A model generated the notes under the pieces. That model was not told the DNA's origin and did no database searches. It saw nothing but the letters and a program-made list of their open reading frames with translations. The translations under genes were made by a program, and so were the position numbers. Positions 1 through 64,000 of a stretch of DNA of 64,000 nucleotides are shown one piece after another. Source of the stretch: Eledone cirrhosa (taxonomy: Eukaryota); NCBI GenBank assembly GCA_964016885.1, contig OZ024747.1, positions 78,244,001 through 78,308,000 of the forward strand, written 5' to 3'. Every line of letters starts with the position of its first letter. The first letter of the stretch is position 1.

Positions 1-3000
1 TATATGTATGTGCTGTGTGAGGTGTGTGTATGTGTGTGAGTGTGTGTAAGGGTGCATGCAAGCACATGTATGTATGTATGTGCTGTGTGAGGTGTGTGTA
101 TGTGTGTGAGTGTGTGTAAGGGTGCATGCAAGCACATGTATGTATGTGCTGTGTGAGGTGTGTGTATGTGTGTGAGTGTGTGTAAGGGTGCATGCAAGCA
201 CATGTATGTATGTATGTGCTGTGTGAGGTGTGTGTATGTGTGTGAGTGTGTGTAAGGGTGCATGCAAGCACATGTATGTATGTGCTGTGTGAGGTGTGTG
301 TATGTGTGTGAGTGTGTGTAAGGGTGCATGCAAGCACATGTATATATGTGCTGTGTGAGGTGTGTGTATGTGTGTGAGTGTGTGTAAGGGTGCATGCAAG
401 CACATGTATGTATGTATGTGCTGTGTGAGGTGTGTGTATGTGTGTGAGTGTGTGTAAGGGTGCATGCAAGCACATGTATGTATGTGCTGTGTGAGGTGTG
501 TGTGAGTGTGTGAGTGTGTGTAAGGGTGCATGCAAGCACATGTATGTATGTGCTGTGTGAGGTGTGTGTATGTGTGTGAGTGTGTGTAAGGGTGCATGCA
601 AGCACATGTATGTATGTATGTGCTGTGTGAGGTGTGTGTATGTGTGTGAGTGTGTGTAAGGGTGCATGCAAGCACATGTATGTATGTACTGTGTGAGGTG
701 TGTGTGAGTGTGTGAGTATGTGTAAGGGTGCATGCAAGCACATGTATGTATGTGCTGTGTGAGGTGTGTGTATGTGTGTGTGTGTAAGGGTGCATGCAAG
801 CACATGTATGTATGTGCTGTGTGAGGTGTGTGTGAGTGTGTGAGTGTGTGTAAGGGTGCATGCAAGCACATGTATGTATGTGCTGTGTGAGGTGTGTGTG
901 AGTGTGTGAGTGTGTGTAAGGGTGCATGCAAGCACATGTATGTATGTGCTGTGTGAGGTGTGTGTATGTGTGTGAGTGTGTGTAAGGGTGCATGCAAGCA
1001 CATGTATGTATGTGCTGTGTGAGGTGTGTGTATGTGTGTGAGTGTGTGTAAGGGTGCATGCAAGCACATGTATGTATGTGCTGTGTGAGGTGTGTGTGAG
1101 TGTGTGTAAGGGTGCATGCAAGCACATGTATGTATGTGCTGTGTGAGGTGTGTGTATGTGTGTGAGTGTGTGTAAGGGTGCATGCAAGCACATGTATGTA
1201 TGTGCTGTGTGAGGTGTGTGTGAGTGTGTGTAAGGGTGCATGCAAGCACATGTATGTATGTGCTGTGTGAGGTGTGTGTGAGTGTGAGTGTGTGTAAGGG
1301 TGCATGCAAGCACATGTATGTATGTGCTGTGTGAGGTGTGTGTGAGTGTGTGTAAGGGTGCATGCAAGCACATGTATGTATGTGCTGTGTGAGGTGTGTG
1401 TGAGTGTGTGTAAGGGTGCATGCAAGCACATGTATGTATGTGCTGTGTGAGGTGTGTGTGAGTGTGAGTGTGTGTAAGGGTGCATGCAAGCACATGTATG
1501 TATGTGCTGTGTGAGGTGTGTGTATGTGTGTGAGTGTGTGTAAGGGTGCATGCAAGCACATGTATGTATGTGCTGTGTGAGGTGTGTGTATGTGTGTGAG
1601 TGTGTGTAAGGGTGCATGCAAGCACATGTATGTATGCGCTGTGTGAGGTGTGTGTATGTGTGTGAGTGTGTGTAAGGGTGCATGCAAGCACATGTATGTA
1701 TGTGCTGTGTGAGGTGTGTGTGAGTGTGTGTAAGGGTGCATGCAAGCACATGTATGTATGTGCTGTGTGAGGTGTGTGTATGTGTGTGAGTGTGTGTAAG
1801 GGTGCATGCAAGCACATGTATGTATGTGCTGTGTGAGGTGTGTGTGAGTGTGTGTAAGGGTGCATGCAAGCACATGTATGTATGTGCTGTGTGAGGTGTG
1901 TGTATGTGTGTGAGTGTGTGTAAGGGTGCATGCAAGCACATGTATGTATGCGCTGTGTGAGGTGTGTGTATGTGTGTGAGTGTGTGTAAGGGTGCATGCA
2001 AGCACATGTATGTATGTGCTGTGTGAGGTGTGTGTATGTGTGTGAGTGTGTGTAAGGGTGCATGCAAGCACATGTATGTATGTGCTGTGTGAGGTGTGTG
2101 TATGTGTGTGAGTGTGTGTAAGGGTGCATGCAAGCACATGTATGTATGTGCTGTGTGAGGTGTGTGTGAGTGTGTGTAAGGGTGCATGCAAGCACATGTA
2201 TGTATGTGCTGTGTGAGGTGTGTGTATGTGTGTGAGTGTGTGTAAGGGTGCATGCAAGCACATGTATGTATGTGCTGTGTGAGGTGTGTGTGAGTGTGTG
2301 AGTATGTGTAAGGGTGCATGCAAGCACATGTATGTATGTGCTGTGTGAGGTGTGTGAGTATGTGTAAGGGTGCATGCAAGCACATGTATGTATGTGCTGT
2401 GTGAGGTGTGTGTATGTGTGTGAGTGTGTGTAAGGGTGCATGCAAGCACATGTATGTATGTGCTGTGTGAGGTGTGTGAGTATGTGTAAGGGTGCATGCA
2501 AGCACATGTATGTATGTGCTGTGTGAGGTGTGTGTATGTGTGTGAGTGTGTGTAAGGGTGCATGCAAGCACATGTATGTATGTGCTGTGTGAGGTGTGTG
2601 TGAGTGTGTGTAAGGGTGCATGCAAGCACATGTATGTATGTGCTGTGTGAGGTGTGTGTATGTGTGTGAGTGTGTGTAAGGGTGCATGCAAGCACATGTA
2701 TGTATGTGCTGTGTGAGGTGTGTGTGAGTGTGTGTAAGGGTGCATGCAAGCACATGTATGTATGTGCTGTGTGAGGTGTGTGTGAGTGTGTGAGTGTGTG
2801 TAAGGGTGCATGCAAGCACATGTATGTATGTGCTGTGTGAGGTGTGTGTATGTGTGTGAGTGTGTGTAAGGGTGCATGCAAGCACATGTATGTATGTGCT
2901 GTGTGAGGTGTGTGTGAGTGTGTGAGTATGTGTAAGGGTGCATGCAAGCACATGTATGTATGTGCTGTGTGAGGTGTGTGTGAGTGTGTGAGTGTGTGTA

Positions 3001-3570
3001 AGGGTGCATGCAAGCACATGTATGTATGTGCTGTGTGAGGTGTGTGTGAGGTGTGTGAGTGTGTGTAAGGGTGCATGCAAGCACATGTATGTATGTGCTG
3101 TGTGAGGTGTGTGTGAGTGTGTGAGTATGTGTAAGGGTGCATGCAAGCACATGTATGTATGTGCTGTGTGAGGTGTGTGAGTATGTGTAAGGGTGCATGC
3201 AAGCACATGTATGTATGTGCTGTGTGAGGTGTGTGTATGTGTGTGAGTGTGTGTAAGGGTGCATGCAAGCACATGTATGTATGTGCTGTGTGAGGTGTGT
3301 GTGAGTGTGTTAGTGTGTGTAAGGGTGCATGCAAGCACATGTATGTATGTGCTGTGTGAGGTGTGTGTGAGTGTGTGAGTATGTGTAAGGGTGCATGCAA
3401 GCACATGTATGTATGTGCTGTGTGAGGTGTGTGTGAGTGTGTGAGTGTGTGTAAGGGTGCATGCAAGCACATGTATGTATGTGCTGTGTGAGGTGTGTGT
3501 GAGGTGTGTGAGTGTGTGTAAGGGTGCATGCAAGCACATGTATGTATGTGCTGTGTGAGTATGAGTGCAT
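1..3570. repeat. Minisatellite, about 56-70 bp variable unit (GTGCTGTGTGAGGTGTGTG...TAAGGGTGCATGCAAGCACATGTATGTAT), running off the left edge
   Basis: About 55 direct tandem copies that differ only in the number of internal TG/TATG blocks. Confidence 0.97.
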
Positions 3571-4773
3571 GCAAGCATACGTATGTGAATCATAATTGTT
3601 GTGTATGTTGAAAACAACATAATACTGGAATATTTCACAGCTGGGAAAGTAGGTGTGTGTGTGTGTGTAAATGTGTATGTATGTGTGTGTGTATAAATGT
3701 GTGTGTATGTATGTGTGTAATACTTATATTACCAATTAACTGTTGATATCAAGAATAAATTTGTCTTTAATAGAATCTGTTTAATAATTAATAATTAGAT
3801 TATATTTTTTCTCTCTGTAAATATAAATATATATATAGATATATATATACATATATATATACACACACATGGTACTATAAATAAACATGGTATTATATAC
3901 ACACACATACATATATACATATATACATATATATATATATTATATTATATACATATATGCATATCCTCTCTCTCCACTATGTCTCTATCTCAGGTTTTTC
4001 CTTTCAAGTTCCTTACATGATCCTCGTTAACCACTTGCCTTGTCTTTAGTAACTCCTCCCCTACTGCCTCCACTAAGAATTATTGTTGTTTCAGATCAAA
4101 TGAAACTGGTAGAAAGCCAAGATATGTTGATCTTAATGTTTGTAGATCATCTGCAGTTGTTTTTATCAGTAGTTAATAGTCATGAGAAAATTATGACTAT
4201 CATACAATTTCATTTGTTCAGCAAGGAGAGGGTGACACCTCCTTCATATCTAATATCTCTGTATACATGGTTGTGGGCTTTGACAAATTTCTTTTTTAAA
4301 CTACATAGTCTGGGGTTTGATTTCATCACATACATACTTACACACACACACATATGCATATATATGTATATTTTTGGTGCAGTCTAAGTTACACACTATG
4401 TATATATATATACAGATATAGCTTTGTTATATATGTATGTCTATATACACACACACATGTGTGTGTGTGTGTTTGGAGAGAGTGATATCAATTTAGAATG
4501 TTAATTTCATTACACCTGTTTCACCTATAACTCAGTTCTAACTATTGATGATTACATGATTCTTAAACACAATTTCTACTTATAGTGCTGGTGACATGAT
4601 AGAATACACTCACTACACACTGAAGTGGTTGGTGATAGGAAGGGCATCCAACCATAGAAAACTCAAAGACATGAGATCCTCTATAGTACACTCACTACAC
4701 TCTGGGATTCAGCAACAATGATAACAACAATAATATAAAAACAAAAATAAAAGAATTAAAAAAATGATCTAAC

Positions 4774-4833
4774 CTTTTCTTGGATTCCATGAAAATGTCA
4801 TATTCTTGAGCCATTTTACAACATAATGCTTGA
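4774..4833 (-). CDS. fng: Fringe glycosyltransferase internal exon (60 bp): (R)[19 protein letters not shown](R)
   Basis: Acceptor ttttattttcAG and donor GTtaga on the minus strand; phase 2/2 joins in frame to the 11870-11912 exon; peptide matches the Fringe motif [21 protein letters not shown]. Confidence 0.93.
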
Positions 4834-5549
4834 CTGAAAATAAAAAAAGGAAAAATTAAAATTAAAACTAAACATACATCAGAACTTTGTTAACCGTTTC
4901 CTCATTGTGTTTCTAATTAGATACTCTATATTTCAATTAATTAATGAAGAATTTTGAGGGATTTGCTAACATATATTTATTATTACATTACCAAGTTACT
5001 AACATATCCTTAAAGGGTTAATAGTAAAAAAATAAGTGGTTTTAATTGTGGGTATCTTCTCTCAGTGTAAGATTTATCTTGCATCTCATCATCATCATCA
5101 TCATCTTCGTTTAACGTCTATCTTCCACGCTAGCATGGGTAGACGGCTTGCATCTACTTATTAATAGAGATAAGTTCTGCTCCATGGGAAAGGATGCTCG
5201 CAATTTAAAACACTTATTCCCTTCTTCAACCTAACAGATGACAATGCAACCTCACTAGTGTTGGTGCCATGATAAAATACTTCCAGTGTATTCTGTAAAA
5301 TAGTTGATGTTTAAATAGAGACAACATAAGATAGATAAGAATCTTTAGTCTGACCAAGGAAAAAAAATGATAAAAAGCATTTGGTCCACTTTAAGTGAAT
5401 GGTATCAGTAAGGGTATCTAGCTGTAGAACCTATACCCAAAATGGAATGTTCAAATGAGATATGTAGGAGGGTAGTGACTCTGAATAAAAATTGAATCAA
5501 ACTGTAACAACCTGCCTGTGTCACCCATGAAAACTGGACATAAATAACG

Positions 5550-5695
5550 GTTTCTGATTTAGGCACAAAGCCAGCAATTTTTGGGAGAAGGGAAAGTCGA
5601 TTAAATTGATACCAGTGTGTGTGTGTGACTGGTACTTTATTTTATCGACCCCATAAGGATGAAAGGCAAAGCTAACCTTGGTGGGATTTGAACTC
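5550..5695 (-). mobile_element. SINE fragment, family with core GAGTTCAAATCCC...TTTGCCTTTCATCC...GATAAAATAAAGTACCAG
   Basis: Same block recurs at about 12675-12795, 38690-38865, 47081-47240, 59090-59225 and 61600-61680; B-box-like GAGTTCAAATCC. Confidence 0.75.
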
Positions 5696-5768
5696 ATAAA
5701 TAACTAATCTTATCACTGAATTATAGCTAATCTTATTATTGAATTTATAATTATAGTTAACCTTGTGA

Positions 5769-5879
5769 ATTATTGAAGCTCTGGGAAATTTGAATGTGTG
5801 ACAATTTCAAATACAGAAAATAACTTATTTACTGGGTTTGGAATTCTCACATTTTCAAATTTCCCAGCACTTCAATAAT
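5769..5879. repeat. Imperfect palindrome or MITE-like hairpin, about 110 bp
   Basis: ATTATTGAAGCTCTGGGAAATTTGAA... pairs with ...TTCAAATTTCCCAGCACTTCAATAAT. Confidence 0.75.
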
Positions 5880-6841
5880 GAATGTGATGGAAATAGTGTG
5901 GATTCAGATATACAAAATAACTTTTTTCAAACAGACACAGACATTAAGTCCTTACAAACAAAATGTCTGTTAAGATTCTGTTAAGATTAAACTATGTTAT
6001 ACAATGGCAACTGTACTCTTTCTTTAAGTGTGTGAAATCTGGACAATGTGAACGTCTGGTGACATCCTCATAGATTAAACATAATCAGAGCAAAATGACT
6101 GTCTTTTCAGGTTTATCTTTCCACAGGATCATTTTATTTCAGAAACACTCTTTCTTCTTCTTATTATTATTATTATCCCTTTCAGAAAGATTCAAACACA
6201 GAGAGATAAATGTGTAAAGAATAGCAGCAGACATTTCCTAACAATTCTGGGTCAGACATCCACCATTTTCCATGTGTCGCCTTAAAATTTATTGAAGTTG
6301 TCCCCACCCCTTACAAGCACACAATTTTGTAACAAGAGCAAAAGCTGATCAGTAACAAATATCCTTCATTTGTTTGAAGTGGGGGTCACAGTATAAATGG
6401 GAGTTGTTTTTGTTGATGTTTAGCCTTATGTCAACCCTGAAAAATTGCCAACCTATCATGAAAGGGGTTGGTACGGGACCGCCAGCAATAGAGGGGACTG
6501 GTGGACCTAGTCAGTTCTATGCACGATGATGCCCCTAGGATCACTGACCTAGGATGGCCCCAGTCTCATCAAGCAAAAGCAAGATGTCTAGCAACAAGTA
6601 CTATCTTTCTCTCATTTATACTAACTTGTACACATTTATATGTATATATAAAAGTGTGTGTGTACAACATAATAATAACTGTATAATATATTTTAACTTG
6701 TGCCAACTTAGAGAGAAAATAGAAGCTAGATCATCAAATAGAAATAAATCAAAATACTTTCCCATGACTTTTTAAGTACTTTTGTCAGATTAAGTGATTT
6801 GATTCTGCAAGAAATAATGTCTTAATTTTCATCACCCGCAG

Positions 6842-6897
<56 letters not shown>

Positions 6898-9889
6898 TAT
6901 ACACCTAAATGCATATGTTTATTATGTGTGTTAAATATATAAATATATCTCCTAAAAAAGTCATATCTTGTGCCAAATTACAATCTTAATTAATGTCCTG
7001 ATGATAAACGAAAATAAAACTAAAATACTATTTTTCAAAGCAGGCATTTTGTCTTGTTTTATTGTATGGCTAAGAAACATTGACACTATTTAAAACATAT
7101 TAACCCTTTTGGTACTATACTGCCTAAAACTGCCCAGTGTTATGATACAAGACTGCTCATTTTAAAGTGTTTATATTTACTTAAAAACCTTTTTTCATAA
7201 TTTCATGTTAAGTTATGTTCCAAACACCAGCTTAATAATGAGAAAGTTATATTACTAAATCCTTCCAAAATCTTCATTATTTTCAAAAAAAAAAAAAAAA
7301 AATAAGCAGTCTTTCATTAGAAATATGTTAGCAACAATATCAACAAGAAGCATTTTAATGCCATTTTCCCTGCTAAAGTGGGCCCCATGACAAGTTTATC
7401 CATGTTGCTCTTGTCTGTATCCCTCTCATCAATTCTCCCTGGCTTTCATTCCCTTCTCCATCATCTTTAGCCATGCCTTTCTTGGTCTTCGTAACATTCA
7501 TTTCCATCACTCATTTCACCCAGTCAATTTCCTCCTTCTTCAACACACGACCCAAGCCAACCATTCCATTTCTTGTCATAACATTCATCACATTCCCATC
7601 AACTTCGGTAACAAAAAGTCAAATACATTTTTGGCAAAAAAATGTGTTTGACAAATGTTTCACGAATTTTGGGGAAACAAAAACGATGCCAAGATGTTGA
7701 GGTTTATGAGTTTGTGACTTTTGTAAGAATAGAAACTTTCTTGAAATGTAGCAGACTGAGAGCCATATATTTTATATGAAAGATGAAAGATTTTTAAAGC
7801 ATCAACACTGTGGAGAACTGGATAAAGACCACCCATCTCTCAAATTAAAGTTAAGCTACAAAGACTACCTTAAATCTGATTTGAAAAAAAAGATATTATT
7901 CATGTAGAAAGTTCACAAAAAATGCAATTGCATTCAAGTATTTTGGTGAGAATCACATTAACCTATTTGTTGTCATATTTCTAAAGAAAGACTGCCTATT
8001 ATTTAAACATAATTTTGAAAATAATTACGGATTTAGTAATATAACTAACGTTTTTATTATTGAGAACAATGGTTCTTACAGAAAATTGTGATGGAAGCTT
8101 TTTAGGTAAATATAAACACTTTAAAATAAACAGTTTTGTATCATAGACCCAGAGTAGGTAAAGTATTAAACATGTAAAACAAACAAAATAGAAAGAAAGG
8201 AAACCCTATAGATATTAATAATCTTAATGTCTAGTGTAATTTCTGTTTCTCCCACAACTGGAATCCCTGGCAAGATTTGAACTGAAAACAGTGTGATACT
8301 ATAAACTATTACACACCATTTTGCTGTCACAGCCAAATTATTTTCTGATAATTTACAGGAGATTCAGTCTATTAAATAATTGGAAAATGTACCAAAAATA
8401 TTTAGCCTTGACTTCAAAGAATTGAAGGAAAAACAACAACAAAAACAAAGCTATGATGTGTGTGTGTAGGGGGGGGGGGGTGAGAGAGAGAGAGAGAGAG
8501 AGAGCACATTTCTCCCTTTTTATCTCAATAAAAAAATATTTTTTTTTATTGAAAATTCTTTTAATAATTTCTTTATTTTTAATTTATTTGAAAAAATTAA
8601 GAGGCCATGTATATATATACACTTACTACACATACATATATAAGTATGTGTGTTTGTGTGTATATATATTATAAATATATATATAATCAATAGATTGTCA
8701 AAGATAGATAACTGACAGTCCTTTTTTGCGATAACAAGACTTTTTAAAGAAAAATATTTTTCCTCTCTTTTACAATTTTATTCATAGCATAAATATATAT
8801 ATATATATATATATAGTCATCATAGAAACAAACACATCCAAAATAGATCCTTTTGCCAGCTCCTTCAAAACTAATACATTTAAATAGATGAAGAAAGAAA
8901 AACGAACAAAAAGGGTAAAAGAAAAAATATCTGGGAATTTCTAGTATATCATTTTCCCACGGTCTCTCTAATGCTATAGTATAAACTTCATTATAGGTTT
9001 TAAGACTTCTCCTTCTTCTTCTCTTGGTTTCTCTGCCTCCTTAAGAAATGCAGGGAGAATGAGAAGAAGAAGAAAGAGGAGAGAGAAGAAAAGAAACAGC
9101 GAAAGCAGCAGTAATAGTCAGAGCTGTAAAGTGAGGCTGAATTGATTAAAAAAGAAATGTTTTTGTTGTTGTTTTTTGAAATTTAAATTCTATTTCATTT
9201 CATTTCATTTCATTTCATTTTGTTTCACAAGTTGGTAGTTTTCATTTATTTGAAAGAATTCACGGTCTTAAGAAGTAAGCCAAACAAGGTACCATGCTCT
9301 ATAGTATATAATACAGCTGTTACAGTACTACAATAGTTGTTACTATAGAGCATAATATAGTATATAAAATACTGTACAGGAACTACTTAAGATTATATAT
9401 ATGTACATAGATACACACACGTATATAAATATATATACATACATATACATCCATACACACACAGACATATATATTATATATATATATATAAATGAACATT
9501 AAGACAGGGTTGTGTTATTACATAATATATATAATGTTGGCGCCCAGTACACCCTGTAAAGTGTCAGTGTTGGTACCCTGATAAAATGCACCCAGTACAC
9601 CCTGTAAGGTAGTTGGTGTTAGGAAGAGCATCAAGCCATAGAAACCATGTGAAATATGGAAGTTAACATGTAAGGTTTGTTGTTCCAATCCATCTGGCCA
9701 TGACAACCCATGCCAGCGAGGAAAAGGGACATGTACCTGTAATTGATTAACCTTTGTCATAAACTGTGTCATGTTGAATCTCCCTTAGAATTACATTAAG
9801 GACACACCTGTCTGTGGAATGTTTTGTAACTTACATGTTAATTGTATGAACATGTAGTTTCATTGATGAAACAACTGCAACACCCTTGA

Positions 9890-10610
9890 TAATACAGTGG
9901 TCCAATGTTATAGCTGTAACACCACACACCACTGTAACACCACACACCATTGACAGTACAGTGGTCCAATGTTATAGCTGTAACACCACACACCATTCAC
10001 AGTACAGTGGTCCAATGTTATAGCTGTAACACCACACACCACTGTAACACCACACACCAGACAGTACAGTGGTCCAATGTTATAGCTGTAACACCACACA
10101 CCATTGACAGTACAGTGGTCCACTGTTATAGCTGTAACACCACACACCACTGTAACACCACACACCAGACAGTACAGTGGTCCACTGTTATAGCTGTAAC
10201 ACCACACACCATTGACAGTACAGTGGTCCAATGTTATAGCTGTAACACCACACACCACTGTAACACCACACACCATTGACAGTACAGTGGTCCAATGTTA
10301 TAGCTGTAACACCACACACCACTGTAACACCACACACCATTGACAGTACAGTGGTCCACTGTTATAGCTGTAACACCACACACCACTGTAACACCACATA
10401 CCATTGACAGTACAGTGGTCCAATGTTATAGCTGTAACACCACACACCACTGTAACACCATACACCATTGACAGTACAGTGGTCCACTGTTATGGCTGTA
10501 ACACCACACACCACTGTAACACCATACACCATTGACAGTACAGTGGTCCACTGTTATGGCTGTAACACCACACACCACTGTAACACCATACACCGTACAG
10601 TGGTCCACTG
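9890..10610. repeat. Minisatellite with alternating about 43/61-bp units (ACAGTGGTCCAATGTTATAGCTGTAACACCACACACC...)
   Basis: About 13 tandem copies with an optional internal 18-bp duplication. Confidence 0.95.
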
Positions 10611-11555
10611 ATATGACTATATACAGTATATGTTGTCATTGCAGAGCATCTGACGACATTGGTCAATTGGAAGCTATTGTAATGGTTAACAAGCAGCTAT
10701 TGTAGAAAACACTTGGGAATGGTGATGCACAGTGTACCTTGAACAAAACTATCAAATGTTTCAGTTTTTAAAGATGGTAGGGTGTAAAATGTAAGGGAAA
10801 TTTAGCTACTATCTCTAGCAGGTCAGGCAACCACACTGAAGCTCCATCCTTGACTGGTTCCTCACTCAATTAAGAAGCCTGGTGCCAAATGCAGACTGTT
10901 CAACTGTGATTTGGTTTATTCAGTTGTTTTAGGAATTGTCCATAGAAAGGTTTTATTAATTCCCATGGTCTGTTTGTTATTTCCTATTTTACATTTTGTT
11001 TTTATTATTCTTTCCCTTTTATTTCTATATATTTGTACATTTCTGTGTTTGGCTTTTCTCAAGAATCTTTATATTACTTATTTCTACTAAATATTTCTGT
11101 GCTTGTTTCTTTATTAAGCACTAACTTATTCTTTTTGTCATGTTTTTCCAACTGTATATACCAGGGTGTCTTGTTTTTGCTAGAAGTAGGGTATATGTCC
11201 AGGACAAATGTAGAAGATTTATAGATAGACTCCGGTTGCAGAAGGCAGCTCCTTCATTCTGTTTAAGGATATAAATGTGGTGTGTATTAACTATTTATAT
11301 ATAAGAATGAGCTGAGAGAAAATTGGGCATAAGAGGAATCAGATATAGTGTACAAGCTAGAAGGAAAATTGCACTGGTATGGACATGTGATATATGTGGA
11401 TGATGATTGTTGGGTGAAAAAGTGGCAAGACATTGCAGAGGCAAGAAGTTGCAGTAGAGGAAGACCAGGGCGGAGGTTGTGATTGGAGGAATGCAATAAA
11501 TGGAGGGATGCTGTGCTGGAGAAGATCCATTCATCCATGCATGGAAAAACATGTA

Positions 11556-11687
<132 letters not shown>

Positions 11688-11869
11688 TTATTGGTGTTGC
11701 TGGAATGCCTTTCATCATAGGTCTGCTAAATTATTGAAGGCTGACTTTGAGCTATATAACCCCTACACCTCCACTATCCCTACATCCCCATTACCTCTAC
11801 AAAACAGTCAGGGGTAAAACGAAATTCTATTTAAATGATAAAAGAGAATTTTAAAAAGAAAAGGTTTAC

Positions 11870-11912
11870 CGATTATGAAGTGCTGAGCAATTGGTGTTGA
11901 TCATATGGTTAT
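11870..11912 (-). CDS. fng: Fringe glycosyltransferase internal exon (43 bp): (N)[13 protein letters not shown](R)
   Basis: Acceptor ttttcgtttcAG and donor GTaaac; phase 1/2; matches the Fringe ITNCSAAHSR motif. Confidence 0.93.
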
Positions 11913-12989
11913 CTGAAACGAAAATTAAGTTTAAAAATATAACAAAACAAAGTTTAACCTTGAAGAGTATGTATATTTTGAATAAAAATATATAACATGT
12001 TGGTTTGTTTATATTCTGAACAAGGGTGTGTATAGATTTTAAATACAAGAACGCAAAAATTATGTTGACATTTTGAAGAAAAATGTAAAGAAAATATGTT
12101 TATTTTAATCAGATGAAAATGTGGTGTGAAAATGATTAGGATTAAGGGAAAGAGAAAAATAAAGGGGTGCTGTACTGGAGAGGACTCATCCAACCCATGC
12201 TAGCTTGGGATGTGAGGATGATGGTAGAAAGGGAAAATGGGGTTTGTCTTTCATGTGTTTTTGATGGGCAAATTAAGTGTACCAGTAAACTACTGGTGTT
12301 TGATTCAATTGAATACACTCCATCTTCAAAATTTGTGGCCTTCAGAAATGGTAAAGTGATGGACAAATTGTCTGACAGTATTTAGTGACATCTTTTTACA
12401 TTCTAAGTTCAAATTACATCCAGGTTGGTTCTGTCTTTCATCCTTTCAAGAGCGGAGGTCAATTTTATAATGATCATATCTTAATATTAATGTTAGTTCC
12501 AGACAACAGATTAAAAATGAAAATCTCCAGATATCTTACTGAATTCTCCTCTAATTTTTCATTATTTTAAAATTAATTAAAACACAAGGGCTATGCATTT
12601 CATTAGAAATATGTTAATAAAAGGGTTAAATGAGAACATATAATTAATTAACCCTTTCATTATTTTATTCTCCCCAAGGTTAGCTTTGCCTTTCATCCCT
12701 ACAGGGTTAAAATAAAGTACCAGTAACACACTGGGGTCGATTTAATTGACTTTCCCCTCCCCAAAAATTGTTGCCTAGTGCCTAAATCAGAAACCTATTG
12801 AAAGACACTGCCTATGATATTGAAATCATTTTGGGAATTCATAAAGAATTTGGAGGGATTTAGTAATATAACTAACTTTCTTGTTATTAAGCTGGTTCTT
12901 ACATGAAATTATGATGGAAGATGTTTTAGATAAATATAGGATGTCGATCAACAAGATCCTAGACCTCATTCGCTTACCGAGTGGGATGA

Positions 12990-13196
12990 GTCTCATCAAA
13001 TCAGACCAAGGAAACAATGTTTCCATTGGTCTTTCCAATTGCTGATACTATCTACTGGTCACAACTCCTGGCAGAAGGAGCAACGTGAAATAAAGTGTCT
13101 TGCTCAAGGACATAACACATCAACTGGTCTGAGAATCAAACTTACAACCTTATGATTGCAAATCCAATTCTCTCACCACTAAGCCATGTGCCTTCA
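12990..13196 (-). mobile_element. tRNA-derived SINE
   Basis: Minus strand reads GGCACATGGCTTAGTGG (A box) then CCTTGAGCAAGACACTTT; about 200 bp shared with the copy at 59865-60054; head shared with 16885. Confidence 0.85.
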
Positions 13197-13566
13197 CTAG
13201 ACAAATATAAACACTTTAAAATAAACAGAGGCAGTTTCAAGTGGTTTTGGTATCAAAAGGGTTTAAATCTACATCAGTACTTGATGGATATATTCATTTC
13301 CTTGACCCACTGACTGATGAAAGGAAAAGCTAGGTAGGATTTGAACTAAATACCAAATATAGGCGTTGTGCAGTTGCTTGTAAATATAATAAACAGTAAT
13401 AAAAAGTAATAATAATTAAACAAAAAAAAAACACTATTTTATGTCGAAACTATAAACTAAAGTTGATTCTATTGTAACTTTAGAAAAACCATCATTTCAG
13501 CAAATCTTTCTCTTTTAGTCTGGGAGTGGTGAGATGGAGAGGAACTGGATCTGTTAAAACACACAA

Positions 13567-13597
<31 letters not shown>

Positions 13598-14085
13598 AAT
13601 ATAAAACACACATACATATATATATATAAAACACATATATATAAAACACACACACACATACATATATATAAAACACACATACACACACATATATATAATA
13701 CAATTTTTTAGAAAAGAAATATTTGCTAACCAGAAACGTATATAAAATCAACAAGTGTGAAATTTCTATATTTTTTTAAACAACAAGCTGGATAACATTG
13801 AGTTATTTAATTTCACTGGGGATTGTTAAAAGTTAGAGACTTTTGTTGTCTTTTCATTGAAGTACCAGAATAATGGTATTTAATACATAACAATATTTAC
13901 CCCATCATCATCATCTCAACAAAATAATAAGGACCCCATATTTTGTCTGAGTAAGTTTGTGTGTATGTATATGTATGTGTGTATATATGTGTGTGTGTAT
14001 TTTTCTCTCTTTCCTTCAAAGCATGAATCTAATAAGATTAATTGTTTTTCAATCTCTGTTTGTAATTTTTTAAAAATTATTTAAT

Positions 14086-14123
<38 letters not shown>

Positions 14124-14220
14124 ACTACAAGAAGACAAGTAGAGAGATGCTGAATAGGACCCATCCCACCCTTGTAAGCAGGGAAAAGCAGACGTAAACC
14201 GATGATGATATATATATATA

Positions 14221-14552
14221 TAAAATAAAACAAGGATGAGTGGTTACTCCTTTACATTTATTGGTAGGTGACGCGTGTTTCGCCACCAATCAGCTCAAGG
14301 TTCGATCTGTATCGGTCTAGTCCAACTCTGTAATTGATTACAGAGTCGGTCTAGATCAATACAGATCGAACTTTGAGCTGATCGGTGACGAAACGCGTGT
14401 CACCAACCAATAAATGTAAAGGAGTAACCACTCATCTTTGCTTTATTTTATTATAATACACTGTCTAGCTCTACACCTTGATATAGACATGAACCTAAAC
14501 ATCGAGTGCTCGCCCGGGTGAACCTACAGTAACTCCGCGTTACACTCCCTGG

Positions 14553-14553
<1 letters not shown>
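14221..14553. mobile_element. Fold-back insertion in (TA)n: 230-bp imperfect palindrome (14221-14450) plus a 100-bp unique tail
   Basis: Arms centred at 14335/14336; each arm has GAAAC-NNNN-GTC followed by AATAAA; tail carries TCGAGTGCTC; TA repeats on both sides. Confidence 0.75.
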
Positions 14554-14587
<34 letters not shown>

Positions 14588-14870
14588 CTTTTTTTCTTAG
14601 ACAGATCCATCCAATAACAAAATACAAGTATAAACTAGGCAAAAACACATAATAATTAAGTTTAATCCAACCCACTATACTGGTGCTAAGACGATGGACT
14701 TCAACAGACCACAATCGTCCTCAATATCTAGTTTCTGTCATAAACAGAAGAGCAGGAACTTATATATATGTATCCATATATATATATATATCCATCACCC
14801 CACTCTCAAGAGCGTGAAACTAATAAACCTTTGTTCGTACTGCCTCTCTGTTTTGTTCCTGTTCAATTTT

Positions 14871-14907
<37 letters not shown>

Positions 14908-15329
14908 CCATATATATAATTATGGTTGGGTGTGAAATATTGCTTACAAGACAAACGGCACCTATAAAATAAAGTCAAATAAATATAAAAGCTAACCACG
15001 TACTAGAGTAATACACATACACAGGGGTTGCATGATTGAGCCCAGGTAACCTTAGTAGGTAATTGTGACCTTAGTCCAAATTTTGGTGTGGAAATCTTTG
15101 GCTGCCATGATTTTATTCCTCACTAAATTCATAGAAGAACATTCTTTACTACAGACGTTTCTTACCAAAAGTTCCTTTATATATATATATATACTCATTT
15201 TATTATGGTTAAATAGTGAGTTGTGATACTGTGGAGTTTCACCTGAACATTTAAACTTTTCTTCGGTATTGAGTACTCTTTCTATCAGCTTTTAACTACT
15301 TACGGATATCTCTCTCTCTTTCTCTCTCT

Positions 15330-15423
15330 CTATATATATATAGATACATATATAGATATACATATATAAATATATACATATATAGATATACATATATATA
15401 TATAAATATATACATATATAGAT

Positions 15424-15466
<43 letters not shown>

Positions 15467-15810
15467 TATACATATATAGATATACATATATATATATAAA
15501 TATATACATATATAGATACACATATATATATATATATATAAATATATACATATATAGATACACATATATATATATATATAAATATATACATATATAGATA
15601 CACATATATATATATATATAAATATATACATATATAGATACACATATATATATATATAGATACACATATATATATATATATATAAATATATACATATATA
15701 GATACACATATATATATATATATATAAATATATACATATATAGATACACATATATATATATATATATAAATATATACATATATAGATACACACATATATA
15801 TATATATATA
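15330..15810. repeat. Compound TA-derived minisatellite, continuing at 16583-16700
   Basis: Unit ATAAATATATACATATATAGATACAC(AT)n lies on both sides of the 15811-16582 insertion. Confidence 0.9.
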
Positions 15811-16036
15811 TAAACAATTAAGTTAAAAATGTACATCCACATATGTATACTGAAATACTAGTATGCATATGAATACACACACGTGTACATATGTAGATGT
15901 ACCGAGTTTTTCACTGGACACTTTACTGTGAGTGTCCAGCTATTCTGTATGTAAACACACAGACAAACCGGTTTTTAGAGTCATACTGGTTTTCGAGGAA
16001 ACACCTTTCCTCTATTCTCCAGAAAGCCAGACAAGG

Positions 16037-16081
16037 AATATTGGACTAGTTTCGATGTTGTTACATCTCATCAGCAATATT
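16037..16081 (-). ncRNA. Minimal type I hammerhead ribozyme (inverted copy)
   Basis: Exact reverse complement of 16243-16287. Confidence 0.9.
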
Positions 16082-16242
16082 TACCTATTTAATTTCGTTT
16101 CGTTATTTGTTTTTATCGTCTCCGTTGAACCGGTACGTACTCACGCTCTATGCAAATTAGTCTGCCCACTACTAATTTTCATAGAAAAAGCATATAACGA
16201 TATGTGCTTTTACGATTCTCTAGAAAGGCCGGAAGATAGGTA

Positions 16243-16287
16243 AATATTGCTGATGAGATGTAACAACATCGAAACTAGTCCAATATT
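16243..16287 (+). ncRNA. Minimal type I hammerhead ribozyme
   Basis: AATATTG-CTGATGA-GATG TAACAA CATC-GAAA-CTAG-TC-CAATATT: 7-bp stem I, 4-bp stem II, palindromic ACTAGT helix III, GUC cleavage site. Confidence 0.9.
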
Positions 16288-16884
16288 CCTTGTCTGGCTT
16301 TCTGGAGAATAGAGGAAAGGTGTTTCCTCGAAAACCAGTATGACTCTAAAAACCGGTTTGTCTGTGTGTTTACATACAGAATAGCTGGACACTCACAGTA
16401 AAGTGTCCAGTGAAAAACTCGGTACATCTACATATGTACACGTGTGTGTATTCATATGCATACTAGTATTTCAGTATACATATGTGGATGTACATTTTTA
16501 ACTTAATTGTTTAAGCGTCAGTCATACAAAAGTGAGTTACAAACAAAACAAAATTTAATTTCGTTTCGTTATTTGTTTTTATATATATATAAATATATAC
16601 ATATATAGATACACATATATATATATATAAATATATACATATATAGATACACATATATATAAATATATAGATACACATATATATATATATATACATACAT
16701 AATATAAGATCAAAAGATGGTTAAAGGAGTTCCATGTATTTTATTATGCGCATTTCAAAAACAAACATCATCATGCAATAATATTTGTGTTTTCATCAGA
16801 TAAAACAGGAGAACATGATATGAAGGCTAAAAAACACTTGTGGATAGTGCAGTTTGAAATCAACATACATATATATATACATAT

Positions 16885-17220
16885 GGAGGCACATGGCTTA
16901 GTGGTTAGAGCATTGGCCTTGCAATCGAAAGGTTGTGAGTTCAATTCTCAGACCGGGTGATGTGTTGTTTCCTTGAGCAAGACACTTTATTTCACATTGC
17001 TCCAGTTTACTCAGCTGTAGAAATGAGATGATAGGGACTGGGGTCCATATCATTCCACTGCAAAGTGGTCGTGCAGGTGACACGGCAAAAGAGCACCCAG
17101 CACTCACTGTAAATGAGGTTGGTGTTAGGAAGGGCATCCAGATGTAGAAATCAAGCCAAATTCAGTTCCCGTCCCACCCTTGCAAGCAGGGAAAAAGCGG
17201 ACGTAAAATGAAATGATGAT
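16885..17220 (+). mobile_element. tRNA-derived SINE with (TGA)n-type tail
   Basis: A box TGGCTTAGTGG, B box GAGTTCAATTC, CCTTGAGCAAGACACTTT core; 3' block AGGAAGGGCATCC...GGACGTAAA..TGATGAT recurs at about 5090, 9540-9730, 14165, 44485, 47300 and 60480. Confidence 0.85.
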
Positions 17221-21330
<4,110 letters not shown>

Positions 21331-21383
21331 AATAAAATAAAGTTAAATAAAAGTCAAATGATTAAAATTTAGCTTCGTTTATT

Positions 21384-21438
21384 ACTGCTATATATATTTC
21401 AGTGACAGCCATCTTTGGCTGTGACCTCTTCAGGCAGT
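21384..21438 (-). ncRNA. Type I hammerhead ribozyme motif in a 310-bp island between TA fields
   Basis: Minus strand: ACTGC-CTGAAGA-GGTCACAGCCA AAGA TGGCTGTCACT-GAAA-TATATA-TA-GCAGT, followed by AATAAA. Confidence 0.8.
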
Positions 21439-21907
21439 TTGAATTAGTATGGTATAGACAAGTACATATGTTGTTTAGGTGTATGATATTGCCAATACTC
21501 TGATATGCCCAGTTCCTTGTTGGGTTGTTAATTCACTGGGGAACTGGAGTCATATGAATTCAAACAAACTTGCGCACTTCGTCGAGTGCTCCAGCCTGCA
21601 TACTGAGGTGTTGGTATACAACCAACATAAACTCAAAATCTATACATATATACATATATATATATACATATATATATATATACATATATATATACATATA
21701 CATATATATATACATATACATATATATATATACATATACATATATATACATATATATATACATATACATATATATACATATATACATATATATATACATA
21801 TATATATACATATATATATACATATATATATACATATACATATATACATATATATATACATATACATATATATACATATATATACATATATATATACATA
21901 TATATAC

Positions 21908-21954
<47 letters not shown>

Positions 21955-22015
21955 CATACATATATATATATACATATATATATATATACATATATATATA
22001 TACATATATATATAC

Positions 22016-22048
<33 letters not shown>

Positions 22049-22649
22049 CACATATATATATACATATATATATATATACATATATATATACATATATATA
22101 TATATACATATATATATACATATATATATATATACATATATATATACATATATATATATACATATATATATACATATATATATATACATATATATATATA
22201 CATATATATATATACATATATATATATACATATATATATATACATATATATATATACATATATATATATATACATATATATATACATATATATATATACA
22301 TATATATATACATATACATATATACATATATATATATACATATACATATATACATATATACATATATATATACATATATACATATACATATACATATATA
22401 CATATATATATATACATATATATATATACATATATATATATACATATATACATATACATATATATATATACATATATATATATACATATATACATATACA
22501 TATATACATATATATATATACATATATATATATACATATATATATACATATACATATATATATACATATACATATATACATATATATATATACATATATA
22601 CATATACATATATATATATACATATATATATATACATATACATATATAT

Positions 22650-22716
<67 letters not shown>

Positions 22717-22717
22717 C

Positions 22718-22752
<35 letters not shown>

Positions 22753-22761
22753 CATATATAT

Positions 22762-23220
22762 ATAAATTGAAACAAAATGAAAACGAAATTTCATTTCTCA
22801 CTCTTAGCATGGCACTTACTTAAATGTAAGTATGCATGTATACGTACATACATATATGTATACAGACATTTAAGTAAGTGCCATACTAAGAGTGAGAAAT
22901 GAAATTTCGTTTTCATTTTGTTTCAATTTATCGTTTTCGGTATGCCTGACCGATTTAACTCACTCAATATGCAAATTAGGCTGCTCAGCCGTTAATTTTC
23001 ATAAGGAAAGTATATACTTTCGAACGTTCAACTATCTGGCAGATGGGTAAACAGTGCTGATGATAGCTAACAAGCTTGAAACTAGTACATCGTTCCTGTG
23101 TCAGTGTTGAACAAAAAGGTGACGTGGTTGCCTTAACACCGTATGGCATAAATTCAGGCTGTTCAGTTTGTTTACAAACGAACAAAGCGACGTTATAATA
23201 AGCGCCGCTAAACTGATACG
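22762..23220 (+). mobile_element. Diverged relative of the 15811-16582 HHR element, with a 66-bp inverted arm
   Basis: 22762-22827 pairs with 22866-22931; shares TATGCAAATTAG..CTGC...TAATTTTCATA and the HHR with the 16.1-16.3 kb copy. Confidence 0.8.
23050..23094 (+). ncRNA. Minimal type I hammerhead ribozyme (slightly degenerate)
   Basis: AACAGTG-CTGATGA-TAGC TAACAA GCTT-GAAA-CTAG-TA-CATCGTT; one mismatch in stem I. Confidence 0.78.
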
Positions 23221-23302
23221 TGCATATATGTATGTGTACCTGTATGCATATGTATATATGTATGTATATATATATATATATATATATGCATGCTACTGCA
23301 CG

Positions 23303-23333
<31 letters not shown>

Positions 23334-23348
23334 GCATGCTACTGCACG

Positions 23349-23379
<31 letters not shown>

Positions 23380-23461
23380 GCATGCTACTGCACGTCTGTA
23401 TACATATATGTATGTACGTATACATGCATACTTACATATATATATACATATATATATATAC

Positions 23462-23496
<35 letters not shown>

Positions 23497-23497
23497 C

Positions 23498-23572
<75 letters not shown>

Positions 23573-23601
23573 CATATATATACATATATATATATATATA
23601 C

Positions 23602-23716
<115 letters not shown>

Positions 23717-23761
23717 TATATACATATATATATATACATATATATGTATATATATATATAT

Positions 23762-23830
<69 letters not shown>

Positions 23831-23845
23831 TATATACATATATAC

Positions 23846-23880
<35 letters not shown>

Positions 23881-24035
23881 CATATATATATACATATATA
23901 CATATACATATATATATATACATATACATATATATATACATATATATATATATATACATATATATACATATACATATATATATATACATATACATATATA
24001 TATACATATATATATATATATACATATATATATAC

Positions 24036-24068
<33 letters not shown>

Positions 24069-24151
24069 CATATATATATATACACATATATATATATACA
24101 TATATATATATATACATATATATATACATATATATATATATACATATATAC

Positions 24152-24246
<95 letters not shown>

Positions 24247-24620
24247 CATATATATAGATACATATATAGGAACGAGTAGGACCCCGATGGCTGAGCTCAA
24301 GCCGTTTCGACGGCTAATTCTGGACTATATATATATATATATGGATACATATATATATACAGATACATATATATATATATATATGTTTTTAATTGTATGT
24401 GTTTTCCTCCACTCTTGATTTAACTTCTTATATAACATGAGATTTAATAAAAAGATTCTTCTGGCTTAAGGAGGAGGTGGAGAAGGAGGAGAAAGAGGGA
24501 CCAAAAGGAAGAAAAGAAAAGAAAACAATACAAAAAACAACACACAAATGTAGTTAAGAAAATAAAGAAAGAATGGTGAGTGTGGGGTGGGGAGGGGGTA
24601 ATAAAAATGTAAGTACTTAC

Positions 24621-24669
24621 TAGTTTTTTTGTTAAGTTGTTCATCATTAGTATCTGTGAAGAAATAGGT
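24621..24669 (-). CDS. fng: Fringe glycosyltransferase internal exon (49 bp): TYFFTDTNDEQLNKKT(N)
   Basis: Acceptor ttttttttcttttacAG and donor GTaagt; phase 0/1 joins in frame to the next exon; matches the Fringe TFIFTDGED motif. Confidence 0.93.
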
Positions 24670-24838
24670 CTGTAAAAGAAAAAAAAAGTTGATTAATAAT
24701 AAACAAACAACAATAAAGGAGGAAGGGGGTGCTTACCATATTTAATGCAAACTAGAGCAAAATATGAAGAGTGTGTGTATGTGTGTGTATATATAAATAT
24801 ATATATATATACACACACACATATACATACAAATAAAG

Positions 24839-25098
24839 ATTCAGCGAGAATCGCATTTCGGCGGGCAGGAAAAGCAAAGCGAAACGCAAAAATCAGAAAT
24901 GATACTGGCAAAGTGCTCAATAGTTAAAAACCAGAGCTAAACAATGTGTTAAGAAGCCATAAACATATATATAAATTCAGCGAGAATCGCATTTCGGCGG
25001 GTAGAAAAGGCTAAACGAAACGCAATAAATCAGAAATAATGCTGGCAAGCACTCCATAGTTAAAAGACCAGAGCTAAACAATATGTTAAGAGGCCATA
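24839..25098. repeat. Two diverged tandem copies of an about 122-bp element end (period 136 bp)
   Basis: ATTCAGCGAGAATCGCATTTCGGCGGG... at 24839 and 24975. Confidence 0.85.
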
Positions 25099-25332
25099 CA
25101 AAACTGAAATAGTGGTCAAGAAAGCATCAACCACCTAAGCCAAAAAGCAAATCAAGCTAAACAGGTCAAAACAAAATAAATGATAAAAAAACAAATGATA
25201 AAAAAAAAAAAAATAAATGATAATTTATATATATATATATTTGTATATCGAAAAGATAAAAAAAAAAACAAAGTAAACAACACAGTACAATGAAGAAATA
25301 TATTAGTTTTACACTTGGTATCATGGGAAAAG

Positions 25333-25371
25333 ATTCTTAATGTTTCGAATGCTGATCCTTCATCAGAAAAA
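25333..25371 (-). ncRNA. Degenerate hammerhead-like motif
   Basis: Minus strand: TTTT-CTGATGA-A-GGAT CAGC ATTC-GAAA-CAT-TA-AGAA; weak stem I and non-palindromic helix III. Confidence 0.45.
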
Positions 25372-25910
25372 TAGAATATATATATATGTATATATATATT
25401 ATTACATATACATATGTAATATATATATATGTAATATATGTATACATGTATGTGTATGTGTGTGTGTATATATGCAAAACATGAGACATTGTCTATGGCA
25501 AATGAAAACCTATACCAGGACCAGGAAGTAATACCATTTCTGCTAGTAAGACTAGCATTGTTCACAATCTCCCTCTCACAATCATACTTTGTATTCAACT
25601 ATTGCAGCAAACCAATTCTTGTTATTCTTTTTAAATTTTCCGTGACCCATACTGGTTAATGGGTTGACTAGGTCAACCCTCACATACAACATATCCAACA
25701 CAGTTAACTTTGTTATGTTATAATCATTCCTTTTGGTATCTTATCTGCTGAGAACCAACATCCTGGAGATCTGACTTCATCATTTTCTCACACTCCCAGT
25801 CACTGATGCCTTCCATATGTTCTTGTGTGTTTACTTAGCTCCCCCAGGCCAGCCTCCAGGGAGAAGACCTATGACCATCCTGTCTATAATACATATATAT
25901 ATATATATAC

Positions 25911-25943
<33 letters not shown>

Positions 25944-27066
25944 GTGAGTGTGTGTGTCTATGTAATATATATTTTAGATATAGTATATACAGGGAAGACT
26001 ACATTATCCAATATGATATTTTGCTAAAGACATTAGGGTTTGATTTAACTCTAGTTTTTAAAAGCAGCTTTCTTTATTCAAATGTAGTATCTCTAATATA
26101 CTATACCTCTACTATATCTTTACTATATCTCTACTAATGAACAGATGACTGTGAAAAGTGTTCAGTATTAGAGCAGGGACTTTAATATTTAATGTATGAA
26201 ATCATAGAACTGTTTTCTACTTTTAATAAAGTCTTGGTAATGTAGTTTCATGTGGTACAGGACATTAAAAGTTAAAAGAGAATTGGTGACATCTGTCAAG
26301 AGTGAGAACGTAAGATGTCCTGGCCCATCTGAGATATCAATGACTCCAATTAAATATTGATTTGGTCTGGTGATTAATCCAACATTTGTTAATCGGGGAA
26401 ATGGGTGTTAAATGATGATAATAATGATTGAACCCAGCATTACCTACATGAGCCAATGAAGGGACTTTTGTGTGATCCCTTGACATTGTAGAAATAGCAG
26501 CTAACTCATCAAACCAAACCCCAATCAACTTGGATAATATCTAAGAGCTGGTGTTTCAAGAGGTAGTCACAGGAATATTTTTAGATCATTAGATCATGTG
26601 TCTGTGTCTTCTGTGAGGAATGAACTGGAAACTAAACAGTAACAGAAGCACCATAATCTAACCAAACCAACAAGCTGATAACAAAGAAACTTCTACAGGG
26701 TTGTCTGATCTGCTAGTATTAACAACCAAATGTTCCTCAAATTCCGCCTAACAAATGGGAAGAGGGCATATAGATATACTAGGTACACTGTAAACCTAAA
26801 GTTTAAGGCAGGATGGTTGTGGGTTGAATGTTTTTGATTTTGTGTAGGCCTGCTGGATCAGGTCTGACTTGGCATTTAAAACCCACCACCACCAACCCAA
26901 AATACTCCCCCACCACCATCACTGCCAACAAAAGGTTTATTTACTATCATTATTTGTACATCAAATTATAAGTCTTTGTTTAACCCTGATGCCTGTTGCC
27001 AGGAAGGAGAACTTTGGACAATTTAAAATGGTGTATCATCATTGTGTATGGATATGCGAGTGTGTG

Positions 27067-27119
<53 letters not shown>

Positions 27120-27704
27120 GCAGTGTTGAAGTGGGTGGGGAGATAATTGTGATACACACGCGGATATACTCATAAACACACACATGCGAGTGTGTGCATC
27201 CATTGACACACACACACGTGCAAGCATACATTAACATACACACTAACACACTTAGGGAAGTGATTACATACACACTTCTAAAATGACAATGAATGGATAA
27301 ATACACACAGGCATTTAATTAGGTGATTGTGTACACATACATAGACACATAGACATACACATACACACACACACATACACACTGAAGAGAGTGATTATGT
27401 ACGTTAAGCACTTCTGAAATAATACATATATACATACATTACATGAGTGTATGTATGTGCACATGTGTGTGTGTGTCAATGGAAGCACACACACACACAT
27501 ATATATATATACACACACACACACACATATATATACACACACACACACGCGTGCGTACGTGCGTGTGTGTATATATATGTGTGTGTGTGTGTGAACACAC
27601 ACACTTCAGGGGTGATTACATATACACAGAAATGTCATGACAGAGAAGGGGAGTGGAATCTATCACACCCCCACCAACACCACCAAAATATGTAGCAAAT
27701 TTTC

Positions 27705-27820
27705 CCCACCACCACTGTTACCCCCACCATCACTGTTACCCCCACCACCACTGTTACCCCCACCACCACTATTACCCCCACCATCACTGTTACCCCCACC
27801 ACCACTGTTACCCCCACCAC
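27705..27820. repeat. 18-bp minisatellite (CCACCACTGTTACCCCCA)
   Basis: About 6 tandem copies. Confidence 0.9.
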
Positions 27821-28100
27821 CAACACACAAACAAAAATATATATTGCAAACACATACAATTATACACACACGTTCTGATACACATACAAACACATACATC
27901 TATACACACACATACATACTAAGATAGAAAAAAAGAGGGGGGAAAAGTAAATAGCATAAGTTGGGGGTGGAGGAAGGAGAGAGATGAATGTTAAGGGGAG
28001 GAGGTGGGGGGATCAACCAGGAAATTAATGGAGAAGATGAGTACAAATAGGAAGGGACATATTTACCATGTGTTTGTGTGTATGTATCTAGGTGTATGTG

Positions 28101-28148
<48 letters not shown>

Positions 28149-29877
28149 ATTATGTGGATGTATAATGAGCTATGGTATATATGTATATAGTTCTAGTCCT
28201 GTAGAAGCCATTTCTATATTAAAAATTTATACTCTGCCATGTATTGAGTACCTTACTTTGGTTACACCCGATTGAACCCAGGATACACACACACACACAC
28301 ACACACATACATACATATATATGTGTGTGGCTCATTGTCATTAGATAGCATATATCAGCATCAACATTAGCACCATCACCATGACCACTTTACTGGCTAT
28401 TTTCCATGTTAGCATGGGTTAAGTTACTCTCTGGAATTCTAGACCAGGTCAAGAGACCAAGTCTTGCTCATATATTCTGTTTTGGGTTGGAATCTACAGC
28501 TAGATACCTTCCTAACACCAACCATATCTTTCCTATACTTTCTATATTTCAGCATGGTTTTAATGGCTGGGTGATCTTTCTAATGACATCCATTTAACAG
28601 GGTGCATTTATCAGGGCGTCAGCACTACCACTGTACAGAGTATACTGGGTACATTTTATCAAGGAAGCTTTATATTGTCTCCTTCCTCAGGTAGTGGACA
28701 TTTACAAATCTTCCTCTCTACTCTGTTGTCAAGTTCATTCTGGGAAGATAAGGACAGCTTAACAGTGCTTCTACTGGAGGGTGGGTTTATATTCTGGGTT
28801 ATATTGATTATTAGCTCAAGGTTAACCCTGATCCAGTAGACCTGAGTGGGTTTATATTCTGGTTATATTGATTACTCTTTTACCTGTTCCAGCCATCCGG
28901 CTGAGGCCATGCTGGGGCACTGCCCTTATGATTAGCTCAACATTAACCCTGATCCAGTTTACCTGTGTATGACCAGAGCTGAATTTATCAGGGGGAAGAG
29001 GGGGGAGAATAGGACCCCTTACAGGAACAGCATCGGTCCTCCCAACCCTGAACTCCTAAATAAGGCCCTGTGTATGATCTGTAGAATTTACCTAGTTGAT
29101 TTGAGGCTGTTGTTGTGGTGGTAATGGTTGTGATGGTGATGGTGGTGGTGGTAAAGGTGGTAGTAGTCTGTGATTGATGACTAGTTATGAAGGTGGTGGT
29201 GGTGGTTGTCATGTTGGAAGTACTTTTCTTGGTTGTTGCTGCTGTAAACCTTATCCCCCCCACTACCACACACCTAACCAACCTTTCAACAGTGGTTGAA
29301 GAGGGATAAAAAAGGGCAAAGGAATGTGAGAGAATGTATCTGAGACATCAAATGACCCCCCCCCCCCCCTTCTCTCAAAAACAAACAAAAAGAAAACATG
29401 CTGGGAGTTATTTGGGATGGGAAAGAGTTAGTTCCAGCTATAGCAACAACCTTCAACATGCTAAACCCACCACCATACCACACCATACTACACTACACTA
29501 CACCACACCACACTACATTACTCCATAAACCATCACACCATACTACACTACACCACACCACAAACCATCACACCATACTACACTACACCACACCACACCA
29601 CACTACTCCACAAACCATATACCACACTATACACTACACCACACCACACTACTCCACAAACCATAACACCACACTACACTACACCACTCCACAAACCATC
29701 ACATCACACAACACTCCACCACCCCCTACACCCCTACCACATTTACACAGCACATGACCTCCTCCAGAACAACAACAACAAGATGATGGACAGGAATGTG
29801 AGTCGTTATTGGAGATTGAATATTTGGGGCTTTTAACATAAATGTCCTTGTCAGTCTAGATTGACCAAATAGAACAT

Positions 29878-30278
29878 GAGGAGGGAGGTGGTAGAGACAC
29901 ATAGCAGAGATAGGTGGAGATAGAGTAACAGGGATAGAGAGAGGGGGTGGTTGGAGAGAGGAGGGAGGTGGTAGAGACACATAGCAGAGATAGGTGGAGA
30001 TAGAGTAACAGGGATAGAGAGAGGGGGTGGTTGGAGAGAGGAGGGAGGTGGTAGAGACACATAGCAGAGATAGGTGGAGATAGAGTAACAGGGATAGAGA
30101 GAGGGGGTGGTTGGAGAGAGGAGGGAGGTGGTAGAGACACATAGCAGAGATAGGTGGAGATAGAGTAACAGGGATAGAGAGAGGGGGTGGTTGGAGAGAG
30201 GAGGGAGGTGGTAGAGACACATAGCAGAGATAGGTGGAGATAGAGTAACAGGGATAGAGAGAGGGGGTGGTTGGAGAG
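29878..30278. repeat. 80-bp purine-rich minisatellite, 5 identical copies
   Basis: GAGGGAGGTGGTAGAGACAC... at 29881, 29961, 30041, 30121 and 30201. Confidence 0.97.
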
Positions 30279-30427
30279 TGGAGGTTTATAGAGAAGACAA
30301 GAGCATAGGGGGTGAGAGGGTAAAGATAGAAAGAGAGAGAAATAGAATGTGACAATGAGAGAAAAACAGAAAAAGGGCAGACAGAGCAACAGGCTCAGTA
30401 ACAACATCATTATCAGTGTAATGATGA

Positions 30428-30513
30428 TAGTGGTGGTGGTAGTAGTGGTGGTGGTGGTGGTGGTAGTAGTGGTGGTGGTAGTAGTAGTGGTGGTAGTGGT
30501 GGTAGTGGTAGTA

Positions 30514-30567
<54 letters not shown>

Positions 30568-30717
30568 CCAGTAGTAGTAGTAGTGCCAGTAGTAGTAGTA
30601 GTAGTAGTATAGTAGTAGTAATAGTAGTAGTAGTAGTAGTAGTAATAGTAGTAGTAGTAGTAGTAGTAATAGTAGTAGTAGTAGTAGTAGTAATAGTAGT
30701 AGTAGTAGTAGTAGTAA

Positions 30718-30764
<47 letters not shown>

Positions 30765-30765
30765 A
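30428..30765. repeat. (TGG/TAG)n trinucleotide microsatellite
   Basis: Seen directly. Confidence 0.95.
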
Positions 30766-31141
30766 CAGGAGAGGAGGGCAGACATAGAATGATATGGTTG
30801 GTAAGTTCAGAAGAAGGGGGAGAAGGGGATGAGTTTGTTTATAAGGAAGAGAAAATCAGTGTCAGTAATGGACCAGGGTTTAAAGATGGAGAATAGAAGG
30901 GATTGGGGGAGGAAAAGGGAGTCAGAGAGAAATAGGGGAGATAGTAGAGTTATGTAGGGAGCAGGATGGGTAAATAAATGTATGAGAAGAAAAAAAGAGG
31001 TTAGAATGGGGAGTGGAGGTGAGAGGGGAGGATGGTATGTATTAACAAGGAAATGATGAATGTATTATATAGCTGAGGTGGGGTGTTCTGGGTACAACAC
31101 ACACATACAGAGAGAGACAGGCAGAGAGAGAGACAAACGGA

Positions 31142-31182
<41 letters not shown>

Positions 31183-32063
31183 GCAGAGAGAGAGAGACAG
31201 ACATACAGAGAGACAGACAGGCAGAGAGAGAGAGAGAGAGAGAGAAACCGACAGGAGAACTAATGGTGGAACTGCTTGGTAAAAATTGTATTTATTGGTA
31301 ATATGTGAAGTTTCTTAGGTTCATATGCAACAGGGAGAAAGGGTTTTTGATGTTTTATACAAAGTCCTTCTTTGGAATAAAAGGGGGGGGGGGGGTCAAC
31401 TTTTTCTTGTCCTTATTTCTATAGTGTAAGGGTCTCTGACCTTAGTCCATAAACACATGTAGACAGAGGCAGAAATGTGGTGGTAATGGGGGGGGGGACA
31501 ATAAACATAAGAGGGAGAAGGGAAAGATAAGGGGAGGAATATTAATCACTTTTGAGGAAGTGGGTGGGAGTCAGTTTAGCAATGGGGGGGGGGGGTCTGC
31601 AGGATCAGACTTGGGGCTACACAAATCAATCAACCAATCCTAATTTCTAACAGTGACAGACCAGATCAAAGATTTATGTGAGAGATAAACAATCACTGAA
31701 ACCAGGTCCTAAGTATTTAACAGGTACTTATGTCGTTGACTCCCGAAGAATGGAAAGGTAACATTGACTGTGGTACATTTGAACATTGGAGATAAAGGAA
31801 CAATTGAGTACCTGAACACCACAGGTATTTCTCTTCTCTCCACCCTCAACCCCTTCATACTATCTGTCATTTCAACCACCTATTAACCCTTTTGATATCA
31901 ACCCAGCTAACACTGCCTCTCATTTTATGAAATAAAACCAGAAATTTTAAAGGGTTTCTACTTAAATCAAAATCTTCCAACATAACTTTATAAAAACCAT
32001 TTGTTACAAGTACTATCTTAATAAAATAATTAATAGTTTTAGTAAATCCTTCTAAAATCTTCA

Positions 32064-32280
32064 TTAACCCTTTAGCATTTAAACTGGCCATATCCGGCCA
32101 GCATTCTCTCACCTATTTCTGTTCAAATTGGCTGTAATCAGCCACTCATACTGATGTTAAGGTATTTCTCTCAAAATAAATAATATCAAAATCTCATAGA
32201 TTCGATATTATGTGAGGTAAAGTCGTTACCATGAAAACATAATAGTAAATATTAGAGTAATGTAAATGCTAAAGGGTTAA
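32064..32280. mobile_element. piggyBac-like MITE, nested in an older TTAA-CCCT MITE that starts at about 31883
   Basis: TTAA target duplication and 14-bp TIR CCCTTTAGCATTTA/TAAATGCTAAAGGG; homologues at 58480-58703 and, inverted, at about 53230-53412. Confidence 0.85.
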
Positions 32281-33168
32281 TTAATTGAAATAAAGTTTAT
32301 TAGGAATATTGTAATGAAGGGTAGGGTTTATTTGTTTATACCTGAAGTGTGAAGGTACAGTGGATTTTGATACATTTGAACTCAGTATATAAATAAATAA
32401 ATATATTATTGGCATGGTTCCGGAACTCCTGCAGGAGTTGTAGGAGGGCCGTATTGACATATGGTATTTCTAGGGCATTGTTTAACCCAGCAGAACCCAA
32501 TCCTCTCCAGACCTGAATACAGCATATTTCTTCCAGAGAAGGATAGAGAGAATGAGAGCACGTAAGTGAGAAAGAAAGAAATATAAATGAAATCTGTTTT
32601 TCTAAGTACAGAAAAAATAGTTGAAAGTGTTCAACTCTTCTTCATTTAACCCAGCATAATAACTGCTATGTAATGACCCCAGCATAATAACTGCTATGTA
32701 ATGACCCCAGCATAATAACTGCTATGTAATGACTGAAATGAGTACAGTATTCTATTTCATTGACCACTGAAGAATAAATTCTGTCTAAATACCAGTGCCC
32801 CAGCAGGATCCCCCCCCCCTCTCCTCTAATAACTGACACCAGTAAAAGAATGTCTGCTTTAGCCATGGCTATTAAAGTGCTAGGGAGGAGGGGGAGTAGC
32901 AGCCTTATGATGATAATGAAAACAACAGGGGAGAAGTAAGAGATAAGCAGTTCCAGTGTAGATATTTGTTAACAAGGTCAACAACTATGATAAGGAAACA
33001 AATAAGGTTAAAAAGGGGATTTTTATATACAGTGTGTGTGTGTACATAAATACATATTTACACACACATATACATTCCACTTCCTCCAAGCCTGAATCTA
33101 ATATAACTGTATTTTTGCATTCCTGGGTTTGGTTTTGTTTCATTTATTAACTATATATATATATATAT

Positions 33169-33354
33169 ATAGGAAAAAGTTTAACCCCGACGGCAGAGCT
33201 CAAGCCATTTTGACGGCTATTTCTGGAAATAGCCGTCGAAACGGCTTGAGCTCTGCCGTCGAGTTAAACCTTTTCCTATTACCCACTCTACTACCCTAAA
33301 TATTGAGTACTCTGGTGCGTTATGGTCCATCTGGTTCCTTACCACACCTCCTTC

Positions 33355-33356
<2 letters not shown>
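33169..33356. mobile_element. Fold-back insertion in (TA)n: 111-bp palindrome plus a tail with TTGAGTACTC
   Basis: 33169-33279 is self-complementary; same family at 24268-24327 and 34487-34737. Confidence 0.75.
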
Positions 33357-33409
<53 letters not shown>

Positions 33410-33839
33410 GAGGGTTATTTGTTACTGATATACAATACAGAAGCATCTCAGTGAAAAGATAACAAAATTATCTATTCAGAGAAGAGTATAGATATAAAAT
33501 ATATTGTTGAGTTGATATATGGGTTATATGTGAGCTATTTCTAGCATCATTTTATACCAGACACAAATATTTACTTAGTTGGTTGATCTAGGCGTGCATG
33601 TAATTTTTACACCACACTGGATCAGTAACGATTTATTCCATTTACTAACAGATAATATTATTTTATATTTTTAAAGAAGCCCTCTGAAGAAATTATCCTC
33701 TTCAATAATCAGTTTTATGTATCCAAGTGGTCAATGGTGTTTCTTAATTGAAATCAGGGTAAGGACAAGATTATTGGTGAAGCTGTCTTATTTTAGGTTG
33801 CTTTACATGGAACCTACCCATAGCTATTTTTGTAAAAGT

Positions 33840-33900
<61 letters not shown>

Positions 33901-34754
33901 AGCAAGTATTGCACCAAGAAAAACGAACTTCGGCAAGAAAGGAAAATTAGGAATTTATTTGCTTTAACATATGTTTCTGTGACTATTATAATTGTCTACA
34001 TATGCTGACTACAATATATATTGTTCAATCATATGCAATACTTAATTATTTATCACACTTCAGAAAGCTTATAATTGTTTGTGGAAGTGACTATTACACA
34101 TTATATACATGCACACACACACACACACACGTGTATATGTGTGTGTGAAAATCTGAGCACATAAAGAACAACAAAGATCCTTATTGGGAGTCACCAGATT
34201 TCAGTGCCTTTATACAAATAGTTCATCTGAGTGCACCAAAACCTTTATCACAGTATACCATAGTTAATAGAAATTAGTTGTTAACTCAAATGTTTATATT
34301 ATCTTTACTAATGGATAGATTGCTTTGAAAATTTGCAATATTAGAGTAAAAGCTTTAATGTTTAATGTGATGCAGTCATATTCCTGTTTTATTTACTTAT
34401 CAATGTATTTTCCCATCTTAGAACAGGATTTCCTGTCTGACTACCCAAGCTTTATGTGTTTAAGTATGTATGCATAATATATATATCAGAATGGAGGCAG
34501 TAAAAACCAGTTATACCATTACTCACCAGAGTACTGGATACTTGGGGTATTGACCACTCCCCGAAAAACAAGAGAACTTTAAAGATTATTTATGTACAAA
34601 CTGTCTGCCCATATATGGACACTACCCCCTGAAAAGACTAGCTAGATTCCCGCCTCGCCAGAATACCACGTTTCAGTCTGGATCTAACTGTTGAAACGGC
34701 CGGAGCTCAGTCGTCGGGGGTCCTGAACTTTTCATTTATATATATACACATACA

Positions 34755-35330
34755 TGGTGGCTGCCAACTCGTTTTCAAGTACGGCCACTACTTTATATCC
34801 ATGTAGGAGAACCCCTACTGATACGCTGAACAAGTGTGACTTTTTAGTCCAGCCAGCGACTTGAAAACTCTGGTACAAACACTACACTTGTGACAATTAT
34901 TGACACATAGTGCTGGGCCCATGGTACCATGTGACGACAAGTGCAGAGAGATCTCCAGATATAAAACAATGCCTGTGCCGCGAAGCTTTTATAGTGAGCA
35001 AAGGCACTGCACAAAGCCAGTCCCACTCTCTTAACCAAGATGATATTTACCAAAAAGAAGAACAAGTCAACATCATTGGATATCATCAGGGTTGCAGGTG
35101 TTATATCAGAGTTTTCCTTCTCCTAGAATTCTGCCGTGACAAAGGCTAAGGGATCATCTCTCCCGGTGATTTTGGATGGCCATTGACTCTTAAGAGCTCC
35201 TTTGCCCTTTGACAGGTTTTGTTTTTAGTCCTGCAGGATGTCCAAAGTCACCCTCCTCACCAAGAAACCTTGGTGGGGTTGCCAGTTTAGTCGCCAACGA
35301 CCCGACCATGAGACAGGTTGTACTGGGATA
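34755..35330 (-). mobile_element. Possible degenerate LINE 5' region or other repeat fragment
   Basis: Higher-GC complex block between microsatellites with no intact ORF; the assignment rests on appearance only. Confidence 0.3.
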
Positions 35331-37821
35331 CATGTTACCAGTAGCACCAACTGGTGACCTGACATACACATACATACATACATACATATATAAATATATA
35401 TACACACACACACACAGTACACAGATTTATACTTTTGCTTGTGTGTTATGATTTATACTTTTGCTATATGTATTATGGGCATATATGTATATGTAAATAC
35501 GTGTGTGTGTTGTGTCTGGCTGTATCTTTGTGTATGTGTGTGTATTAGAATTTTCCTATTACTCTTTCAGATTAGTCAATGTTTTTCCCCTCTCTCCACC
35601 CTGTTTGCTCTCTACCCCTAATAGCTGGGTTTAAGAATATTTTATTGTGTGTGTAAATAACTGAGGGATAAATGAAAATGGAGCAAAAGGGCAGTGGTGA
35701 CATTGATCCCGACCTACAAACCCCTACCCAACCAGCCACCCAATCATACAACCAGCTATCTATCCCATTAGCAAGCTATCTAACCAGCCAGCCACTAAGC
35801 TAGCCAGCTACCTACCCAACCAGCCACTCAACCAGCTATCTACCCCATCAGCAAGCTGATCTAATCAGCCACCCAACCAGCTAGCCACCCTACTCCACTC
35901 CCTCATAACACACCCTTTACTTTACCACCACTGTCAAAAGTCAACAAAACAACATCTACAAGTTGTCTGTTCCCTCACCCAGACACTGTGTGTGTTCCCA
36001 AAGGAGATGAAGTGGGGAAGGGGTCACCATCTTATTTACCAGGAACAAAGAAAAGAATCAGCTTAAGAAGGACACCAGAAATAATCCATTTCTAGGAGCT
36101 GCTTTCAGGTTCCTTCAAGCTGTTCAAACTGAAACCAGGAAGTTTAAAAAGAAGCAAAAATAAGATTACTACTGTATATTTTATTTAGGGATCAAAATAA
36201 GACAATTCCACATGTTTATCAAATATACAATCACCAACAGGCTCACAAACAGCTTGACTTGAGAAGGGTTGCTTCTATGTAGTCACTTGACTTGCTAGAA
36301 ATAGCACCTAAATCTCATTCAATCTTACTGTTTTAATTTTAATCTATCCTTCTGATACCAAATTGTCTGAAACTGCCCTGGACTTATGATAGAAAAATTA
36401 TGCATTTTAAAATTAAAGTCTTTTATCATAATTTCATTTTAGGAATTTTTCGTAAATAATATTTTAATCATTAGCTAACTAGTGAAAAACTTAATTATTT
36501 TATTATCAAAATCCCCCAAATATTTGGTTTTCAAAATTAATTAAAACACACAGGCAGTGTATAGAAATATATCAGTAAAGGGGTTTTAAAGGGAAGGATA
36601 GCAGGGAGAACAGTTATAGATATCCACAGCTGCTAGATTCTAACTAGGTGTTAAACACCAAGCTCCCAGACATACTGTTTCCTTCCTCTGTGTCCCCTTA
36701 TGTGGTGGCTATTAAAAGGGCTCTTGCTCCAGTGAACAGAAATAAAATCAAAGCAATTTAGTAACACTTAAGTCTGGAAAAAAAAGTTTTAAACCAGAAT
36801 TTAAATGTTTTCAGTGTTTTTTTTTTATAGCTTTGTAGCTATAATTCCCCACTGTTTTAAATAAATTACTTTTTTATGGTATTGAAATAAAATGTGAATT
36901 TTTCTCCTGGGACTTTTTTTCCTCTTAATGAACTAGCTAGTTGAACATCACCACCACTTACACCTTCTCTCCATCCTTTCTATCATATACTTCCCAGTTC
37001 ACATGTCCCATGTGTCTTTTTCTAATTTAAGTTAGTGTTAACATTTAATTAATGCAGTGAACATTAAAAATCCATGTGTAGAAAGAAAAATTTTTTTTTT
37101 TAGCAAACACAGAAGAGAACTATGAACATGTTTCAGCCTTATTAAACCTCCTAAGTGAAGTATAGACTTCACCATATCTGCCAAAATACCGAGAGAGAAT
37201 CACTAAGTAAATGTACAACATTAGTAGGTATTAAAAATAGTATATTTTGATAAATCAAGGAAAAGTCATTGTATTTAAAAGGCATGAAAAAAGAAATTTA
37301 TTTGGAAATGTATATCTATAAAGATATAAAGGAAAAAAAAAAACACTACTGAAAAAAAATTATATTCCATTTGGTTAAATTATGAAGCATTTAGAAATTT
37401 GAAATTTGAAAATATAGTTGCCACTATGCGAATAACTACAATAATAGTTGATAATGCTATATAATAGTTGAATAAATCAGGTAAAGTATTCCTAAAGATG
37501 GAAAAAGTGGGCAGAGATGCCTGTGGGGGTTGGGGATCTGAACCATGTATTCCTCTCACCCAACATGACAGGGATGTTTTGTTTCTCTACAAAAGTTCTA
37601 TCCACTTTCTTTCTGCCTCCAAGAGTCATTTATTTGATTTATTTGTTCAACTATTAATTATAGTTATCTGCATTATAGTGACTATATTTTCAACTAGATA
37701 AGATATAGCTTCAACTTCTTTCCTAACCAAGACCTGTGATTATATTAAGGTACCTGTAATTTTCAAATAATTTGGTGGGATTTCAATACAATAACTTTCT
37801 CAAATTAATCTGATGTCTGGA

Positions 37822-37944
37822 CAGTAGCATAGTTAGAGGGAGGGGAGGGAGAGGTCCACCCTAGGCAACACTTTTATGGGGATGGCACTTTTGGGTCTGC
37901 TGTAAGCTATAAGCTGTAGCATAATATTATAATTGTACACAGAC

Positions 37945-37991
<47 letters not shown>

Positions 37992-38110
37992 CATACAAAC
38001 AAACTTTAAGAGTTATATATATATTAAGAGCAATATGTATTTTTGTGGGGACCTAGGGATGGCAAGTTGAAGGGCTGCCCTGGGGCTCACACACTCTAAC
38101 TACGTCACTG
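37822..38110. mobile_element. hAT-like MITE
   Basis: TIRs CAGTAGCATAGTTAGAG and CTCTAACTACGTCACTG; 8-bp flanks TGTCTGGA and TGTGTGGA (7/8 match, TSD-like); interrupts a TTAA-CCCT MITE. Confidence 0.75.
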
Positions 38111-39566
38111 TGTGTGGAGCACAATATAATACATGTTCTTAAATAAAATTATGAAGGAAGATTAATATAACTTTGAAACAAACAGCTATGTATCTTAGAA
38201 CCAGGGGCATTTTGATATCAAAAGGATTAATGGATCACACTGTTACAAGTATTTGGGTCAAGTCACTAATCTGAGAATAACTTCCAGTCTTGGAAGCCCT
38301 GTAAAGGGTTATGAAGCTGCCCTTTCTTCTTCTAAGACATTAAAAACAGTTTTTTTTAAAAAACTAAGCTTAAAGGAAGGGCAAGTCAGAACTTCTCACT
38401 CCACACAGAAACACTCACACTAACACACAACAGATATTTACTGAGGATTTTACAAATAGTAAGTAAGCTAGTAACAGAAATTGGGGCAGTAGCCAGGCAG
38501 TTGTCATCATCTCAGCCTAGCTTAAATAACACACACCTTTACACCTAGCAAATAGAGGGGAGAAGGGCGAGGTAGGAGTAGGAGAAAAAGAGAAAGCAGG
38601 AGATATGCTTCACTGACCAAGAATGTATCCATGTATATATAATTGAAAGAAATACATAAAGATCTCATAAGCAATACAGACAGAATAATTGTTTCTATTT
38701 TGGCACAAAGCCAGCAATTATCCTAGTACATTACTGGTACTTTATTTTATTGACCCCATAAGGATGAAAGGCAAAGTTAACCTCTGAGATTTGATCTCAG
38801 ACCATAAAGGGCCGTAACTCTTTGTTGCAAAGCATGGCGTCCAACCTTCTACCGATACTGCCAATACAGACAGAATAATTCCCTTTTCCTAATACTACTG
38901 CTGTCAGTGAATGGGGCTTCTCTACCTGTTGGTAAAGAGAAGGGCGCGTGACAGACTCTACAGCCCTGTCTGGGCAGTATATCTCAGCTGCATCAGGCAG
39001 TGCCAGTGATACATCCACTACACGCCATGGACACTCAGCACATGAAAACTGCTTGTCCTTCCCTACTAAAGGAAGATGGCATATCTAGGCACCCAGAAAT
39101 AAAAAAATAAAATAATTGAATATTTAATTTTACATAGTTATTGTATTTAAACAACAGGAGACTAAATAGTGAAATAAATAAATGGTGTGTGTGTGTGAGA
39201 ATGTGTGAGTGTGAATGTGTGAGTGTGAATGTGTGTGTAAAAATTTAAAAGAAATGAACAAAAAAAAAGTGTAGCGGAAAAAAAGAAAGAAATCAAATTA
39301 CAAAAGTAAGATGGAAAAATATATACACCCATCTGGTAACAAGTGGTATATATATATATGAAATGTTTATATTTAATTATAAACTGTAATATAGTATTCA
39401 GCTTTCAAAAATAATAATATTTCTATACCAATGAACAAAACAGCCAATATTTCAAATTTTAAACATGCACACACACACACACACACATATATAATATTGT
39501 CGTTTTTACATCCGCCTTTTCATGCTTGCATGGATTGGACTATATATATGATATAAAGGAACAAAG

Positions 39567-39763
39567 AATCAGTGTTGCGTTGCATCATATACATATTCAA
39601 TTACATATTACATATGTTTCACTGTCGATCAGCTCAAGGAACATATCTGAGGAGCTTCTGATTCCAGAGTCAGGTTCAATCATTAATCAATCGTTCCCAG
39701 AGCTGATCAACAGTGAAACATGTGTAATATGAAATTAAATATGTAAATGATGCAACATTGATT
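39567..39763. mobile_element. Fold-back element with GAGCTGATC...GAAAC-NNNN-GTA arms, related to 14221-14450
   Basis: About 75-bp inverted arms; downstream tail has ATTGAGTGCC inside a hairpin (39803-39838). Confidence 0.65.
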
Positions 39764-40414
39764 TTTTTTGATACATGATTTTATTTTGATACTCTGCTCC
39801 AGTATGTCAAGATGAGCATTGAGTGCCACCTTGACATATCAGTAGCAGCAGCCAGATGGAAGGTGACAAGGTGGTGGAATGGTATGGAAAATAGAGCTGA
39901 AAGTAGCAGCTAAATCTCCCTCAATAAACTCCCTAAACCTTCATTGTTCACATGACAGTCCTTATTCACATATGCTCTCCATAATGTGTGAAGGAGCGTG
40001 GTCCATTGTTTAGGTTACGGAACTGAACTCATTATTATAAGATCAGGGGTTCAATTCCTGGACCAGGTGGTATGTTTTTGAACAATGCAATTAATTACAT
40101 TGTTGCTAAATTTACAAAAGAAAAAAAAATGAAGTGGCCATGGCTGGAACCCCTTTGAATCAGAGGTTAATTGAATCAGGGTTAGTCTGGGGCTAAACAA
40201 CAACCAGGAAATTGAAACATGACAGAAAATACATATATTTACAAAAATATACAGAAGATCTCTAAATTATGATATATATATATATATATATGAATATAGA
40301 CATAGAATATTCGAAAATATTCTGTATGTTTATAATAAACATTTTGAAGACCTAATCGCTATAGAATAGAATACGTCACGTATTACAATTAGATTCTCGA
40401 TAAAAGCAAGGGAA

Positions 40415-40457
40415 GTAATCTACGCGTTTCATTCTTGTTAGAAATCATCAGGACTAC
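40415..40457 (-). ncRNA. Minimal type I hammerhead ribozyme, first of 5 minus-strand copies (others start at 40725, 41035, 41345, 41655)
   Basis: GTAGTC-CTGATGA-TTTC TAACAA GAAT-GAAA-CGCG-TA-GATTAC; palindromic ACGCGT helix III; GUA site; distal 16-bp helix ATTCTCGATAAAAGCA/TGCTTTTATCGAGAAT. Confidence 0.92.
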
Positions 40458-42382
40458 ATATCCAGTGCTTTTATCGAGAATGACACAGCTAGAGACTTAT
40501 AGAATACTTAGCTGTGTACAGGAACTGGTTTGAAAGAGCGGTTGCCGGTCCGGCAGAAATTAGAAATTGGAATAAATGCTCTGAAATAGCGATATATATG
40601 TGAATATAGACATAGAATATTCGAAAATATTCTGTATGTTTATAATAAACATTTTGAAGACCTAATCGCTATAGAATAGAATACGTCACGTATTACAATT
40701 AGATTCTCGATAAAAGCAAGGGAAGTAATCTACGCGTTTCATTCTTGTTAGAAATCATCAGGACTACATATCCAGTGCTTTTATCGAGAATGACACAGCT
40801 AGAGACTTATAGAATACTTAGCTGTGTACAGGAACTGGTTTGAAAGAGCGGTTGCCGGTCCGGCAGAAATTAGAAATTGGAATAAATGCTCTGAAATAGC
40901 GATATATATGTGAATATAGACATAGAATATTCGAAAATATTCTGTATGTTTATAATAAACATTTTGAAGACCTAATCGCTATAGAATAGAATACGTCACG
41001 TATTACAATTAGATTCTCGATAAAAGCAAGGGAAGTAATCTACGCGTTTCATTCTTGTTAGAAATCATCAGGACTACATATCCAGTGCTTTTATCGAGAA
41101 TGACACAGCTAGAGACTTATAGAATACTTAGCTGTGTACAGGAACTGGTTTGAAAGAGCGGTTGCCGGTCCGGCAGAAATTAGAAATTGGAATAAATGCT
41201 CTGAAATAGCGATATATATGTGAATATAGACATAGAATATTCGAAAATATTCTGTATGTTTATAATAAACATTTTGAAGACCTAATCGCTATAGAATAGA
41301 ATACGTCACGTATTACAATTAGATTCTCGATAAAAGCAAGGGAAGTAATCTACGCGTTTCATTCTTGTTAGAAATCATCAGGACTACATATCCAGTGCTT
41401 TTATCGAGAATGACACAGCTAGAGACTTATAGAATACTTAGCTGTGTACAGGAACTGGTTTGAAAGAGCGGTTGCCGGTCCGGCAGAAATTAGAAATTGG
41501 AATAAATGCTCTGAAATAGCGATATATATGTGAATATAGACATAGAATATTCGAAAATATTCTGTATGTTTATAATAAACATTTTGAAGACCTAATCGCT
41601 ATAGAATAGAATACGTCACGTATTACAATTAGATTCTCGATAAAAGCAAGGGAAGTAATCTACGCGTTTCATTCTTGTTAGAAATCATCAGGACTACATA
41701 TCCAGTGCTTTTATCGAGAATGACACAGCTAGAGACTTATAGAATACTTAGCTGTGTACAGGAACTGGTTTGAAAGAGCGGTTGCCGGTCCGGCAGAAAT
41801 TAGAAATTGGAATAAATGCTCTGAAATAGCGATATATATGTGAATATAGACATAGAATATTCGAATAGGTCTTCAAAATGTTTATTATAAACATACAGAA
41901 TATTTTCGAATATTCTATGTCTATATTCACATATATATCGCTATTTCAGAGCATTTATTCCAATTTCTAATTTCTGCCGGACCGGCAACCGCTCTTTCAA
42001 ACCAGTTCCTGTACACAGCTAAGTATTCTATAAGTCTCTAGCTGTGTCATTCTCGATAAAAGCACTGGATATGTAGCCCTGATGATTTCTAACAAGAATG
42101 AAACGCGTAGATTACTTCCCTTGCTTTTATCGAGAATCTAATTGTAATACGTGACGTATTCTATTCTATAGCGATTAGGTCTTCAAAATGTTTATTATAA
42201 ACATACAGAATATTTTCGAATATTCTATGTCTATATTCACATATATATCGCTATTTCAGAGCATTTATTCCAATTTCTAATTTCTGCCGGACCGGCAACC
42301 GCTCTTTCAAACCAGTTCCTGTACACAGCTAAGTATTCTATAAGTCTCTAGCTGTGTCATTCTCGATAAAAGCACTGGATAT

Positions 42383-42425
42383 GTAGTCCTGATGATTTCT
42401 AACAAGAATGAAACGCGTAGATTAC
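42383..42425 (+). ncRNA. Minimal type I hammerhead ribozyme, one of 6 plus-strand copies (starts 42073, 42383, 42693, 43003, 43313, 43623)
   Basis: Same motif as 40415-40457; the 42073 copy has a T>C change in stem I at 42077. Confidence 0.92.
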
Positions 42426-43822
42426 TTCCCTTGCTTTTATCGAGAATCTAATTGTAATACGTGACGTATTCTATTCTATAGCGATTAGGTCTTCAAAATG
42501 TTTATTATAAACATACAGAATATTTTCGAATATTCTATGTCTATATTCACATATATATCGCTATTTCAGAGCATTTATTCCAATTTCTAATTTCTGCCGG
42601 ACCGGCAACCGCTCTTTCAAACCAGTTCCTGTACACAGCTAAGTATTCTATAAGTCTCTAGCTGTGTCATTCTCGATAAAAGCACTGGATATGTAGTCCT
42701 GATGATTTCTAACAAGAATGAAACGCGTAGATTACTTCCCTTGCTTTTATCGAGAATCTAATTGTAATACGTGACGTATTCTATTCTATAGCGATTAGGT
42801 CTTCAAAATGTTTATTATAAACATACAGAATATTTTCGAATATTCTATGTCTATATTCACATATATATCGCTATTTCAGAGCATTTATTCCAATTTCTAA
42901 TTTCTGCCGGACCGGCAACCGCTCTTTCAAACCAGTTCCTGTACACAGCTAAGTATTCTATAAGTCTCTAGCTGTGTCATTCTCGATAAAAGCACTGGAT
43001 ATGTAGTCCTGATGATTTCTAACAAGAATGAAACGCGTAGATTACTTCCCTTGCTTTTATCGAGAATCTAATTGTAATACGTGACGTATTCTATTCTATA
43101 GCGATTAGGTCTTCAAAATGTTTATTATAAACATACAGAATATTTTCGAATATTCTATGTCTATATTCACATATATATCGCTATTTCAGAGCATTTATTC
43201 CAATTTCTAATTTCTGCCGGACCGGCAACCGCTCTTTCAAACCAGTTCCTGTACACAGCTAAGTATTCTATAAGTCTCTAGCTGTTTCATTCTCGATAAA
43301 AGCACTGGATATGTAGTCCTGATGATTTCTAACAAGAATGAAACGCGTAGATTACTTCCCTTGCTTTTATCGAGAATCTAATTGTAATACGTGACGTATT
43401 CTATTCTATAGCGATTAGGTCTTCAAAATGTTTATTATAAACATACAGAATATTTTCGAATATTCTATGTCTATATTCACATATATATCGCTATTTCAGA
43501 GCATTTATTCCAATTTCTAATTTCTGCCGGACCGGCAACCGCTCTTTCAAACCAGTTCCTGTACACAGCTAAGTATTCTATAAGTCTCTAGCTGTGTCAT
43601 TCTCGATAAAAGCACTGGATATGTAGTCCTGATGATTTCTAACAAGAATGAAACGCGTAGATTACTTCCCTTGCTTTTATCGAGAATCTAATTGTAATAC
43701 GTGACGTATTCTATTCTATAGCGATTAGGTCTTCAAAATGTTTATTATAAACATACAGAATATTTTCGAATATTCTATGTCTATATTCACATATATATCG
43801 CTATTTCAGAGCATTTATTCCA

Positions 43823-43853
<31 letters not shown>

Positions 43854-43854
43854 T

Positions 43855-44237
43855 TCAGGTTTGAGGTTCACCACTGGATAGAGCTGGTCAATTCCGTATG
43901 GTCAATCTCAATGTAATAATATGGAGAGTACTCAACGTAAAGCAGTTCAACCGTCTTTGTTTTTGTAGTTGGTGGTGCTATTACGGAGTTAAATATAATA
44001 ATGAAATGACTTGTGTAAATCCTTGAAAGGTTTATTATACTATGATCATTTATCTATTACATTCACTTATTATATCTATTACATTCACTTATTATATCTA
44101 TTACATTCACTTATTATATTTCGAATACCTGATGATATCACTGGATTCATACGGAACCCGGTCATTGAAATGATCATAGTATAATAAACCTTTCAAGGAT
44201 TTACACAAGTCCAGCCTCCTGTCATTTCATTATTATA
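43855..44237. mobile_element. Fold-back insertion in (TA)n with about 57-bp inverted arms (43993-44237), an internal 3x22-bp repeat, a decayed HHR-like core and a TTGAGTACTC tail on the minus strand
   Basis: TTGTGTAAATCCTTGAAAGGTTTATTATACTATGATCATTT is inverted at about 44168-44210; CTGATGA...CGGAACCCGGTC at about 44129-44163. Confidence 0.65.
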
Positions 44238-44553
44238 TATATATATATATATGGTGGTGTATGTTTGTTTTGCAGAAAACTTTGACTATATATATATATA
44301 TATATATATCTGTATTTTTAACCGTTGGTCAATCAATGATAAACATTGATTGCCAAATAAATTAACTATGGAGATATAAAAGATACAGAAGCGAAAACCA
44401 ACCAAACAGTGAGTGTGTTCTGTTATTATTTCTGGCAATATTATTACAACAATATGACCCTCCCCAAGTATAACAATATATATTGTCCCACCCTTGCAAG
44501 CAGGGAAAAGCAGACGTATGATGATGATGATGATGATGATATTAGAAGTAGTA

Positions 44554-44610
44554 ACAACAGTTAGTTCACCATACCAAGAATTGTTCTCGGTATGGTGAAC
44601 TAACTGTTGT
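44554..44610. repeat. 27-bp-arm hairpin (one mismatch, 3-nt loop) followed by a tail containing CTGAGTGCTC
   Basis: ACAACAGTTAGTTCACCATACCAAGAA TTG TTCTCGGTATGGTGAACTAACTGTTGT. Confidence 0.85.
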
Positions 44611-45399
44611 GTAACCACTTCTTCCAAACTCGTCCCATGGACTGAGTGCTCTACCACTGCAGATATCACCTTCCAGTGTTCTACCTCTCTCTCTATATAT
44701 AAGAAATATTGGTTGAATATGTCATTAGGGAGAGGGTGTATTAAAATAGGGCATGATGAAAGAAAGGACATGATTCTGAGGAGAATGAGGGTTTAGTTAA
44801 ATTATTCAGTCACCGAACTACATGTCTAAATCTGTTGTTTAAAACCCTACTACCCCCCCCCCCCCCATGGCTATTACACACAGGCAAAAGTATAAATCTG
44901 TGTACTGTGTGTGTGTGTGTGTGTATATATATTTATATATATATGTATGTATGTGTATGCCAGGTCACCAGTTGGTGCTACTGGTAACATGTATCACCAA
45001 CAGCAACCATTATCATTAACCAGCAATCAGCCCCAACACCACCACCACAACTATTACCACCACCCCCATGACTATTACCACCATCACCACCACCCCCATG
45101 TCTATTACCATCATCACCGCCACCAACAACAACGACAATCATCACCACCCCCATGACTATTACCCCCCCCCCCCCCCATCACTATTACCACCACCACCAA
45201 CCACCACATCACTACACCCAAACGTTTTCTCAACAGGTTGTTTTGTCACCAGAAAACAACACTTTTGACAGGATCATTCAGTGCCTGGGGGTTAAGGAAG
45301 GGGCTTTAAAGCAAGGAAGGAGGATGTAGTGAGGAGGGTGAGGCAGCAAAATCTACCTGTCACCTGACAAGTGATAATAAAATTGTTGACAATTTACTA

Positions 45400-45408
45400 T
45401 GATGTACT

Positions 45409-45448
<40 letters not shown>

Positions 45449-45670
45449 ATGCACAGATGTATGATGTACTTGTGTGTGTGTGTATGTATGTAATGCACAG
45501 ATGTATGATGTACTTGTGTATGTGTGTGTATATGTATGTAATGCACAGATGTATGATGTACTTGTGTATGTGTGTGTATATGTATGTAATGCACAGATGT
45601 ATGATGTACTTGTGTATGTGTGTGTATATGTATGTAATGCACAGATGTATGATGTACTTGTGTATGTGTG
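45400..45670. repeat. About 46-bp minisatellite (ATGTAATGCACAGATGTATGATGTACTTGTG...)
   Basis: 5 tandem copies. Confidence 0.9.
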
Positions 45671-45714
45671 TGCCTGTGTAACCATAGATATGTGTGTGTG
45701 TGCGTATGTATATA

Positions 45715-45760
<46 letters not shown>

Positions 45761-46535
45761 TGCCCATACAGTGATGTATATAAATACATATAAGTGTACA
45801 CATACAGTGTGTGTGTGTATGTATGTGTGTGTGTGTGCGTGTGTATACACACAATTATGTATGGAAGTTTTAGGAGGGAAAATTTAATATGTATTATCCC
45901 GCCTCTAAACAGCAAAAATAGTTTCTATGAAAGCAACAACCTATTTATGTGTGTGTAATGGGTATAGGTAAGATGATGATGATGATTAGGACGATAATCA
46001 TCATCATCATCAACTGCTATTTTCCATTTCCCAATTATAAGGTTGATGTTCTGGGCCAGTAGTTTAAAGCGGTAGCCGTAGCCACTTTATTGTTCACTCT
46101 GTCATGGTGGTTCTGCCTGAGTATATTAAGCTAAGGACATCAATATCTGTGGAATACTCAGCCACGAGTAGGTAGTTCAGTTGATCTACAACAACACCAT
46201 TTCAACTCAGAAGAATATATCTATAAGAGTGACACAAGAAGACATACCTAAAAGGCATCCAAGATATTTAGTTACACACCTTTAGTTTACATTCTAAGTT
46301 GAATGAGAGACAAGAGGAGAGATAAGATGACATAGTGAGTGACAGGGGTGATAGGGGGAACTATGTTTCTATTTGAAAGAGGAATCTGTGGTAGGAGACA
46401 ATCTTATCTTTAAAGATATGAGACATCCAGTCAGATGAGGTCAGAGGTCGTTAGGGCTAGGTCTGTTGCTAATAAGGTTTTCTAATATAAAGGCAAGATA
46501 AAAAATTTGGGAGCAAGAGGTATTTATTGTCAGGC

Positions 46536-46769
46536 TTAACCCTTTGCAATATTTCTAATGAAAGACAGACATCATTTTTAAAATAATCAAAAACTTTGAG
46601 GGATTTAGTAATGTAACTAACTTTTTCATTAAGTTGGTGTTTGGAATGTGACTTAACAAAGGTTCTTACATAGAATTTTGATGGAAGATTTTTAGAAAGA
46701 CATTTTAAAATATACAACTTTGTATTAAAGTAGAGGTGGTTTCAGACAGTTTTATACGAAAAGGGTTAA
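46536..46769. mobile_element. piggyBac-like MITE, second family (TTAA-CCCTTT...AAAGGG-TTAA)
   Basis: TTAA flanks and short TIRs; related copies at about 4889, 7100, 7960, 12790-13265, 31883, 36345, 58700-58948, 61163 and 62281. Confidence 0.75.
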
Positions 46770-47080
46770 ATCAATACCAGTTGAATAATTTAACTGATCC
46801 TCTATTTTATCACCATGAACCCCTTCCCTGGGAAGGGTGAAGAGCAAAGTTGACCATGGCAGGATTTGAACTCAGTAAAAAGGATAATCTTATTCAGTGT
46901 ATATAAGCATAAATATCAGCCACCTATACCATCGCCACTTCAATTATATATGTGGGAGATCAAAAACTCCGAGGTCTGGAGATTCCAGACACAAACTGCC
47001 TCACAGTCCCACCAAATAGAATAGAGAAAGCTTATACGAGAGGATAGTGAAGAAGACACATTGGAATAACCATTTTGACG

Positions 47081-47240
47081 GTATTGGTAGAGTGTCGGGC
47101 AACATGCTTCGCAGTGTAGAGTTACGGCCCTTTATGTTCTGAGTTCAAATCCCGCCGAGGTTAACTTTGCCTTTCATCCTTACAGGGTTGATAAAATAAA
47201 GTACCAGTAATACACTGGGATACTTAATTGACTTTCCCCC
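47081..47240 (+). mobile_element. tRNA-derived SINE with a central domain resembling the Nin/Deu type
   Basis: GAGTTCAAATCCCGCCGAGGTTAACTTTGCCTTTCATCCTTACAGGGTTGATAAAATAAAGTACCAG; multiple copies in the window. Confidence 0.8.
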
Positions 47241-47797
47241 ATCACAAGGCTCAGTTCTGTGTTAGCGAATCATAGTCCCCCGACCTGATCCTTCACAGCC
47301 CGTCCTACCCATGCTAGTGCGGAAGATGGATGTTAAACGATGATGATGAAGGCTCGCTCCTGCAAATAGCCAACCCTATCCAGATAAGAGTGTGTAAGGA
47401 GGTGGTTCATGGACCAAAAATACCATAAATCTACACCACTACAGGTTCAACAAGAAACCTATAAGAAAGTTTGAGATCTTCATTTTATCAGGCAATGAAA
47501 GCTAGGTCTGTCACCGTGCCAGTGGAGAAAGTGTTGCCACATGTCACATCCCAGATGACAATTATATACTGATAGATATTAGTACTCATACATCATCGTT
47601 TAATGGGAATGGCATCGATGATATAATAAGGGTGACGTTTTTAAAACTAAATACAGAGATATGAAGTTATGAAATAAGCAGAATTAAATGAGGTCAGACA
47701 AGACAAGAAGAAAGTTGTAAAGGTTTGAGAGAGGTTGGGTAAAAAAAAAATGGAAAAAATGTATGTGTGTGTGTATATTGTTATTTCACTCTCTCTG

Positions 47798-47902
<105 letters not shown>

Positions 47903-48099
47903 GATAACAAGTTATCGTTATAGGTAAACCAGTTAGAGGTTGTGAGTGCTCTGCGACCATAGGTAAATAATGTATTGGAGATCGAATAACGCAACATCAA
48001 GCGATTAGCAAACTCTAGACCCACATGATCAACGAAACAATTGTCAATACTTTAAATAAAGCCCTTATTGTACAGCCAGCCATGTTAATCTTCATTGTT

Positions 48100-48134
<35 letters not shown>

Positions 48135-48188
48135 GTGGGAAAGTAAGAAATTGGAGAATAGACCGTTAAAACATGTTTATTTAAAACA

Positions 48189-48230
48189 GCACCTACGTAC
48201 GTTTCGCCCAGTTGGGCTTCTCAAGGGCAT
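48189..48230 (-). ncRNA. Variant hammerhead-like motif with a CUUGAGAA core
   Basis: Minus strand: TGCC-CTTGAGAA-GCCC AACT GGGC-GAAAC-GTAC-GTA-GGTG, then AATAAA; lies in an island flanked by TA repeats. Confidence 0.55.
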
Positions 48231-48312
48231 AAATAATCAAAAGCGTTCCTTACATTGCTCGGAAAGAGTTTTGGGGGTTAAATCCACGTCAAGGTTCATT
48301 GCTCGCAAAATA

Positions 48313-48351
<39 letters not shown>

Positions 48352-48451
48352 TATAAAATAACAGGAGGCTGGACTGGTGTAATTCCTTAAAGGTTTGTTA
48401 TACTATGAACATTTCAATGACCAGGTTCAGTATAAATCCGATATATATATA

Positions 48452-48518
48452 CAGGGTGTCCCCAAAAAATATATACACATATTTATTAAAGTGTGTATAC
48501 ATTTTTGGGACCCCAGTG
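48452..48518. mobile_element. Tiny Tc1/mariner-like MITE
   Basis: TA-CAGGGTGTCCCCAAAAAATATATACACA...TGTGTATACATTTTTGGGACCCCAGTG inverted termini. Confidence 0.6.
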
Positions 48519-48524
48519 TGTGTG

Positions 48525-48555
<31 letters not shown>

Positions 48556-50160
48556 TTGTGTGAGAGGGAGAGACAGAGAGAGAGAGAAGGGAAGGGGGAG
48601 TTAAGTGGATTCACAAGGAAATGCTTTTACAATGAATGTATATATGTATGTGTATGTACTATATATGTATGTGCATGTAGTATATATGTATGTGTATATA
48701 TACTATATATGTATGTGTATATATAATGTGTATGTACTATATATGTATGTAAGTATATGAACTGTATGTGTATGTACTATATATGTATGTGTATGTACTA
48801 TATATGTATGTGTATGTACTATATATGTATGTGTATGTACTATATATGTGTGTATGTACTATATATGTGTGTATGTACTGTATGTACTGTATATGTGTAT
48901 GTACTGTGTGTGTATGTACTGTATATGTGTATGTACTGTATATGTGTATGTACTGTGTGTGTATGTACTATATATGTGTGTGTACTACTTAATGGTAAGT
49001 GGCAGGTAAGTTAAAGTGACATAGCTATTTATACAATAGATATTTTGTAACCAGCTAGCTTTTCTTCTCTTCTACCCTGCCCCCCCCCCTTTTTTTTTCT
49101 TTTTTTCTTTCTTTCTCCCCATCAGCAAGCAACCTGCAAGAAAGCAGCGCCCACTTTTGTTCAGAGATCACAGGGGAAAATATACAATAATGAAGTAAAA
49201 TAAACTAACATTAATAGGACAATGCTCCACTAGCTTTTGTGGAGTTGTGAGTTCATATTCCCATGGTGTACATGATGTGGGCCTAGAGATACACAGTTAC
49301 TCATGGATATCCGATACCCACTCTAGTATAGGTGGGTAGGTCTAGAGAAATGGAGGTGTCCATGAATATTTGATGCTCACCTTTAAAAAAAAAACATTCT
49401 GGTGCCCAGCATGGCCACATCCCTTAGGCTGGAATAGGTAAAAGAGCCACTCTTGGGTCTTGAGAGATGCCTCATCCCCTGATCCCCAAACAGCCCTTAT
49501 TTTGGGGTTCCAAGAGAAATATTGCAAGTTGTGTACTTCCTTTCTTCATTGGGTTTTCAATTCCTGATGAAGTTGAAAGGGATCCATTGAAATATACAAC
49601 AAAACCTGGCAAGTACTGGACTGATATGGAGTGACAGGGGTGCCATAGTGACACACTTTAAATCTAGTGCAGCCCATCCCCTTTCCAGGGGTCTCAACAT
49701 AGCCCGATTTGTCCCTGAGAGAGAATAAAATAGAGGGGAAAAAAATAAATAAATAAATAAAATCGACCTCAGAACTGGACTGGGGATTTTTTTGAAAGGA
49801 TGAAATGCAAAGTTGATCTGAATGGGATTTGAACTCAGAGAGAATAGAGTCAGAATAAATACCACAGGGCCTTTCTATCCAGATATAAATTGCCAAGGTT
49901 GATCTTGAACACAAATTTAACTTAGATATAAGGAATGAAACTAACAAAGTAGAAAAGCAGTTGTTGCATCAACAGTCACCCAGCCTGCTATATCTACAAT
50001 CTTACCCATGTGCACTGCCAGTAGCTGCTGCATCAACATCACTCAACCTGCCATATCTATAATCTTACCCATGTGCACCGCCCCTATTTATGCGTATACA
50101 TATTACTGAACAAGATTAATCTAATTAATAATGACTCTGGTTAATTACAGTGTAAGTAGA

Positions 50161-50235
<75 letters not shown>

Positions 50236-50446
50236 AAAAATTTGAAGAAAACGAAAAATAGAAAGAAACACTATCGAAATCTAATATACAAAAGAAAACA
50301 ACAAAAAAAAAAAGAAAACTAAATATAAAACAAAAATTAAATGAAAGCAGAGTATAAGAAGAGTGCTAACTGGTGTGAAAGCACAATTTTTATTTCTCAG
50401 GAGTTCAAATTACAAGAGAAAGGGTTTTCTTTTTCCCACAATAACC

Positions 50447-52645
50447 ACCCACCCCACTAGCCATATAACTCACATACCCACCCAATAGCCATATAACTCA
50501 CATACCCACCCCAATAGCTATATAACTCACATACCCACCCCAATAGCTATATAACTCACATACCCACCCCAATAGCTATATAACTCACATACCCACCCCA
50601 ATAGCTATATAACTCACATACCCACCCCACTAGCCATATAACTCACATACCCACCCCACTAGCCATATAACTCACATACCCACCCCACTAGCCATATAAC
50701 TCACATACCCACCCAATAACTATATAACTCACATACCCACCCAATAACTATATAACTCACATACCCACCCAATAACTATATAACTCACATACCCACCGAA
50801 TAGCTATATAACTCACATACCCACCGAATAGCTATATAACTCACATACCCACCCAATAGCTATATAACTCACATACCCACCCAATAGCCATATAACTCAC
50901 ATACCCACCCCACTAGCCATATAACTCACATACCCACCCCACTAGCCATATAACTCACATACCCACCCCACTAGCCATATAACTCACATACCCACCCAAT
51001 AGCTATATAACTCACATACCCACCCAATAGCTATATAACTCACATACCCACCCAATAGCTATATAACTCACATACCCACCCAATAGCTATATAACTCACA
51101 TACCCATCCAATAGCTATATAACTCACATACCCACCCCACTAGCCATATAACTCACATACCCACCCAATAGCTATATAACTCACATACCCACCCAATAGC
51201 TATATAACTCACATACCCACCCAATAGCCATATAACTCACATACCCACCCAATAGCTATATAACTCACATACCCACCCAATAGCTATATAACTCACATAC
51301 CCACCCAATAGCTATATAACTCACATACCCACCCAATAGCTATATAACTCACATACCCACCCAATAGCTATATAACTCACATACCCACCCAATAACTATA
51401 TAACTCACATACCCACCCAATAACTATATAACTCACATACCCACCCAATAACTATATAACTCACATACCCACCCAATAGCTATATAACTCACATACCCAC
51501 CCAATAGCTATATAACTCACATACCCACCCAATAACTATATAACTCACATACCCACCCAATAACTATATAACTCACATACCCACCCAATAACTATATAAC
51601 TCACATACCCACCCAATAGCTATATAACTCACATACCCACCCAATAGCTATATAACTCACATACCCACCCAATAACTATATAACTCACATACCCACCCAA
51701 TAGCTATATAACTCACATACCCACCCCAATAGCTATATAACTCACATACCCACCCAATAGCTATATAACTCACATACCCACCCCACTAGCCATATAACTC
51801 ACACACCCACCCAATAGCCATATAACTCACATACCCACCCAATAGCCATATAACTCACATACCCACCCAATAGCTATATAACTCACATACCCACCCAATA
51901 GCTATATAACTCACATACCCACCCAATAGCTATATAACTCACATACCCACCCAATAGCTATATAACTCACATACCCACCCAATAACTATATAACTCACAT
52001 ACCCACCCAATAGCTATATAACTCACATACCCACCCAATAGCTATATAACTCACATACCCACCCAATAACTATATAACTCACATACCCACCCAATAGCTA
52101 TATAACTCACATACCCACCCCAATAGCTATATAACTCACATACCCACCCAATAGCTATATAACTCACATACCCACCCCACTAGCCATATAACTCACACAC
52201 CCACCCAATAGCCATATAACTCACATACCCACCCAATAGCCATATAACTCACATACCCACCCAATAGCCATATAACTCACATACCCACCCAATAGCTATA
52301 TAACTCACATACCCACCCAATAGCTATATAACTCACATACCCACCCAATAACTATATAACTCACATACCCACCCAATAACTATATAACTCACATACCCAC
52401 CCAATAACTATATAACTCACATACCCACCCAATAGCTATATAACTCACATACCCACCCAATAGCCATATAACTCACATACCCACCCAATAGCCATATAAC
52501 TCACATACCCACCCAATAGCCATATAACTCACATACCCACCCAATAGCCATATAACTCACATACCCACCCAATAGCTATATAACTCACATACCCACCCCA
52601 CTAGCCATATAACTCACATACCCACCCAATAGCTATATAACTCAC
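50447..52645. repeat. 26/27-bp minisatellite (ACCCACCCAATAGCTATATAACTCACAT), about 80 copies
   Basis: Seen directly. Confidence 0.97.
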
Positions 52646-53950
52646 CCATCCAACAAGAAGCTTTTACTGCCTGCTTTTAGTTAGTTGGGAGAGCCAGGGT
52701 GTCTTTTCATGGTGAGAATTAGTAGTAAGTATTTTTACTTGTTGCTTCTGTGATGTTGCTGTATTACTTGGAAGACTATAATTATAATCCTTTGCTACCA
52801 GGGTTACCCTACATATGACCCCTTCCTTTTATCACAGCTCCAAGACCCTATATGCTCCACTTGCTATAAATAGCAGCCAAATTATCTCAAATGACACCCT
52901 ACTGTCTTAGAAAAGGACAAATTGGATAATATCTTTCTAGTTTCCCTGTACATAGAGAAAAGATGGAACGGGATGGGATGGTCACAGCTGGAATACTTTT
53001 TGATCATAGGTCTGCTCAGTCAGGGTTGACCAGGGGCTAAATACACATTTTAAGTTAGTCTAAATACAACAGACCAATCTAAGATCAAAGACAGTCCAGC
53101 TGTGACCATCTATCCCCTCCTTTTGTTTGGAGGGGGGGGGGGGGGGCTACAATGTTCAATGTGGCCTCTTTTGTCTTAAACTGTAGAATATGACAACCTT
53201 TTATCATTCATATTACTCTATATATATACTATTGTATTTTCGTAGTAAAGGCTTTATGTCACATAATTATCTCACATAATACCGAATCTATGAGATTTTG
53301 ATATTTATTTTGAGAACAACACCCTAACGTCTGTATAAGTGGCCGGTTACAACCGGTTTGAACAGAAAGAGGTGAGAAATTCTGGCCTGATATGGCCGGT
53401 TTAAACGCTAAAGGAAACTTGGTTGCTATTTCAAGCAGGTGGAGTTCCTTGTTGTTTAGCTCCAGGTCAACTCTGATCATGTTGACTTCTATATAACCAA
53501 AGGCAATCCAGACATGACCCCTCTATCTTTAGCCTATATGCAGCGAACTCAAGACCACACAATCTAATGTGCACCTTTTTAAGATGTTAGGGTGTAATTT
53601 GAAGGAAATTTAGCTGCTACTTCTAGCATGTCACACCACCATGTAGAAACTCCCAAGCTGGAGTATTTTAACAAGGAGAATGATGATGTTGCTTGAATAA
53701 ACACAAAAAATAAGAAGGTGCAAGACATGGCAGCTAAATGTCCCTCAAATCAAATACTACTGCCTTAAATAAAGAAAAAGACACATTGCAGTTTATCATC
53801 CTAGATACACAAGTCTTGAAAAAAAGGTGGTATGGTCATGACTGGAACGTCTATGATTCAAGGCTAAACTCTCACCATCCTACATTTAAATTAACCTATT
53901 TTGTTCAACAATAACATAAATAGATTTTATTTAGGTTCTTCAATTAGTTC

Positions 53951-54142
<192 letters not shown>

Positions 54143-54394
54143 GGGTGGAACTCAGAAAATTGAATTAACTTTTCAAGATTTGAACTTGTCACAGTTCAAG
54201 TTGAAAGTTGGTACCAAATCATGTGTGTACATGTGTGTGTATGTTCACATGTGTGTGTATGTGTGTGTGTTCACGTGTATGTCTATGTTCACATGTGTGT
54301 ATGTGTGTGTATGTATTTTCTTACATGTATGAAAATTGCATATACACACATGTGAACATAGACATGCACACAGTGTGTGTATGCATATATATCA

Positions 54395-57300
54395 ATATCA
54401 AAGTGTATGTGTGTGTATATATGCACATATATCAAAGTGTGTGTATATGCACATATATCAAAGTGTATATGTGTGTATATGTACATATATCAAAGTGTAT
54501 GTATATGTACATATATCAAAGTGTGTGTATATGCACATATATCAAAGTATATATGTGTGTATATGTACATATATCAAAGTGTATGTATATGCACATATAT
54601 CAAACTGTGTGTATATGCACATATATCAAACTGTGTGTGTATGTGTACATATATCAAACTGTGTGTGTATATGTACATATATCAAACTGTGTGTGTATAT
54701 GTACATATATCAAACTGTGTGTATATGTACATATATCAAACTGTGTGTGTATATGCACACATATCAAACTGTGTGTGTATGTGTACATATATCAAACTGT
54801 GTGTGTATGTGTACATATATCAAACTGTGTGTATATGCACATATATCAAACTGTGTGTATATGTACATATATCAAACTGTGTGTATATGTACATATATCA
54901 AACTGTGTGTGTATATGCACACATATCAAACTGTGTGTGTATGTGCACATATATCAAACTGTGTGTATATGCACATATATCAAACTGTGTGTGTATGTGT
55001 ACATATATCAAACTGTGTGTGTATGTGTACATATATCAAACTGTGTGTGTATGTGTACATATATCAAACTGTGTGTATATGCACATATATCAAACTGTGT
55101 GTATATGTACATATATCAAACTGTGTGTATATGTACATATATCAAACTGTGTGTATATGTACATATATCAAAGTGTGTGTATGTGTACATATATCAAACT
55201 GTGTGTATATGTACATATATCAAACTGTGTGTATATGCACATATATCAAACTGTGTGTGTATGTGTACATATATCAAACTGTGTGTGTATATGTACATAT
55301 ATCAAACTGTGTGTGTATGTGTACATATATCAAACTGTGTGTGTATATGTACATATATCAAACTGTGTGTGTATGTGTACATATATCAAACTGTGTGTGT
55401 ATGTGTACATATATCAAACTGTGTGTGTATGTGTACATATATCAAACTGTGTGTGTATGTGTACATATATCAAACTGTGTGTGTATGTGTACATATATCA
55501 AACTGTGTGTGTATGTGTACATATATCAAACTGTGTGTATATGTACATATATCAAACTGTGTGTATATGTACATATATCAAACTGTGTGTGTATATGTAC
55601 ATATATCAAACTGTGTGTGTATGTGTACATATATCAAACTGTGTGTGTATATGTACATATATCAAACTGTGTGTGTATATGCACATATATCAAACTGTGT
55701 GTGTATATGCACATATATCAAACTGTGTGTGTATGTGTACATATATCAAACTGTGTGTGTATATGTACATATATCAAACTGTGTGTGTATATGCACATAT
55801 ATCAAACTGTGTGTGTATGTGTACATATATCAAACTGTGTGTATATGCACATATATCAAAGTGTATGTATATGTACATATATCAAACTGTGTGTGTATAT
55901 GTACATATATCAAACTGTGTGTGTATGTGTACATATATCAAACTGTGTGTATATGTACATATATCAAACTGTGTGTGTATGTGTACATATATCAAACTGT
56001 GTGTGTATGTGTACATATATCAAACTGTGTGTATATGTGTACATATATCAAACTGTGTGTATATGTACATATATCAAAGTGTGTGTATGTGTACATATAT
56101 CAAACTGTGTGTGTATGTGTACATATATCAAACTGTGTGTATATGTACATATATCAAACTGTGTGTATATGTACATATATGTGCATATACACACAGTTTG
56201 ATATATGTACATATACACACAGTTTGATATATGTACATATACACACACAGTTTGATATATGTACATATACACACAGTTTGATATATGTACATATACACAC
56301 AGTTTGATATATGTGCATATACACACAGTTTGATATATCAAACTGTGTGTATATGTACATATATCAAACTGTGTGTATATGTACATATATCAAACTGTGT
56401 GTATATGCACATATATCAAAGTGTGTGTATATGTACATATATCAAACTGTGTGTGTATATGTACATATATCAAACTGTGTATATGTACATATATCAAACT
56501 CTGTGTATATGTACATATATCAAACTGTGTGTATATGCACATATATCAAAGTGTGTGTATATGTACATATATCAAACTGTGTGTGTATATGTACATATAT
56601 CAAACTGTGTGTATATGTACATATATCAAACTGTGTGTATATGTACATATATCAAACTGTGTGTGTATGTGTACATATATCAAACTGTGTGTGTATGTGT
56701 ACATATATCAAACTGTGTGTATATGCACATATATCAAAGTGTGTGTATATGTACATATATCAAACTGTGTGTGTATATGTACATATATCAAACTGTGTGT
56801 GTATGTGTACATATATCAAACTGTGTGTGTATGTGTACATATATCAAACTGTGTGTGTATGTGTACATATATCAAACTGTGTGTGTATGTGTACATATAT
56901 CAAACTGTGTGTATATGCACATATATCAAAGTGTGTGTATGTGTACATATATCAAACTGTGTGTATATGCACATATATCAAACTGTGTGTACATGCACAT
57001 ATATCAAAGTGTGTGTATATGTACATATATCAAACTGTGTGTGTATATGTACATATATCAAACTGTGTGTATATGCACATATATCAAAGTGTGTGTATGT
57101 GTACATATATCAAACTGTGTGTATATGCACATATATCAAACTGTGTGTATATGCACATATATCAAAGTGTGTGTATATGTACATATATCAAACTGTGTGT
57201 GTATATGTACATATATCAAACTGTGTGTATATGCACATATATCAAAGTGTGTGTATATGCACATATATCAAACTGTGTGTATATGCACATATATCAAAGT

Positions 57301-58040
57301 GTGTGTATGTGTACATATATCAAACTGTGTGTATATGCACATATATCAAACTGTGTGTATATGCACATATATCAAAGTGTGTGTATATGTACATATATCA
57401 AACTGTGTGTGTATATGTACATATATCAAACTGTGTGTGTATGTGTACATATATCAAACTGTGTGTATATGCACATATATCAAACTGTGTGTGTATGTGT
57501 ACATATATCAAACTGTGTGTATATGTGTACATATATCAAACTGTGTGTATATGCACATATATCAAACTGTGTGTATATGCACATATATCAAACTGTGTGT
57601 ATATGCACATATATCAAACTGTGTGTGTATGTGTACATATATCAAACTGTGTGTATATGTACATATATCAAACTGTGTGTGTATGTGTACATATATCAAA
57701 CTGTGTGTGTATGTGTACATATATCAAACTGTGTGTATATGCACATATATCAAACTGTGTGTGTATGTGTACATATATCAAACTGTGTGTGTATGTGTAC
57801 ATATATCAAACTGTGTATATATGCACATATATCAAACTGTGTGTATATGCACATATATCAAACTGTGTGTGTATGTGTACATATATCAAACTGTGTGTGT
57901 ATGTGTACATATATCAAACTGTGTGTGTATGTGTACATATATCAAACTGTGTGTATATGTACATATATCAAACTGTGTGTATGTGTACATATATCAAACT
58001 GTGTGTGTATATGTACATATATCAAACTGTGTGTGTATGT
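54395..58040. repeat. 26/28-bp minisatellite (ATATCAAACTGTGTGTATATGTACAT) with an internal inverted block at about 56178-56336
   Basis: About 130 copies; 6 units in the middle read CAGTTTGATAT. Confidence 0.97.
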
Positions 58041-58113
58041 TGCCTATTGAAGGAGCAGGCCCAGTGATAAGCAACAGTGACTTTCACTCACCAAGTAGGA
58101 TTATGGAGGAAGG

Positions 58114-58154
<41 letters not shown>

Positions 58155-58268
58155 AGGATATGTTGCCTCTCCACCCCACCCTACTCCCATTAATCCCCCA
58201 CCCCCCACACACACACATTTCACTAAACTGTATGTACTTATAAAAAAACTGAAGCACACCCCACATTA

Positions 58269-58314
<46 letters not shown>

Positions 58315-58479
58315 CTGCAAGATTAGCAATATCAGACAGGTTCAGCTAACAGGTGGATTATCTGTCCTCTTCAGAATAACAACAACAACAAAAATACTAA
58401 CATCTATTTTTGATAACAGAACATAACTTGTGAACCATCAGGCTGTCAAAGCCTGCAAAAAATAAGCAGCCAAATTCAC

Positions 58480-58948
58480 TTAACCCTTGCATTTAAACCG
58501 GCCATATCTGGCCAGAATTCTCTCACCTCTTTCTGTTCAAACCGGCTGTAACTGTCCACTCATACTGATGTTAAGATATTGTTCTCAAAATAAATATCAA
58601 AATCTCATAGATTCAACATTATGTGATATAATTATGTAAGGTAAGGCTTTTACTGTAAAAATACAATAGTATATATAGATTAATGTAAATGCTAAAAGGT
58701 TAACCCTTTCATTGTTCGCATTTCCAATGAAATACACTATTCTAATTAAGTAATTAATAAAGAATTTTGAGGGATTTACTAAAATTATTAATTATTTATT
58801 TACTAAGATTATAACTTTAGTAAATCCCTCAAAGGTTCTTGTATAAAAATATTGAAGATTTTTATTTTAATTGGAAACCTTTAAAATGGGTGATTTTATT
58901 TCATAGAACCAGAGCACGTTTTGACTGCGTTGTCAACAAAAGGGTTAA
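58480..58948. mobile_element. Two abutting piggyBac-like MITEs sharing the TTAA at 58700-58703
   Basis: TTAA-CCCTTGCATTTA...TAAATGCTAAAAGG-TTAA-CCCTTT...AAAAGGG-TTAA. Confidence 0.75.
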
Positions 58949-59301
58949 AACGCACCCTTATATCATTCTAACCCTTTTATTACCATATTCCTAAAGTAAT
59001 ACACTGCTAATATCCTTCAATTAATATTGAAAACAATCAAAAGTTTATGTTCCAACTTAATACTAAATCTTTCCAATCCTACCAAGGAAAGTCAACTTTG
59101 CCTCTCGTCTTTCTGGGGTCAATAAAATAAAATACCAGTCAAGTATTGGGTTTGATTTAATTAACTTTGCTCCCAGCCCCACACCATCCCCAAGATTTTC
59201 TGGTCTTGTGCCTAAATTAGAAACCATTATCATAAAATAATTTCAGGAACCATGAATGAAAAACTAGATGAGAGTGAGATAGAGAGAGATAGAGAGAGAG
59301 C

Positions 59302-59343
<42 letters not shown>

Positions 59344-59864
59344 GAGAGAAGTAGAGATAGAGTGAGACAGAGTGAGATAGAGTGAGAGCTAGAGAGCTAG
59401 AGAGAGAGAGAGAGAGTGAGACAGAATGAAATAGAGAGTGATAGAGTGAGATGGAGAGTGAGGTGAGGGAAAGGCTAGAAGATTCTCACAAGTGTTAAAT
59501 ATCAATGAAAGAATCTTTAAATGCTCCACTGACTTGGACCATATAATATCCTCTACAATATCATGGACATTTTCCACTGACTAGTTACATTCAATATAAT
59601 GACGATGATTATCACTATATACTGCAGTTAGTGAAACAGCAGAACAATCTTTAAACTGCTTAGATTAGTTAAGCCTTGTGCCTTTTCTTTTATTTGTTTC
59701 ACTCATTACACTGTGGCCATGCTGGGGCACTGCTTTGAAGGGATTTAGTCAATTACATTGACCCTAACGCTTTTTTTTCAAGCTTGGTACTTGGTACTAT
59801 TTTTATTGATCTCTTTTTATTGAACTGCTATGTTACAGGATATAAAAGTATCGATCGACTTTCG

Positions 59865-60054
59865 TCAAATCGGACCAAGGAAACAATGTTTCCATTGGTC
59901 TTTCCAGTTGCTAGTACTATCTATCAGTCGCAACTCCAAGTAGAAGGAGCAACGTGAAATAAAGTGTCTTGCTTAAGGACATAACGCATCGGCTGGTCCA
60001 GGAATCAAACTCACAACCTCAAGATTGTGAATCCAATTCTCTAACCACTCAGCC
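59865..60054 (-). mobile_element. tRNA-derived SINE, paralogue of 12990-13196
   Basis: Shared sequence over about 190 bp. Confidence 0.8.
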
Positions 60055-61162
60055 AGGATTTAAACAAAGTACAAAATTAAACACACACATATATCATCAT
60101 CGTTGACTTATCAACCCCGTTATCATCATTTGTGTTAACACTGTTTTCCATGATAACTTGAGTTGGAGAGAGAAAGAGAGAAAAGGGAAACATGTTGATG
60201 ATATATATAAAGAAAGAATGTGTTGAACAGACAAGACTGCTCTAGACTGAAAAGATGATTTAATTGAAGTAGTTTGTCTCAAAATATTTCACATCTCAGT
60301 GAGCAGAATTGTTAAAAGTATGTATGCAAGGATACTAAACTTCTGATGAACTTGTAGGAGCATTTTAACCCTTTCAATAACCCAACCCAACCAAAAATGT
60401 TTCTAGTTCTTATCAAACAAAACCATCCATTTAAAAGGTTACAATTTAAATTAAAATCTGCTCTCTATATATATATATATCATCATCATCCCTATTTAGC
60501 ATCCATTTTTCCATGCTTGCATGGGTTAGACAAGTCATCCATGCCGGGAGACAGGTCTGGCCAGAATTGGTCATGCCATACCTTGCTCTGACAAGGACTA
60601 TAAATTTGGCTGGGGATTTTACAGCTGGATGGCCTTCCTAACACCAACCATATATACAGTGTATATATTTATATATATATTGTTATATTTGGGGAGGGTC
60701 ATATTGTTATAATATTGCCAGAAATAATAATAAAACAGCGAGAGAGAGATGAGCAGATATAAAGGAAGAATTGGCATTGAAATAGCACTTTATTGCCCAT
60801 GAAAGACACAATTGAAAGACACAGTTGACCTTGACAAGATTTGAATTCAGAGAGTAAAAAGTTGGAACAACTAACAACTCTGCCACTTCACCTTCAATTT
60901 TTAAAAGACAACAGGAGTTCAAAGCCATTTAAATAAACTAAAATGTATCAGGTTGTTAGGCCTTAATTCACCTTCAGGCAATGATACTTGAGGAGTTGGT
61001 AAAGTTGTATTTTGATACCAGATATTGAGAGCAACAATTTGAAACCCTGATAAATTAACAGACCCACCCACTGGGGAGACTAAAACCATGTATATCACTT
61101 ACCAGGTGATAGATACGTGAGTCGTTTGTCGACTTAGATAAATTACTTTAGTCAGTCATGCC

Positions 61163-61490
61163 TAACCCCTTTGATACCAATCTGCCCCAAACACCTCTGG
61201 TTCTCCCAAGCAAACCCACCTATTTTAAAGGGTTCCAATCCAAATCAAAATCTTCCAACATAATTTTTATATAAGAGCTATATATATAAAGTTGCTAAAA
61301 TTATTTCTCTTAACTAAAAGATTAAGTCTACCGAAATTCTTGAATTAAATCAAATAGTATTTTGTTATAAATATGGTAACAAAATGCTTAACTTAACTTA
61401 TAAAAACTACCAATATTTAATTTTTTAAAATAAACCCAGACACACACAATATATATATATATATATAGATCAAATCTTGGACACACACAC

Positions 61491-61542
<52 letters not shown>

Positions 61543-62575
61543 CCAAGATTTGATCTCACTATGTGGCATCATCAGCCTTTATTATTATTATTACTATTAT
61601 TTCATCCTTACGAGGTCGATAAAATAAAGTACCAGTAATGCACTGGGTGATTGCTGGCCTTGTGCCTAAAGTAGAAACAATTATTATTATTACTATTATT
61701 ATTCTGGTACTTAAAACAGAAACTACGATGGTTAGTTCAGGAGACTCTAATAAGCAGTGTATTTAAGTACCCTTCAAATGTTTCTTGGTAAATTTTCAAG
61801 GAATATTTACCCATTTCACAGGGCAATTAAACAGCTGCGAGAATTCGAATACCACAAACAGTGGCATAGAACTCTGTGGGCATCTCATAGGGTGTATGAA
61901 AACAAAACTGGAAAGATGATGCTATTGGTAGAACTTTGAAATGTTAATAACAATATAACCACCTGCACAGCTGAGAGAGAAAACAGTGAAGAGAGTAAGT
62001 AATAGGAGTTGAGACAACATGATATGGAGAGAGAGATAAAGTAATAGGAGTTGAGACAACATGTATATGGAGAGAGAGAGAGAGAGAGAGGGGGGGTGAG
62101 AGAGATAAAGTATCAAATTTAACAACAGTCTTGAGTTTTAATTGCCTCACTTGCAAACACATCAATTTAAGAAAATAAGGAAAACTGCTTTCATAAAACT
62201 GCTTTAATGCTTTTTAGACGAACCACCAAACCCCATATATTTTCTAGCTAGACAAACCCTTACTTGTTAAATAATTTATCTAACCCCTTTGATACCAATC
62301 TGCCCCAAACACCTCTGGTTCTCCCAAGCAAACCCACCTATTTTAAAGGGTTCCAATCCAAATCCAAATCTTCCAACCTAATTTTTATATAAGAGCTATA
62401 TATATAAAGTTACTAAAATTATTTCTCTTAACTAAGACAGTAAGTCCATCAAAATTCTTGAATTAAATCAAATAGTGTTTCGTTATAAATATGTAACAAA
62501 ATGGTTAACTTAACTTGTTATTAAAACTACCAACATGATACTAACAACGTTTAATAATTTTTTAAAATAAACCCA
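61163..62575. repeat. Near-identical direct duplication of a MITE plus flank (61163-61440 and 62281-62575)
   Basis: TAACCCCTTTGATACCAATCTGCCCCAAACACCTCTGG... repeated with few differences, extending to TTTTAAAATAAACCC. Confidence 0.85.
61467..61556. repeat. Palindrome centred on a (TA)n tract
   Basis: AGATCAAATCTTGGACACACACA...TGTGTGTGTCCAAGATTTGATCT. Confidence 0.85.
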
Positions 62576-64000
62576 CACATATATCTACAATTTTATGTAA
62601 CTAAATAAATCAGAACAAGTGTAGAGTTGAAGGATTGTCATCAGAAATTTATGGAATGTACCAGTTGTCAGCAACACCAACCATAGATAGACTAAAGTGG
62701 CCAAGTGTGTGTTAGTGAGACGGAATAAGTAAAAACAAAAATACACAGCTAAATATGGATAACTTCGTCACCTTATCCTGTAACTGATTTCGTCAACTAG
62801 CCACACTTATCACAATTGCTGAACAACATCGTCCCTAGTTGCAGGTTTTCAATGAATCAGCCTCTATTTACTGTATTTCTGGCTCCATTCTCAGAATTTA
62901 AGGGGTATACAATGAAAGAGTCGGTCCCAGACATCACCAAATCTCTACATACTACTGCAGTAGGGTGTGGTTGAGGGAAATTTGGTCATTATCTTCAGCA
63001 TTAACCAGACCAACACGGCTAAACCATCAAAATTAAACACCATATATCTAAACTCATAAGCCATCAGTGTTAAACCATCGTATGTAAGCCATCAGAGTTA
63101 AACCATCAGAATTAAACCGTCGTATGTAAGCCATCAGAATTAAACCGTTGTATGTAAACCATTAGAATTAAATCATCGTATGTAACCTATTAGAATTAAA
63201 CCATCGTATGTAACCCATTAGAATTAAACCATCAGAACTAAACATCATACATCTAAATCTATAAATCCTTAATACTAAATCATCTGAACTAAACTTATCT
63301 TATGTAAACATCTTAACTAAAGCATCACAACTAAGTCCATAAACCTTCCCAGGCTCTGTGATGGCAGGAAGGGTCTGTCATGGTAGGAAGGGTAATGCGT
63401 AGATGGGAGGACGATAAGGCCGGTGGCGTTTATGTTCATTTTAGAAAAAAACTCCTAAGTCAGTGGTTTATAGAGGGAGGATGGAGAATATAGATAGGGA
63501 AAGGAAGGTAGTTCCAAAATGAGGTGTAGTTCTGTGAAGAGATTAGTATTACTATATCGCTCTCAGACACAGACACACACACACATAGACATACACATAC
63601 ACAGAGACACATACACAGACACAAAACACAAACAAACAAAATATAAGTGTTGTATTTTTTGTCTCATGTTTTCCAACTCTTGCCCTCCGCTCAGGGGAAA
63701 ACACACACCAAAAAAGTTGTTCAAATAAATATAAAGATACAATAAAGTATAACAAAAACATAGCTTATATTTCGAATGATGCTGAATCAGAATTTATTTC
63801 CTTATATTAATAAATACAAAAATATATAAGAAGCAAAGAAAAAAAAAAAACCAAAAAAATGTAAAACAAATATATTGCATACAAAGTAAACCATTATTTC
63901 ACAGTAAACAAGAATAAATACGATACACAAACACACGCATATATATAATATATATATACATATGTATATATGCACATATATACATACATATAATAAGGAG

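What the first reader, a model, noticed from the sequence alone, without database searches (positions are those of the whole stretch)
15811..16582. Second HHR element: 466-bp terminally redundant monomer with a perfect 278-bp inverted arm
Seen: 16087-16582 begins and ends with the same 30 bp, i.e. slightly more than one turn of a 466-bp unit. It is preceded by an inverted copy of 16236-16513, so two HHRs point outward, the same geometry as the 40-44 kb array. The same compound TA minisatellite lies on both sides. Inference: one-plus turn copied from a circular or tandem template.
Basis: partly seen in the sequence, partly recalled or inferred. Interest (0 to 1): 0.72.

Follow-up and report, generated by a model that had tools for sequence, protein, structure and literature searches.

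The report
Two-armed hammerhead retrozyme, Penelope-style insertion
This is one copy of an abundant, protein-free jumping repeat that carries a hammerhead (predicted self-cutting RNA) motif and sits in TA microsatellites as two back-to-back arms, nearly always one with and one without a short tail, a pattern that likely records how Penelope-type retrotransposon enzymes copy it.

Summary
The coordinates are exact: a 30-bp direct repeat, a perfect 278-bp inverted arm and two outward-facing type I hammerhead cores. The element belongs to a young 466-bp repeat family with at least 2,351 insertion ends in (TA)n in this 3-Gb genome, found as monomers and as tandem arrays. The 30-bp redundancy is incidental: outer ends are fixed, the inner junction falls anywhere in the unit. 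The real regularity is the ends: of 76 head-to-head insertions, 71 have one arm ending at site A and the other 69-74 nt further on at site B; 1 is A/A, none B/B. An autonomous RT + GIY-YIG Penelope-like element in the same genome shows the same rule (7 of 7). Best reading: a non-autonomous Penelope-like element (non-LTR retrozyme), likely inserted by priming on both target strands from two fixed RNA sites. The hammerhead core is conserved and stems covary. Cleavage, RNA circles and the partner element are not shown, and this copy probably cannot make a circle. Inverted arms and a one-sided tail are in print for Penelope-like elements, and this scan noted the same two-site layout before in another genome.

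The parts
15811..16088 (-). Left arm, 278 bp, untailed: ends at site A (equivalent to 16513) against the TA tract
   Evidence: exact inverted copy; A end at unit position r397
16087..16582 (+). Right arm, 496 bp (one 466-bp unit plus 30 bp), tailed: ends at site B against the TA tract
16087..16088 (.). Inversion junction with 2-bp overlap shared by both arms
   Evidence: 1-9 nt overlaps at 42 of 71 junctions in the family
16243..16287 (+). Type I hammerhead: stem I 16243-16249/16281-16287, core CUGAUGA 16250-16256, stem II 16257-16261/16266-16270, GAAA 16271-16274, palindromic 6-nt helix III 16274-16279, predicted cleavage after 16280
   Evidence: cleavage itself not tested
16037..16081 (-). 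Mirror copy of the hammerhead in the left arm
16514..16582 (+). 69-nt tail between site A (16513; alternative 16508) and site B (16582), present on one arm only
16087..16116 (+). First copy of the 30-bp repeat (start of the right arm; incidental junction position)
16553..16582 (+). Second copy of the 30-bp repeat (last 30 nt of the tail)
15331..15812 (.). Compound TA minisatellite, left part of the target
16580..16707 (.). Compound TA minisatellite, right part of the target, same orientation

Best explanation
This is a two-armed insertion of a protein-free, hammerhead-bearing 466-bp tandem repeat family (a non-LTR retrozyme) that is likely mobilised in trans by a Penelope-like RT/GIY-YIG protein. 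Shown: fixed A and B ends in (TA)n, one of each per insertion, a free inner junction with short overlaps, arms that match each other, and the same end rule in an autonomous Penelope-like element of this genome. Inferred steps: (1) tandem arrays are transcribed and the hammerheads, pairing as dimers through the palindromic helix III, would cut out unit-length RNA that may circularise; (2) the Penelope-like protein, likely a dimer, nicks both strands of a TA tract; (3) one target end would prime cDNA at site B and the other at site A, 69-74 nt upstream, on the same template; (4) each cDNA runs a variable distance, up to many units, which needs strand displacement or a second identical RNA; (5) the two cDNA 3' ends would be joined by microhomology, giving a head-to-head insert with the tail on one side. 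This particular copy is likely a dead end.
For: Ends: 2,351 exact tailed ends abutting TATA; 795 forward-strand untailed ends. Census: every exact A- or B-end hit on C1:1-90.5 Mb (51 and 75) was followed up. With loci from other contigs, 100 sequences gave 76 simple head-to-head chains: 71 A/B, 1 A/A, 0 B/B, 4 with one end at neither site (P about 2e-20 if arms chose sites independently). Inner junctions are spread over the unit; 17 of 71 have neither arm nested in the other, which excludes simple fold-back copying for those. Arms of one insertion differ by 0-2.6% against a median 4-11% to other loci, and are closer than the nearest other locus in 21 of 27, tied in 3. Arrays of 20, 8 and 5 units show no substitutions across both arms. 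Autonomous element with a 777-aa RT + GIY-YIG ORF ends at two sites 36 nt apart in (TA)n; 7 of 7 two-ended copies among 10 loci are one of each. A second Penelope-like family ends at two sites 80 nt apart. RNA selection: core positions vary 0.1% against 3.4% overall in 77 units, the cleavage-site base is only C or U, stem II has an A-U/U-A swap; 7 of 157 predicted pairs have two Watson-Crick types against 0-2 in slid controls; fold z = -9.5. Literature: two RT start sites bounding the tail, both strands cut and extended, predicted dimer (PMC11167929).
Against: No autonomous partner was identified by sequence: the unit shows no similarity to the 3' repeats of the three Penelope-like families examined, and a pattern search for related hammerheads found one hit. 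One A/A compound insertion (L090) and one possible B/B chimera (L081) break the rule. In 3 of 27 loci the arms are further apart than the nearest other locus. Only 7 of 27 multi-unit insertions carry a private variant fixed on both arms, so a monomer circle is not singled out over a homogeneous linear multimer. Older arrays show higher-order repeats, so some multimer length arose after insertion. Rfam score is below gathering. In the anole element, start sites did not differ between strands and hammerhead cleavage was not needed for insertion in vitro; 8 of 9 Xenopus retrozyme dimers did not cleave. The covarying pairs are shared by subfamilies, so they are few independent events.
Confidence: 0.72

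Rival explanations
1. Same family identity, but the inversion arises by self-priming or fold-back (for example on an antisense template, as proposed for rotifer Penelope copies) and the one-sided tail by endonuclease resolution of the intermediate, not by two primings.
For: Proposed in PMC3846280 and PMC8557442 (passages). Some junctions are palindromic (3 of 71 with 18-29 nt overlaps; window 22766-22930). 54 of 71 insertions have one arm nested in the other, and arms are near-identical.
Against: 17 of 71 insertions are not nested, and either arm can be the longer (A longer in 27 of 71). Both ends meet TA at fixed template positions that match the two RT start sites shown in vitro for another Penelope-like element.
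Confidence: 0.15
2. The template is a linear multimeric transcript of a genomic array (or two identical RNAs), with no circular intermediate; the hammerhead only trims ends or is kept for another reason. This differs from the best reading only in steps 1 and 4.
For: Homogeneous arrays exist and could supply homogeneous linear templates; private fixed variants in only 7 of 27; hammerhead mutants still insert in vitro in the anole element.
Against: Strong conservation of the catalytic core and a compact, covarying unit-length fold; mussel, coral and axolotl retrozymes accumulate as circles (PMC7229834).
Confidence: 0.35
3. A DNA-level element: a MITE or fold-back DNA transposon whose inverted arms are terminal repeats, or a satellite amplified by recombination.
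For: Perfect inverted arms in a TA target resemble a MITE; higher-order repeats in old arrays show DNA-level amplification.
Against: Arm lengths range from 17 bp to 14 kb, ends are asymmetric, arms are tandem multimers, the junction is free, and RNA structure is under selection.
Confidence: 0.03

Closest known systems
Metazoan non-LTR retrozymes (Cervera and de la Pena 2020, PMC7229834; Li et al. 2026, bioRxiv 10.64898/2026.07.22.740005)
   Same: Non-coding tandem repeats of a few hundred bp, low GC, one type I hammerhead per unit with a short palindromic helix III, stable fold, monomers to long arrays, co-existing with Penelope-like elements.
   Different: Unit is 466 bp, slightly above the 150-450 bp quoted in PMC7229834. 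In the parts read, neither paper describes head-to-head arms, fixed A/B ends or (TA)n targeting ('inverted' occurs 0 times in PMC7229834). Circles and cleavage are shown there, not here; a matching pLTR was found for Xenopus families, not here.
Endonuclease-positive Penelope-like elements (Craig et al. 2021, PMC8557442; Arkhipova et al. 2013, PMC3846280)
   Same: Tandem and inverted 5'-truncated copies, tail often at one end only, microsatellite targets, hammerhead in the terminal repeat.
   Different: No ORF; tail is 69-74 nt rather than 30-40; the one-sided tail is here a near-strict rule with numbers, where the papers say 'often' or 'optionally'.
Poseidon element PAc of Anolis in vitro (Frangieh et al. 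2024, PMC11167929)
   Same: Two internal RT start sites that bound the tail; AT-rich target; both strands cut and extended; predicted dimer.
   Different: The paper found no difference in start site between strands and, in the main text read, does not couple one site to each strand of the same target.
LINE-1 twin priming (recalled, no call)
   Same: Second primer from the other target strand gives an inverted 5' arm joined by microhomology.
   Different: There the second priming site is variable and the arms do not overlap; here both sites are fixed and the arms usually cover the same sequence.

Membership tests
Type I hammerhead ribozyme | Conserved core CUGAnGA / GAAA / NUH with three helices, open at helix I | tested here: met
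   core near-invariant in 77 units; helix III is 2 bp with a palindromic loop
Type I hammerhead ribozyme | Reaches an Rfam gathering score | tested here: not met
   HH9 38.9 bits against 52; the model expects a longer helix III
Type I hammerhead ribozyme | Self-cleavage (as monomer or dimer) | not testable with these tools
   helix III has zero predicted probability in the monomer; dimer activity is inferred from PMC4209133
Non-LTR retrozyme | Tandem repeats with one type I hammerhead per unit | tested here: met
   arrays up to about 31 units in one arm on C1, further arrays on C5, C12, C20
Non-LTR retrozyme | No coding capacity, no LTR/PBS/PPT, GC below 50% | tested here: met
   no ORF of 200 aa or more in or continuous with the unit in the loci scanned; sequence; PBS/PPT judged by eye
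Non-LTR retrozyme | Highly self-paired unit-length RNA | tested here: met
   z = -9.5; covariation 7 pairs against 0-2
Non-LTR retrozyme | Expressed as circular RNA | not testable with these tools
   no RNA holder listed; only contigs of unrecorded kind were available
Non-autonomous Penelope-like element | Tandem/inverted insertion structure with a tail at one end | tested here: met
Non-autonomous Penelope-like element | Autonomous RT + GIY-YIG elements with the same integration signature in the genome | tested here: met
Non-autonomous Penelope-like element | Sequence similarity to the pLTR of a specific autonomous element | tested here: inconclusive
   none with the three families examined; the genome holds many more families that were not examined
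MITE / TIR DNA transposon | Fixed, symmetric terminal inverted repeats | tested here: not met
   asymmetric ends, arm lengths 17 bp to 14 kb

The most novel reading that the evidence does not exclude
A Penelope-like RT/endonuclease dimer integrates by double-ended priming: one subunit starts at site A and the other at site B of one circular retrozyme RNA, each on its own target strand, and both roll round the circle with strand displacement, so that every insertion has two 3'-type ends and one tail. The dimer can also carry two different RNAs, giving chimeric inserts with one retrozyme arm and one autonomous-element arm (candidates L046 and L062, both one tailed plus one untailed end).
Probability: 0.35. 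Interest if true: 0.68.

Novelty: new member of a known kind. Interest (0 to 1): 0.38.

Why it matters
As a family it adds one more retrozyme to a known class. Its use is as a large natural data set for an open question, how Penelope-like elements make inverted arms and a one-sided tail: the near-strict A/B pairing, non-nested arms and matching arms give sharp predictions for the existing in vitro system, and they tie a retrozyme to Penelope-like machinery by integration signature rather than by co-occurrence. The 278-bp perfect arms also make such copies likely sources of double-stranded RNA.

Tried and rejected
Expression: no RNA holder listed; contigs from four runs of unrecorded kind were laid; a 495-nt permuted contig in X4 is expected from a tandem DNA array as well as from a circle, so it was not used. 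Partner search: three Penelope-like families were pulled out and compared with the unit, with no similarity beyond retrozyme copies and weak low-complexity matches; a degenerate hammerhead pattern gave one hit, a variant that looks like this family. A conserved stable hairpin in the tail: folding of 16470-16600 is no better than shuffles (z = +0.39), so no structure is claimed for the tail. Circle versus linear multimer by private variants: inconclusive. Hotspot for the inner junction near the 30-bp repeat: not found. The B/B pair proved to be two separate insertions, and one of the 31 A/B pairs was two insertions 7 kb apart. Rfam miRNA hits are TA-repeat artefacts. Host species was not established by any search.

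Full report
Observation. All stated features are in the sequence. 16087-16116 and 16553-16582 are identical over exactly 30 bp; 15811-16088 is the exact reverse complement of 16236-16513, and the two arms share 2 bp at the junction. A type I hammerhead core runs from 16250 to 16280 on the plus strand with a mirror copy on the minus strand; Rfam HH9 scores 38.9 and 37.2 bits, significant but below the gathering score of 52. Helix III is a 6-nt palindrome, the form that PMC4209133 describes as needing a dimer (main text parts 1-2 of 4 read). The same compound TA minisatellite lies on both sides in the same orientation, so the element was inserted into it.

The family. The window lies in a 3.0-Gb assembly; no call established the species. 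A DNA search returned 104 matches from 40 scored candidates, including tandem arrays with a 465-470-bp period. Exact patterns give the scale: 2,601 copies of a 31-nt hammerhead core, 2,351 ends at one site followed by TATA and 795 forward-strand ends at a second site (the reverse count there is inflated by several gap lengths per site). I call these site B (16582) and site A (16513 or 16508); the 69-74 nt between them is the tail. No ORF of 200 aa or more is part of the unit in the loci scanned.

The 30-bp redundancy is incidental. In 71 two-armed insertions the inner end of the tailed arm is spread over the whole unit (3-10 per tenth), and 4 of 71 start within r432-442 like this copy. One turn plus 30 bp is simply where this cDNA stopped.

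The end rule. On C1:1-90.5 Mb the lists hold 75 B ends and 51 A ends; 33 outward-facing neighbours within 20 kb were 31 A/B, 1 A/A and 1 B/B. I fetched all of them and all unpaired ends. The B/B pair is two separate insertions and the A/A is a real compound insertion; 30 of the 31 A/B pairs are continuous and one is two insertions; most unpaired ends had a partner hidden by sequence variation or a very short arm. A pooled count over 100 sequences (these plus loci from other contigs; one duplicate and one locus with a 10-nt arm left out) found 76 simple head-to-head chains: 71 A/B, 1 A/A, 0 B/B and 4 with one end at neither site; the rest were single-armed, had arms too short for BLAST, were cut by the locus end or were complex. 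Independent choice of site would give this with P about 2e-20. Junctions show 1-9 nt overlap in 42 of 71, are blunt in 6, have extra bases in 20 and long palindromic overlaps in 3. Arms run from 17 bp to 14 kb, either may be longer, and in 17 of 71 neither is contained in the other, which rules out simple fold-back copying for those. The two arms of an insertion differ by 0-2.6% against a median of 4-11% to other loci; they are closer than the nearest other locus in 21 of 27, tied in 3 and further in 3. Three young arrays of 20, 8 and 5 units have no substitutions across both arms. One template, or one source, feeds both arms.

RNA-level selection. The unit folds at -151 kcal/mol, z = -9.5; as a circle the plus strand is the more stable (-146 against -131). 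In 77 distinct units, one per locus, core positions vary 0.1% against 3.4% overall, the cleavage-site base is C (29) or U (48), and a stem II pair switches between A-U (35) and U-A (42). Seven of 157 predicted pairs show two Watson-Crick types against 0-2 when partners are slid. These are subfamily-level changes, so few independent events. The tail region itself has no significant fold.

Link to Penelope-like elements. An autonomous element with a 777-aa ORF (RT by Pfam; RT plus GIY-YIG in close homologues; a CX4CxxC motif before the GIY-YIG, which PMC8557442 assigns to Neptune and Nematis) is young and abundant. It ends at two sites 36 nt apart in (TA)n (18 and 16 ends), and 7 of 7 copies with both outer ends visible among 10 loci have one of each; one of the seven I re-read by eye because its TA tract starts irregularly. 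A second family with a 784-aa open frame (no Pfam hit; Penelope-like by motif, judged by eye) ends at two sites 80 nt apart, 13 and 12 ends. Three other hammerhead elements in this window show the same one-tail layout. The unit has no sequence similarity to the 3' repeats of the three families examined, so the partner is not named. Five of 14 insertions examined with a non-TA inner flank have Penelope-like sequence in antisense at or near the junction, against 12.9% background; two keep the one-tail rule and one breaks it. Later deletions could give the same picture, so this is a lead only.

Mechanism. Shown: fixed ends, pairing, free junction, matching arms, shared signature with autonomous elements. 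Inferred: dimer cleavage and possible circularisation of array transcripts; nicking of both strands of a TA tract; priming at B from one strand and at A from the other; extension with strand displacement or on a second identical RNA; joining by microhomology. The in vitro basis is PMC11167929 (main text parts 1-2 of 4 read): two internal start sites bounding the tail, both strands cut and extended, a predicted dimer. The same paper found no strand difference in start site and no need for hammerhead cleavage. Circle versus linear multimer is undecided: only 7 of 27 multi-unit insertions have a private variant fixed on both arms, and older arrays carry higher-order repeats. This copy has one hammerhead per strand, and in a read-through RNA stems I and II have zero predicted probability because the arms pair with each other, so it is likely a dead end.

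What is known. Non-LTR retrozymes are described in PMC7229834 (passages and part 3 of 6) and argued to be non-autonomous Penelope-like elements in bioRxiv 10.64898/2026.07.22.740005 (parts 1-3 of 5). Inverted 5' copies, a tail often at one end only and (TA)n targeting are in PMC8557442 (passages) and PMC3846280 (passages), the latter proposing self-priming on an antisense template; PMC8969392 (passages) repeats the description. I found no paper that counts the pairing or ties one start site to each strand, in searches; the library lacks most subscription papers, Repbase was not available, and I did not read supplements, where such a family or remark could stand. A look-up by sequence found nothing; notes on rearranged hammerheads in this genome concern other elements.

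Verdict. Real, and a new member of a known kind. Interest 0.38: ordinary as a family, useful as a quantitative constraint on how Penelope-like elements integrate.

Noticed in passing
window 40282-43829: 310-bp hammerhead family, 5+6 units head-to-head in (TA)n; left end untailed, right end with a 40-nt tail. Further copies lie beside L031, L032 and L147.
   Followed up: partly
window 22766-23440: Third hammerhead family, 67% alike to the 466 unit over 160 nt, with a palindromic inversion junction and a tail of about 63 nt on the left arm; 47 matches from 40 scored candidates in the genome.
   Followed up: partly
window 43855-44235: Fourth element with a CUGAUGA core at 44129 and a long helix II, head-to-head in (TA)n; its two ends lie about 150 nt apart, a much longer tail than the others.
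   Followed up: partly
window 21433 and 25366, minus strand: Two more hammerhead-core-like matches from a loose pattern scan; the first recurs in L040, L063 and L082.
   Followed up: no
L046:5607-6615; L062 (reverse strand); L047, L044, L081: Candidate chimeric insertions: a Penelope-like arm in antisense joined to a retrozyme arm. Seen in 5 of 14 insertions examined with a non-TA inner flank, against 12.9% background (P about 0.03, post hoc). L046 and L062 keep the one-tail rule, L081 does not.
   Followed up: partly
L123:3198-6897 and L214: Very young autonomous Penelope-like family (97 of 140 listed matches at the top score, 100% identical over 276 aa); its 3' repeat and that of a relative carry a hammerhead-like core with U3-A8 in place of C3-G8, a variant described in PMC4209133 (core read by eye).
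   Followed up: partly
window 16885-17215: A SINE-like repeat with a tRNA-like head just right of the element; judged by eye, label recalled and untested.
   Followed up: no
G000:C1:55.97 and 55.99 Mb (L069, L070): The same retrozyme insertion with identical flanks twice, 17.7 kb apart: a segmental duplication; counted once.
   Followed up: yes

What the first reader, a model, noticed from the sequence alone, without database searches (positions are those of the whole stretch)
40291..43829. Head-to-head array of 11 hammerhead ribozymes: a young retrozyme-like element predicted to release 310-nt RNAs
Seen: a 310-bp unit repeated 5 times in one orientation and about 6.3 times inverted, almost mutation-free (I noticed only 42077 T>C and 43286 G>T), flanked by (TA)n. 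Each unit has a complete type I HHR (GUAGUC/GAUUAC stem I, CUGAUGA, UAACAA loop, GAAA, palindromic ACGCGU helix III, GUA site) closed by a further 16-bp helix, plus other hairpins (ACACAGCTA/TAGCTGTGT). No credible protein ORF is present. Established: minimal HHRs with palindromic helix III occur in Penelope-like element pseudo-LTRs and are thought to cleave as dimers, and tandem non-coding HHR repeats of a few hundred bp in animals (non-LTR retrozymes) give monomer-length circular RNAs. Inference: this is a recent multimeric insertion reverse-transcribed from a circular or concatemeric RNA by a Penelope-type RT acting in trans. I cannot tell whether this family is already described.
Basis: partly seen in the sequence, partly recalled or inferred. 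Interest (0 to 1): 0.93.

Follow-up and report, generated by a model that had tools for sequence, protein, structure and literature searches.

The report
Ribozyme repeats pasted by double priming
A young, non-coding 310-base parasite with a self-cutting RNA motif has been pasted into TA repeats of this animal genome as back-to-back multi-copy arrays, and their fixed ends and shared private mutations point to a Penelope-type reverse transcriptase copying one, probably circular, RNA from two start points at once.

Summary
In detail: 5.08 + 6.34 head-to-head copies of a 310-bp unit, 11 hammerhead cores, two substitutions, (TA)n flanks. It is one of roughly 1,500-2,500 insertions (estimate) of a young non-LTR retrozyme family. 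In 63 of 63 two-armed insertions with both ends seen, one arm ends near unit position 130 and the other at 157-172: the 30-40 nt tail and inverted copy typical of Penelope-like elements. Private variants are fixed through all units of both arms (30 haplotypes in 69 insertions); arms run through the cut site without stopping; 10 of 10 inherited hammerhead substitutions keep the ribozyme, against 1 of 8 one-off changes. Best reading: a self-cleaved, circularised monomer is copied round and round from two start sites by a Penelope-type RT in trans, and the two cDNAs are end-joined. Against: 2 of 63 insertions need a multi-unit template; no RNA data; cleavage untested; no autonomous partner found. 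The hammerhead is the canonical dimer-type, not the minimal pLTR type. Known kind of element, but an unusually readable record of how Penelope-type insertion works.

The parts
40272..40290 (.). left (AT)n target tract
   Evidence: sequence
40291..41865 (-). left arm: 5.08 units, RNA-sense leftwards, 5' end at unit position 106, 3' end at position 130 (short start site); no substitution
41865..41866 (.). head-to-head (5'-5') junction, blunt
41866..43829 (+). right arm: 6.34 units, 5' end at unit position 67, 3' end at position 170 (long start site); substitutions 42077 T>C and 43286 G>T
42420..42729 (+). one cut-to-cut monomer (310 nt), the predicted released and circularised RNA; reference for unit numbering
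42383..42425 (+). type I hammerhead (one of six on plus, every 310 bp from 42073-42115 to 43623-43665): helix I 6 bp, core, U-U plus 3-bp helix II with six-base loop, palindromic helix III, cut after 42419
40415..40457 (-). type I hammerhead (one of five on minus, every 310 bp up to 41655-41697), cut between 40421 and 40420
42432..42449 (+). 5' strand of the 16-18 bp closing helix (unit 13-30), pairs with unit 248-265 (42667-42684 in the same monomer) and holds the monomer's ends together
   Evidence: folds
42478..42564 (+). long hairpin (unit 59-145) carrying the short start site on its 3' side; region 78% identical in the paralogous family B
43790..43829 (+). 40-bp tail (unit 131-170), present at this end only; holds a 16-nt stretch (43798-43813) shared with families B and C
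43830..43854 (.). right (TA)n target tract

Best explanation
A non-autonomous non-LTR retrozyme mobilised in trans by a Penelope-like element (PLE), probably Neptune-type. (1) An array is transcribed (inferred; promoter unknown). (2) Two neighbouring units fold into a double hammerhead through the palindromic helix III and cut out a 310-nt monomer whose ends are held together (fold predicted; cleavage inferred). (3) The monomer is closed to a circle, or stays as a base-paired nicked ring; alone it cannot form a stable helix III, so it does not recut (inferred). (4) The PLE protein cuts both strands of a (TA)n tract, and the two DNA ends prime reverse transcription on the same RNA at two fixed sites, about unit 130-139 and 165-172 (pairing of ends and shared template shown by genomic footprints; enzyme inferred). 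(5) Each RT runs round the ring through the cut site for about 4-5 laps on average and stops at random (arm structure shown; ring inferred). (6) The two cDNA ends are joined by microhomology or with a few inserted bases (shown), giving a head-to-head array with a tail at one end. A minority of insertions are copied from multi-unit RNAs.
For: One short plus one long end in 63 of 63 two-armed insertions, and in 42 of 42 after dropping the window and the 20 loci picked because a partner was visible; modal ends 130 (49 arms) and 165 (43 arms) of 133. This matches the inverted 5'-truncated copy, 30-40 bp tail and (TA)n preference of PLEs (PMC8557442) and the two internal RT start sites and extension of both strands shown in vitro for an anole PLE (PMC11167929). 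An independent run shows loose ends into (TA)n at unit 139 and 170. Either arm may be the longer (32 of 63; rho 0.22), so neither is a fold-back copy of the other. 28 distinct variants are fixed across units, 30 haplotypes in 69 insertions, 21 seen once, shared by both arms where both cover the site. 120 of 126 arms cross the cut site, 104 twice or more; 1 of 132 5' ends lies within 3 nt of it (3.0 expected). 48 one-off variants in the register shared by both arms are unshared, against 1 shared one-off and 1 shared haplotype switch; about 20 shared substitutions are expected if templates were transcripts of typical arrays (P = 5e-7; 0.003 at half the rate). 10 of 10 inherited hammerhead substitutions are tolerated against 1 of 8 one-off ones (Fisher p = 2.5e-4; 37 of 129 possible changes are tolerated). 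The minimum-energy fold of the natural stretch 42349-42765 is the double hammerhead (-110.0 kcal/mol; two single hammerheads -92.1). 24 of 40 junctions without insertion overlap by 2 bp or more, 18% expected. The genome holds 10,596 GIY-YIG candidates, 150 scored, with RT plus GIY-YIG open frames such as L111 (938 aa), and L122 is a protein-coding PLE inserted head-to-head with a tail of about 55 bp.
Against: In L172 both arms switch haplotype after exactly two units counted from the outer ends, and in L161 one variant sits only in unit 1 of both arms: one RNA, but not a monomer ring. L052 arms disagree at one site in 4 units; L037, L064 and L035/36 carry variants in 2-3 units. In vitro the anole PLE inserts as well without ribozyme activity, uncleaved RNA being the main substrate, and 8 of 9 Xenopus retrozyme dimers did not cleave. 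If the donors were very young, uniform arrays, few shared variants would be expected from linear templates too. Outside the hammerhead, selection on the predicted fold is not evident (4 of 15 inherited against 26 of 63 one-off changes break a pair). The tolerance rules are recalled textbook rules, applied after I had seen part of the variant list. No PLE with a matching terminal repeat was found in 48 GIY-YIG loci, 30 family-B loci or 12 motif loci. The sample comes from the first 170 Mb of one chromosome plus the window.
Confidence: 0.68

Rival explanations
1. Same PLE double priming, but the usual template is an uncleaved linear read-through transcript of a uniform donor array; the monomer-to-multimer step is occasional.
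For: L172 and L161 need multi-unit templates; ribozyme activity was dispensable in vitro for an anole PLE; most Xenopus dimers did not cleave.
Against: 30 haplotypes in 69 insertions, 21 seen once, each uniform over up to 22 units, require frequent passage through a single unit; 2 shared cases against about 20 expected; inherited changes spare the ribozyme.
Confidence: 0.2
2. Monomer DNA circles loop out of arrays and are transcribed round and round; the uniform multimer RNA is then inserted by the PLE protein. The ring is DNA, not RNA.
For: Explains uniform private haplotypes and seamless passage through the cut site; general knowledge that tandem arrays shed DNA circles (recalled).
Against: Gives no reason why 10 of 10 inherited hammerhead changes keep the ribozyme; an active ribozyme would cut the multimer RNA.
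Confidence: 0.06
3. A short PLE-end copy inserts and later grows in place by unequal crossing-over, as the discussion of bioRxiv 10.64898/2026.07.22.740005 suggests for retrozyme arrays.
For: Period-7 variant pairs in L035/36 and scattered repeats of a variant in L037 and L064 look like later local duplication or conversion.
Against: Arrays are almost mutation-free (70 one-off substitutions in 205,190 bases) yet average 4-5 units per arm; both inverted arms are multimeric and share private variants; arms shorter than two units would have to expand at most of over a thousand sites in a very short time.
Confidence: 0.04
4. The array or its inversion is an assembly or chimeric-read artefact.
For: The window's junction was not checked with reads; long perfect inverted repeats are hard to assemble.
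Against: Arms end at two different biological sites with different flanks, are unequal in length, and the same anatomy recurs in 64 of 69 insertions with locus-specific haplotypes; another run shows the same ends.
Confidence: 0.02

Closest known systems
Metazoan non-LTR retrozymes (PMC7229834; axolotl Rtz331/Rtz353, coral and mussel repeats)
   Same: Non-coding tandem unit of about 300 bp, low G+C, one type I hammerhead per unit, no LTR. [quoted passage not shown] The paper proposes circles as RT templates giving tandem cDNA, with PLEs as candidate helpers.
   Different: No head-to-head arrangement, fixed ends or tail appear in the passages and discussion I read; its supplement could not be read. 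Expression and circles were shown there and are untested here.
Endonuclease-bearing Penelope-like elements, Neptune/Naiad insertion anatomy (PMC8557442) and Poseidon of Anolis in vitro (PMC11167929)
   Same: Partial tandems, inverted 5'-truncated copy at the 5' end, 30-40 bp tail at one end, microsatellite or AT-rich targets, two internal RT start sites, both strands extended.
   Different: No ORF; arms are many perfect laps of a 310-bp unit; the short start site here can pair with the (TA)n target, whereas the anole sites are not homologous to the target; ribozyme function appears selected here and was dispensable in vitro there.
Vertebrate retrozymes as PLE derivatives (bioRxiv 10.64898/2026.07.22.740005)
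   Same: Same conclusion on the helper class.
   Different: That work rests on co-occurrence and terminal-repeat similarity and discusses local satellite-type expansion; 'tail' does not occur in its text and 'inverted' only in a reference title. Here the link is the insertion footprint, and arrays look multimeric at birth; a matching terminal repeat was not found.
LINE-1 twin priming (recalled)
   Same: Both target ends prime on one RNA and give a 5'-5' inversion junction with microhomology.
   Different: In L1 the second site is variable and the two segments tile the RNA; here both sites are fixed 35-40 nt apart and the arms overlap and repeat.

Membership tests
non-LTR retrozyme | tandem unit of about 150-450 bp, G+C under 50% | tested here: met
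   310 bp, about 34% G+C
non-LTR retrozyme | canonical type I hammerhead in each unit | tested here: met
   11 cores, 10 intact; double-hammerhead fold is the minimum-energy fold; Rfam score below threshold
non-LTR retrozyme | no protein-coding capacity, no LTR pair | tested here: met
   longest stop-free frame 59 aa; no ORF of 100 aa over the array
non-LTR retrozyme | dispersed multi-locus family | tested here: met
   4,541 exact matches of one 37-base hammerhead variant, 0 for the reversed control; 1,224 short-end matches, some internal; 766 long-end matches on the forward strand
non-LTR retrozyme | target site duplication longer than 4 bp where visible | tested here: inconclusive
   unreadable inside (TA)n; the one non-TA site examined (L034) shows 11-15 bp
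non-LTR retrozyme | self-cleavage of the RNA | not testable with these tools
   indirect only: 10 of 10 inherited changes tolerated
non-LTR retrozyme | expression as monomeric linear and circular RNA | not testable with these tools
   no RNA holder listed; 340-base circular contigs in three runs of unknown kind are what a tandem DNA repeat also gives
PLE-type insertion | inverted 5'-truncated copy next to the 5' end | tested here: met
   64 of 69 insertions analysed, 64 of 71 examined
PLE-type insertion | 30-40 bp tail at one end only | tested here: met
   63 of 63 short/long pairs, modal difference 35 nt, 40 nt in the window
PLE-type insertion | microsatellite or AT-rich target | tested here: met
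   (TA)n or TA-rich tracts at the 3' ends of all loci listed except L034; 60 of 71 loci were picked by a pattern that demands TA at one end, 8 of the 9 others with a flank examined beyond the window's own and L034 also have it
non-autonomous derivative of a named PLE | terminal repeat shared with an autonomous element | tested here: inconclusive
   no match in 48 GIY-YIG loci out of 10,596 candidates, nor beside 42 related loci
autonomous PLE | ORF with RT and GIY-YIG endonuclease | tested here: not met
   no ORF in the unit
minimal PLE hammerhead (min-HHR, PMC4209133) | no helix III, short helix I, long helix II with G-C closing pair and extra base | tested here: not met
   helix I 6 bp, helix II 3 bp on U-U, palindromic helix III present

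The most novel reading that the evidence does not exclude
This family is a natural recording of the PLE reaction: one RNA ring is copied at once from two fixed sites by both ends of the cut target, each polymerase lapping the ring, so that tandem copies, the inverted copy and the one-sided tail all arise in a single event. The recent burst of long arrays followed the shrinking of helix III to a dimer-only palindrome, which stops the ring from recutting itself: the older paralogue B, with a 3-bp helix III, has the same two ends but arms of only 265 nt on average (longest 535), and family C has a 4-bp helix III.
Probability: 0.4. Interest if true: 0.8.

Novelty: new member of a known kind. Interest (0 to 1): 0.6.

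Why it matters
How PLEs build their tandem, inverted and tailed insertions, what their hammerheads are for, and whether animal retrozyme circles are really reverse-transcribed are open questions (PMC8557442, PMC11167929, PMC7229834). This family supplies over a thousand near-unmutated insertion products from which start sites, template identity and selection on the ribozyme can be read directly, and a 310-nt RNA that is a ready substrate for a PLE RT assay with linear, nicked and circular templates. If the ring model holds, it is a compact natural system that writes multi-copy inserts from a small circular RNA. The element class itself is known.

Tried and rejected
DNA search of the genome with the unit returned nothing because common words are skipped; patterns were used instead. 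No RNA holder listed among 6 runs; this says nothing on expression. Circular 340-base contigs in X1, X3, X6 were rejected as evidence for circular RNA. Rfam microRNA matches at the junction reflect the inverted repeat. Fold-back copying of one arm from the other: rejected because either arm may be longer. Arm-to-arm hairpin conversion as the source of the L161 and L172 patterns: unlikely, since the shared register counts from the outer ends, not from the centre. Linear cut monomers as end-limited templates: rejected, no 5' ends pile up at the cut. Partner search: Pfam GIY-YIG scan (48 of 150 scored loci looked at), family-B DNA search (30 loci), tail-motif pattern (12 of 167 matches) gave only further non-coding relatives. 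L033 (cut by an N gap) and L038 (single arm) were left out of the statistics; L064 and L173 run off the stretch fetched. A further set of 20 loci could not be fetched, so the sample ends at about 166 Mb of C1. Earlier notes of the scan: none for this genome or sequence; one unrelated fungal note. The host was not identified; the paper search with 'octopus' rested on a guess from the repeat landscape. Repbase and Dfam could not be searched, so the family may already carry a name.
Full report
Observation. The array is as described. With unit position 1 set at window 42420, the first base after a cut, the left arm runs 41865 to 40291 on the minus strand from unit 106 to unit 130 (5.08 units) and the right arm 41866 to 43829 on the plus strand from unit 67 to unit 170 (6.34 units); the 5' ends meet bluntly, and the only substitutions are 42077 T>C and 43286 G>T. 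(AT)n tracts flank it. There are 11 cut sites; the copy with 42077 T>C has a broken pair in helix I. The longest stop-free frame is 59 aa. Rfam gives only sub-threshold hammerhead matches (19.2 bits, gathering 52), but a motif scan finds 15 palindromic-helix-III hammerheads in the window and none in 20 shuffles. The motif is the canonical metazoan type I described in PMC4209133 (passages), not the minimal form. The natural two-ribozyme stretch 42349-42765 folds, unconstrained, into the double hammerhead (-110.0 kcal/mol; helix III between units at probability 0.69-0.77; two separate hammerheads -92.1), which would release a 310-nt monomer with its ends held together.

Family. The genome (3.0 Gb, host not identified) holds 4,541 exact copies of the 37-base hammerhead variant of the window, 1,224 matches to a short-end pattern, some internal, and 766 forward-strand matches to a long-end pattern (the reverse count is inflated by overlapping matches). 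From these I estimate 1,500-2,500 insertions and 15,000-25,000 units (extrapolation). I examined 71 insertions: the window, the first 10 listed by the hammerhead pattern, 20 picked because both end patterns lay close together, 20 picked because no partner was visible, and 20 consecutive short-end hits, all on contig C1. Two were left out of the counts (L033, N gap; L038, single arm). Of 69, 64 are two-armed and head-to-head; 4 are single arms and 1 runs off the stretch. In 63 of 63 pairs with both ends seen one arm ends at unit 118-139 (mostly 130 or 139, ambiguous because the unit has its own AT run there; the lower values come from haplotype variants near the end) and the other at 157-172 (mostly 165); the same holds for 42 of 42 after removing the window and the loci picked as pairs. 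Contigs of an independent run have loose ends into (TA)n at 139 and 170. One-off substitutions number 70 in 205,190 bases, so the burst is very recent.

Link to Penelope-like elements. An inverted 5'-truncated copy, a 30-40 bp tail at one end and (TA)n targets are the PLE signature (PMC8557442, passages). A purified anole PLE protein cuts and extends both strands and starts at two internal RNA sites that define the tail (PMC11167929, parts 1-3 of 4 read). The genome has 10,596 GIY-YIG candidates, 150 scored; several fetched loci carry RT plus GIY-YIG frames (L111 938 aa, L114 636 aa; L113 1,096 aa scored for RT only) with a Cys linker of the Neptune kind as defined in PMC8557442, and L122 is such an element inserted head-to-head in (TA)n with a tail of about 55 bp. 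No PLE with a terminal repeat like the unit turned up in 48 GIY-YIG loci. The search found instead older non-coding relatives: family B (315 bp, 213 of 305 aligned bases identical, same two ends) and family C.

One RNA, two primers. Long-end arms are longer in 32 of 63 pairs and lengths barely correlate (means 1,334 and 1,595 nt), so neither arm is a fold-back of the other. Yet the arms share private variants: 28 distinct variants are fixed across units, giving 30 haplotypes in 69 insertions, 21 seen once; L066 has six variants in all 7 units of both arms. L161 and L172 show the same heterogeneity in the same register from the outer ends, direct evidence that both arms read one molecule. Junctions show microhomology (24 of 40 insertion-free junctions overlap by 2 bp or more, 18% expected, p = 7e-9; three use the 16-bp closing helix) or inserted bases (23 of 63), as expected of end joining of two cDNAs (the repair pathway is inferred).

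Ring or multimer. 120 of 126 arms cross the cut site and 104 do so at least twice; 5' ends are spread evenly (p = 0.25) with 1 of 132 at the cut. Uniform private haplotypes need frequent passage through one unit. Transcripts of typical arrays should hand about 20 in-register substitutions to both arms over the 58,045 shared positions; 1 variant and 1 haplotype switch are seen, against 48 unshared one-offs. All 10 inherited substitutions in the 43-nt hammerhead fall on tolerated positions (N7, loop II, wobble pairs, U-U to A-U), against 1 of 8 one-offs (Fisher p = 2.5e-4; binomial 4e-6 to 3e-5); two inherited one-base insertions in helix I were not scored; the tolerance rules are recalled and were applied after part of the list was seen. 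Inherited changes are even enriched in the hammerhead (10 of 25 against 8 of 70, p = 0.005). Against the ring: L161 and L172 need multi-unit templates; L052, L037, L064 and L035/36 are not uniform; young uniform donors would also give few shared variants; ribozyme activity was dispensable for the anole PLE in vitro; 8 of 9 Xenopus dimers did not cleave (bioRxiv 10.64898/2026.07.22.740005, parts 1-3 of 5 read); selection on the rest of the fold is not evident; no RNA data exist here. I put the ring as main template at about 0.68 and PLE-type double priming at about 0.9.

What is known. Circles as RT templates giving tandem copies were proposed for PLEs (PMC4209133, passages) and for animal retrozymes (PMC7229834, passages and discussion; supplement unreadable, and it may show insertion anatomy). 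Dimer-only cleavage as a way to spare monomer circles is also in PMC4209133. PMC6765202 was read in passages. In six full-text searches and the papers above I saw no report of head-to-head retrozyme arrays with paired fixed ends or of selection on the ribozyme among inherited variants; subscription papers, Repbase and Dfam were not searchable. Verdict: a new member of a known kind, valuable as a test bed. The boldest reading not excluded is that the switch to a dimer-only helix III stabilised the ring and allowed long arrays: family B, with a 3-bp helix III, has arms of 265 nt on average and 535 at most (50 segments in 28 insertions), but B is older (about 5% diverged) and collapse with age is not excluded.

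Noticed in passing
window 43990-44241: A second, unrelated head-to-head mini-insertion right beside the array: inverted arms 44008-44051 and 44168-44211, a hammerhead at +44129 with a long helix II and an 8-base palindromic helix III; the same family lies head-to-head in L116.
   Followed up: partly
window 15811-16580: Head-to-head insertion of another hammerhead family in (TA)n-like DNA: 278-bp arms 100% complementary, cores at -16074 and +16250, and about 65 bp extra at the right end only, again a one-sided tail.
   Followed up: partly
window -16799 and -21433: Two more single hammerheads with palindromic helix III, of families also seen in L116, L123 and L128; five hammerhead families in 64 kb suggest a genome very rich in PLE-derived ribozymes.
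   Followed up: no
L082:2440-2870, L129-L158, L180, L183, L187: Older paralogues of the unit (families B and C) keep the two start sites and a 16-nt tail motif while helix III goes from 4 bp (C) to 3 bp (B) to the palindrome (A).
   Followed up: partly
L111:6560-8300 minus and L128:6180-6950: Terminal repeats of two PLE families carry hammerhead-like motifs with a palindromic helix III but a non-standard core start (U instead of C at position 3, A at position 8), a possible compensated variant.
   Followed up: no
L172, L161, L052, L035/L036: Arrays with register-specific heterogeneity: haplotype switch after two units in both arms, a variant in unit 1 of both arms, arms that disagree in 4 units, and variants repeating with period 7.
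   Followed up: partly
runs X1, X3, X6: In three runs of unknown kind, labelled as different organisms, the unit assembles as a lone 340-base circular contig identical to the window's unit at depth 10-15; such contigs could be mistaken for viroid-like circles in metagenomic scans.
   Followed up: no
window 40291-43829: Read-through transcription from either side would give a perfect double-stranded stem of about 1.57 kb, which could silence the family or block the ribozymes; the promoter that makes usable RNA is unknown.
   Followed up: no
window 16880-17010: A tRNA-like SINE fragment by appearance; label recalled, not tested.
   Followed up: no
window 3-3559, 17219-24268, 50447-52645, 54410-58040: Long minisatellite and (AT)n tracts (66, 16-18, 28 and 26-28 bp periods) make up much of the window.
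   Followed up: no
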